This document shows positions 1-64,000 of a stretch of DNA of 64,000 nucleotides, in pieces. The position numbers and the translations under genes are program-made. Below the pieces are notes generated by a model, which did no database searches, was not told the origin of the DNA, and saw nothing but the letters and a program-made list of their open reading frames with translations. How positions within the stretch are numbered: position 1 is the stretch's first letter; every line of letters starts with the position of its first letter. This stretch comes from Lingula anatina (lineage: Eukaryota; Animalia; Brachiopoda), in the NCBI GenBank assembly GCA_051362555.1, contig CM120645.1:1178001-1242000 (forward strand), read 5' to 3'.

Positions 1-379
1 TACTGTTACTAGTATCCCAATCTGTATAGAAATGTCTGTATACCAGTTTATAATTATCCCACAGGCTTTTTCATTTACATACATGATTTTACAGAATTCT
101 AGTTATATGTTGAAAGTCTTGTCATTGTAAGGGGGAAGCTGTTATATCATTGTACTAACATTTTTTTCACTTTCCTGACTTTAAATGCCATATCCCAAAG
201 AGTTGATGAATCCCCAACCACCCCCACCACCCAAAAAATAATAACAACAAAGAAAGAAAATTTAATAAAATAAAGAAAATCTGTGGTATATTTGCCTTTT
301 TAGGCAATGCATACCATAATATTTATCTTCCATAAAATATCTGTTTTACAATAATATGACTTATTATCTCCACCAATAG

Positions 380-654
380 GAAGGATGCCAAGGCTACGGT
401 CCTACCCACCAATGCCCTACAGGAGCTGGGGTCAAGGTCAACACAGATCCTGAACCAGATCCAGCATTTCTTTGCCTACCATATGGTGGATGTGTACGGC
501 TGTGACTACTCTTCCAGTGGTATTGCCAGTGAGGCGCTGCAGTCGAAATTAAAGGCATTTTTTGACCGTCGTATGTCGGATGGGCCAAGATACGACACGT
601 ACATTGTGTATTATAGCGGTCATGTACAAGAGAATGGGGATTGGGCTCTTGCAG
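380..654 (+). CDS. TMEM168: TMEM168, penultimate coding exon (upstream exons lie outside the window)
   Basis: aatag|G acceptor and GCAG|gtattt donor. Translates KDAKATVLPTNALQELGSRSTQILNQIQHFFAYHMVDVYGCDYSSSG...DGPRYDTYIVYYSGHVQENGDWALA, matching the recalled TMEM168 motifs ([31 protein letters not shown]). Not listed in the ORF track. Confidence 0.9.
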
Positions 655-956
655 GTATTTGAAGTATATGTGTTCATAGTTAAAGGTACTTAGTGTAAGC
701 TTTTCCCTTGAAAAACACATATTACTTTAGAATTTTTCCTGGTGGGAACAGTATTTTCTCTGACCAACCATCCTTTGATGATGCTTTCTGCCCACATGCC
801 ATATTTCTGTAAGATTCCAGTAAAATTAAGAAGTCCTCACCCATGCTTAATAGCTTAATGTCTACTCCACTTCACAGCCTCACCCTCAACTTCAGAGAAG
901 TTAATAACAAATTATTGAGCTTGGATCGTGACGAGTTTTCAAAATTCTCTCCACAG

Positions 957-1516
957 GAGATGGCACACTGAAATACGAAGACCTTCTCGAGTGGTGGAGA
1001 GAGAAAAATGCTGACTCTGATTCCCGTCTCATCCTCGTCTTGGACACGGAACATTCCTACAAGTGGGCCAAACCAGTTCACAAAACCAGGGACGCTTTTA
1101 TAGCTCTTCAGGCAACGAAGATTGGAAAATACACAGACCCTGAAGAGGGCGCCACAATCAAATTGGGTGACTTCACCAAGGAGTGGGTGGAGTATAACAA
1201 CGTCAGTCTAAGCGGGGACAGCGATATCAACTGGAAGGATTCAAGTCGCGTCATTAAGGCTGTCTATTCCACTTCTCGGTGCTGGACTGACTTTACCTTC
1301 CATCTGCCGACCGAGGACGAGATCGCGCAGCACTGGCAGAGCAACTTCCCCAAGTTTACGCGTCCTCTGATCAAAGCTACTCACTTCTGCCCCAGTGTCA
1401 GCAACCTATGCTTTTGCTGTGACTGTGTTGTGAGGTGTATGAGGAGAAAAAAGATGGCTTGGTTTCCGCCATCTGAGTTGGATACTGGGCATGGGTTTAA
1501 ATTGGTCAGGTCTTAG
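957..1516 (+). CDS. TMEM168: TMEM168, last coding exon
   Basis: ccacag|GA phase-1 acceptor fits the previous exon. Translates GDGTLKYEDLLEWWREKN...LGDFTKEWVEYN...WFPPSELDTGHGFKLVRS*, close to the TMEM168 C-terminus (LDTGQGFKLVKS). Confidence 0.92.
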
Positions 1517-2281
1517 CATGCCTTGTCTTACAGAGGTTCTTTCTGTCACATCTGACACACTGTCACATCTAACACACTGTAATGCTGTTACAAATGACAC
1601 AAGACACAAGAAATCACATCTGACACTCTGTCTTAGTTGACACACTTCTATGACAATAGTATTTGGTCTTTTGGGCCAGAACCTCATCTCAGTTGAATCA
1701 TACATTGAGTAGATACATCTAACTGCAAACGAAAAAAGTGATGTAAGTTTACAAGTTTTACTAACCTAGCTTAGTCCCAGCAATTTGCTTGTACGAACAA
1801 TTGCCTAAAGTATTATTTTAGATTTTAGAAAACAAAATGTGCCAAAAAGGTTAAAAAAAGCTCTATGACAGTTGATTGTCATTGCTAAAATGAACTATTG
1901 TTGTGGTCTTGTTTTGTGATTTTTAAATCACCAAGTTGCATTTATGAGACTGGGGTTTATAATATTACTTATGGATAAAGGTATTGTGGAGATACATACA
2001 GTTTTTAAGACACTAGCAATGTGGCTAAAAAGTGATGTCTTTATCTGCAGTAAAGCTTATTGCCAGAGAAGCAAAATGATATTAATCTATGACAAATTTT
2101 GTATTTTTAACTGTTTTATTATGCAGTTTGTATTGGAGTTGAAAGGAACAAAACAAACAAAAGCCTATGAGCTCAAATGAAAAATAGCTTGTTGTCTAGA
2201 CATATTGATACGGTTAAGGTTTGGACTTATTTATGAAGGAGAGGAGGAATGGTCCCTCTGACTCAGATCTGCCAGTTCCAT

Positions 2282-2349
2282 GTGGATTAACTGGGTCATC
2301 AGGTGGATTAATTGGGTCACCAGGTGGATTAATCGAGTCACCAGGTGGA
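2282..2349. repeat. 21-bp tandem repeat, about 3 copies (GTGGATTAAYYGRGTCAYCAG)
   Basis: Read directly; lies in the probable TMEM168 3' UTR. Confidence 0.8.
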
Positions 2350-2657
2350 GTTTTAACTGCAAATCGGTCTGATAGTAATACTTGTGTGAACAGGACTTGT
2401 AAAGAGAAGCAATGCTGTAGGACAGCAACAACCAGTATTTGGGGTTTTTAAGTTTTTATCAATATCCCCCTCTTGGACTGTGTCATAAGTCTAATTATCT
2501 TCCGTTTACTGTCATGTAAGTTGGAGCTGTGGATCAAAACATTCTAGTTTACTATTTAAAGAAATTTGTTGACATTTATGTGATGTGATGAGATGAGGTA
2601 ACAGCAGGGTCATGAGAAGTACAGACCCAGTGCTGTATTTGTGTATTTATTAAGTGA

Positions 2658-2663
2658 AATAAA
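2658..2663 (+). terminator. Candidate polyadenylation signal for TMEM168
   Basis: AATAAA followed by a T-rich tract about 1.1 kb after the stop codon; no transcript evidence. Confidence 0.35.
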
Positions 2664-5578
2664 TTATACTCAAACTTTATTTTGTATTAAATTTCTTCTT
2701 GGAAATTAAACAAACTCGGGGTCTGGAGGAAATAGAAACTTGTGTGGAAGCAGTCTTGGCTTACTAAAATTGATAGTCTTCAAACCTATCGACCTGCTTG
2801 GAAGAAGCTGAAGGGAAATCTTATAAGAATCTAATTAGTGTAACTTAATCTTCAAGAAGTTTTTGGTCATAAACATTTTTGTTAAAAAACACATCGAAGG
2901 GACCTCAGCACATCTAATATATATGCTTCTGTGTGCTGATATGGCTCCTGAACAGTCTTAAACACAGTTCAAAATTAAACAGAAAATGTGTTGAAAGTGA
3001 ATTTTTTATTTCTTTCACCAAAGAAAATATTTAACCAAAGCAAAGGTCCATAACATACAGTGCCTACATGCAAAGTTTGTCCTTTGCTTCAAGCAATGCG
3101 TAAGATGGAAACTTGAGATTAGCTGTAAGGCACGTTATAACTACATGTTACAACTCCCTCAGCTGACTGTATTGAAAAAGAGAAATATTGCTCTTACATT
3201 ATAACAATTAAGATGACGGCTGCATTCTGTCTTCGGGCTACTCCTTGGATTCACAGCTAAGACAAGTCACAGGGATGCAATGTATTTCTTGTGAAGGTAA
3301 ATCTCTCTTACACAGTACAGGCTGTGAGTCCAGAGCCCAGACAGTACAGAGCCATGTTGCTTCATAACAGCAATCTAAAATCTTGTTAAAAAATTCCGAT
3401 TGTCGCATTTTAGATGTAAGATGGACTTAAATATAAAACTTTTTATACAAAAGCTGCAAAATATGATCGGCACCTGGCATATCTCACTTATATTAAAATT
3501 ACTGATTATTTATAATAATATTTCTACATTTTGTAAGTTAAACATCTTTTGGTCAAAAGTTGTTAAAAGCAAGCATGGTTCTCAGAGAGTAGGGAGGTCC
3601 AAGTTGCTACAAATGATATATCTTGAAAAAATAATAATGAGTATGGAGTTTAAAAGTTACTAGTAACTATAGTACCATGCAACAACTTCCATTACTACAA
3701 TTACTACTACTGCTAATACTACTACTAATAATAATAATAATGCTTACTGTAATTATACATGAATGCAAACTTCAACATGTATTCTACTGAGTTTTAAAAC
3801 CTGAATGCTGATTTATCAGAACAGTAAAATACTATGTTCTCTCTCTTGCTTTTTTCCCTCACATTTAGAAAAGTGTATGAATTTCCAGTGAGGAGAATAA
3901 TACATTGAAGTATTAGATTCTAAAAGAATAAAATTTAAAAAAGGAGGAATTGCAAGCTTACCCAATAATCTAATAACATTTTTTTGAATTTTTTTGGTAT
4001 TGGAACCAGAGTTAAAATCTGTATATGATAGACATAAATAAAACATCATCTAAAGGAGATCAAGTGTTCCTCAAAATCTGTTTCATGCACCCAACAAAGC
4101 AGTAAAACATCTGGTGTCAGTGCCAAATACCAGCATCTGTTACAGAGGGGGTTTAACTCCCAACTTAGAAGTACATTTAGTAGGTAAGCAAGTCCTGACA
4201 TTCTCTCTCTTGCTATGTCATGACAAAAAAGACATCAAAAAGAAAGAAAATTATACTTTGAGTGAATGCACATCTTGTTGTTGTTTTTTTGTAAATCTGA
4301 AATGTGTCCGTAAAAATATGACCTAAATGCTAAGCTACTGAATGTCCCCTGATTTTAGTCCACATTATAAATTGGGTTTGCTATTCAGTTACCTCATTTA
4401 GTACCAGTAGCTACACACACAAAGCCTTAACACCCTGAGAGTCAGAATTTACTGAAAACCAACCTCTTTCATCATTGTATGAGGAAAGTTTCCAACAGTT
4501 TCTTAAATTCAGGGTAAAGCTCTGTAAATCAAGTCGCAGCAAATGTAATCTGTCGATCTCATCCTGCACATTGCTTCAACCAAATGTCTCAATGAATCCT
4601 TGGTATCATAACTCATTACCTTAATTAGGCATTTAACACAGGGGTAACGACCGTGTAATGGAGTCTTAATGGGAGATGTGGTGTATATCTGAGTAGTTCA
4701 CATCAATATGGTCTTTATCCGTATCAAAAACTCCCAGGCCTGAAGGAAATGACTATGTTCCACATGAAACAGGGAAAAAGCTATTACTTATCTGATATTA
4801 TAACTTAAATTCGATTATTTTGCTCAGTTTAACAATAACATGATACTAACAAAGAAAATAAAACCAATTTTTTTCTTAACTGTTGAATAAATATAATACC
4901 TATTGAATATTTAAGAGCATCCTATAATGACTCAATTGCATAATTGTTACAGAGGAAAACAAAAAAGTTCCAAAATTACTCTGGTCATACTGGCCTATTT
5001 TGAACAAGATGGCCCAGAAAATTGCCAAAAAATACTTATAAAATTCTCAGATTAGTCCAATGCCACTAGTATGTTGTAGGATGACCACCAAACTGTTCCT
5101 ACAAAAACCCTGAGAGACAGAGTTGAAAATGACCAATGTATATATATTTAAATATCGAAACTGTCCTATATTTTATAAAATTTAAATACTTCTTTGTGGC
5201 ATTTGTGGTGATTTTATTGCATAGTACAGAAATGAAGAGTAGCCTGTTTTTTAATTTTGCTGCCACCACTCAATAGGAAAGTTCTAATTTGAAGAAATTA
5301 CGACTTTAAAAAAAAAAATGCAGTATCAGATTCTATCAAATTCACAATTTCCCCCATTGAAAATATGAAGTAATTACTGTAGTTAATACTGGGTCTGTGA
5401 AGTATTGATGTGGGTCAATGTAAAAAGTGGCCATACTTGGTTTCAGCCTAAGGTTTATATATAGTAAAGTCACACTTATCTCAACAATACTGATAAATAA
5501 TACAGCCAGTATTAACATTCTTCCAGTAGCACCTGGAAAGTTGATTTAATAATTCTCAAAACAAAGTCAGAGACTTCG

Positions 5579-6169
5579 TTAACACAAGTCTTCTTCCTCT
5601 TCCTCCTCAGATTCCTCAGCTAATGGCATCTCGTTAAAAGTCTCTCGTATACAGTTGTAATCCTCCAAAGTGTTGTCACTAAACGATATCCCAAAGTTCT
5701 TGCTCTGAATCTTGATTTCATGGAAATCCTGGGGTATGTACATCATGTCAGGAGTGACGTCACCCACCAGGTAGGACTCCGTGGAGCTACGATGAATCTT
5801 ACGAAATGCCATACAGTGCAGGTGTTCCTGTTTTACGTACTTCCATCTCTTGTACCCCAGTGACTCGATTGCTTTCTTCCAGCTTTTCATCATAGGAGCG
5901 TTCCTATTTTGATGACCGCTGTCCGGCGTGATCACCAACAGGAGACCATTGATCATCAGCAGCTGCTGGGCCTTCTGGCAGCACAGCCATCTTTGATACG
6001 CTGAGGGGAAATATTCCAAGAGAAGAGAGAAGACAACAACGTGAAAGCACTCCGCAGGGAGCCTCTCTATGGGATCTTTGACAGACTGGAGATAAGAGTC
6101 CATGGTGTCCACAGCGAGTTGGAGAGGCTCTGACAGTTCTAGGTGAAGGAAATCACAGTGATACACAGA
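5579..6169 (-). CDS. SAMTOR: SAMTOR/BMT2 (C7orf60), exon 4 (last), C-terminal part of the methyltransferase-like domain
   Basis: ttccag|TCT phase-0 acceptor. Translates SVYHCDFL...FHVVVFSLLLEYFPSAYQRWLCCQKAQQLLMINGLLLVITPDSGHQNRNAPMMKSWKKAIE...HLHCMAFRK...MYIPQDF, the SAMTOR signature, with an acidic tail and TAA stop. Confidence 0.93.
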   Translation of the reverse strand, partial: SVYHCDFLHLELSEPLQLAVDTMDSYLQSVKDPIERLPAECFHVVVFSLLLEYFPSAYQRWLCCQKAQQLLMINGLLLVITPDSGHQNRNAPMMKSWKKAIESLGYKRWKYVKQEHLHCMAFRKIHRSSTESYLVGDVTPDMMYIPQDFHEIKIQSKNFGISFSDNTLEDYNCIRETFNEMPLAEESEEEEEEDLC

Positions 6170-6820
6170 CTGGAAGTAGAATCATCTTTACGGTAATTAC
6201 TACTGAAATATGAGCAACATGACTTCAAAATTAAAAAAAAAAAAGAAAGCTTTAAAATTGACACAAAAGTTTTTAAAAGAGAGTTTGCTTCACGTCAAAC
6301 ACAACATTTGCTGTCTCAAAATGATAAATGCTACAAAAAATTGGAAATTTTCAATAATTCATCTCCCTAATGTCTGAATACTTATTAAGTACTACAGTCT
6401 TCATCACACTTCATTTTTATGACAATGGTAAATATTTATAAAAATCCAGATGTGATATTCCATTAATGTTTTCCTCTTTCTTTCCAGGATGCATAAATTA
6501 CACCTAGCTTTATTTTATATTCAAAAGTTTAACCCTTCTAAAAATAAATTACACTAATTTCTTACTGCAGCAGTGAATTGGAAACAACTGACTTAATTTT
6601 ATCACAATTTCCTAAATCATTTTCTGTTTATAATTTCTAAATTTTGATTAGAAAATTATGAACAGTGATTCATTTCAAATCGATTAATATTCATTCATTC
6701 ATTTATTTATTCATTCATCTATTCACTTATTGAGATTCCTGAAGATGAGAAATCTTGACATTATTAATTTTTGGAATAAAAGATGTTTGTAATTAGTAAG
6801 CAGGTGCCAGGTTTCCTCAC

Positions 6821-6935
6821 CTCTACGGCAGGACTGATATCTATACCCAGTGCCAGGAATTCCTCAAACTCCCTGAAAGGATTAAAACAGCTGCCAACAT
6901 CTAGCAGGCGAATCCTTCCCCGGAATGGCAGAGTT
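6821..6935 (-). CDS. SAMTOR: SAMTOR exon 3 (SAM-binding motif I)
   Basis: ccccag|A ... GAG|gtgagg. Translates [38 protein letters not shown], matching the recalled [13 protein letters not shown]...GIDI.PAVE. Phase 2 in, phase 0 out. Confidence 0.93.
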
Positions 6936-7262
6936 CTGGGGAAAAAATAAAAAATGAAAGTTTTAATTTTTTTTTACACAAATAAGGCATGTTTGAATTA
7001 GTAAGTTATTGGAGTGTTAAATCTTATATATATATATATATATGATGAAACATCTTTATCTCCCACCAAACAATACATCTTTATGACAATTTCAGCACTG
7101 TAATCAAGGCCACCCTGACCCCAAGGGAGAGACTTTTGCTCCACAAAAGTCGTTAATCCAACAATAGTCAGAAAAACCTAATTACTGCATCAACACATCC
7201 CAAAAAGTCAGAAAATCCTCAGATATTCTGATAAGCAGAAAAGACTCCACTTTGCAACTCAC

Positions 7263-8541
7263 ACAGAGGTGTAATTTCCTTTGGATAGCTGGTGTTGTTT
7301 GGACCTCCATGCCTCCTGGTCAGAGGGTACAAAAAAACCATCACTGTCCACCCCTGATGAACTGGACAGACCCCCCAGGGACTGGCTGCCCACAGATGGC
7401 AGAGACTGGACCTCACTACTGGGTGACACACTGTAGTTGTTGTTGTCATAGAGATCTGTGGGGCCTCGAAAGGGGGGTTCTGGTTGTTCCTTAGTAGGAC
7501 TGTTCAATGGGAGGCTTTGAGTGGGAGGCTCCGAGTGTTCCTTGGCAGGGCTGTTCAAGTGGGGGATACATATGGGGGGTTCTGGCTGATCTCTGGTGGA
7601 AATATCAGGCTGAGGCTCACAACTGGGAGGTTCTGAATGTTGTTTTGTACTTGAATCAGCCATATGAGCTGTGTCTGTTAATCTCATGGCACTTGGGAAT
7701 TGTTCAGCCTCTGTAGGTGTTTCTTCAGCTGGGAGAACTGGGCTTTTCTCAGTGGATGTTGGCTCAGGGGGCAGTTGCCATGGTTGTAGAATGTGAGTAG
7801 CTTGTAATATATCCGTAGGAAATGAGTCTGGTAGTTTCCTTCTCCTAGCTGGAGGAGACTGAGCAGTTGTCTCAGCCTCTGTATTGCCACTTCTCTGTTG
7901 TAACTTCTCTGAGTCCAGCTTCATCATGTCACTGGTTTTAGAAGTCATTGTTTCCACTTTGGTGTTACACTGCCTGCATTGCACTGGGTAAACTTTCTTG
8001 TCAGTGTCTGAGAATTCTTGTACAGTCTTTGTATTGAGATCAGTGTGGGAGAGATCAAGTTGATCTATATTGTCCTTTGCTCTTTGGCAGGAGACACAAT
8101 AGGATGACTCCTCCAGAAGATAAGTGTCAGTTGTTTGAGCAGATTCTTGACCAAATAACTGTAAGTTTGATAATGCTGTTGATAACTCCACATCGCTGGC
8201 AGTCTCGGGGTGTTTGACAAACGATGTGTGTGTCACCTGACCGTCAGTGACAATCACGTTAGACGTTGATACCTCACAGTCATCACTCGTCTGACTACTC
8301 ATGGAGTCTCGGTGTGAGAACTGCCTATTGAACAACCTCTGTCTCTCTTCCTTATCCAGGGCTCTCTTCAGCCCCCCTTCCAGGAAGTATTCCAAACAGG
8401 TGCGTCGACACCAATGGATTCGCGTTTCGGGATTTTTGCTCCAGTGGTCAACGGCCAGATGGTGCATCGCCTCAGCATATTCTGTGAGGAGATCTTGGTT
8501 AGAGCAGTGCTCATTCCACACTTTATTAAAGTCACCATTAC
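7263..8541 (-). CDS. SAMTOR: SAMTOR exon 2 (1279 nt): conserved N-terminal region plus a long low-complexity insertion
   Basis: cttcag|GT acceptor gives SNGDFNKVWNEHC...EYAEAMHHLAVDHW...RIHWC...EYF.EGGLKRALDKEE. The frame stays open to a consensus GT|gtgagt donor at 7263/7262, in the phase 2 that exon 3 requires. Confidence 0.82.
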
Positions 8542-8920
8542 CTGAAGATCAAATATACAAAACCGTTACATGTATGGAGCGAGATATACCACTTTTTTTT
8601 TTAGCTGGGATAGAGCCTCTATAAACAATCTAGTGATGTGGTCGGCTCATACCCTGCATCAACTATATGCATTTCAATTTTGAAAAAAAAAAAACGTAAT
8701 GAATAAATAAATTTTACTAAAAATAAATGTTTAACTTATCTCCATAGCTTTTTAAATGACGGTAGTCTAGTCTGATATTGAAATATTTGTTTAGCGATTC
8801 ATCTAGAACAATCATCAACCTAACAGAGTTACAATCTAGGTTTGGGAGTATCACGTCGAATTTCCATCAAAAACTTGAAAACGACAAAATAAAATCATAA
8901 GACAAAGTGTGATGACTCAC

Positions 8921-9020
8921 TTTCCTGCAGCTCTCTCCTAAGTTTTGCGTGCACACCTTTAACAACAGACGCTAGTTTCAGATGCTCTTCTTTATCACTG
9001 ACACTGGAACCTCGAGACAT
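8921..9020 (-). CDS. SAMTOR: SAMTOR exon 1 (start codon)
   Basis: GAAGATG start with an in-frame upstream stop. Translates MSRGSSVSDKEEHLKLASVVKGVHAKLRRELQE, resembling KLSGVVKSVHRRLRKKYRE. A|gtgagt phase-1 donor. Confidence 0.88.
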
Positions 9021-9060
9021 CTTCCCCGGTGCCTGAGCGTGTTGTCAATGTCATCACTCT

Positions 9061-9082
9061 GCCATTTCACCATTCCGGAAGT
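9061..9082 (-). promoter_or_regulatory. Probable SAMTOR core promoter: ETS motif (CCGGAAGT, 9075-9082) next to a YY1-like AAATGGC
   Basis: Motifs read directly, 40-60 nt upstream of the ATG; typical of housekeeping promoters. TSS not known. Confidence 0.45.
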
Positions 9083-10004
9083 AACACAATCGGACCTTCC
9101 TTCCAAGGAGAACGTCGCAGTTAGATTGCGTCAGGATAGCTCAGCTAACACAATGGGGTGGGCTGCATACAGCGGTTATTCAGTGCAGCCAGATCTAAAG
9201 TCCTTGGAGTTGGCCAGTCAGCTGCCAACGGAGCTCATTCTAAATTTTTTGTGCATTCAAATCCAACAATAAACAACTTAAACCATTTATAACAGCTCGA
9301 TATTAGCATTTGTTATTTGTATTAGATCCTTATCCACTTCAGTACAGCGTATCCGTTGGGGGTGGGGGGTGGGTGGGGGCGGGAGGGCTGGGAGTGTTGG
9401 GGCATCGGGGGTGCATACTCGGATTGTCTTATAATTAAACGTTTTGGGGTAAGAAAATTGATCATTTTTAACAAAGCACCCTCTATTGTGGTTACCTTCT
9501 TATTGTAAACTTCTAAAGAGGTTACTTTTCTATAAGCGGGCGAAATACTAGGTTGATTATAAATAGCAACTCTTTATCACAATGCGATGACGCAATTTTA
9601 CAAAAAAAAAAAAAAAAAAAAAGAAAGAAAGAAAATACTACTTAGATTGTTTCGGATATGATCGCCCGACCTCGGCATGACTGATCTACCAGACGCGGGA
9701 CCAGTACGTGGTCCATAATAAATATACCTTCAAAATATCGCATTTACAACACCTCAAATTCTTCCTTCCAATGAAAGTCCCTTTTTTTAGTTCTTGAAAA
9801 GTAAAGTTTTGTTTTAAACTTTTTTTATTAACCTACAAAAGTAAAATACAAACCACCGTGAGTCAATTTAAAGTGCGAGTTTTGCTTAAATGATCTTTTT
9901 ATTATCTAATTATCCAAAAATAATAAATATTCCTAAGAATAATGTAAAAAAAAATTTCTCATCAAAACTTGGTTTATTCTTCGGCGTTTCTATTAAAGAG
10001 AGGG

Positions 10005-10039
<35 letters not shown>

Positions 10040-10045
10040 AACAAT

Positions 10046-10134
<89 letters not shown>

Positions 10135-10150
10135 TGATGATGATGATGAT
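10005..10150. repeat. Compound microsatellite (AAC)n-(AAT)n-(GAT)n
   Basis: Read directly; the source of the poly-N, poly-L and poly-T ORFs in the track. Confidence 0.97.
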
Positions 10151-10359
10151 AACTTAACCATGATTAGTTCCGATTATAATAAAGCATATTTTACTTTATT
10201 CTCGACCCCTACGCCCTTATCATTTTTCTTTCAGCAAAGTTAGCAACTAGATGGCCAATTATAGCTGGTTTTTATATTCTAAAATGACTGTTTAAACCAT
10301 GTCAGGATAATCAAGTTTGTGGTAAGGGCACTCCCTTTTGGTTGTCTAGACGGCAAACG

Positions 10360-12760
10360 CTTACTTCCGGTACAAATAGTTCGTCTGCTTAACACATGTT
10401 CATTCCCGTTGCAGAGTCGCTATCTCTTGTTTATAATCATCCACGCAAACATTTAATTTTGATTAAATAAAGGCCCGAATGTTTGCAGCTAACGCCGAAA
10501 CCTAGCAATGGTCTCTTAAATTACAACGAGAGTGTGGTGCTAAATATATCCGATTCTTTTATTCACGCAGGCCATTGCTCCGTTATATATACGCACGTAC
10601 GTTACAAGGGTTAGGTTTGTTTATTCTTTGTGAGGCTAAAAATAAATACTCCCGGCCCAGAGAAAGCACGGTCTCTGTTGTAGTTTTTGTTTGCATCTCT
10701 TTCAATCCAGCACTGGCCCCTTTCTTTGTGCAATCTCAAGCTTCTATCTTGCTCAAACAAATATGCCCATACGGCTTTGTTTGTTATTTTTGTTTACACA
10801 GCAGGTGCTAGTGACGTCACATATTGCGAGCTGTATCACTTCACAAAATAACAAAGTCTGCCGCCGCTGTAATAATTAGGTCAATTGTACGGCGGCTAAC
10901 ATCCATTCGACATTATATGGCTTGCCTGTTATGCTGCCATCAACCATTAAATATTATTTTGTAAACGGTGTCATGCAGGTACCCGCTTTCATAGAAGACA
11001 GCAAGTCAACGATGAATGACCAGATGGGCGGAGTGATATATTTATATTTACGACAGTGATGAGGCTATTAAGTGTTGTCTGACGGCCTGAAAAATTTTCG
11101 GCTCTACTGACAACGTGCACGAAGGACTTCGGACAAGTTTGAGGTGAGTCAACCAACTTAACTGACAATTTTGGGTCATTTCCACTACTTTGACACTTAA
11201 TTCATCATGATTATCGATAAATTTGGGCCCAGTGCTCGCCAGGAAGTTGTTGTTTAGAGCGGCCAACGCTTCGGTAAACAATTTGCATAGCCAATGAGCT
11301 GGTCAGAGAGGAAGAGGTAGCGTGACCCAGTTTTCATTCACAACTTGCCTTCTTACGTCGGCTAAATAGTAAAACGTGAACCCTCCTCTCCTGTCAATAT
11401 TTGTGGGGAAAAGAGTTGTCTTAGAAGAGAGTAAAATGAAGGTTTATAAGCTGGCGATCGCGTTGTTGTTGTTGATTATTAAACCGCCATGTTACTTTAC
11501 GTTGAATAAACAACGGGCACAAAAATCGATAAGGACAACAATAAAAGCCGAGTTGCATTGATGGCCTAGAAAGTTAATGTCAGCCGCGATTCGTTTCTTA
11601 TTTTACATCGCTGGTAACCCCGGCTTGGTTGACAGTGCTGAGTAGAGAATGAGTAATCGCGGTTTTGCTGCGCGTACGCGAACATGTGGGCCGATCTAGT
11701 AAAGTAAACAAAGCCGCTGCAGAATAACGTTTTAACTGCTGGAAAGAGTTAGAACATGTTGTGTTTTGGCCGAAAATGTTGTTTGAATCTAGGTGGGCCT
11801 TATCAGGCTACTTTAGAGTGAGCGCGTTTGTTTCAGCATGGATTATTTGCCCAGTAAATGGACCAGATGTGCTCTGTGCTGCAGTTTTAATTGTTTATTT
11901 GTATTGTGGCTCCATTAGCCAAAGGCAATTTGTGCAAAATCAAGGTAGTTTATCACGCACGCCCTATCAACACCACAGAGCCACAGTGAGACTTGAGTGG
12001 TAATACAACACAACAAATTTTGCTGCATTTCTTTTATCTTAGCAATTATCGCCAAGAATATTAAACTTTTGCAGAAAGTATTTGAATAGGCGTCCAGAGA
12101 GGCAGCTAAGCAAACTCTAACTCAATTAAAACCTGGGATAGTATTGTTTACAAAAGCGGGATTTGTATTAAGGTTTCCAGCATTTTGATTGGCACATTTG
12201 TTTACTGATTTGTTATTTTTGTTTACTAATGCGATCCTAACGGGGTTTGCCATCTGCCAAGTTTGCATAAAAAACCCTGACAACTATCAGAAGGCCAATT
12301 TTAAGATATAATTAAACCTAGCTCCCATCTTGTGCATAATTTACCATTGAAATGTGTTTGCCTCCTTTCATAAAGGCAGTCATCTGTTGTTCAATATCCC
12401 TAAAGATTTGCTTGGCATTAATTGCTATTTATTTATCATGCCCTAGTTGTTATTTTTGTTGACTGCGCTATCGACTTCACAAAGTCTCATTGTAATGTGG
12501 ATATACTGCATGCTCAGTGTGGGTAAGGGAGCTTTCTCTGTCATTGGGTTGGGTTTGTTTGCAGAGCAAATGTAGTGTTTATTATTTTCAGCTTTATTAG
12601 CAGAGTCCCAGAGTAATATCCTGTATTTTTGTAAAATCCAATATTTAGGAAGCCGAGAGAGAGAGAACCAAGAACGCGGGGAAGGTCGTGCGATCGCCGC
12701 TCTGTTCTCCTGGTCAAGAAGGAAGGAAAGAGTAAAGTAGGAAAGCGATGTCCAGAGTAA
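10360..12760 (+). promoter_or_regulatory. Probable FoxP promoter and upstream regulatory region, divergent from SAMTOR
   Basis: Visibly CpG-richer than the flanks; ETS motif ACTTCCGG at 10363, CRE palindrome TGACGTCA near 10812, repeated GTAAACA/TGTTTAC; ends at a strong splice donor. Confidence 0.45.
12748..12756 (+). CDS. FoxP: Candidate FoxP first exon 1a, coding part MSR
   Basis: Purine-rich leader, then ATG TCC AGA|gtaagt; phase 0 matches the exon at 28596. No homology support. Confidence 0.4.
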
Positions 12761-15005
12761 GTATATCACCTTCAGGACATTGGGAGATTGCAGACACTAA
12801 AGAACCTTCTTGTGATTTCACACCTAACGGTTTTAATCAATTATTTAGCATTCATTTTAAGGCAAATCTTTGATTTATAGAACATTCGAAGAAATTCAAG
12901 TTTTATGTGGTCATGTGTGGTTGCTTTAGTTTGTAAACAATTACAAGAAAAAAAAAACTGAATTAATATCAATCTTTTACAGCTTAATTTATCTATAAAG
13001 TTTGAATTTAGCTGATTTCATTAGATGTTATCCAGTTTGGTGAAGTTGTTGAATTAATAAAAGTCTGTTGTTTTTAGAAAGATGACCTGATGAGTGCTCA
13101 GTGAACTGAGAATTTTATTGTTTTTGTTATGATAGATGCCAATTTAAGGAGGTTTTAGCAGCTATATTTTATGTGCTGGAATGAATGATGTTGAAAGCCA
13201 TAGTAAAAAGATAGCATTTTTTTTTTTGTTGTTGTAGTGACCTCTTAAACTGTGTTGCACTTTTATGATGAGTTTCATTTAATTAGTTTGTTTCTTTAGT
13301 TTTGGTGAAACAGTTGTTTAAAACTTGATACATTTTCTCAGTGCTGCTGTGTATGTGTGTGATTGCAAATCGATGCATATATGTGTGTGCACGTGTGCAT
13401 TTGTGAAGGTGTAAATGTGAGTATGTGCATGTTGGACCTCTTGGTGCATTACGATTGAAAATTTACATTTTTGAAAAAATTAGTGTATGGTTGTTTCGGT
13501 CCTTAGATGTTTAGAGAAAGGATTTAAAATTTAAAAGAGCAAGTTACACTTATTAAAGATTAATTTTTTGAATACTTACAGTATTCATTCTGACTAAAAC
13601 AGGTAATTTGAAGTGTATGGGAGGTGTTTTAGTAGACTACTAGTAGGAACTTTCTCAAAAAGGATGTACTGATTAGATAATAACAGAAAAGAAAAATCTT
13701 TCGTGTTAATTTGTAGTCTGGAAGTAACACAGTGAAACTTGACCAGCATAATTTATGTTAATATTTTTTTAAAGACATATCTGAACATGCCTATAATGCT
13801 GGCTGGTGAAGCATAAAATGCTTATTTTATCTTTTTAGGAGTAAATCACTGTGTGTAGTCTTTTTTAACCACTGATTTCTCAGTTTATATTTAAATATTT
13901 TCAAGATTTTCAAATATGTAACAGTGATGTCATTTTCACAACCATTAAAACAACTGCAACAAGGAAAAAGTTTATCCTTGATACATTTTTTAACTTTTTA
14001 GATTACAGAAAACTGATACTTAAAGTAAGGAAAGGTCTACAAAGATCTGCACATAAATTATTTTAGAGTGTTTTGCTCATTGACTTTCAATTTATATTTT
14101 GCTCTTTTCCAATTATTTAATTACTATAGAAGCATTTGTCTTTTTGAAGACCAAGTAAGCTAAAATTGTTTAGAGATTCTGACTTGATACAAATGAACAA
14201 GACGTGGTTGTGATAAGCTTATGAATAAAACAATTTTCATTTAATTACTTCATTGGAATGGATTTAATTTAACTGTCATTCAGCATGATACACAGCTGAC
14301 TTGGTTTGTTGAGAATACTTTCTCCTCTGCTAATTAATGTGTGTGGTTTTCCTCCCATATTAACATATCTATCAGAAGCACTCAAATCTGACCTGTAATG
14401 GATTGTGGTTATTATTATAGTCCACAAATCTTACATGTATATGAAATTCGACAATTTATTTACTATCTGACTCATCAGGTAATTTACATGGTGATTATAC
14501 AAGATACACAAGTAGAGGCTCCCCCCATTCAATCTTTCCATAGGATGCTGTAGATAATTGTACACCTAAGTTTCATAAGGCCTTACGGGAATGGGTCCTG
14601 ACCGTCCCCTTTTCATGGAGTCCTCAAAACATTTTGTGATGGAACAATGAACATGGAATGTCGAGCATATCTGTCTAGTCCTGTATTGAAGTAACTAACA
14701 ACAAGCTCCTCTCTGTAATTTCAGGTGTTTTGTTATAGACACAGGCTAGTGTACTTGGGCAAACTTCCCCTTGTTTGTATTTAGGCAGGGGTAATTTGTA
14801 TGACTGACGGGTTTCAGTGGGTCTTCCCCTTTCTTTATCATGATAATTGGTTCAGCAGGTAATTATTCCCCTTCTTGTAGATCAAAGGGTACACAGTCCT
14901 CTTATCTGTCTAATAAACATCCAACTTCCCTTGTGTTGCTACTGCCACCAACAATAGGGCGTAAGGGCTGTCCACAGTTGGTGGAGAGAGTCAGAAGAGA
15001 CAACA

Positions 15006-15026
15006 ATGCAGCCAGTGTCGACCCAG
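15006..15026 (+). CDS. FoxP: Candidate FoxP alternative first exon 1b, coding part MQPVSTQ
   Basis: acaATG CAG CCA GTG TCG ACC CAG|gtaagc; strong donor, phase 0 matches the exon at 28596. No homology support. Confidence 0.4.
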
Positions 15027-18000
15027 GTAAGCCCCCGTGTTCCGTCAAGCCATGAGTTGTGTATTTTGGGTGAAAAACAATGTCATCTAGGGCATGTTTT
15101 TCACCGAAAGCATCATTGAATGAGTTTGTCAGTTAGACAGGCTTTTCAGGGTCACTCAGTCATCTATTTTTATGAGTTTTTGAGGTTACTGAGAATGTTG
15201 TAAACTATGAAGATGTTCACTGCTGTGAAGTGATGCCTGCATGAATTTATTCCACCCTCTTTTAGATCTGTTTTTAATGTGTTTCAACATGGGTTTTTAA
15301 AAATTTTTCTTTGTTTCTTAAATATCTTTTGCAACCATCTGTTTCTTATGTTTTATTTGTTAAGTAACAATTTGTATTTAAAGAAAAGAGGTTTAGTGAG
15401 TACCACTAATTTAGGGTTCCCTATTTGCTTACTGAAAATGAAATAAAAATAAATCAACACAGGAAAATGGTTTGATTTTAAGAGAAAGTGTTTTTCTTAA
15501 TAAAAACAACACGTCAGACACTATTTCCAAAGACTATTTTATGCAACCATTGTCAGCAGAACCAGTTATTGTAAACTGTTTGTTTTAGAAGTGTTTGGTT
15601 TATAATTTTTTTGCACATTCAATGCATGAAAATTATTTTACAAAACATTTGCCACTTAAGAATTCACTCAATTGTCAAGAAAAACTTGTTAAATTATTTG
15701 TTTTCTAACTGTGAAATAAATCTATTTATCCATTAGCAGCAAGAGATACAACATGAATGCAAATTATCATCTGATATTTACTTCTTACTTTCATATTATT
15801 TATTTATTTTACCTCAAAATGTTATAGGTACCCTGAAAAAAAGGGGGGAAAGAAAAGAGATTCCCCTCCTGTCTTTAGCAATAAAGCATAGCCATCTTTG
15901 GATCAGTACCCTCAAAGCTTTTTTAAGGCTCTGGAAAAGACAAACAAGTTTTTTTTTTTCTGGTTTTCCTTGAAGTGCTGTGGATGTAGTCTGAATCCTG
16001 GGTTTCCCAGCTGTTCACCTCCATGTAGGTCCGCTGGCGCTGGTGGGGTTTGTTTGTCTGTGTGGAAACTTACTTATTTTCCTGTTTATGTTTTGACTAC
16101 ATCAGAACAAGATGACTCACTTTGCTGTGGCAAACAATTTGGCACTTCTTGCCTTTTTTCATTTTTTTCACCACTCTGAACCAAATTACATGTTTAAAAG
16201 TGAGAGAGATTTGTTGAGACAGGGAATAGTACATGTAGTGTGGATATTTGTCAGATAAAGTAAATAGGAGAGTTAAAAAAGAGACTTTGTTAATTTTGTT
16301 GATGTAATAATGCTCCATACTGAAATAGCTGTGTACATTAAAGTGCATCTATTAGTGTTTGAGAAATAACACTGTATATACAAGAATTTACAGTCACACC
16401 CAGAAAGAAAACACAGGGCAGTGGCAATGAATCCAGAAGCTTTAACCATCCTGACTGGCAAAACGTGTTATGTTTATTGACCAATTTATTTATCGTTCAA
16501 GACTGTATTGATTTGTGTGCTGCCAAAGTAAATAGTAACATCATATTGCAAATAAATTTAGCAGCCAGCAACATGACAAAGCTTTTTGCTACGAGAGGAT
16601 CAGGACTAAGCAGGGTTAGTATATTCCTGTCTGTTTCACGTATTTACTTTGAAAAACAAGATTCAAAAGGTAAGAAGGATGTAAATAGGGTTTTTTAAAG
16701 GCCACACATTGAGAAGGTAAAAAAATTGAGAAGATAGAAAAAAAAAATCACAGATCTGAGTTGTAAACTTTAGAGGGATATAAATGATGAGGGGGCGTGG
16801 GGAGGGGGGATGACGGAATTCCGATTGAACTTTAAGGATAAGCTGCCTTGGATTACTGACTGAAGTTTATTCAGTGACAGCCATGTAATATAATAATTAT
16901 TGTCTTCGACACATGGGGTAGTTTTCTGTTATTTATTTTTTTTATGTAATCTCTCCCATAATTAACTAAATGAACCTAAGTTGAAAAACACTGGAAAATA
17001 TTTATTTATGGGGAAATTGGGGGTGGGGGATAAAAAAACTTAACGAAAGTAGGGGAAATGCCTTCCTGAAAAAAAAACCAAAAAACAGAATTTGGTTTAA
17101 TGAATCATATATTATTTTTATATATGTACTTTAAGCAGAAAATTAATAGGGGTTGTTGGAATGTTTCTGGCGCCACTATTTGAAACCAGGTAATTTTGTC
17201 TGTTGAAACCAGATCTGTTTGTCATCTAAGCACACATTTCCTGATTTCAGAATGTCCTTTTCCAGTAATCAAGTAGATTAAGCAACTGGTATTTGGTGAA
17301 GTAGTTACTTCAGTTGCAAATCGCATTTCTGTGATGATTTTTCACAAGTGGTTTTGGCTTAATTTGGTGTTTTGTTGTCTGAATACTGTGGGGTTAGGAT
17401 CACTTCACCATGAACAACACCTCTTATTTATCTGTTGTCTCAGGTTCATGCTATTTTATACAGCATTGCACACCTGGTGACGTATATTTTCAGGTCATTG
17501 TGGTCCCCAAAGTGTAACTGAATCTCACCAAGTTGACAACCAAGGATTAATTAAGAAAAAAATAGAGAAAGCAAAATGTTACCAAAACTGGTTATTTCCA
17601 CGTGGGTATTTCACAAGATCAGAACAAAGAAATAGTACTTTTACCACGTGGAAAGAAATTTGTCAATTTCAAGACTCAGTGAAGGGGTGCATTAAGAGAA
17701 AGCAATCTTGGCTCTCATCCTGTCCCGGGCCTTGGGGGGGGGGGGGATTTGGAAGGAGTGGGAGTTTTGTCAAGTGTCATGTCCTCCAGTAGGTGGGCAG
17801 CACAGGGATTAGAATGACCCTCTGTTGTGATCTAATGGTAATCACTTTCTGCTAAGAGGGCACAATCTAAACCATTGCCCGTGGAGAAAACGTGAGAACT
17901 TTTCACCTTCAAGGACAAAGTTTCCTAGAGGTTATAGTTAAAAGAGAATTTTCTTATGATTCTCTTGCATGAATATTTTAGTATACAGAGAGCCATTGCC

Positions 18001-21000
18001 GCAGATGTTAGGTTCCGTTCATCCTTTGTCGCCACTCTTGTATGAGGGATGGTGGCTTGGTCTGCCATTCTGATCTTTGCACGGCTTTTCTTTTTTTATC
18101 CATTCACATTAAACGGTTCACTCTCAGGTCGGGGATAAGAAATGTATACTCTTGTCCAGTAGATTAATTCAAATAACAATGTTTTCTCCAGCACAGCTCT
18201 GGGATAAGAAGTAAATAAGGGGAAAAATCAATGGATGTCACTTTATTATGCTGTTGAAATTGTTTTTCTGTCAAGAGAGAGAGTAAATTTCCTGACCTTG
18301 CATCCTTTCTGGTTCTATTTTGGCATGATCATGATGAACTGCTTTGTTACTGGGAACCCAAGATAGAAAATGGTTTTATTGATAAATTTTCTTAATAGGA
18401 GCTTGGTTTTTCTTATTGGTAAATAATGCCACAACATCCCAGGCCTGGAGTTTTGTATTTCGTATTGATTTATTTGGGTGTTTTTTGTCTTCGATAAAGT
18501 GACGCAGACAAGGCAGGGGATTAGCTCATTTGATGTCCTGGATGATTCCGCGATTCTGTATCAGCTTTAGTTCTGATTGTGGATTAAGGTTGGCAAGATG
18601 ATACATGCATGGGTCTGTTTTTTTTAAATAAGTTTTTATCAGCCAAGGATCGAGTCTGAAGAGCTTTTGCAGGAGTCCGTTGTTTAATACGTGCATTCTT
18701 GTACACCTAGCCAGTAAGAGGTAATTAGAAAATATTTTAGTTACTAGTAGAACAATTTTACTATTGTTTTTTTTATTTCATTTCTGGTATATTGTCTTAA
18801 AAGTTAAATAGAGGTGTTTTCATTAAAGATGGACAGATCCTTCTCATTCTAGGCTGATACTGGCAAACAGCAAACGTCTTCGGACAAGATCGGAAAGACA
18901 AATAGAAAGGAGTCCTACCAAGAAGGGTGGACCTATTTTCAGTGTGAATGCGCCTATTGAATCACTTGGGCCATTAGTGTGAAAACTCCTTGTCAACATA
19001 GGCAAAGATCAGACCTTCCACCACAAGTGTAAAATCATTAGCAGTTGGGTGAATAACAGAAACAACTATCTGTGATCTGTGTTGTCTTTCTTTCTTCTTA
19101 AGAATGAGAAATCGGTATTTGATATCTCAACCACATTGTTCTTGAAAAAAAATGTTTGATCATCCTATAATGCCTGCAACTTCAATTCCCTGTCCAATAG
19201 TGTGGTGTTGTTTCCAGTGGCAGTGGGTAAATATTAATCACAGATTTTTTATGAGATCTCTGAGAGACAAAAGCTTCTTTATTGCAGGGATAATTATGCT
19301 TGATTACACTGCAGGACGCGATGTGTGCTTCCTCCGTTGGTAAAGTTAATAATAAAGACAAGACAGTTTGTTTTGCTGAAAACAGTCAACACGGCTTTTT
19401 ATTGATTTCTCTCTGTTCATTGTTTGCTCACTCTTTGATTATTTCGGACGGAAAGATACATGAAACTTTTTTCCATTTTACTGGTGTTTTTGTCCAACGC
19501 TTCACTGTACTTGTATAGAAGGTGTTTGTTCTCCAGCAGAGTTTGGGTGCAGGTTATGTCGCATGATGGGAGGAAAGAGGCTGAAGGGCAGGAAAAACTA
19601 AACAAACTCTGTTTTTTCCATTCTGCTGAGGCTGCCTTCAGTGACATGCAAGGCATTGCTAGGAGTCGTGCTTGTAGCGTTGTTATGCCTCATGGTGTAA
19701 CATTAAGCTGGTTAAACTTGTTATACAACTTGTTGTAGATCTGAGGTAATAGGTTTATTTGTGCCAGTGTATGTAAATTGAGTTCTGGAATATCTGATAT
19801 AATGTCCTTTTTCCTTTTTAAAAATAAAACACCAGTGAGAAATCAGAAATTGGGCTGCCCAGGTCTCCATGCCAGGAAATAAACAAAATAATCATTGGGT
19901 GATTTTCTTAGAACAGGTAACAACTGACACCTCATATCTGCCTAGATGTTGTTTTGTTTTTTGAATTGAATGATCTTGTGTATGTGTTGTTTTTCAAGTT
20001 CCATAAAGTATGTACATCAAAAATAGATGTCATTTTAAAAAGTATTTATTAACTTCTGGTCATACCTCAGTTTTTGAAAGAAATTAATTTAGCAGATCTT
20101 AAAATTAAAGAAGTGTATGAATTCAACCTTACAGGTGGTGCAGAATATGTATGATTCTTGAACATTTATGAACAAAACATTTTTCCAGAAATGTAATTCA
20201 TCAGTTTTATCCAAATGATACAAGCAATTGCCATCTACTGTTTTTTTCATGATGAACAAATGCAATAAGATATTGACAAAAGCAAACTATTATGGATAAT
20301 GGAGACATTTGCTGATATTAAATCAGATGCCATTACAACATGTTTCCCTAGATTTCATTACCTCAGACAGTGTCTTCTTTTATGAAATATGACCTAACCT
20401 ATGTCAGAGCTCAGTTTTGAGACACTGACATTTGTGCAAGTGCGATTTGTTTAGGGGATTGACGTCTTTAGGAATGTTCCCAGATATTTCTTGAGTAAAA
20501 TGGAGATGATCAATTCCTTACTGCTCCCCTAAAATCATGTTGCTCATATTTCAGTTCTATCCCTAGATAAGGTATAAAAATAGCTCAGCATATAGTGAAG
20601 GTGTGGTCGGTAGAAATGTAAAAAGAAAAATCAACTTCTTTGTTAGTTGTAATCATTGAATTAAGATTGTAAAAAATGAAATCAGAGAGCATGTACACAA
20701 GTAATGCAGGTACCATAGTGAAACTGACGTAGATTGCTGACAAGTCGATACAAGTTTTTAGTTGTGGGAAAGTTTTTATCATGATGGTGTTTAGTGTAAT
20801 CTCTCCGCACCCTTATTTACAAAGCCTTTGGCTATACAAGCTGCTGCAGCTATGATCAACAAACAAGAAAATCAATTTTTGCTTGTTTACTTTTCACAAC
20901 AAAGCTTTTAGATTGTTTACATATAACACCCAATCCTTTCAGAAGCTGCTGTCTTTACCCTGGATGCAAAGCTTTTCCAGTGAAGTAGCAGGAGAATTGC

Positions 21001-22218
21001 ACAGACAAATTTTAGTGGTGAAGTGTTTGAAAAAACAAGAAATACCTGTTGTTATTTTTCCATCCCCAACAAAGAGCACTGGAGCTCTTTTGTTTGTTTA
21101 CTAAACTGGGGAGGTAGATATTTTGTTGACTTAATTGATGTTGTTATTTGCACAGTGTCACGGTAACAGGAAATGGCTATTTTCTTTTCAGCGCCACGTC
21201 TAAACAAGCCTTAAAACAAATACCGTTGTGTTTATCTATAAACTTGGACATTAGAGTGATTGTGGAAACAAGAAACCTAGTAAGCAGCGCTTAGAGTTGA
21301 CTCAGGGCACGAAGTACGTGATGTGTTGATTTAACTGATTTTCGACAGTTGTATGAAGGGTTGTGGGAACATGGAGTCAGTGGCGATGCTGCAAGTCAAC
21401 GTAACTCCCTGAACAGCTAGTGCGATGTGCTATTAATAGCAACAGTGATGATAAAGGATTAAGTCAATATATCACAATATTAGGATTGGGTAACATTCAA
21501 GTGTGTAATATTAAAGCATACAAAGGAAAAATGTACCCATGTTTATCTGTCTATTTTTTTTTTTTTTTTTTTTTGTATTATTGTATGATTATTTCATGTT
21601 TTCATTATGACATTGGTGTTTGCACTCTACAATGCTTTCATTGAAGATATGGAAAGAAAATTACTTTAAAGAAATTTGCAGCAGAAACCTGATCATGACT
21701 CCATAAATTGCTGTCCAGGCCAGTTTCTAATACGTTTTAACAATTTTGGTTTTGTTCCGCCCCTCCCCTTCCTTCTCTCCCCAAGTATGTTTGTGTCCAT
21801 CCTGAGGCATATCAGCAGAAAGTAAACTAACATGAATGCAACTCAGACCATCTGTTCAAACAGCAGAGGCTGTTCTCTATACATACAATATCATGTCAGA
21901 TGGGGTTCCCTGATGGAGAAATCGAGAAAGAAGGCTGAAAATTGTGAATGGGTTGCACGGTAACTATACCTTTCAAACTGATGGCATAGGTCTGTTTTTG
22001 TTAGTTACTGTTCCGTTTCATTGTTACTGCTGCTGTTTTGACAGCAAGGTCATCCGTGATGGAAATCTAGGTTGGAATACTATCATTCATTCAAGTTATT
22101 ATTGTAGGCGCAGAGTGCAGCTTGTTGTAGCAGCTTTGAGGTTGTAGCGGCTGAAGGCTGGGATTAATTGTTTCACAGCACTCAGTCTGCACTGTCTGAA
22201 CTCAGTGGAACTTGGCCT

Positions 22219-22931
22219 TGTGAGTTCATATAGCCAGTGTGTGAGTGAACTCTACTGTTGGCCCTCCTGTGAGTTCATATAGCCTCTGTGTGAGTGAACT
22301 CTACTGTTGGCCCTCCTGTGAGTTCATGTAGCCACTGTGTGAGTGAACTCTACTGTTGGCCCTCCTGTGAGTTCATATAGCCTCTGTGTGAGTGAACTCT
22401 ACTGTTGGCCCTCCTGTGAGTTCATATAGCCAGTGTGTGAGTGAACTCTACTGTTGGCCCTCCTGTGAGTTCATGTAGCCACTGTGTGAGTGAACTCTAC
22501 TGTTGGCTCTCCTATGAGTTCATATAGCCTCTGTGTGAGTGAACTCTACTGTTGGCCCTCCTGTGAGTTCATGTAGCCACTGTGTGAGTGAACTCTACTG
22601 TTGGCTCTCCTATGAGTTCATATAGCCTCTGTGTGAGTGAACTCTACTGTTGGCTCTCCTGTGAGTTCATATAGCCAGTGTGTGAGTGAACTCTACTGTT
22701 GGCTCTCCTGTGAGTTCATATAGCCTCTGTGTGAGTGAACTCTACTGTTGGCCCTCCTGTGAGTTCATATAGCCACTGTGTTGGTGAACTCTACTGTTGG
22801 CCCTCCTGTGAGTTCATATAGCCACTGGGGGGGTGAACTCTACTGTTGGCCCTCCTATGAGTTCATATAGCCACTGTGTTGGTGAACTCTACTGTTGGCC
22901 CTCCTGTGAGTTCATATAGCCATGTGTGAGT
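22219..22931. repeat. 49-bp minisatellite, about 14.5 copies
   Basis: Unit TGAGTTCATATAGCCWSTGTGTGAGTGAACTCTACTGTTGGCYCTCCTG; period checked from 22221 to 22270. Confidence 0.95.
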
Positions 22932-23035
22932 AAATACTGCTGTGGGGGGCAATAGTATGAACTTGGAGTGATGAGAATTGAGTTGTAATAAAATGGAAAG
23001 GCTGTGTAAGGATGTAGTTTATAGTTGGGTATGGA

Positions 23036-23425
23036 TGGTTGTATGCCCAATTCTGTTTGGTATGGCCACTTGGTTGCCTCAATTCAGTAAGGTACTGTAG
23101 GGTGCTTGTTTACCCAGTTCAGTTCGGCATATTTAGGTGCATGCCCAGTTTAGTTTGGCATAGTTGGTTGTATACCCTGCTAGAGTTGGCATGGTTGTAT
23201 GCCCTGCTAAAGTTGGCTTAGTTGGTTGTATGCCCTGTTAAAGTTGGCATAGTTACTTGCATACCCTGTTAAAGTTGGCATAGTTGGTTGTATGCCCTGT
23301 TAAAGTTGGCATAGTTGGTTGTATGCCCTGTTTAAGTTGGCATAGTTGGTTGTATGTCCTGTTAAAGTTTGCATAGTTGGTTGTATGTCCAATTTAGTTT
23401 GGCATAGTTGGTTGCATGCCCTGTT
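23036..23425. repeat. 31-bp minisatellite, degenerate at its 5' end
   Basis: Unit TTGGCATAGTTGGTTGTATGCCCTGTTAAAG; about 9 clear copies from about 23150, plus decayed copies upstream. Confidence 0.9.
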
Positions 23426-26400
23426 CAACTTTGCCCTTCTTATCAAGAAAGTAAGAAGTCCATAAGCACTTTGAGTGAACTTTCCACACTATATTAGTGC
23501 AGTTATTCTTTTTTTATCCCCAAACAAAAACATGTTTGATGGAACTTTATTAGGATTTTGATCTGATTTTACACAATCAATGTAGGGGAAATGTACTATT
23601 TATGGGAAATTAGTAAATGTTTGTCCAGGGTTTCCTGTTTTTGCTCTGCAGCTTGTTTTGTTACTTATTTTGCAGGTTTTTTATTTTCAAATGATACAAT
23701 GGTCATGTTTTCAATATTTGTATTTATAAAATATTTCTATTGTTTTTTTTTTTTTATAAAAGATGCCTTTGTTCGGAACATTAAATTGATGATAGAATGG
23801 TCATATTTATTGATCATATAATTTTGTATTCATAATGTTTTTCTTTTGTTTTTTATGTATAAGATGTTTGTGTTCACAACATTAAATTGCTTATCATTCT
23901 ACTGCATTGTATGGTTATTGTTTTAGACAAATGGTGGATGTAAAATTCTCTCAAAATGCCGAGTCATTTTCTGTATACAGCAGGTCAGAAGTCAACACTG
24001 GAGTTTTTTGTTACCATTTTTTTCTACTAAGGTTCATTAATGAGATAGCGCTGGCATGCTTTAAGTACTTAAGGCTTGTGGAGAATTTGTTCATTGTGTT
24101 GTCATTGTTGTTCATTGTCCTTGTAAGGTCGCTTGTGTATCATGCTTGCAACACTCAAGGGCGGATTGACGCTGTCTTCTGGGTCTTCACGGAGAAGGAG
24201 GTCAGATATTTCAGGATTACGTTGATGGGTATCTTATTTTTTTCTGTCGGAAGATGGTCAAAAATTGAGGATGTATCTATAGTACAAAGATGATTTGAAG
24301 GCTGTCAGAAAATATCTCTTGATCTGCCCCAAACACTCTTATACCACCTGGCATGTCTTTATGCCATTAAGGTCATTTATGCCCAACTTGAAATCTTAAT
24401 GACACAAAAACGGGCAAGTCTTGCTATAGTTATAAGGTTTGTTTGATGTACCGAGTCTTTAACTTGACTTGGACCAAATGGTGATACCATTTGAAATTTG
24501 AGGATTGTTTCATGGGACTCATTCTATGACCCGTTTTTTCGTAAGAGGTTCAACTTAAAGCAGGTGAAAACAGATCCTGAAAACTGGTTTAAATTAGAAC
24601 TGCTGTTAACACCACCATGGTTTTGTCATTCCACTTTTTGTTGCAGAACTTCCAATAATGTTTTAGCTATATATATATATACTTATAAATACATTTACAT
24701 GTACATAAGGTATGTTTATTTGAGTACATATCCAGGGCAGGCCATATTATATCCAGGGTCTTGTTTGCCAGTTGAGTACTTTTGTGCCTCGGCCCTGACT
24801 AGATTATTTAGAGCAGGTTGTTTGTTTGTTTATTGCTGTTCGCTGATGCATGCCTGTACGATGGCTGCAGATGCAAGGTCAGGGCGCGACCAGGTTTTAG
24901 TCTAAAAAGAATATTCTGGTGTCAGATTTTGATGGAAGAGGTTTTTTTAATGTCTCTTGTGTAATGATGGTTAAAATAAAGTAAATTATTTCTGGGAAGA
25001 CTAAATCTGTTTTCTTCTTGTGTGGCATGTCATGTAGACCCTTAAATCCATTGGGCCTTGAGCACTATTCTTGTTTTGCTTGGTATTTTTCACCTGGTGA
25101 TTTTCCTTGAGCAGTCCATGGGTTTTTTATACTGTAGCAATATTCCAGTCTTGTAGAAAGCTGTGAGGTTCCATTTGTAATGTGTAGAAAATATATGACA
25201 TGATTATAGCACATCATCGCTTTGATCAGCATACCAGTAGGCTAGCTATTGATTACAAAATCTAAGATTCTCTCTCTGTTTATACATACAATATCATGTA
25301 TTTATATTTTCTCAGGTGGAGATTGTTGATTGTAACTTAGGGATGTGCTACCCCTACATATTCTTCTCTACCATCACTATGAATCAGGGATGGACAACAC
25401 ATGTTGGCTAGGCCCTTTTCACATGGAAGTTGGAACAGTATAGCTAACTGGACCAGTCCACCTTTTGAGAGATTAACAACTTAATAGCCAGACTGTTATG
25501 TAACAGAATCCCCTAACTCCCCCTTTCTCCCCCCCTCCCCCCCATGTATGCCTTCAACACGTCTGTTGAGTTTATTTTTGCATTATTTTTTGTTTAATAT
25601 TTTTGTTTAATATTTTTATTTGTTTTATTTCTTTATTCATTCATTTTTGCATTTTAGTCAGACAGAGCATGTGTATTTTGACATGCATTCCCAAGTGATT
25701 TCCTTCCCCCAGTCATTATACAGCTTCTCTCATTCTTATCTCCTCTCCGTGACAAATATAGTTTACTTAAGTACACATCATGTTATGAGATAGGGGTTAC
25801 ATTATCATATGCATCACCATCATTTTTCTGTAAATACTGAATTGGTGACTTTGTGGAGATGTGTCAGATAGGGGCCTTATACAGGGCATAGTTTATTGAT
25901 AAGTGCAAACTTTTTTTTCAGTTGTAAAGGAATAAATGGATATTGGGTTATCATTAATTGTTTTGGTATGTGGTAGTGATGACATGTTTTCAATGGGGAA
26001 TATTTCCAATCTTCTTGTAATGCATAATTTTGAAGGAATCATTAAAAATATATTTCTGACAGTGTATGATATTTGAGGAGTATATAGAGTGCAGTAAGGT
26101 AGAGTGCAGCATTTAGAGTACAGTAAGGTAGCCTGCTTTTATATTTTGATGCTTCCTCACAAAAGGAATTTTCTAATTATAACAATTCATGAATTTAAAA
26201 AGTACGTCAGTATATGTAAAATTCACAATGTCCCCAGAAAAGATTGAGTTATTATTGTGTACTGGTAGCAGTTTTTTGATGTGGCTCAAAGTTGATAAAT
26301 AATAAATAACTGTCGAGACCCTGAGGCAAAATTTCTAAGCTCCGTTTAGATCACCTGGACATCTGAGGTCACTTGAGGACACTGAACTCGCCAGAAATTA

Positions 26401-27253
26401 AGTTATTGTAGTACACTCGGCTAGCGAGTCTGATTCTACAGTAAATAATGGAGAGGTGGAGTGGATTTTAGAAATTATCGCTTTTGATAGAGATCAGATT
26501 TTTTGAAGGAGAAAAAAAAAATGCAAAACCAAGGAGACTGGATGATTTCCTGGTAGAAGAAGGTATAGAATGCACTGAGGAAGGGGGGATATGACTGCTT
26601 GTTTTTTTCGGAGATTCTTAATGGCTACTTGGTCATCATGTCACCATGCTTGTTTACAACCTCTATACAGTTCAGCACCTGCGACTCAGGTGGAACGCTG
26701 CTGAGCTGGCAACTCTGGTACTGTGACATCAGTGAAATGTTGTAGAACCTGTTTTTCTTATAGGAGTAGACATATTGAGGTGATTTCCATGATAAACTGA
26801 AGGACTTTGGGCCAGTATGGATCAATCAAGCTGAACAGTTCTAGGTAAAGGTCTTCTGAAATGTTACTTCAACTGCACTTAATACACTTGATACACTATA
26901 ATGAAGACAAGTAGTTGTTTATGAATGATGCTATAATGTAGATGTCACATGGGGATGTCACGGCAGCCAGTATCTAATCCTAGTGATGATTCAATTTGTG
27001 ACAGTCAAAAGTGGTTCAGTCAGGTAAAAATAGAGGAAAGATGGAGGTATTGTGAATGTGATGTGAAAAAATTACTCAGATTTATCTGAAAGTGATCATA
27101 AATTGGTCTTGATGATTTGATCAGTTTATTGATTATTCAGATATGAAAAGCATTCAAGTAGTTGAAGTTTATTTCTGTAATCAATAATTTACTCATTTAA
27201 CTTTTGATGTACTTATCACAAAATTTTTGTTTGTAGTATTTTTGTCTAATTTC

Positions 27254-27271
27254 ATTAATTAATTAATTAAT

Positions 27272-27322
<51 letters not shown>

Positions 27323-27387
27323 CATATATTTTCAGTTCACCCACATATTTATGGGCTCTAGAAAACAGACACAGGTTGCTAAATAAT

Positions 27388-27442
<55 letters not shown>

Positions 27443-27450
27443 GGGGGGGG
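27254..27450. repeat. (ATTT)n microsatellite followed by a poly-T of about 50 nt and a G run
   Basis: Read directly. Confidence 0.85.
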
Positions 27451-28595
27451 GTAATCTTGAGACAAATAGCAATGGAAATTCAGTCTTTACCAAATTTCCT
27501 TTTAAGAGGATAGATGTGTCCTTTATGTGTATGATATGGCCATTATTTCGTGTTGTAGCTTTTATCTTGATATGTTTACTAAAAAACGACTGCAGAGGAT
27601 TTACATGAAAAAGGTAGAAAGTTATATGAGGTGAACTTCTAGTGCTGTTCTTCACTTTATGTTTATGATCTATGGTTTTGTGCCATTTATATTCAACTTG
27701 GATGACTCTGTCCTTGTAGAATGTGACAACATACGGAGGGTAAATAGATGCTGTGTCGTTGTGGGGCTTACCCTTTCACAAAACAACGCATGTTTTCTTC
27801 GGCTTCAGTTAGACCACTAAACTCCAGTTGGGGCAAGTTGACGTAGTAGTATTGGTTAAAGTGCGCATCATTGACACTTATTGTGTAATACATGCAGCAG
27901 GAACATTATAATAGCATTAAGTCACCAATACGATTAAAAAGTGGCAAGACTATCGTAGATTAAGGTTTAGGTGCTAAATGGAAAGGGATAAAAACAAGGT
28001 TAGTGGCATCTGGCTTCTTTTTTGAAATGCAACTTAGTTGTCTACAGTTTTGAGCAGTCTTATTTTTCGACTAATTTTTCGACTTAGGTTCTTTTGTAAA
28101 GCATTGATTAGCAGTTATTAGAAGGCTGTGTTTTAAACTCCTCCAGTGCTGGGCATACCAAACTTACAGACGTGTTGGACTACACATATATTTACAATTT
28201 GAAAGTTATCTTTAAGAACACTTTCTGAATTCCATTGATACAGTGTTTTTGTGAGATTTTAGATTTAATTTTCAAACCCAGGTTGAGTGTTTGATGACAA
28301 ATTATTTGTCTGAAATGATGTTACATTTTAATGATCCTTCAAAAGTTGTTTTTATTTGTTTTGCTCATTTTTTAGTTAGGTGTTCAACTCTATTTTATTG
28401 ATATACACATGTTTGCTGCAGGCTTTTTTTTAATGAATATCTTTCAAAATTGTATTAGTTTTTTACTGTAGAAGCTGACGAGAAACTCCAACAGAGGACC
28501 TGATAGCATCGTTAAGTTCCTTGTTTTGTTAGATATTTATCATGATGATATAAAGATAAATAACTAGGGTTCTAAAGTTCGTGATTTCTTTCTAG

Positions 28596-28760
28596 GACAA
28601 TGGCATGGAGGGGGGCGCCACAGATCAAGACGTTGCAATGAATCTCTCCACGTCCAAAGAACAGCAAATACAACACCGTCAACATCAACAGCAGCAGCAG
28701 CAACAACAACGTATGACAACCAATGGGAATGTTGAACACGAAAATGGAGATGTTTCCCAT
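28596..28760 (+). CDS. FoxP: FoxP N-terminal exon with polyQ
   Basis: ttctag|GAC ... CAT|gtaaga, 165 nt, phase 0/0. Translates DNGMEGGATDQDVAMNLSTSKEQQIQHRQHQQQQQQQQRMTTNGNVEHENGDVSH; AMNLST resembles the AINLST motif recalled from invertebrate FoxP N-termini. Confidence 0.8.
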
Positions 28761-29267
28761 GTAAGATAAGATTTTGATTGCATGATTTTGTTTATGATAT
28801 CATTATGTTGGTTAATAGTATAAAAAAGCAGTGAAAGAAAAAATGAAAAACTAAATACTTTTCTAATTACATGTTTGCAATTGTTTATTTGTTATTGTGC
28901 AAGATGTAATGTAAGATGAGAGAGAGAAAATGGAAAGCACTAGAATTGTTTTTCAACACTATATATTTTATTCCGTCATCAAGCACTTGCGTGTCTCACC
29001 TTTTCCAGTTTGCGGTGAGTGTCGCGTTCACTCTGAACAGTGTGATATATGCCCTGTCCTAACCCGTCACACTTTATCTCACCTGTCTGGTCATACCTCC
29101 GTGTGGGGAGGCATCTTAATTGCACAAGTACACATGTTAACTGAACAAAAACGGGTCGCGCACGTGACGTGATAGTTTTATAAATATCCAATCACATTGC
29201 TAAGAGCTAACCTGCACATTGCATGTCAGCACAGGCTTAAAAGAACTAAGACAAAGAGAGCACATGA

Positions 29268-29270
<3 letters not shown>

Positions 29271-29343
<73 letters not shown>
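29271..29343. repeat. (TA)n microsatellite
   Basis: Read directly. Confidence 0.97.
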
Positions 29344-29347
<4 letters not shown>

Positions 29348-30561
29348 CCTAACTGAGAACAGGAAGAACACCTGAGAAATTGACTACGAGCAAAAAAGAA
29401 CAAAAAGGGTGTTGAAAGGTTTCCCTTTATATCAGGGAGGCACTGGTGTACAAATGGTTTCCTTGGTGTTCGTGATAATAACGTGAGGTTGATACACTTT
29501 AGGTTCCCGCCTTATTATTACCTCAGCCCTGTTATTATGTTATCTCTCTCCCCCCTATCATCCCACCAGGAACATAATTATAAAACCTTGTTGTCCTGTC
29601 TAACTGAGATAAGGGGAAGATTTGTGACAACTACAATTATAATTGCACCCATTTCATTACGGGTCTATTTTTGAATTGCTGAGTGCATATCCTTCATGTG
29701 TACCAGGTACTATAATTAGGTTAATTAAATAGACATGGGTGAATGTTGGCAGACTAACACCTGATTTCAGGATTTTCAGTTTATATATTTTTTTTTCATA
29801 TATACAGTCTAAATGCGATGAAAAATTGCTAGCTTTGTTTTAAGGTTTTACAGTTTTTACTATCACACATGAGTATGATGTTCATGTTTCCCGTTTAACT
29901 TTGCATTTAATGTCCAAAAGTATTATTTGTAACTTTTGTTTGAAGAACATATGTAGTGTAATTGTATGTGAAAATACATGATTTATATGATAAAACAGGC
30001 TAATTAATACATGTAAGTTTTTTGACACACATGAAAGGACAAATGTCTCAAGATAATTTAAAGAAAAGAATAGAACCAATTACATGATCTAAGACTAAAA
30101 AAAAATAAGTGCAATTGAGATGAAATAACAAGAACTAAATGAACTAAAAACAATTATTTATATTTATATTTATTATAACCAAATAAAACTATTTTAAACT
30201 CTTGAATTACATAAATAACAAAAAGCAAACCAATCAAGTCAGTATTTACAGTGCCTGAAAGTACATGATACACGTGAAAGGGTGAATGTGCCACGAAATG
30301 AGGCAGGGCGTGTTTTATACCTAAACAAAGACACACGAACACAAACGAAAAGACACGAACACACTACACTAACACAATCACACCTCACACATAAATATGT
30401 TACATATATAAAGATGAAGTTATTAGGTTTGACTGTAGATGTCAGAGCAGTGTGGAGCACTATGTTGTGTTAATTAAAAGATCCACCAACAACCACTGTA
30501 CAGTAAAGTTATGTGTAGTAATCTTAAAATGCTAAAAGGAACGTTTACACTCTATATCCAG

Positions 30562-30801
30562 GATCTCAGCTCGCTGAAGATGAACGGCACCAAGCGTCCC
30601 AGTAGCACACAGCGATCCAAGTCAGATCTTTCTCCTCAGCAGGTGTCTGGGGATCTCAGCCAACAGAATGCACTGATGTTGATGTCGTCGTCGCAGGGAC
30701 TGTCTCCGCAGCAGTTACAGCAGTTATTACAGCAGCAGCAGCAGTTATTGTCGGGTCCACAGCAAGTACAGATGATGCAACAGCAGATACTACAGCAGCA
30801 G
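30562..30801 (+). CDS. FoxP: FoxP Q-rich exon
   Basis: atccag|GAT ... CAG|gtaggt, 240 nt. Translates DLSSLKMNGTKRP...GLSPQQLQQLLQQQQQ...QQQILQQQ; LSPQQLQ is typical of FoxP. Confidence 0.88.
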
Positions 30802-32448
30802 GTAGGTTTGAGGAGGTTATTACATATGTTTATTGTTTTTTTTTCTTTCTATGCCCCAAAAAAAGTAGAGGTTAAGCTGCAGTTGAGTTTTTAAAGGGGC
30901 AGCTTGTACGTCTGGACCGTCCTCCCCCCCCCTCTTTTTTTGTCATCAGGCCCTGAAGACCTCATATTACAAGAATATTATGCAGAAGCTGTGGCTTTTT
31001 TCATTTCAATCAACACTTCTCTTTACTTTTTCATGCCCTTTTTTCAAAATATATGTCAGGAATTAATTAAGTACTCCTTACAATTCTTGATCCAACTATT
31101 TTTGAGCTCAGGTCCATCTGAATGCTATATTTAGCACTTCTTTAATTCATTTGATTTATAAGGAAACATATATCATTGACACATGGTCTGCTGTTATTCC
31201 CCACTGTTTCTCCCCTAAATTCCAGACCACTGTTTTCCTGTGTGTTCTGATCTGGTTTTGCCTTTTACCAGGGAAAAAAAAGTAGTTGCCATAGCAACCA
31301 ATGCGGTTTGTTTGTTCAGTGCCCATTATAGGTTTTCTGTCCTAAATGCCTCGCAAAGTTGCCATTATAAGAGCCGCATATCTCACAACAGGACGAGAGT
31401 GATCTTGCACTCGAGATTTACATTTGAAATACCTTAAACATCTTTTTATAAGGCTTTGCTTTCATGTCACCTGACATTTGTGATCGTAAAGAAAGTGTCC
31501 CTGCTAGATTGTTGAACGTCATATTCAAATTGTATATCAATAACTCATGCAGAAGAAAGAACAACAGGGAAATATGATTCTTATCAGCTTGAACAAAAGC
31601 AAACCTGTTTTGCTTGTTTAAAGGTTGTGTGAGTTTTATATTTTGATATATGAGTGATATTTTTTACCAAAAGGACAGTAGAAAAAAACATCAGTAAAAG
31701 GCAGAGGAATAGTGTGAGTAGTTCAGCACAGTGTGCGGTTTCAAGTGCTGAAGGATGGACACAAGTGCCATTTGATTAGAACGTCTAAACATAGGAGGCC
31801 ATTCTAATCACCCTCTATTCCACTCATCATCTAAAATTACCCTTTAGTTTTTAAAAGATGTTTTCAGAGACCCAGGTTTGGTTTTGTAATTGTTGGTCTC
31901 TGATAGTTTCGTAAGTACAGGGATGGCATACAAATATAAATTTATATGTTATTACTTCGCATTTCAAAGCACACGTGTTGGCCTTGAAGGGCTTGTTGGT
32001 TTTATTTCAACGTCATCACCTGGATACAACCAGATTAGAAACCACAGGGCTACTCTAGAGCTTTGTGTCCGTCATGAGATTGGGAAGATCTTCAATTTCC
32101 TCATGAGTGTTTTCTTCTTTTTCCACAAGTCTATATAACTGATTGCATAGTTAGTCCAGGCGGTTTATCTCCCTTCTGAATCGGTGATAGTACCGCCAGT
32201 GCACAATTTCTCAGCTAGACATACTGCAGTGTTGTGACTTCAGACTACGTAGGAGAGTATGCGATTATGTTTTTTTTTTTTTTTTAAATTCAGATGCACC
32301 ATGTTTTTCTGTGACCTGAGTGGGATGAAATGTTGCTTCATCTGAACTGAAAATATAGATATCAACTGGGTCTCTTTGGAAGGCCATTCTCCCTGAAACT
32401 TTGTTAGGACAAAATGTGTAGTTTCAGTTTTTTACTTGTTTTTTTAAT

Positions 32449-32452
<4 letters not shown>

Positions 32453-32491
<39 letters not shown>

Positions 32492-32513
32492 TGTGTGCGG
32501 GCGCGTGTGTGTG
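32453..32513. repeat. Interrupted (GT)n microsatellite
   Basis: Read directly. Confidence 0.9.
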
Positions 32514-32660
32514 TAACTGTACCAGTCTTCCTAAGGTTTCAGATAGGTTGTAAATTCCACAAAATCTTGTCAGTAGTTAACACACCACCTCCAGTTGGGG
32601 GTCCTTATTTCTTACTAGCCTCTCTTCACACTGCTGATAACGTATCCCATCCATTTTCAG

Positions 32661-32925
32661 CAAAGCCACAAATTCCACGAACAAGTTCTCCAGCAGCTCA
32701 ACGAGCAGCTCCAGTTCAACATCCTCCAGCAGTCGCAGCTTGTCCAGCAGCAAGCCAGCGCCCAGGGGGAGAAAAAGCCACAGAATCTAAAACAAATCCA
32801 GTCACAGCTCCAGCAGTTGGCAGTCCAGCAGCAGCAGCTCATCCAGCAGATCCAGATGCAACAAAGACAGTATTTACTGGCACAGGGCATTGGGCTGCCG
32901 CTACATCAGTTTGGAGTGCATCCAG
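32661..32925 (+). CDS. FoxP: FoxP Q-rich exon
   Basis: tttcag|CAA ... CCA G|gtaagg, 265 nt. Translates QSHKFHEQVLQQLNEQLQFNILQQSQ...QLQQLAVQQQQLIQQIQMQQRQYLLAQGIGLPLHQFGVHP, in a frame different from the track ORF. Confidence 0.88.
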
Positions 32926-32935
32926 GTAAGGCTGC

Positions 32936-33240
32936 AGTGTGTGAGGTCACAGAGTGTGTGATGTCATATGTGATGTCACAGAGTGTGTGATGTCATGTGA
33001 TGTCACAGAGTGTGTGATGTCATATGTGATGTCACAGGGTGGTTGATGTCATGTGAAGTCACAGGGTTTGTGTTGTCACTTGATCTATTATGGGGTATGT
33101 GTTATCAAACATGTGATGTCTAGGATTTGTGCTGTCACGTGTGTGATGTCACAGGTTCAGTGATGTCACAATATATGTGATGTCACAGGTTCAGTGATGT
33201 CACAATGTGTGTGATGCCACAGGTTTAGTGATGTCACAGA
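32936..33240. repeat. Degenerate tandem repeat built on GTGATGTCAC
   Basis: Many TGTGATGTCA(CA) motifs with irregular spacing, starting 10 nt after the exon donor. Confidence 0.8.
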
Positions 33241-34017
33241 CAATCATTAAAAGTGTAGGCTCCGTGCATATGTCTAGTATATTACTTGATTGGATCTGAA
33301 GTTGGCGATAAAATGGCACTTTATTTGCGCTGAATAGAATCCATGTTGTGATTCTGAAAGATAAATGACGTTATGTATCAAATCTTAGTGGCCATGTCCA
33401 GTTACTCTTTGATTCTAAGCCACATGATGCCATGGGTTTTGTTTTTTTTTTTGTTTTTTTTTTTCATGAATATTAATCTTCACTTTGGTTTGTAAATACT
33501 GGCTTTATGGTAAAACTCAGAGAGTGCAATCAGTGAGCTTTCCCCGTCACTTTATTTTGTAATCGGCCACATATGCAGACATAATGGTTGCCGAGGCAAC
33601 TTCAAACGCCCAATTCTGGAAATCATCAACAGAAGCTTTACCAAGTTCATAGTGTGATGATATTTGTTGTTACGAGACAAATGTTTTGGTTAAGTGCACG
33701 AGGAAGAAAGATAGCTGGTGGTATGTGGATTACATGGCTTCCCTTCCCTTCCCACCCTCTAGTGACGTATGGCCGTGCATTCTGTTGTAATCGTGGAATA
33801 TTGGAGTCGGGCGATTGTCACTTGTAAGGTTTATTGTGGCAAATATTGTCAATGTATGACTTCATAACACAATAGTTTTTATTGGATGACCCAGTCTTGA
33901 GTAGGCTGTGTTATTTGTTGGGTACAAAGTTGTAATTTTTTTTTTTTTTTTTTTTTTTTTTTTGTTATTAATTGGTTGAGAAGCCTGCAAGGTTTTAGGT
34001 TTTTCCTTTTATTTGTT

Positions 34018-34170
34018 TTTTACCTGTGCCAAATGAGGAATTGTTTTCATAACGGTTTGTTTGTCTGTTAGCAGTTTTGCGCAAAAACCAATGAACAGAT
34101 TTTGATGAAACTTTCTTGATAAGTCACAAATGGACCAGTGAAGAAATATTTAGACTTTGGTGATTATCCA
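34018..34170 (+). mobile_element. Decayed 5' part of a Helentron-associated (HINE/DINE-like) element
   Basis: TACCTGTGCCAAATGAGG...GTTTGTTTGTCTGTTAGCAG...GCAAAAAC...GATTTTGATGAAACTT resembles the recalled 5' layout of non-autonomous Helentrons (subTIR, GTYT microsatellite, GATTTTGATGAAACTT core). Confidence 0.45.
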
Positions 34171-37100
34171 TTAATTAATTATTAATAGTCAGCATGACCT
34201 GCTTTGTTTCACACCATACCATCAGATCAGATGTTGTGATATAATTTTTTACAAGATGTTTGTACAATTCGTTAAAAAACACTTCTTGTTTTGTACCTAG
34301 TGCATCTCATCTTTCTTGGATTATTTATTCATTTATGCAATAATTCACCTATCAGTACTAGTAATTTAATTGCTCTTTATTTTTGGTGCTGCAGATTAGT
34401 ATGACATTTACTTTCTGTGGCTCTTATCTCAGCTTCAGATTGTTTTTTATATTCTTGAGTTACATATTCAATACACAATTATTTAAGGTGAGATATTTAT
34501 ATCTTCTGTTCTGTTGAGAATGTAATTTCAGAGTTCTGACCTCAAAGATTTCATCTGTTATTGCTGAGAGAAAAGAGAAATTGAAACTTTGAAAACATCA
34601 GTCCTGTTTAGTCTATCTCTGGCTTGCTTAGATGTGAAACAGTTCTTGTTTATAGGTCCAATTTTCTGGTGTTGTTGTTTTCAAACCTTCATGTGAACCA
34701 AGATCCAATTTATTTGTTCCATCATATATGTAAACTGGTTTGGGTTCATAACCTATACTCTGTATAGTCTGATAACTGTGAATTTAAAGAGTGCAAAACA
34801 ATCAACCGATGTATTTAAATTTTAATTCAGTATAGGGTGGTTTTCAGTTTATGATGATTGTACTTTAAAAGCACACATAATCAATTTTGAAAGATGATGA
34901 AAGGTTAAGTTTTTTTTTTTTTTAATTTTGAAAAAAGGGGTTCAAATGAATGGGCTTATATTTATTAATTGTTATAAAATATTCAAATTTTATGCTAAAA
35001 AATCTGCTTTTGTTTAGGGGAAGATACAGAACTTTGCAGTATATGTTATAAATAGCATTCCTTTTCTCCTTGCGTGCTAGTAAAAGAATACTTTTATTAT
35101 GAATTAGAAAAGAGAATGGCATATTTCATCAAACCAAATGGTGACATAATGCATTGAATGTAAACCGCAAGTGGAACTTTTTTTTCTTACTTTGTCCTCA
35201 GTGACATGGGATGTGCTAATTTACTAGTGAAGGTGTTATATCAGAGAAATTGGGTGGTATCAAAGTATCCTCAAGAAAACGGCCCAATTTCTTCTACTGA
35301 CAAATCACAGCTCAACCCATCCCTGTACTTTGATTGGATGTTTTATATCGTTTCTAATTAAATAATTTAACGCCAGATATATGGCCAGACATTGACACCA
35401 CCATGTTTTCTCCTGCATTTTATGAGAAAATATCATCATTAGGTTCTATTACACTTTGTCATTTTAAGGCCTGAATTTGGAAAGATTATTTGATTTGCTA
35501 GATATGTAAAGATTGTGGGACATTTTTAAATGCATAAAGCGTACCTGTGTTTACTGCTTAAATTTTGTGATGACTTAATTTAAAGAAATACATTTTCTAT
35601 GTCAGACAGCATGTAGGCATATGTCATCTTGCATGTTATCAGTTTTTGATGACTTTTTTAAATCTTTTTTTTTAATGTCTAGACTCTTTTATGTAAATAA
35701 AACAAAGAAGCTTTTGATTTATTTAGTATTTTAAAGATGAGGCCAGGATCTTTCTATAGAACTCTCATTTCTGCCCTTTTTGCCCAGTTCTTACACATTG
35801 AGGCATGGCTTAAGAGTTTAATCCAACTTTCTCAAATGGATACCTCCTTTGTTGTCTTTTGTCTTGACTTGCTAAGAACTCTTTCAGTTGAAAATGTGAT
35901 GTTGAGAATAATACAGTGAGTGTTTTCTGGTATAACAGTTATTAATTTTACTATCATGTTACTTTTGCTACGTTTGATTTTAGTTTCCTTTGGGCCCTAA
36001 CAGACCTAAGTAGCATACCCTTTTTTGTTGTCAAGAATCCTGCATTCAGATTTTTGATTTCACATCTCAAGACGATTGAAACAAACAGAATGATGGTTTT
36101 CTCTTTGATTTCACCTGGTAATTTAATCCCTGCATGATCTCTGTCGTGTGTAAATATCGTCCGTGTGCTCAGGTCCACACAACACAAAAACCTTTTCGTG
36201 TGATGAAGTGACGGCATGTGTGAGCACATGTAGTCATCCATTATAGAGTGAAAATCAATTCTAAGTTTGACACAACACTTCGGGACATCAATGAAGCAAA
36301 GGGAAAGCTTCTGAAAGGGTGGCGGAAGTTGGTTGGGTTATTTTAGGCGATGTCTTTGAGGGGCCGGGGCGGGTACCGGGCTGCCTGCTGGGGGTGAAGT
36401 TGACGGGGGAATGCCGAGTGTATTGTTTGTGGCATGAACTAAACAACAAGAACATAAATATTATATTATAGATTTCGTCGTAACAGAGTTTTAATATTAT
36501 GAATGACTGCTGTTTGTTTGGTGTTTTACTTGTTTTGACTCAGTGGTGAGATTCGAATAGTATGCTTGAATGAGTAGCGATTATTAACAACCAACTGAAG
36601 GTTCTTAAAAAAGAAAATCATTTATGTAGAGGTTTATTGCCTCAGTTATTTTTCATTTTTTGTAGTGCTAAACCATTTGCATTAGGATATGCAACTCACT
36701 CTAGACTTGCTTGTTTGACGATATACATAATATTTTTTTAAAGCCTTCTTGTGAAGCATGGTAGCATGTTACTGAAATGTTAATCTTTTTTCTTCAAAAC
36801 CTTCTGTCATTAACATGCAGGGATTGATAGTGTGTTGAAATTTTTTTTTTCTGAAAGAGTATCAGTCACTTTTTAATTTTTTTCTGCTATTTTCCCCTTT
36901 TTTTCATCAATGAGAAATACTTTTTTTCTTTTCAAATCCCTTTGCTATTTGTTCCTACATGTCACTGATTGTGTAAGTTGTTTACACGTAATTCAATAGT
37001 TACACCGTTTGTAAAATGTCAATGTTGCTGGTATAAAGTGACACTGCCATAGTTGTACATATCAAAATGCACCCTTCCAAAAGGTATGCCAAGCAGAAAT

Positions 37101-39965
37101 AGCAACGGTTCAAGTTACGGTTAATGACTGAAAGGAAAAATAATAATAAGGACAAAAAACAAGTAAATCATTAAATTTTAGATACCATAGTAGAAGAAAA
37201 CAAGTAGAACCATGATAATTTCTCTTGTATTTCATTTTTAAAAGATATACTTACAAAAAGTTATGCTTAACTTCAAATCTACATTGCAACCATTTATAAG
37301 CTTAATTGTAAGTATGATGCATAAGTCATATTTTAGAATAAAATCAGCAATATCCTTGACATTAGCGCTTGACAGCGTTATTTATATTTTTTCTTGCCAA
37401 TGTGTGCAAATGCCCATGGTATGTTACTAGTACATGCATATGCACAGAGAGGGAGAGAGAGAGAAAGACTTGCACAAACACCCACATGTGGCAAAAAAAC
37501 ATTAAATTATGTTTACAATATCCACACATCTCGGGGGAATCCTGTCGCTCTTATCTCTCAATATCCCTACAGTATAAACACAATTTACAGGTCTCAATAC
37601 CAAGTCACCCAACAGAAATTATAAGTTTTCATGTAACCATGGTGACTATCAATTCTTTGTGTAATAGATTGACCCATAATAGGGCTCTCTGCAGAGTTCT
37701 CCACGTACTGAACATATTAGTTCTATCTCAAAATCAACACAAACATTAAAAGTCTGGTCTCCATGACGACCGAACGCAAATCGCCTTAGAATAATATGGC
37801 GTAAGAAGAGCAGGGTTGCTTTATAGGGCAGATACACACTTCAAGTTGGGTTCATCCTCATTGACGTCAAGGTATTATAAATAACAATTAACAGCCTCAA
37901 TAAAACAATAATATCAACTGTAAGGCATCAGGGCAGGCTGATGACCCTAAGTAAACTGTGGTATTTTATTTGGAAACCCCATAGTAGAAGTAGTGGTGGT
38001 GGTGGGTGGTGTATATCTAGTGATGGTGCGGTGTCAGAAGGCTCTTAATTGTTGTTTGTGTCAGGTTGAAGGGAGCTGGTTTCTTCACAAAGCTGACGTG
38101 CGTGCCGACAACAGTCGTAATTTTGGACCATGGCCAGTCGTTCAGGTTGTCTGCTGACTGTTGTTACGTATCATTGTCTGGGGCATGGGTAATATACGTA
38201 ATATAGTAATATACGTGTGAGTGAAATAGGTTCATTCATGACAGAGGTCGACCTGGCTGTAGCTAGGGTTACTCATGGTGTGTTTCCATCAATGGGAGAT
38301 GATCTCATCTTGGCGTATACTGGCTGTTGTCTACTAAATCAGGATAAGGGGGCTGTGATAATTTGTTTGATATTTGTCCGCCTTTTGTGTACAGAAACTC
38401 AAGTTCAAGGCCTTGGGTAGTTGTGGAGTTTATACAAGATGTGTGAAAATATTTTTGGCTGTTTATTGCTTTTTTTCCTTAGAGCAAGTTTGGTAGTGAT
38501 AAGACGGTGATTTGAGTAAAACAAAAAGAAAGAAAAAGATATATTATCCAAATGACACATTATTTAGATCTTTTATTCATCTCTCTCTGTAAGTTGAGTT
38601 ATATCTGACTTATTTTGTGGCAAGGCAGGCTGGCAGTTCTTAAATATTGGGTTGCAGAGTTGAGCATTTTTGCGCCAATCCAAGGTGTAAGCATGAGAAG
38701 GTGGACCTAAATAATGGTGAAAGAAAAAAATTGGGACTGCTACATGGGTGGAACTTGAACTTAACAATGCATAACATGAAGTATGCCGTAGTGACTTGTT
38801 GATGTTATCATGAGTCAACTCCCAGTTTAAGTATTGTAAATGAAGAAATGTTATTGTTTTTCTGTTGTGCATTTAGCCTCACCAACAATTTGTGTTAACT
38901 ACAAAGTTGTTAAGTTAAGGAGGTGAGATTTGTGCCAGTTAGAAACACTTAGATTGGAAGTTACTATGCAGGGATGATACTCTATCCCTTTTTGGTCCAT
39001 TTCTTCCTTTTTATGTGTGAAGGATGATACCCAAAGTTGCTGGGTTTTGTGAAGTGAATGGGGAATTCAGGGGATCTTCTTCATTTTTGAAATCCTTTTC
39101 TTGCCTTGTAGCTAGATATGTCGTAGGTTGTGCTTTCATTTGCAGATTTGAAAATCTGTAAAAAAACTTGTTGCAGATCCTGATACTATGGGAAAATGAC
39201 TTATGATGTCAAGGCCAGGATGGTGCCGTTTTTTTATTTTTGTAATAGTGTTATTTTCCAACGTGGTGATAATCTGTCATTTTAGTGACTGGGTAATGGG
39301 TCCGTGGGGTCACTGAGTACAGATACTATTTGGAGGGAAACGGACTTGTCTTGTGTTTATTTGCTTGGGTAGCAGTCAGTGACTATAATATTAATCCATT
39401 GTCCCATAGGGGGCTTGTATTGCCTGTGTAACTGGTACAAAATATGGGAGGGTGGAGGGGGGGGAGGAAGAAGAAAGGTTTCCTGTTGAAATGAAATATC
39501 TGATTTATGTAGATATCCGGAGGTTTGGGTATTGTATTTTTGCCCTCACCCCACACCTGTGTAGAGCTGTTCACCTTCACCATTTGCATTTTAAAGAATT
39601 TTACAAGGTCCACTTCCCTCTCTTCTTCTGTACACTTTACCCTCTGGTGACAGTTAATATTATAAATAGTAGAAACTCATGGCATTATGAAAGATGTTAT
39701 TGTGTCGCGTCAACGATTTAGAAAAAATGAAGATATTTCTGTCAACCAAATATGATGTATGAAATTTTATTTGCATCTTCTGTCAGCAAATTCATTTTGA
39801 ACAAAAGGTCAATCTAGTTCATGTTTTTTATTCAGATTTATTTGGAAGAATAATTTTTTTCAGCTATTTACTATCAATAAAAATCAACAGGTTTAGATGA
39901 TTTCACTGTCCAACAGAACAATAATCAGGTGTAAAATTGAAACATTTTGATTTCTCTCATTGTAG

Positions 39966-40175
39966 GAATGTCTCCGGCGGAGTTACAACAGTTATGGAAG
40001 GAGGTATCAGGTCAAGGTCACGGCACTGGAAACAGAGACCACAACGAAGACACTGACACCATGTTAAAAAATGGCACCACAAATGGACTGAATCAACTTC
40101 TCGTCTCTGGTGGTGTGCCGTCATCGTTCCCTTCTTTCCTGCCTAATGGATTTAACGATCCTTTTCTACTAGCGG
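39966..40175 (+). CDS. FoxP: FoxP exon (SPAELQQLWKEV)
   Basis: ttgtag|GA ... GCG G|gtatgt, 210 nt, phase 1/1. GMSPAELQQLWKEV is a conserved FoxP motif. Confidence 0.93.
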
Positions 40176-41625
40176 GTATGTATCTTGAATTAAAAATTCA
40201 GAGACAGAGCTCACTGAGGGATGTAAACAGAAACATGGTTTTAACTTTAAGACCATCATTTTACACTGACCCAAGATAAGCCAGTAGTGGTAAATACTTG
40301 AAAATTTAGTCAGGCTTGAAAATTTTGGCGATAGACGATCTCCTGCTGGCATAATTTATTTTCACTTTGAAAATTTTGCCATATTTGAAAATGGGCCTTT
40401 TGATAATTTTGAAAAGATGGTCACATAACATGGCTGTGTCCGATTAATGATTTCATCCTTGTTTTCTTTTTACTCTGAGGAAGTGTTGAGGGGATATTTG
40501 TCACTTGTTATGTTACTTTCAGTTGGTTTTGTTTCCTCTTGGCATATAATAAAGTATCTTAGCAACTGACATCAACAGGTTTTTGTAAATATTACCTCTT
40601 CCTGGTTTTCTTATTTCTCGGAGGAAGTTTCTGTGAGGGTGTATTTGTCACATGTTATGTTTCTTTGGTTTTGCATCCTGTTGTTATATAAAATATTATT
40701 TCAACATGTTACCATAGAAACTGACATTGTCACTAAAACACTTAACAAAGCCAATTATGCTATTTTAAGTATCATGTGATAAACAATGCTCGAGGATAAA
40801 TTTCAGTGCATGATTAGACATTTGACCTGAAAATGATAGCGATAAATGATTTTATACTATTATGTCCAAGGAATTCTGTTGTAGATTGACGTTTATTACC
40901 TTAACTTAAATATGCACTTGTTAAAAACACTGACAGGGGTGTCACAAGACAGAGATATAAATACTAACACCAAGGCCATCGCAGTGTATCGCCATGGAAA
41001 CAGGCATACGTAAAAATTAAGCAGAATCAAGCAGGGTTTTGATAAATAAGGTGTTGATTGTCAATAGTTAGTTGTGCATTAGGTGCTTGTCCGGCTAGCA
41101 TCACGATGTTTAGATACCCATACATGCATATGGGATTTGCCTACAAGGATTTTTACTTTCCAAATAATGGCTCAAGTATGCTTGTTTTCTGTTATATTTT
41201 AGATTGCATTCATTGCTTTTTTTTTTGAAAGTTAATTAATAGGGAAAAGATTTATATTTAATTTGTTCTATAGATAGTGATCAGTATTTTGAGGCTGCTG
41301 CGTTAGATCATTGACTTCAGTTCTATTTGACAGATACATTATTAACTATTTCTTAGCTATTTATTTTTTATTTTATTATTATTTTTTTAAAGTTTTAGTC
41401 TAACTTGATAACACTGTAAAGTTAGTAAGCTAAATTTTCAATCCATTCAGTAGACTTATTTAGTGACAGCATTGGGCCTCTAAAAGTCACTGTGAATGCT
41501 CTGTCACTGGCATGTAAAAGAACCGTAAATAAGTTTAAACTTTCACGAATAATAAGTAATCCTGTAAAGATGCATCTGTATAACCTTATTAGCTTTAATT
41601 GTATGTATGTTTATTTTTATTCCAG

Positions 41626-41752
41626 GAGGCTTGTTAAATCCTCTGAAACCAGACGGGGGAGCAGCTCCAGGGACGCACCCCTTATATGGTCACGGGGTAT
41701 GTAAGTGGCCCGGCTGTGACACACCCTGTGATGATTTCGCATCATTTTTAAA
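41626..41752 (+). CDS. FoxP: FoxP exon, first half of the C2H2 zinc finger
   Basis: ttccag|GA ... AA|gtaagt. Translates ...[27 protein letters not shown]. Confidence 0.95.
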
Positions 41753-41791
41753 GTAAGTCAACTGTGCATGATGATTATATTTTTTATACAA

Positions 41792-41960
41792 CAGGGGCGA
41801 ATCCAGAGATATTTTCTGACAGTCTTCCACATTATCTTTGTTGATCCATCCTCCATTTTTTGACCGTCTTCCGACAGAAAAAATTAGGTAATCATCAATG
41901 TAAACTTTGAAATTTGACCGTCTTCCGGAAGACCCAGAAGACAGCCTCAATCCACCCCTG
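41792..41960. mobile_element. Small MITE-like remnant with CAGGGGCG-type termini (possibly hAT-related)
   Basis: CAGGGGCGAAT ... ATCCACCCCTG imperfect TIRs; internal direct repeat TTGACCGTCTTCCG twice; TSD unclear. Confidence 0.4.
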
Positions 41961-43287
41961 CACAATGTTCTTTTATTAAGCATTCTATAAAATAACAAAG
42001 CCCCTTATAAAGTGTTTGAAATTTTTTCAGATTATTAAATTAGAATGTTAAAGTAACAGTATGTTTTATTAAAAAGAATGTAGGTGAAATAAAAAATTGA
42101 AATGAAACTGTCTTTAACTTAAGAAGCCATTATTAAAATACCATTCAAAAATTTCTAAGTACCTTGCTATCCAGAATTCCCACATAAAAAATAGATAAAT
42201 AAAAATGAAATAAAATAAAACCTACACACAAAGTTTTTTAAAATATTAAACTTTAAAAAATTACATTGGTGGAGAATTGTTTTCCTACAAAATTTTCAAG
42301 AATGAGTAAATTTTCAAGTTTTTACTGTACTCAGCATCCCCACACTTGCCATAGCCAGTTAACCGAATTATTTTTTATTGGTCCAAACAGTAAAAACAAA
42401 TTTATGAAAAGGAACTAAAAACAAAACCTAGTGTAATTAGCACACGTTAAGACCAAACAGAAGAATGTGTTACAAAAAAGCATAAAGCATGGCGTGAAAA
42501 GGGCCTCAAAATTCGGTACATATTTATGCAGCGAGACCCTGTGCCCCCCTCTCTCAGTTCAGCTCCTCGTAGTCAGACACGGTGTCCTTTATTGATCCAG
42601 TTCTGTCCCTCAATTCCCTGTCCAAGATGTATGTCCCTGACAACTCCAAATAAATAACATCAAATATAAATAAAAACCCATTCATTCTGATGCGTAACAA
42701 TACAACCAGCCGTCTATGTAGGTATGATTTCTCCATAAACATTCTTTGCCAAACAATGGTCTACCTGTGTTCTCCTTCACAAGGAGAGATAGGGCAAGAA
42801 TTCATGAATAGACAAATAGGGAGGGGCAGGCTGATCTGGGTGCAGATATTGTTGAATTATGCATATATTTGTAATAAACTTCAATGCTGTGACCCATCTC
42901 GTATGGTTGAAGGCAGTTAATATATGAAATAAATTTTGGTGCAATTGGTCATTGACAGTTAGAATTGTTGAAAGATTGTTTTCACTTTTTTTTTTATTGG
43001 GAACTGGGCTCAATGCAAAGGTTGTTGGTTATTTAGTCTGAGCTGTATGTCATAGGGCAAAGTTTTTCATAACTCAACAACAAAAAATTGTTTTTTATAG
43101 ATTTAGAAACATCATTACCAAAAGTAGAAAGATGTTAATAGAACACACTCATAACTTTTAAGTTCTTTAGTAAAGCCGGGGAAAACTTTGTGGTCCATGA
43201 TGTCGTTCATGTTGCTTTTCACGGGGGCGTGACAGACAATTAAGCTGATTACATTTAACGTTAACTTTTAATCTGAACACAGCCTAA

Positions 43288-43523
43288 GACCCCATTCACA
43301 TGGAAAGTCTATTTTCTAAAAATCTATTTTCTATTTGCAGTATCTTGTAATCACGGTCCCTGTGCCCTGAATATCCCGAGAATTAATTACAGCTTTGGAA
43401 GTAACTGGCTTGTGCTGCCAGTAATTACGCCGCGGGATATTCAGGGCACAGGGACCATGATTACAAGATACCACGAATAGAAAATAGATTTTTAGAAAAT
43501 AGACTTTCCATGTGAACGAAGCC
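43288..43523. mobile_element. Foldback MITE, PIF/Harbinger-like
   Basis: Near-perfect inverted arms of about 85 bp (TTCACATGGAAAGTCTATTTTCT...AATATCCCG and its reverse complement), flanked by TAA...TAA direct repeats. Confidence 0.88.
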
Positions 43524-45703
43524 TAAATTCTGCTAAACTCCACTCCCTCCCTCCCAGGTAATACGTATCCTAGACTCCTGGGTTCCGTGAAACTGGCAGT
43601 AATGCATCCTGATTAAGTCACCCTCTTAATTGACACCATATTATGTTTACTGTGATTTGCAGCTAATTGATACGATGTTCAGTTGCCTTCACGTTGGTTC
43701 TAAGAAAAACTATTTTAGGCTGGGGTCGCGCAATGTCAACTTTACTTCACATATATTATGCTCGTTGTATTTAATTTGTAAGGTTTGTGTACAAGAGAAG
43801 TCACATGGGAGGGATTTGTAATGAAGAATATATTGTTATAAAGTTAGAATTGAATGTTTTTTTGTTATGTTTCAATATTAATGCAGTTTTGAAATTAGGC
43901 CTAATTGTATTTTTTTTTTTTTTTTTTGAGAGTAGCAATAATTGAGAATTTTATTTTTAATAATAAGAATTCCCTGAATTGACTTATTTCAGGATTGAAG
44001 GGTCATAGCGCATTGTGGAGAAGTTCTATCCACTTTTCACATTTGTAGCATATAAAAAAGTAGTGTTTCAGTACTTAAAATGAGAACCCATTTAACTGCG
44101 CTTAATTATCTCCCACAAATGTGTGTAACGTGCTGCCCCCAGCTGTACAAATGACAGGTGTTATGTAGAAAGTCTCGTTGCAGTCAAAATCTCTACTTAC
44201 CTTGCGTAATCGAGGGGTATTCATCGGCATTCTTAAAATCTTTCCCACAAGGCCATTCTCGGGTGTGGGCAGTGTGATACGTCAAAGAACCGTGAAATGG
44301 TCAATGACCTTGTTTTGTACCATATGAATAACTATTGTATAATTACATTTTTATACATAATGATTACAATGCATTAAAAGTGTGTTATCATATGTAAAAT
44401 AGATAATTGAATCCAAAATAACAGATCATTTAATTCTGAAATATTAGATTTTCTAGTCTTCATTATGCATTATTTTCGAAATTAAAAAAAATTAGAATTG
44501 CTAATCTTAAGTCTGTGAAGCTATTGTCAAATGTTGTTTCAAATTATCATCACTTTACCCCCCAACTCTACTTGTGAGAGAAATATGCAAGATTTTCAAA
44601 ACTTGGCCATTTTAATGCAATGTATATTCTTTTTATTTATTTATTTATTTTGTAATTAGTACTCGTATTTCTGTCCAAAAACCAATGAAAACTTTTTCCG
44701 GAAGTTTGTCAACCTTAAAAGAAACCTAAACTTTAGGCAATGAAGGACAGCCATGCTTGACAAAGAATTTCAATCAAGCATGCTTAAAAAAATTCATTTA
44801 ATGCAGAAATATTTGAATAAAAAACATTAACTTGTGTGCCACATAAAAATCCATTTACAAGACAAAAACCAGTTTAGTCACTATCATGTAACAATTGATT
44901 CTATTATTTTGGAAGTTTTATAATCAGTTGAACCTGTTTACAAAGTCAATGCCCTGGTTATTTGCTCGTCTCCTTTGTAAAAAAAGGCCTATTGTATTCC
45001 TTGTCCTGATTGGTGGATTATGAGGTCATCCAGTGGACTATTGGATGCAAATTTTTCCTCTCGAAAGAGGCACCAAGCTAAAATTAATGGAGATTGAATA
45101 TTTACTGAACATAAAGCATTGCTTTCACTGCTTCCTTTGTAGATAGGACACTATGTTTTCTATAGCTTTCCATCAGGGCACTATCAATGACTTCTTTTGT
45201 AACATTGCATGTTTATTGTTTGTTTGTCGGCAACTGGCATTTCGTTGACAGTTTGTGAGATTTATCTTTTCAAGAACAAAGGCCAGCATTGGGCTTTGAA
45301 TGCTGCTTTATTGCCGTAACTAATTTTTTTTTTATTTGCAACACAATAAGGTTCTTTTCACATTGAGCAGTACACTTATCTGACCTGGACTGCTTTGAGA
45401 GGTAGACGGCTTAATCAACCTGGTTATTATATAATAGGGTCAACCGTGATGAATATGGCTAATTTGTTAACTTAAAATCTGAGATTTAACAGCAGGGGAT
45501 GAACTTGTGAAAGGAAGATAAAAAAAGTGAAGTTACATGTAAATATTTGTCAAAGTGGACGCATCCAGTTCGGTACCCCCACTGCCATGGTGACACCCAG
45601 TAATAGGAATAAATGTTACCATTTTATGTAATGATACTGTAATGTTCCTCTATTGTACTGATTTTAAAACAGGCAGTTCAACAGTGCACATAGGAATCCA
45701 GAT

Positions 45704-45925
45704 TGTACTGTATTGTTACTGTAACTGTATTGTTTCTGTTACTGTATTGTTACTGCTACTGTATCATTACTTGTACAGTGATGTTACTGTTACTTTGTTT
45801 CTGTTACTGTATTGTAACTGTTTTGTTTCTGTTACTGTATTGTAACTGTATAATTACTTATACAGTGATGTTACTATTCCTGTATTGTAACTGTTATTAC
45901 ATTGTTACTGTATTGTTACTGTTTT
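45704..45925. repeat. Degenerate TGTTAC/TGTAAC/TGTATT tandem repeat abutting a FoxP acceptor
   Basis: Read directly; the source of the C/Y/V/L-rich track ORFs. Confidence 0.85.
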
Positions 45926-45932
45926 ATTACAG

Positions 45933-46020
45933 ACATATCAATAATGAACATCAGTTGGATGATAGAAGCACAGCTCAGGCGAGAGTCCAGATGCAGGTCG
46001 TCAGTCAGCTAGAAATACAG
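45933..46020 (+). CDS. FoxP: FoxP exon, end of the zinc finger and first half of the leucine zipper
   Basis: ttacag|A ... CAG|gtaatt, 88 nt. Translates [29 protein letters not shown]. Confidence 0.96.
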
Positions 46021-46125
46021 GTAATTATTGATAACAGAAATACAGGTAATTGTTGAGAACAGAAATACAGGTAATTGTTGAGAACAGAAATACAGGTAAT
46101 TGTTGAGAACAGAAATACAGGTAAT
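46011..46125 (+). repeat. 25-bp tandem repeat of the exon/intron junction (5 copies of AGAAATACAG|GTAAT)
   Basis: Identical junctions end at 46020, 46045, 46070, 46095 and 46120. Confidence 0.95.
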
Positions 46126-48672
46126 ACACAATGTAAGACAAGACAATCATTTTTGGTACAATTTTAGCTCTCCAACTGACTCAACTGGCCTGATATTATA
46201 GATGTTACAAAAAGTGTCATAGATCTTCATATAGTAATTTTTTCCTGAAGTCCAAGTTTCTGATTTGTGATGTGCTGATGTAATGGAAACTAGTGAATTT
46301 CACTCACAGCATCAAAATTAAAAAGGTGGACCTTGCTAATTAAGGAGAAATCTCTAAAATTTCCAGGATTTTATTTATTTTAATATTTTTATTTTATTTA
46401 TTTTTTTCTCTATCAGTATTTAACACATTTAGTATGGCTTTAACACCTCAACTGTTTTCAATTCACCTTTTTGCCCCATGGTACTGATTACTAGAAACTT
46501 TAAAATTAGCACGTCAATCTAGCTGTCATTGTGGCAAAAAAATGCCAAAAATATGACGTAATATTTCACGTCAACTGACACAAAGGTGAGAGTTGAGCTG
46601 AGAGATCTGATGACTTCTACCTGGTGTTGTTCACAATCAGATTCAATATCAGTGCACTTTTCGTACAATTGGGGAGCAAAACTACTTGAATTCTAAACAG
46701 ATAACAAAACACGGACAAGATTTATGGTCATATGAAAAATAAATTACTGACTTACAGAAAACAGACAATAAGATGATGCATATGGATGCTTTATGTTTAA
46801 TGAAGATTGATGATAAATAAATTCAAAGAAAAAGATATGTTACAGTGACGTCTTAAAATCTGGGTGAACGTAGTTCTTCCTCGAAGTGATCTTGGTGACG
46901 ATAGTGTATATATTTATGCATTTATTAATTTGTTGGAATAAATGACGTAAAACGCTAAGTGAACTTTCAAATGTAGGATCCCAAGTAGGAAGGAATTCTT
47001 TGCACTTGTTTGTCACTTGAATGGAAAGAAATCAGAATGGAACTGTCGCTTAAATACATTTGGCAATGTTAAAGTTGTTCATAAATATAGATTACATAGC
47101 AATATCTTAGTCACTGAAATTGCATAATTATTATCAATTAGTAAAGTTTGTGTGTAATCAAATATTAAGAGCAAATGATCAAAGGGGGGAGTGGGGAGGT
47201 AACACTACCTGGATGCTACAGTAAAACTTCAAATGAGACAGTTCACTAAGATGTAAATAGAAACAGTAATAAAATGTCTCATATACCAAATGATAAATGA
47301 GACGCAAGGTACGGTAGCTTCTTCAACAGCAGTTCCGGTGTTGATAGACATATTTACTCCCAAGTAAAAAAATATGTCTGGGAGATTACCAAAATATTCC
47401 TGCATCATGAAATGTGTTAATTTTCATTGTTGTCTGGTTGCGTACATCATGGTACATCACGTGTTCTGATTAACTTTAATATAGAACTGGGGCTTGGTAG
47501 CTGCATGTAGCTTGGTCCTGTCTTACATACAGGGATGTCAGCATTAAGGAATTTCCTGGGCCTATTTTGATATTTTATTTATTTATTATTATTATTTATT
47601 TATTTATTTATTTTATTATTTTTTTTTTTTTTGTCATTATGATGTTGATTACTTACATGATTTTATTTCTGTACATTTTGAGCGGTGTAACGTTGGCTTA
47701 AAAAAGAATTATACCCAAGTTAAACTTTCGGCCCAATCAGTAGAAAAATTGATTAAAGTTGATCAATTGTTTCTATATTAATTTGTCGAAATTGTATAGA
47801 ATTAGAAATACTTTTGGAGGTTTGAGCACGGGACAATGATGTAAAAATCCAAGGGTAAAGTAACTAGTCTGGAGATTTTAAAGTTAGTCTATATTCAGTT
47901 GAAATTCACCTTTAGGTGTAAGCTGTTTAGAACCAGATCCGTTTGTAAATCATAATTCCCCCCAAAGGTGTCATGCAGTGCATTTTTTTTTTTTTTTTTG
48001 TCAGCCGTGAGTGACATTGCCAGTGTCCAAGATAAAGTAGTTCTAGTTGGGAGAACACTGGCAGTTTACCTGTGACTTAACTCACCTGCTGTGGTCTTAC
48101 CTCCACTGGCAAACTCTAGGAGGTAGACCGCTATTCTCAGGTGATAATTACCTCCACTAAGAAACTTGTTGATAATTTTGTTGGTTTGTAAGTTAACGTC
48201 AAACTCAGCAAGTTTGTATGGAGTGTGATAATGTATGGAGAGGGATAATTGATCTGCGAATGATGCGGCATCTTTGTGGAATATAAGGCTTTTTCACTTA
48301 GATTTTAAAATAAAAAAGTCTAAGTTTGTGTAAGACCATTCCTTACACAATTATTATTATTTATCAAAAAAAGTTTTATTCTGTACATTAACATATTGGG
48401 GTAAACAGTTTTTAAAAATAGAAGTCCTTAAAAATGGCGCACTTCATTATAATTTACAAAGTCAAAGTTTCTTAGAATTTCTTACCATCTCAGGCTTTCA
48501 GATTTTTTTTTTTATTGACTTATCATTTTAAATTTATTACCTCATTATCCAAATATAATTTATAATATTTGAAAAGAATTCAAACCTAATTTACTAACCA
48601 AAGTGTTGATTTTTTTTTTTCCATTTCCCCTGGCAAATTGAAATTGTCTTAAGCATTATGATGTGGATGTTA

Positions 48673-48887
48673 GAGTGTATTCCCATAGATTTAGATCGAT
48701 CCATCTAGATCGACCTAACTCCCTGGGGGTTCACGCTAAATTGATGTCAGCCGAGCACGCATGGTAGCTAATCACCCCCTTACAGCTTTTAGTAGGCGGG
48801 ACAGACACTTAAGCCGGCTAAGCTGACAGTAATCTACTGAGACTCCCCACAGGGATAGATCGATCTAAAATCTGTGGGAATGGGGTC
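48673..48887. mobile_element. MITE, PIF/Harbinger-like
   Basis: TIRs ATTCCCATAGATTTAGATCGATC / GATCGATCTAAAATCTGTGGGAAT; TTA...TTA flanks. The right terminus (reverse complement GACCCCATTC) is shared with the element at 43288. Confidence 0.75.
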
Positions 48888-51800
48888 TTAGTTTGTGCCT
48901 CAGGTAAATTGTTGCCTAAATATGTCACCACCAGCAGAGACACTGTGCCACATGCAGTGTATTGCCAAGACTAAGTACATTCAGCCTAATAAAGCAATAT
49001 ATTTTAAAGTGAATTATAAGTGATTGAATAAATCTTAAAGAAGGGGTTCCGCAAAGGACCAAATGAACAATTGTTTTTGTGAAAGTAAAAACAAATTTGG
49101 TTTGATAAAAGGGCCATTTAATTATTTATCAGTGTAGGAGGGTTTTACTGTTTGAAAGGCAACTGAATAAGTATATCACAATATTTATTATCACAAAGGA
49201 TTTTTACCCTCTGAATCTCTCTGCAGAAGTATTCCTATTCATTTAGTTCAGGAGGATTAGAATCAGATGCCTTTGGTTGCATTCTCTCTTCTTGTTCTAA
49301 ATAATGAGATCAGACATAAAATTGTTGAATGGAAGGCAAAAAATTACTAAGAGATGGTGAAATGCTCATTTCAGAATGTACGGGGATGTTTTCTGGGAGT
49401 GGCGGGGATGTTTTCTGGGAGAGCCGTTAGTTAGCATTGACAGGAAACACGGACTGTAATTAAGTGTATATACCCCCTTGTTTAAGGTCAGGTAAATAAC
49501 TCTCACACAGGTGTATAATTACAGTAATGGAGATGAGGGGATATTGAGATAAGGGCTACTGGATCTGTGTATATATAAAGTTATGGAGATGTCATCTCAC
49601 TTGTTATCAGAGGGTGAGAACTGGGGAGAAAAGCATCAATCTTGCAGGAGAGGAAAGGGGGAGGGTGTTTAAAAGAAGGCGGTATTTAGAGCTTGAGATA
49701 GGTGATTAATCGTGGTTGTATAGAGAAATGAGAGTGATAGCCATCTCTTGTCTTCACAGAGATAAGGGGCTGAAGCTTGGGGACATGGGAATGTTAGTCA
49801 GAGTACTTGATGTCACAGAACAGGTACTAGGGCCAGACACACTGTGGAGTGTGGTATTAATTGAAGTTTTGAATAAAAGATGACAGGGGCTCCAAACCCG
49901 GCCCTCCCCAATTACATATTACAGATATAAATAGTGTGATTATATTAAGAACACAACAGTTTGTACAAATTATATTCAGTGTGTAAACTTTGTCCAAGAT
50001 TCCATCTACTATTATGACTTGATAAGAGGCTGCAATGAATTATTTATGTATATTGTTTACTATTCATGTGTGTTGAAATGCAAATGTAAGAAATAAGTGA
50101 TGCAGAGAAATACCTTAAATAGAGGCTAAAATTAGCTTATGATTCATAAAACATTTGAAAAAAAAAATGTTTTTGATTATGTTTTATGTAGGAGGAGGAA
50201 CAAATGTTACATGAAATATAATTTTCATGTTGATTTGTGAAGCATTTAATGACAAGAGGTCTGGAGTAAAAAAAAAGTTGTACATAAAATATGTTTCAAG
50301 TCCCTCGGTGTTTCTGTTGTTATTGTTTGTTCAGTTGTTCAGCAATGTCATTATTGTGGAACTAAAAGGGGAGGAAGTTGCTAGCTTTCTATGTGTGACC
50401 CAGAAGTAGTTGAGTAAATGTCAGAGAGCAGACTTCTACACCGCTTTTTATTTTGCCATCTCGCAATTAATCTTGAAAATGGCCATACATTTCAAAGTGT
50501 TATTTATTTAGACTCAGTACAGCAGAAAGGTTTTGAAAGCACAATATAAATTGTGTGTAGTGTAAGGGCATTTGTGGTTTGACAAAAATGTTAGGTTCTT
50601 TTTTATCCCTGTTTCACACAATATAGTGGATCATAAATGTATGGAAGGGACAATGTAAATTGACAAGTGAAGATGAAGGGAATTAAAGCACTTAATTAAG
50701 ATAAAGTAAAAATGATGCGTAAACAAAAAATGATAAGAATTGTTTCATGGAAGGAAAAACTTTGTTGACTTGGCCTTAACCAATAATCATTAGATCTGAG
50801 ACAGAATTGCACCAATATTTACTTCTTTCTTTTTCCTTTTGATCAGCCAAGCTAGAAAATAGATGATGGAAAAATGGAGTATTTACTGCAGCAGAAACAA
50901 CGTGGCAAAGCCAGTAATTGTATTTACCTAGCAGTGTGTGTGTATTGAATTTTCTAGCGGCAACTCGCTTCCATTTGCTATAAACATGCCGTGGCATTTC
51001 CTCGGAGAGCAAACCTAAACATTGCCGCTTATTTACTGATTTATTCTCCAGAGTTTTATGGGGCTTAATTCCATTTCCGATAGTTCCATACTGCTGGAAG
51101 AAACTTTGCTCCCCAGAAAAATAAACAAATGAAATGTTTACAAAAACTCAGGGTTTCCAAATGAACGAAAGTTGTACAAATGTGAGGCGGCTTTGAGAAC
51201 CGCGGCAGCGGCCCTTGGTTCATGACAATATAAATAAAGATTGTTTATGAACTAAATCTTGGATTTGGTAAAACTAAAAGGCTTGTGTTTGCTGAAACAC
51301 CACCAAAGCAGGATGGCATATAGATACTCTATGAATTGACCATAATTATAAAGCATGATGCAAAGACTAAACAACTCTTACGTACTTGTCCTTAACACAC
51401 CACAGCGCCATCTATCAGCAGAAGTCTCATGCAGTACCATTGCCATTTGATATTGTAAGGAAATCTTTATCATTTGACATGAAATAAAGTACAACTTGTT
51501 AGGGTTTTGAATAATGTTAGCCTTGACTGTGCATCCATTAGGGTGGATTTTACAACAGCTATTTACATGACCTTTATGTCCTTCATAGGATGGAGCAATA
51601 GAGTCCCAGTAATTCAGGATGAAAAAGCGATAAATCATCTTATATGTGTACTTTTGGAGTGTCGCGGTAGATGTACATAATAGGCATAGGGCCTGAAGTA
51701 GACAATTCAACCTGCTACAGATGCCTACTGTTGTTTCTGAACGTCAAACTCAAAAGTTGACCAAGTGTCACTGTGATAAATCTTCTTCTCCAACTCGGTG

Positions 51801-52967
51801 CCACTAATATATGTGTATGTTGTTTGCAGTTCTTTTGAGCAATTCCTTCAGTTTTCCGTGTTATTCAGATGTTGATAGTATAGCAATATCCATCTATACA
51901 TTAAGAGGTGTTGGATATGTTAATGAAAGTATTGCAGAAGAATTAGATATATATCATATCTATTATATTATGTAAATAATTATATTTGTAGTAAACATTA
52001 TTCTCTATCAATTTATTCAGTTTTCAGGTGTTCTAGTTTTATTGAGAACATAACATATATATTTGCAGTAAACAGGCTCATGTGGTCTGGCCTTTCTGAT
52101 GTCATGTGACACAGTAACATTTAAGAGGACTTCAAGAATAATAATCAAAACTGGAGATGCACTCAATATAAGGTTATACTGATTGAAATCTGAAAGCACT
52201 AAGGTTTAGCCATGAGACCCACATTTGTTTGTGCGACTTTGGAGATGATATCATTTGCAGACAGATTTTAGATGAGTTTTTAGTACATTTTTTTTTTCAT
52301 ACAACAGTTTACAGCAGATCTGAGTGATTTTGTTTGTTCGTTTTGTTTTGTGTTTAGTGAGTGACATTGGATTATTGCTTGTTTTTAAATGAATAACAGG
52401 AATATTATTTTGATATAAACTTTTTAAATGACTATTTATATATATATTTGTATTGATTCATTTGTGTCATTGAATTTTGTAATTATCATTCCATCATCAC
52501 TTGATAACACAGGCATTAATCAATATATTTCGATCATTACTCTCTTGATTAAATTAAACATTATGTTGAAAGCCTCAGACATAAATTCTGTAAGAACTTA
52601 GATAAATATTTGAAAATTTGACATTTAACTCCTTTGAACTTTTTGATGTCATAGAAAAAACTGTTTGATGTTTGTTAATACTGACATGTGTGGGTACAGG
52701 CATGGTTGAACTCTCATTCATGCATGAAGATTAATATTTCTATATAGCTGGGCCACTGAATAAGTTTGTGTGATGATGGTATCTGGGATTTAACAAATTT
52801 GATTATGTGTTTGTGTCATTTTGAATAGGAGGAATGTGACCGTTAAGTGATGTAAAAAATACATAAACATTCATTTTCATACATTAGCCTGCTCTCAATG
52901 ACAGCATTAAAAGATAATCATCAAAATGGAAAATAGATGGAACTGTTTGCATGACAAAGGATGGCAG

Positions 52968-52970
<3 letters not shown>

Positions 52971-53018
<48 letters not shown>
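52971..53018. repeat. (CT)n microsatellite
   Basis: Read directly. Confidence 0.95.
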
Positions 53019-53022
<4 letters not shown>

Positions 53023-54666
53023 CACCCTTATTTGTGCCTGAATATTTTTTTTTAAATAAAACATTTTCAAAAACATCAATTTTTCATTATTTGTATCCAG
53101 TAAATAGTAACCCCTACCATAAATTTAAATCTTTCGAGTGCCTTTTATCAACAGTATCTGAAAACAGGAAGGGTAGTTTTCTGTTATGCATTTTCTTAAA
53201 ATGATGACATTATAAAGGTTGCAGCAAAGAAGAGACTCACAATAAACACTGCATCCTTTGTTGTTGATGGACATTTAGACAACGTTAATGTTTCTTGAAA
53301 TGTTTATCTCGTTCTTGGCAGACATTATCGGTGAATGTGAGGGCGAGGGAGAGTTGAGTCACATTGGTCCGTTATTAGCCATTAAGAGGCCTAACAGGGA
53401 CAGTGCATGTAGTTCTACCATCCTGACACACCTCTGGGATGTTGTGTTGGCGCCACAGTTGACATGAAAACATCTTTGTGTTGTCAAAAAAATAATAATA
53501 ATACCAGCAGCAGACGTATGCATTATTTAAGAGGAGTAAATATGAATGGTGAGGATGGTAAAGAAATTGGAAATATTCTGTTTGTGGAATTTAACTTTGT
53601 TTGATGTCTAAGAAGATGCATTTTAATGTAATTGAATAACATAATTTCATTATTTACTGATTTATTCAACAGAGTTTTATGGGGCTTGATTCCATTTCTG
53701 AAAGTTCCATTATTTCTCTTGTCAGTGTATACTGACACTAAGTTCGATTAGTATCATAATTTTTTCACCCCCTATCTCTAGGTTAATATTATCTAGTGCA
53801 TGATAAGTAGGTTATTATATATTTAAAGTCTGTGTGTGCTGTTGTGTGTTTAAATGCATCTGGTACATTGTCTACAGCTAAAATTGTTCTGCCAGCCAAA
53901 AAATGTCTAGACTTTCCCCATAAATAATGCACTCAGGTGTAACCTTTTTTTTTTTTTTTTTTTTTGTGGGGGGAGTACCAAAGACATTTTTATATGTCTC
54001 TATTTTTTTTTACAAATTTGAAACATTATGTGTGAACATGATAATTCAATAATTCATTTTGAAGGATTTTACACTTCCAAAAGTGATATTGCTCCTTTAT
54101 TTCTTATCATTCTGTGATGTTTAGTTTGTGTGTACTTGTGAAGGCCATCCATTTATCTGGCACACATCAACAGTTAGGTCATTGTCAGTACAGATGTGAG
54201 TGTGTATAAGACCCACTCATTCATTAGGGTTAACAAATCACTGGAAAAACACAGTTGGACAAGTCTTATTGTCGCGTTGTGTGCTCTACTGTTCTGCCAT
54301 ATCCGTGTTTAGCATGATGGGATATAATGGGTGTCGCGGGATGGAAATTCTCGTCCAGTTCTAAGTACAGTTATATTGTTGCCTATTTTAATGACCTCCA
54401 GTTGCTGTTTTTTTTTTATTCCACATACACCAAAGGGGCTTGGGAAGGGTATAGATAGTATAATTTTTAGAAAATTTTAGATAAAGAAGATCATTTTTGC
54501 TTGGAGTATCTGCCATTTTTGTTGCAGTGTTCATATCTATTTAAGGTTTTCAATTAAATAATTATGAATCTAGAAATAAGTACTAAGTACCTAACTGAAT
54601 ATCAAAATGGGATGTGTTGGCCAGTGAAATGTGAACAAGGTGTGTTCTGTACTGTCCAAACATTTA

Positions 54667-55216
54667 CCCCGTTCACACTACAGTTGCCAAAATGCGCATT
54701 TCTATAATTCGGATTTTTCGTAAGGAATCCGATTCGGTATTGCGTTCACACTCGCTAAGCGAATCCGAATCCCACGTTGAAAATTTCAGGTAAAACTTCC
54801 TGTTTTGAACACTCGCGCATGCGCCGCACAGGAAATCTTAAAATATTAACAAAAATTTGTGACGACAAATGCAACTCAAAAGACATTCCAGCATTCTTGA
54901 GAGGTATAAGGTGGCAAAATAAGTTTGTTTCCTCATGTTGTAGTGAGTGGTGACCGCCAAATACGTTTGGTGCAATCGCTAAAGTAATAAACCAGCGTTC
55001 ATAGATATCCGCAATTTATATGCACAGATGCGCAGTAAGATCTGTACAGGTGTCGATTCCGGTAAGTTATCCGGATCGCGCTTAGAAATCCACCTCGCTT
55101 GCAGGATTTTGAAAATGCGCATTTTCAAAATCCTCTTGCGTTCACACTACTGCATTTATTCGAATTGTGACCTAATTCGCAACTTATCCGGATAACTGAG
55201 CGTAGTGTGAACGGGG
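54667..55216. mobile_element. Non-autonomous DNA transposon, 550 bp, superfamily uncertain
   Basis: Perfect TIRs CCCCGTTCACACTAC / GTAGTGTGAACGGGG flanked by TA; internal GCGTTCACACT subterminal copies; CpG-rich relative to the intron. Confidence 0.82.
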
Positions 55217-55519
55217 TAATTGTTGACAAATTGTTTAACACTATCTAACATCTTCCTGTATCTGTATACAAAATATGCTTGTACTGTTTGTACAAATAAA
55301 TAATACACACTGTTATATTTCTGTATCATTTCTTTACAACTGTTTAACTTGTACTTAGAAAAGTTGTGTATCTCATACATAAATCAAACATCAAAAAGCT
55401 TCTTTTAACCTAACTGTTTAAGTTGACCAAGCGAAAAATCTATATTGCAGTGGATTATGAAAACTAGTAATTATTGATATGCACATATATTACTATGTCC
55501 CCACTGTTTTGTGTTCCAG

Positions 55520-55672
55520 TTGGCCAAGGAAAGGGAGCGTCTCCAGGCCATGATGCAGCATCTCCACATGACCCCCAAACAGCCACCCCCCCTGGCCCCC
55601 CTCCAACCCCCTCAGGTGGACAGCAAACACGAGCTGCCCGTCAGCATGGCACTTAATCTTACACCTCAGTCG
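55520..55672 (+). CDS. FoxP: FoxP exon, second half of the leucine zipper plus a CtBP-like ALNLT motif
   Basis: ttccag|TTG ... TCG|gtacgt, 153 nt. Translates LAKERERLQAMMQHLHM...SMALNLTPQS. Confidence 0.94.
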
Positions 55673-55682
55673 GTACGTACAT

Positions 55683-55686
<4 letters not shown>

Positions 55687-55763
<77 letters not shown>
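55687..55763. repeat. (GT)n microsatellite starting about 14 nt after an exon donor
   Basis: Read directly. Confidence 0.97.
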
Positions 55764-55765
<2 letters not shown>

Positions 55766-56114
55766 AATATAAGTTTTTTTTTTTTTTTTAATAATCACTG
55801 TTTATCTGTAAAGTGTAACAAATCATGTTTAATTGGCAGCTGTGTAGATCAACTAAAAAGATATAAAATAATTTTAAAGTCATTTTTTCTTTTGGTCATG
55901 ACTTTAATGGGTTTTTGATAATATAAGTTCTTAACAAATTTATAAGAAGTGAAATTTTAAATGATTTAAAACATACAAATTTTTCATCACAGCAACTATC
56001 ATTTTGTCATCTAGATTTTATGTTGATAACAGAATGTAGATACATAAAATTAATATATGGTACAGTCAAAGTATACCAGAACCACTATTTTTAACAAGTC
56101 TTTATTCATTTCAG

Positions 56115-56346
56115 ATTCCTTCTCCCCTCCAGTTAAAACAGCCAGTAGTGAGCGTCCCCAACCCCCTTCCCGTGCTGACACCCCCCACACGTAGCCCTCC
56201 CACCAACAGCACGCCCAAACAGAGCGCGCCAACGACACCGCACACACCTCAGTCCATGCTGTCAACACCGCAGAACTCGCGACCGAGCAGCGCGGGGCCC
56301 GTGCGGAGACGTGTCTCGGATAAGTGCAATCTGCCAATCTCAGCAG
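56115..56346 (+). CDS. FoxP: FoxP P/T/S-rich exon ending in GPVRRRVSDK
   Basis: tttcag|ATT ... GCA G|gtactg, 232 nt. ...SSAGPVRRRVSDKCNLPISA is the conserved pre-forkhead motif. Alternative in-frame boundaries are possible. Confidence 0.88.
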
Positions 56347-56773
56347 GTACTGACCAGTTAGACTCCGTGCATTCAGGTATCGCTACTCCTTCAGTTTCTA
56401 CCAGGTCTCTTGTGACATGCACGGGCACGATTCTTACATCACGTGTTTGTTTTTTGTTTGCATGTGTGGGCACTTTACGCTTTCAGGTGTTGCCTGAATT
56501 GTTTCGTATTAAGTTGTGTTGTGACATGCACCAGTACGATGTGTTCACTGCGTGTTAGGATTGTTTGCATGTGTGACTATTCAGTGTTTTCTGTTTAAAC
56601 TAATCTGAACGTTTGCCTGAACAATTTTTTTAAAATTTTTACATTCCATTTTATATTGGCTGCATAATTTTATGTATTTCTATATTTTAGCTTAACAATT
56701 CATTTGCTCTCAGATATGATTTTTATCATTGAAATATCACTCTATTTCATTTCTCTGAGATGTGCCTGAATTA

Positions 56774-56952
56774 GGCTTCATTCACATGCAATGTCTATTT
56801 TCTAAATACTATTTTCTATTCGCGGTATGTCTTATGATCACGGTCTGTGCCCTGAATATCCCGCGGCGTAATTACTGGCAGCGCGAGCCAGTTACTTTAA
56901 GTTACTATAAGTAAATACTATTAGAAAATAGTCATTGCATGTGAATGAAGCC
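56774..56952. mobile_element. MITE, PIF/Harbinger-like; same family as 43288-43523, opposite orientation
   Basis: 20-bp perfect TIRs GGCTTCATTCACATGCAATG; TTA TSD; interior matches the reverse complement of the right half of the 43288 element. Confidence 0.88.
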
Positions 56953-57467
56953 TTAGACTTGAATGGCCAGAAAACTGTATACTTACTTTGTGTGGAATAT
57001 CTAAGTTTCAGACATCTTTGCTGTGTTGTCATTTCTTCTTGGTGCTTTTATTCTTTACTCACTGTTTGACTGAGCATTGACATTGTATCTGGCAATCAGG
57101 ATTGCTATTACACTAATTGTTATATAATTTTCTAAAGATAACATTTTAACTATTGGAGATAAGTGGTACAGCAGATATATAGTAAATGTAATAGCGCCCT
57201 TTGGCTATTGATATAAAAAAATGTCAAAAATGAAAAATAGCGTAACAGTAAAGTTTTAAATTTGTGATGTAGGTAAATTATTGTAATAATTTTGTAAATA
57301 TTTGTAAGGATTATTTGAAATATTAAGTTACATGATAAACAAAGTAAATTGAATGAATTGATTTGCGTGGATGCAGTTGTACCAGGTGTCTATATTACTA
57401 TGGATAGAATTACATGTGCCTTCACCACTTAGTTGTAGCTGTTGTGAATTTTGACCTACAATTTCAG

Positions 57468-57544
57468 AAATACAACGAAATCGAGAGTTCTACAAGAATA
57501 CGGACGTCAGGCCGCCATTCACCTATGCCTCGTTAATCAGACAG
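57468..57544 (+). CDS. FoxP: FoxP exon, start of the forkhead domain
   Basis: tttcag|AA ... CAG|gtgaga, 77 nt. Translates [26 protein letters not shown]. Not listed in the ORF track. Confidence 0.96.
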
Positions 57545-58723
57545 GTGAGACAGGGGGTTTCATGGTTGTCACAATATTTTCACAAAGTTTAATTATTTAC
57601 AGATTGTATACATCAATCAAGGTTGCTTGATTTTATGTATCCATGCAATCTTTGATAGAATTCATATCTTGTTCACTGAAAGACTGCTTCTCTTGTACAA
57701 AGTGAGGGGTTCTGGTTTTGAAAAAGCATTTACAGGATAGAAAATTATGCTTACAAGTTTGATTTTTATTTTCCTTTCCTTTTAAATTTCTAAAACAAGG
57801 GTATTGTTGTGTGTGTCATACACGTGCATTTCCTGTTGTTGACTTCCAGATGTTTATTCAAAAACTTGATTAATGTAATTAATAAGTTGATATTTTGTTA
57901 GCTATGTGTCAGTAAATATGTACAAAATGCTTTTGTAACTGAAAAATAATGATTATAATAGTGATATTTTTAAGTTATTGGTTTAAATCTGACTGAACAC
58001 ACTCTCTGCTCATATCTTTAGTGTTATGCTAGGATTCATCTTGTCTCAATCTTTTAAATGAATTGTTATGGCACAAAAAATCACCACTCAACTATTTTTG
58101 ATTTTACTTTTTTGGTTTATTTTTGTAAAAATTTAAATTGATAAAACTTTGAATGCAAACCGTGATACTGTTCCAAATTTTATGATATATCATGAGAATT
58201 AATATATATAACAACGAAAAAAATGTCGAATGTCAATGTTTTAGAAATTTTGATTGAAACAAGGAGAATAAACTTGTATGTCAAGCATTGTCGTCTATCA
58301 AAAAGGATTACGCCCACGGCCTTGTATTGAAAATAAGTAAAAATTGAAATGCTAAGAGATTCAGAGCAGAGAGAGTTCTAGATATGGTGTTTTGGGTCCA
58401 GTTGCATGAAGAATACAATTTCTTGTCATCTCCCTGAACTTTACTTCACAGCTGCACCTTATTCTTCACAGTCACTTGTTCTCTGTTATTTTATTATTTT
58501 TAATTATTTATTCATTTTTATTTATTTTATTTTATTTTTTGGTATTATTATAGCTAAAACATCTTATTCCTTAGCATGTCTCTTTAAACTCAGCTGTTGA
58601 TATGAAATTAATCCTTGTTCTGGTTGCTAGAGATTTTCCATATTTATAACCTGATTATATTCTGTTGTCTTAGCATGAAATAACACATTTTATCTTTTAC
58701 TTTTTCATGCATATCAGTTTAAT

Positions 58724-61523
58724 TATTGTACCACCAGCGTAGGCGCTGGCGGTACCCATGGTTTTAGTCCCGACCCGTATGTTCCGCCGGCTCCGCCGGC
58801 TCCTGCGGCTCCTGCGGCTCCGCCGGCTCCGCCGCCAAGTCACCGTTACCGCTTCTCCTCCTAGACGGTAAGGGCCCCTGTACCCATCTCTTGGATTTAG
58901 GTCACCTATAATCTCAACTCGTTCCACGTAAAATTTGGGCTTTGTCGGTATTGGGGTCTAGGTGTGGCACTCATTGCAATGCACCCTTGTCTAAAAATGG
59001 CAAAATTAAATGCTAATTATCTACCCTACGGAAGGAGTTATGGGAAAAATTTCTACAGACAGCTTTCCAAAAGTCATATGTGTAGATTTCAAATATGCCC
59101 TTGGATTTGACCTTTGACCTTTATTTCAAGGTCAAACGGGCCAAAATTTTCAAAAAAATGAATTTTTTTACGAAAAAAATTTTTTTTGCCCTGTTATTCA
59201 GATACCACACAGACTTAACCAATAATATTATTGGAAAGTGTAACCCTTCGGGTCATCTTTCATCTCCGTGAATTTGGGGTCAATCGGTGCATTTTCACGG
59301 GAGTAGCGGCCATAAAGTACCGAAACTGAAAACTGTCTCTAATTCGGGAACCGTTAATGCTAGAGACCCATTCTTTTTTGCATTTTGTAGAGCATGTAAA
59401 GCCCAACACTGGAGGTGGTCTCCATTTTTTTGTATTCCATACGGTTTTCAAGTTACGCTGTATCAAAAAGTACATATTGGTGGTGAAAGCAAAATGTGCA
59501 GTACGGTAATGAATAATAAATTTTGAACTCTGGAAAAATAATACATAAGGCTTGGCAAAGCAGACAACTTGTGGTCAAAAATGACATTATTTCATCAAAT
59601 TTGAACTTCTGGAAATTCAGAGCACCTCCTATTTTAAGAATTTTGACCAAAATGATGTTTTCTTTATTTTAATTAATCTTTTCTGTAGGAAATTTATGGC
59701 ACATTATGGTAACTCCAAAATTATAACATTTAGTCCCTTATATCTCCAAAACTGGCAGAGATAGGTCCATAGTTACTATTGAAGTTGAATAGGAAGTAAC
59801 ATACTGGCAATCCAAATGTGACCTTGAAATTGACCTTTGACCTACTTTTCACCATGAACTGAACTTTGCAAATTTTGCTTCCCTTTTATCTCCAAAACTG
59901 GCAGAGATAGGTCCATAGTTACTATTGAACTTGAATGGGAAGTCTTATACTGGCAATCTAAATGTGACCTTTAAATTGACCTTTGACCTACTTTTCACCA
60001 TGAACTGAACTTTGCAAATTTTGCTTCCCTTATATCTCCAAAACTGGCAGAGATAGGTCCATAGTTTTTATTGAACTTGAATGGGAAGTAATATACTGGC
60101 AATCTATATGTGACCTTAAAATTGACCTTTGACCTATTTTTCACCATGAACTGAACTTTGCATATTTTGCTTCCCTTTTATCTCCAAAACTGGCAGAGAT
60201 AGGTCCATAGTTTCTATTGAACTTGAATAGGAAGTCATATACTGGCAGTCTTAAAATGACCGTAAAATTGACATTTGACCTACTTTTCACCATGAACTGA
60301 ACTTTGCAAATTTTGCTTCCCTTTTATCTCCAAAACTGGCAGAGATAGGTCCATAGTTACTATTGAACTTGAATAGGAAGTCATATACTGGCAATCTAAA
60401 TGTGACCTTAAAATTGACCTTTGACCTACTTTTCACCATGAACTGAACTTTACAAATTTTGCTTCCCTTTTATCTCTTAAACTGGGAGAGATAGGTCCAT
60501 AGTTACTATTGAACTTGAATAGGAAGTCATATACTGGCAATCTAAATGTGACCTTAAAATTGACCTTTGACCTACTTTTCACTATGAACTGAACTTTGCA
60601 AATTTTGCTTCCCTTTTATCTTTAAAGTTACACTGTATCAAAAAATACATATTGGTGGTGAAAGCAAAATGTGCAGTACGGTAATGGATAATAAATTTTG
60701 AACTCCGGAAAAATAATACATAAGGCTTGGCAAAGCAGACAACTTGTGGTCAAAAATGACATTATTTCATCAAATTTGAACTTCTGGAACTTCAGAGCAC
60801 CTCCTATTTTAAGAATTTTGACCAAAATGATGTTTTCTTTATTTTAATTAATCTTTTCTGTAGGAAATTTATGGCACATTATGGTAACTCCAAAATTATA
60901 ACATTTAGTCCCTTTTATCTGCAAAACTGGCAGAGATAGGTCCATAGATACTATTGAACTTGAATAGAAAGTCATATACTGGCAATCTTACTGTGACCTT
61001 GAAATTGACATTTGACCTATTTTTCACCATGAACTGAACTTTGCAAATTTTGCTTCCCTTTTATCTCTAAAACTGGCAGAGATAGGTCCATAGTTACTAT
61101 TGAACTTGAATAGGAAGTCATATACTGGCAATCTAAGTGTGACCTTGAAATTGACCTTTGATCTACTTATTATCATGAACTGAACTCTGCTAATTTCTTT
61201 CTCTTTTAACTCCAAACCTGGCAGAGATAGGTCCATAGTTACTATTGAACTTGAATAGGAAGTCATATACTGGCAATTTACTGTGACCTTGAAAATGACC
61301 TTTCACCTACCTTACGATGAACTTAAATTTGATTGTACCATTTTTAGTTTCATATATTTTTTGCATATATTGAAAATTCTTGTTGATTGCATGTTTACAG
61401 CTTGTCAAGCACAAGACTGGTGACTGTGTCCCTTATTTTGTGTATGTGGGGGTCTATACGAATGCGCTTGCTCCAGCTGGTGGTACAATATTCGGAGGCG
61501 GTATCGCCTCTCTGATCCTCTAG
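58724..61523 (+). mobile_element. Non-autonomous Helentron (HINE/DINE-1-like), 2.8 kb, with internal satellite array
   Basis: 5' subTIR TATTGTACCACCAGC (58724-58738) with adjacent partial inverted copy GCTGGCGGTAC; GC-rich CGGCTCCKC microsatellite; central tandem repeats; 3' subTIR GCTGGTGGTACAATA (61476-61490); terminal hairpin GAGGCG-gtat-CGCCTC, then CTAG and a T run. Confidence 0.85.
59738..61320. repeat. 146-bp tandem satellite, 6 + 3 copies separated by a duplicated segment of about 300 bp
   Basis: The ACTGGCAGAGATAGGTCC anchor (one copy with a mismatch) recurs at 59751, 59897, 60043, 60189, 60335, 60481, then 60926, 61072 and about 61218. Confidence 0.93.
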
Positions 61524-62242
61524 TTTTTTCTTAAGTTTTTTGTTGCTTTGTTTTAAAGATTAACATTTAACCTGATAGATAGCTTTGAATTAATTTTTTT
61601 TAATTGCTGCGGAAAACAAAATAGTGTTAATAGTCAACAAAGCTACTTTTTATCTTCTTAACTGACTTGGAATAATTAATATTAACTACTATTTTTATTA
61701 AGCTAACATACAAAATATGCATTGAAAACGTTCTGCCTGTCACAGGTTCTAAAATGAATATGTTAGTTTAGAGGAAGATGAAGTTATAAATAAAAAACAT
61801 GGTATAATATATGATGAGGGGATTGTGTAGATGCAAAATTACATTATTTACATCAGAAAAACTTTGTAAAGTTTTGCATTGATAAGCATTAATTGAAGGA
61901 CTAAACATGTTCATTTTATGGCATTCTATTTGAGTTTGAATTCAGGATATTGATTTCTATAAAGAACTACAAAATTAGCTGATTTCGCAACATTTTTCAG
62001 ACCTCCTTTTGTCTAAAAAAATTTTTTAAAAACTTAAGATATTTAGAGCTTAAAATCTGCTGTGTTTTAAGTACAGGTCATGATCAAAAACACCAAATTT
62101 TGTATCAATATAAGTGAGGGATGCATGAAGCATGGGTCAGTTTAGTGTGTTGTTTCATCTAACCATTTTCTTGTGTAATCTTCCAATCACTCTGTGTGTG
62201 TCTTTCCTGTGTGATTGCAGTGCTTTCTCTTTCAAATTGCAG

Positions 62243-62344
62243 GCAGTTATCGAATCTCCAGAAAAACAGCTAACTTTAAATGAAATCTACAACTGGTTCC
62301 AAAACACTTTTGCATTCTTCCGGAAAAATGCTGCCACCTGGAAG
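62243..62344 (+). CDS. FoxP: FoxP forkhead exon, variant A (end of helix 1, helix 2, hinge)
   Basis: ttgcag|GCA ... AAG|gtttgt, 102 nt. Translates [34 protein letters not shown]. Confidence 0.93.
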
Positions 62345-62660
62345 GTTTGTATGGTGACATAGCTAGGGAATGTGACACAACATCATGGTGGCAAGCCATG
62401 GACAGCAGCGCAATCACAAATCTCAGCTACTGCAATGCAGATTGTATCCTGTTGAGCATATTTGATCAGTTAACCCCCACCCCCCACCCTCATCTCCCAC
62501 CCCAACACATCTCCATGACCCTCATTTTTCAGAGGAGGGGCATGGTTGGAAACTTTGAATGAAATTGGGAAGAAAGGTGATTGTATGCTGTACTGAACTG
62601 CCACCTTGATGAGTTATTAACTGTATATTACATGTGGGTTTTATTATTACTTTAATTCAG

Positions 62661-62762
62661 GCCATAATAGACTCTCCTAACAAACAGTTAACCCTAAATG
62701 AAATATACCAGTGGTTCACAAACACATTTTCTTACTTTAGAAGAAATGAGGCCACATGGAAG
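62661..62762 (+). CDS. FoxP: FoxP forkhead exon, variant B (paralogous, probably mutually exclusive with A)
   Basis: attcag|GCC ... AAG|gtaaaa, 102 nt. Translates [34 protein letters not shown]. Confidence 0.92.
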
Positions 62763-62974
62763 GTAAAACAAATTCTCATTGTAGATGTGTTCTTGAGTTT
62801 ATTTGCTTATATTTGCCCATGAATTAATATATCGCATTGTAATTTTTGGAAAAATTACAAATTAGGAAAAATTGTTGTGCTAATCAGAAAGATTTCATTT
62901 TCTTAAAATTTGAGTCAAAAGAGGAATATTTATTGATATGTTATATGGTGTATGTATAGAAATAATTACACTGC

Positions 62975-63014
<40 letters not shown>

Positions 63015-63263
63015 ATCACTAGAAATTTGATAATTCTAAGTGCATATTAAAAGCGAAAAAAAATTAGTGCACATTTTAATTTTTGAAAGTAAAATTAATT
63101 GACTGACTTTATCAGGTAATCTTATGAAATTGAATATCTTGCCTTGAAAAAAAAGGAAAATACATAATTATATGTTACTGTTTGAAATATATATCACAGT
63201 ACAGTTTTAATTACTTATCTGAAACAAGTAACTTGGGGTTTAAGGGAAGACCATAAAACAGTG

Positions 63264-63508
63264 AAGGTACCTTAAAGAGAAACATATCTGCTGTTTATGA
63301 AATTATGTTTATGAGTGTGTCATATTGTGTAGGTATATCAGTCATTTCTCAGCTGTGGTTCACCACTAGTGCCCTCTAGTGGTAGGTAATAGCTGAGCTG
63401 TCTCCACTGTTACTCCCCCTTGCTGCAGTATCCTCATAGCCATGAGGAATGGAGGGTAAGGCTACATACCATAACATACACAGCAGATATTTTTCCTTAA
63501 GGTACCTT
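63264..63508. mobile_element. TTAA-type MITE (Kolobok-like)
   Basis: Inverted ends AAGGTACCTTAAAGAGAAACATATCTGCTGT / ACAGCAGATATTTTTCCTTAAGGTACCTT, with TTAA in both ends. Confidence 0.7.
63370..63382. promoter_or_regulatory. CTCF consensus-like site TGCCCTCTAGTGG
   Basis: Close match to the CTCF core motif (CCACTAGAGGGCA on the - strand), inside the MITE. Confidence 0.5.
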
Positions 63509-63632
63509 TATTGTATGTTTATCATTATATGGTCAACCAAAATCAATGATTTTCCGGTATCAAATAAGATTGAAATGTTGATGATTGTATCGCTGTTTCA
63601 CTGTTGACCTTATTTTCCTCTCAACCAATCAG

Positions 63633-63754
63633 AATGCAGTACGACACAACCTCAGTCTACATAAGTGCTTCATGCGGGTCGAGAATGTCAAAGGCGCCGT
63701 CTGGACTGTCGACGAAATTGAATTCTACAAACGCAGACCACAAAAAATGAGTGG
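63633..63754 (+). CDS. FoxP: FoxP forkhead exon with recognition helix 3 and wing
   Basis: aatcag|AAT ... GG|gtacgt, 122 nt. Translates [41 protein letters not shown]. The gene probably continues beyond the window. Confidence 0.97.
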
Positions 63755-64000
63755 GTACGTCAGGCCATGGTGTGGTGAACATGCTTCTATGACATCATTG
63801 CTGTGTCTTTTTTTTTCTAGGGACCCTGGCAAAATGGCTTATTAGATGACAGATACTCTGATTTATTTATTTTTTTTTTGTTCAAAAGATGAATTTGAAA
63901 TTTATTATAACATGCACTTTTGGATAGGTTGCTTTAAGCAATTGGCGGAAATTTAAGACATTGCAGTTGTGATACGATTCTTGATAAAAAAACATTTTTC

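Follow-up and report, generated by a model that had tools for sequence, protein, structure and literature searches.

Can one FoxP gene choose between two versions of the exon that carries the hinge of its forkhead domain, and how might the resulting proteins differ? The question is raised by a 64,000-nt stretch of Lingula anatina DNA (the window), in which an earlier note, made from the letters alone, had described two neighbouring forkhead exons, A and B, as an old duplication with both copies maintained and probably spliced in one at a time. We report that A and B form a second mutually exclusive exon pair within the FoxP forkhead domain, one that is real, used in RNA, and probably ancient.

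Exons A and B and their use in RNA

The host gene is FoxP, with a Forkhead domain and, upstream of it, a FOXP coiled coil and a zinc finger. Its parts in the window, with the features discussed below, are:

28596-28760, 30562-30801, 32661-32925, 39966-40175 (+): upstream FoxP coding exons 1-4 of eight
41626-41752, 45933-46020, 55520-55672, 56115-56346 (+): upstream FoxP coding exons 5-8 of eight; the eight together (28596-56346) hold the Q-rich region, zinc finger, FOXP coiled coil, and linker, with AG/GT sites and an open frame
57468-57544 (+): constant exon opening the forkhead domain, donor for both A and B; its 3' end matches read ends
62243-62344 (+): exon A, annelid-type copy; end of helix 1, helix 2, hinge A-F, loop R-K-N-A, start of helix 3
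62345-62660 (+): A-B intron, 316 nt; predicted long-range duplex of 62381-62417 with 62577-62611, and a branch-point-like TTAAC
62661-62762 (+): exon B, mollusc/nemertean/bryozoan/flatworm-type copy; hinge S-Y, loop R-R-N-E
63258-63514 (+): long hairpin predicted between B and the next exon, present once in the window; z -6.2, with 0 of 100 shuffles as stable
63633-63754 (+): next forkhead exon, NAVRH type, with recognition helix and wings; acceptor for both A and B

Across the nine exons upstream of the pair, AG/GT sites are present throughout and a single frame stays open over 519 codons; Pfam places the FOXP coiled coil (PF16159) there, the zinc-finger exon matches FoxP proteins, and the best structure matches of the forkhead are to FOXP1, FOXP2, FOXP4, and FOXP3. 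Both A and B match Forkhead positions 14-48 (Pfam) and end at position 48, while the NAVRH exon common to both covers positions 49-82. A NAIRT-type version of that next exon occurs in molluscs, nemerteans, and a metagenomic locus (L011); the window stops 246 nt past the NAVRH exon. The intron upstream of exon A holds a 146-nt tandem repeat in ~11 copies (59734-61331). The upstream neighbours of FoxP are a Bmt2-domain gene (Pfam) at 932-1516 (+) and an ORF at 5579-8548 (-) that has no Pfam match and that we take to be TMEM168-like; both genes presumably lie near FOXP2 in humans, which would make the arrangement an old microsynteny.

A and B are adjacent homologues, matched in length and phase and with their splice sites intact: each is 102 nt long, in phase 0, bounded by AG/GT, and free of stops, and each encodes the peptide that the earlier note had read from it. 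Substitutions separate them at 27 of 102 nt and 9 of 34 residues, 11 codon changes are synonymous, and their 200-nt flanks show chance-level local matches only, in line with the residue count, the many synonymous changes, and the unrelated flanks given in the earlier note. The dN between them (0.13-0.17) lies far below the dS (1.5-2.6), suggesting that both copies are under purifying selection; together with RNA that joins both, this favours the proposed old duplication with two maintained copies. Because A and B differ at 27 nt and each has its own RNA junctions, an assembly artefact or a pseudo-exon is ruled out.

RNA reads were placed on 62170-62930, an interval that leaves the flanking exons outside, using three RNA runs from three studies (X14, X17, and X20) and one DNA run (X11); these are four of the 23 runs listed as raw reads under the same species label, and 6-25% of each RNA run was covered. 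Summed over the three RNA runs, junction reads number 13 for upstream-to-A (loose ends in X14, 8; X20, 5), 4 for upstream-to-B (X20, 4), 20 for A-to-next (X14, 7; X17, 4; X20, 9), and 10 for B-to-next (X20, 10). The upstream loose ends of both copies match the exon ending at 57544 and the downstream ones the exon starting at 63633, with 30 of the 30 downstream loose-end reads listed matching 63633-63754. Four joints that the earlier note had put forward for counting are thus seen (57544 to 62243, 57544 to 62661, 62344 to 63633, and 62762 to 63633), and the fifth, A-to-B (62344 to 62661), is listed in none of the three RNA runs at a threshold of at least three reads from two starts, below which one or two such reads would go unlisted. 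The RNA runs have no read depth in the A-B intron except two low-identity reads. With each exon joined to the same neighbours, A and B are almost certainly used one or the other, as had been proposed, in a ratio that varies between samples.

Use of the copies differs between runs: X14 has 15 A junction ends and zero depth on B, X17 has a depth of 1-1.6 on B, and X20 has 14 A and 14 B junction ends, so that B ends are listed in one and B depth is found in two of the three RNA runs. For X14 versus X20, Fisher tests give p = 6e-4 over all ends, a value obtained at low read depth and inflated by mates and double-ended reads that are not independent, 0.023 for downstream ends only, and 0.08 for upstream ends only. 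The difference may reflect tissue, stage, or population; X20 carries other (synonymous) alleles than the window. Since its 28 loose ends sit on 24 reads, at least four X20 reads cross a whole exon. Four X17 reads pass unspliced from the intron into exon A (62170-62247), from pre-mRNA or intron retention. The DNA run, from another organism, gave two short chance pieces only on 62170-62930.

The known FoxP alternative exon is a different one. Santos et al. 2011 (PMC3002244) treat the next exon alone as alternative and draw the exon doubled here as constant, bearing out the earlier note on this point; their pair is the second forkhead exon, alters the base-contacting helix 3 residues H554 and N550, and should yield isoforms that do not differ in domain swapping. 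That A and B are merely the known pair (16/16b or isoA/isoB) is ruled out. The two systems are alike in that Drosophila isoA/isoB and mouse Foxp1 exon 16/16b (PMC3002244; PMC8989529, as far as its accessible text goes) show tandem doubling and exclusive splicing in the same domain of the same gene, and in that both pairs are ancient, with lineage losses. They differ in that A and B vary in helix 2, hinge, and loop and have the base-reading helix 3 residues in common, and in that the A/B distribution looks spiralian rather than bilaterian. A pair like A/B was not found in the main text of Santos et al. 2011 (PMC3002244), nor is one mentioned in the accessible portions of PMC11998571, PMC9539403, PMC8373072, and PMC8989529. 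We found no description of the pair in the openly searchable literature; isoform annotation may exist in databases.

Origin and distribution of the two copies

Residues 7 and 30 of the doubled exon divide FoxP proteins by phylum. Among 92 named rows, which were hand-picked, are related rather than independent, and carry phylum labels from general knowledge, all 42 from molluscs, nemerteans, bryozoans, and Macrostomum have Glu30, and none of the 50 from annelids, ecdysozoans, deuterostomes, and cnidarians does; at position 7 the same 42 have N, H, or L and the other 50 have D or E. Many of the mollusc rows were first found with B as query, and they reappeared in a search with a near full-length relative. 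Exon B has N7 and E30, and exon A has E7. Exon A further shares F25 and K28 with all three named annelids (Owenia, Capitella, and Lamellibrachia), while outgroup rows in the set with F25 or K28 never have both.

An exon tree of 44 rows and 34 columns places all 22 B-type rows (exon B of the window, the B copies of metagenomic loci L003, L007, and L013, molluscs, nemerteans, and bryozoans) in one clade with support 95/89, and neither supports nor rejects an A clade (p-AU 0.415); the flatworm Macrostomum, which carries the B signature, was left out. In a quick-search tree of the gene parts outside the doubled exon (29 rows), the window pairs with the protein P0054 at support 98 and falls outside the sampled molluscs, annelids, and nemerteans. 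Annotated isoform sets of molluscs, Lineus, and Watersipora have one version of the doubled exon in 68 of 68 members containing it; no A-type isoform occurs among these mollusc, nemertean, and bryozoan sequences (68 of 83 cluster members), in which both next-exon versions are present.

Metagenome contigs scanned by motif yielded 14 loci. Four of them (L003, L007, L008, and L013, the last with A cut by the contig start) pair an annelid-type A with an intact downstream copy that has N7 and E30; the four represent about two related lineages, assigned to annelids through the doubled exon only. The pair thus extends beyond one species, as the relatives search suggested in the earlier note could show; the spread across phyla had escaped that note. 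Other loci have partial sets: L012 has A and a second copy that is frameshifted by a 4-nt deletion and cut by the contig end, L011, covered completely as far as the next exon, has A only, L001 has A with nothing further within 2 kb, and five bryozoan-type loci (L004, L005, L006, L009, and L014) have B only, fused to the upstream exon, a loss of the preceding intron that would remove exon A in one step. The short contigs of L002 (B-type) and L010 allow no judgement. In L011 the A-type exon is split by an extra intron (9572-10027), and both next-exon versions lie downstream (11538 and about 12605).

The annelid-type B copies are under purifying selection, with a dN of 0.012 for L003 versus L007 and L013 against dS values of 1.01 and 0.44; dN falls far below dS between the intact orthologous copies of these loci generally, except that the B copies of L007 and L008 are almost identical and set apart by one non-synonymous and no synonymous change. 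In this B (L003:2968-3069, L007:1215-1316) the loop R-R has become E-H and Ala31 has become Leu, yet the exon is conserved, making it a candidate weak-binding or dominant-negative isoform. Tandem copies with unrelated signatures occur in a model from the copepod Eurytemora carolleeae (P0123) and in the P0404 contig, two in each; the P0123 model joins both in one protein, probably an annotation error that hides another alternative pair. These independent duplications indicate that the exon is prone to doubling. A Panonychus citri model (P0323) has three forkhead copies in one protein, with His replacing Ala at position 30.

Judged from these residues and trees, the pair quite probably goes back to one old spiralian duplication that predates the split of annelids, molluscs, and flatworms and was followed by reciprocal loss. 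A would have been kept as the main copy in annelids, B alone in molluscs, nemerteans, bryozoans, and Macrostomum, and both in the Lingula window and some annelid-type animals. We think it unlikely that the window animal and the annelid-type loci instead duplicated the exon recently and independently, with convergence of the shared residues. AU tests do not reject this (p-AU 0.071, at 13.4 lnL worse, for a recent A+B duplication in the window, and 0.121 for one in annelids), and P0123 and P0404 are precedents for separate doubling, but N7 and E30 would have to arise twice in the downstream copy, in the same order, matching the mollusc exon, and the well-supported B clade also speaks against it.

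Folding of the intron between A and B

Because A and B both keep the frame at 102 nt, exclusion by frameshift and decay of the double-exon product is impossible. Folding of the A-B intron is one candidate means. In the window the intron taken whole shows no folding beyond that of its shuffles (z about -0.4 to -0.5); the duplex of 62381-62417 with 62577-62611 has pair probabilities mostly above 0.9 and beats all 200 grid-corrected shuffles, and of 22 control stretches from the gene only one equals it, a hairpin in the intron that follows B. The A-B introns of the four annelid-type loci have fold z-scores of -2.9 to -5.0, each with 0 of 40 shuffles as stable, and helices common to them (about two lineages) are paired in 97.6% of cells; 7 of 93 pairs are compensatory, and 138 of 500 shuffles have at least that many. 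No excess fold was found in eight stretches from six single-exon loci or in the L012 intron, and the paired loci show structure in 5 of 10 flanks too.

The predicted intron fold would bring the A donor near the B branch point, under a steric limit of roughly 50 nt, and so could hinder A-to-B joining. The window has a branch-point-like TTAAC 40 nt upstream of the B acceptor. Measured to putative branch points, the path from the donor along the fold is 23-55 nt, and paths in shuffled sequences are just as short. We put forward such steric exclusion as plausible but tentative. It would resemble that of OGDH 4a/4b and Dscam 17.1/17.2, in which, according to the accessible part of PMC7969005, an equal-frame doublet with a structured intervening intron is kept exclusive by means other than NMD; unlike those doublets, the A-B introns of the window and the paired loci measure 316-706 nt and would need shortening by folding.

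A docking-site/selector pairing of the A donor region with the downstream hairpin was rejected: 13 of 500 shuffles matched it and none of 12 annelid-type tests showed it, after a first scan in which 2 of 19 scan windows had beaten all 25 shuffles, before the larger shuffle set. The predicted hairpin at 63258-63514, for which an Rfam search returned nothing above gathering, could serve in splicing regulation or as an editing substrate. The annelid-type loci have a conserved long-range helix downstream of B.

Hinge, loop, and the two isoforms

From the last part of helix 1, the doubled exon runs through helix 2 and the hinge to the loop that leads into helix 3; the base-reading residues lie in the next exon. 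By our own mapping of FOXP2 and FOXP3 residues, made from structure matches and the numbering of the papers, position 24 is the hinge, occupied by Pro in the FOXP1 chain 2KIU; human FOXP3 reads FAFF. The earlier note had stated that Tyr-to-Phe at the hinge favours domain-swapped dimers, with Ala permitting them, and this is correct: in the accessible text of the two sources, PMC8508939 gives an about 10-fold tighter swapped dimer for FoxP2 Y40F, and bioRxiv 2022.02.08.479534 shows swapping to be suppressed by A372S, the substitution that B carries. Its description of A as FOXP3-like agrees with human FOXP3, while mouse FoxP3 has Tyr where exon A has Phe. A and B thus resemble the engineered hinge mutants A39P/A372S and Y40F (PMC8508939; bioRxiv 2022.02.08.479534, both from the parts available) in carrying Y-to-F (A) and A-to-S (B) naturally; unlike those single changes in vertebrate domains, the hinge changes of A and B come with seven others and are chosen by splicing.

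From this the note had proposed that splice choice toggles swapping, with A (Ala-Phe) as a swap-prone, DNA-bridging form and B (Ser-Tyr) as a swap-resistant one. The direction stands: both hinge changes point the predicted way when set beside Y40F and A372S, Phe is present in three of the three named annelid A copies, and Y373 contacts R337 in the non-swapped fold only (bioRxiv 2022.02.08.479534, accessible text). The toggle itself fares less well and is unlikely, given that the same accessible text describes FoxP1-4 forkheads with their natural linker as monomeric, the functional effect of A372S as little to mild, and the swapped form as impaired, and that PMC10719092, in its available part, assigns DNA bridging to non-swapped ladders. 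Nor do the hinge residues separate the A and B lineages in the sequences compared, since of 42 B-type rows no more than three have Ser24 and two, Macrostomum among them, have Phe25; annelid-type B has Lys at position 24. The residues that mark A versus B across phyla are instead 7 and 30 and, less strictly, 25 and 28, but not 24.

These markers direct attention to the loop. Exon B, without an acidic residue at position 7 and with Glu at 30 just before helix 3, would differ from A in DNA affinity or site preference rather than in fold topology. By analogy with other Fox proteins, in which swaps of the 2-3 loop shift motif preference (PMC12143875, accessible text), A and B may tune DNA binding through the helix 2-3 loop with the recognition helix unchanged; we regard this as close to an even prospect and, on account of those loop swaps, favour it over swapping, a protein-protein surface, and near-equivalence. 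Position 7, one of the two fully diagnostic sites, could alternatively mark a surface for the non-swapped ladder multimer or a cofactor rather than a DNA contact. It adjoins FoxP3 R356 by alignment-based numbering, an intra-rung residue of the FoxP3 DNA-bridging ladder in a mode common to FOXP1, 2, and 4 (PMC10719092, in the portion available); the R356-equivalent position 8 is, however, Lys in both A and B, and invertebrate FoxP is not among the proteins (FoxP3 and FOXP1, 2, and 4) for which the ladder is known, so that we consider a surface difference improbable. Hardly more probable is near-equivalence, with both copies persisting through use in some cells and either losable without cost. 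Copies have indeed been lost in many lineages (bryozoan-type loci have B alone, L011 has A alone, and the second copy of L012 is decaying), and several A/B differences are conservative, but lineage-specific residues are held across phyla, and annelid-type B, strongly diverged (loop E-H-N-E-L), is nonetheless under purifying selection.

Taken whole, the reading of A and B as tandem exclusive exons from an ancient duplication, kept exclusive by a folded intron and giving isoforms that differ in their grip on DNA, seems to us somewhat favoured. The recognition helix is the same in both proteins but the loop before it is not, and for that reason they likely differ in the strength or the sites of their DNA binding. 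A bolder version is doubtful: that the spiralian ancestor doubled the hinge exon, annelids and molluscs hold paralogous halves, and, in animals that kept both copies, RNA-structure splicing flips FoxP between swap-prone and swap-locked forms and the next-exon pair brings the total to four forkheads from one gene. The A/B pair as such would explain the fixed-residue differences between annelid and mollusc FoxP as those of paralogous exons, and such paralogy would call for caution with forkhead-based trees. A and B also offer a natural, otherwise identical protein pair with both engineered hinge changes, and so a direct test of whether domain swapping by FoxP is ever used in vivo. The pair gives FoxP, a much-studied neural and developmental regulator, a second, apparently undescribed layer of alternative splicing in its DNA-binding domain.
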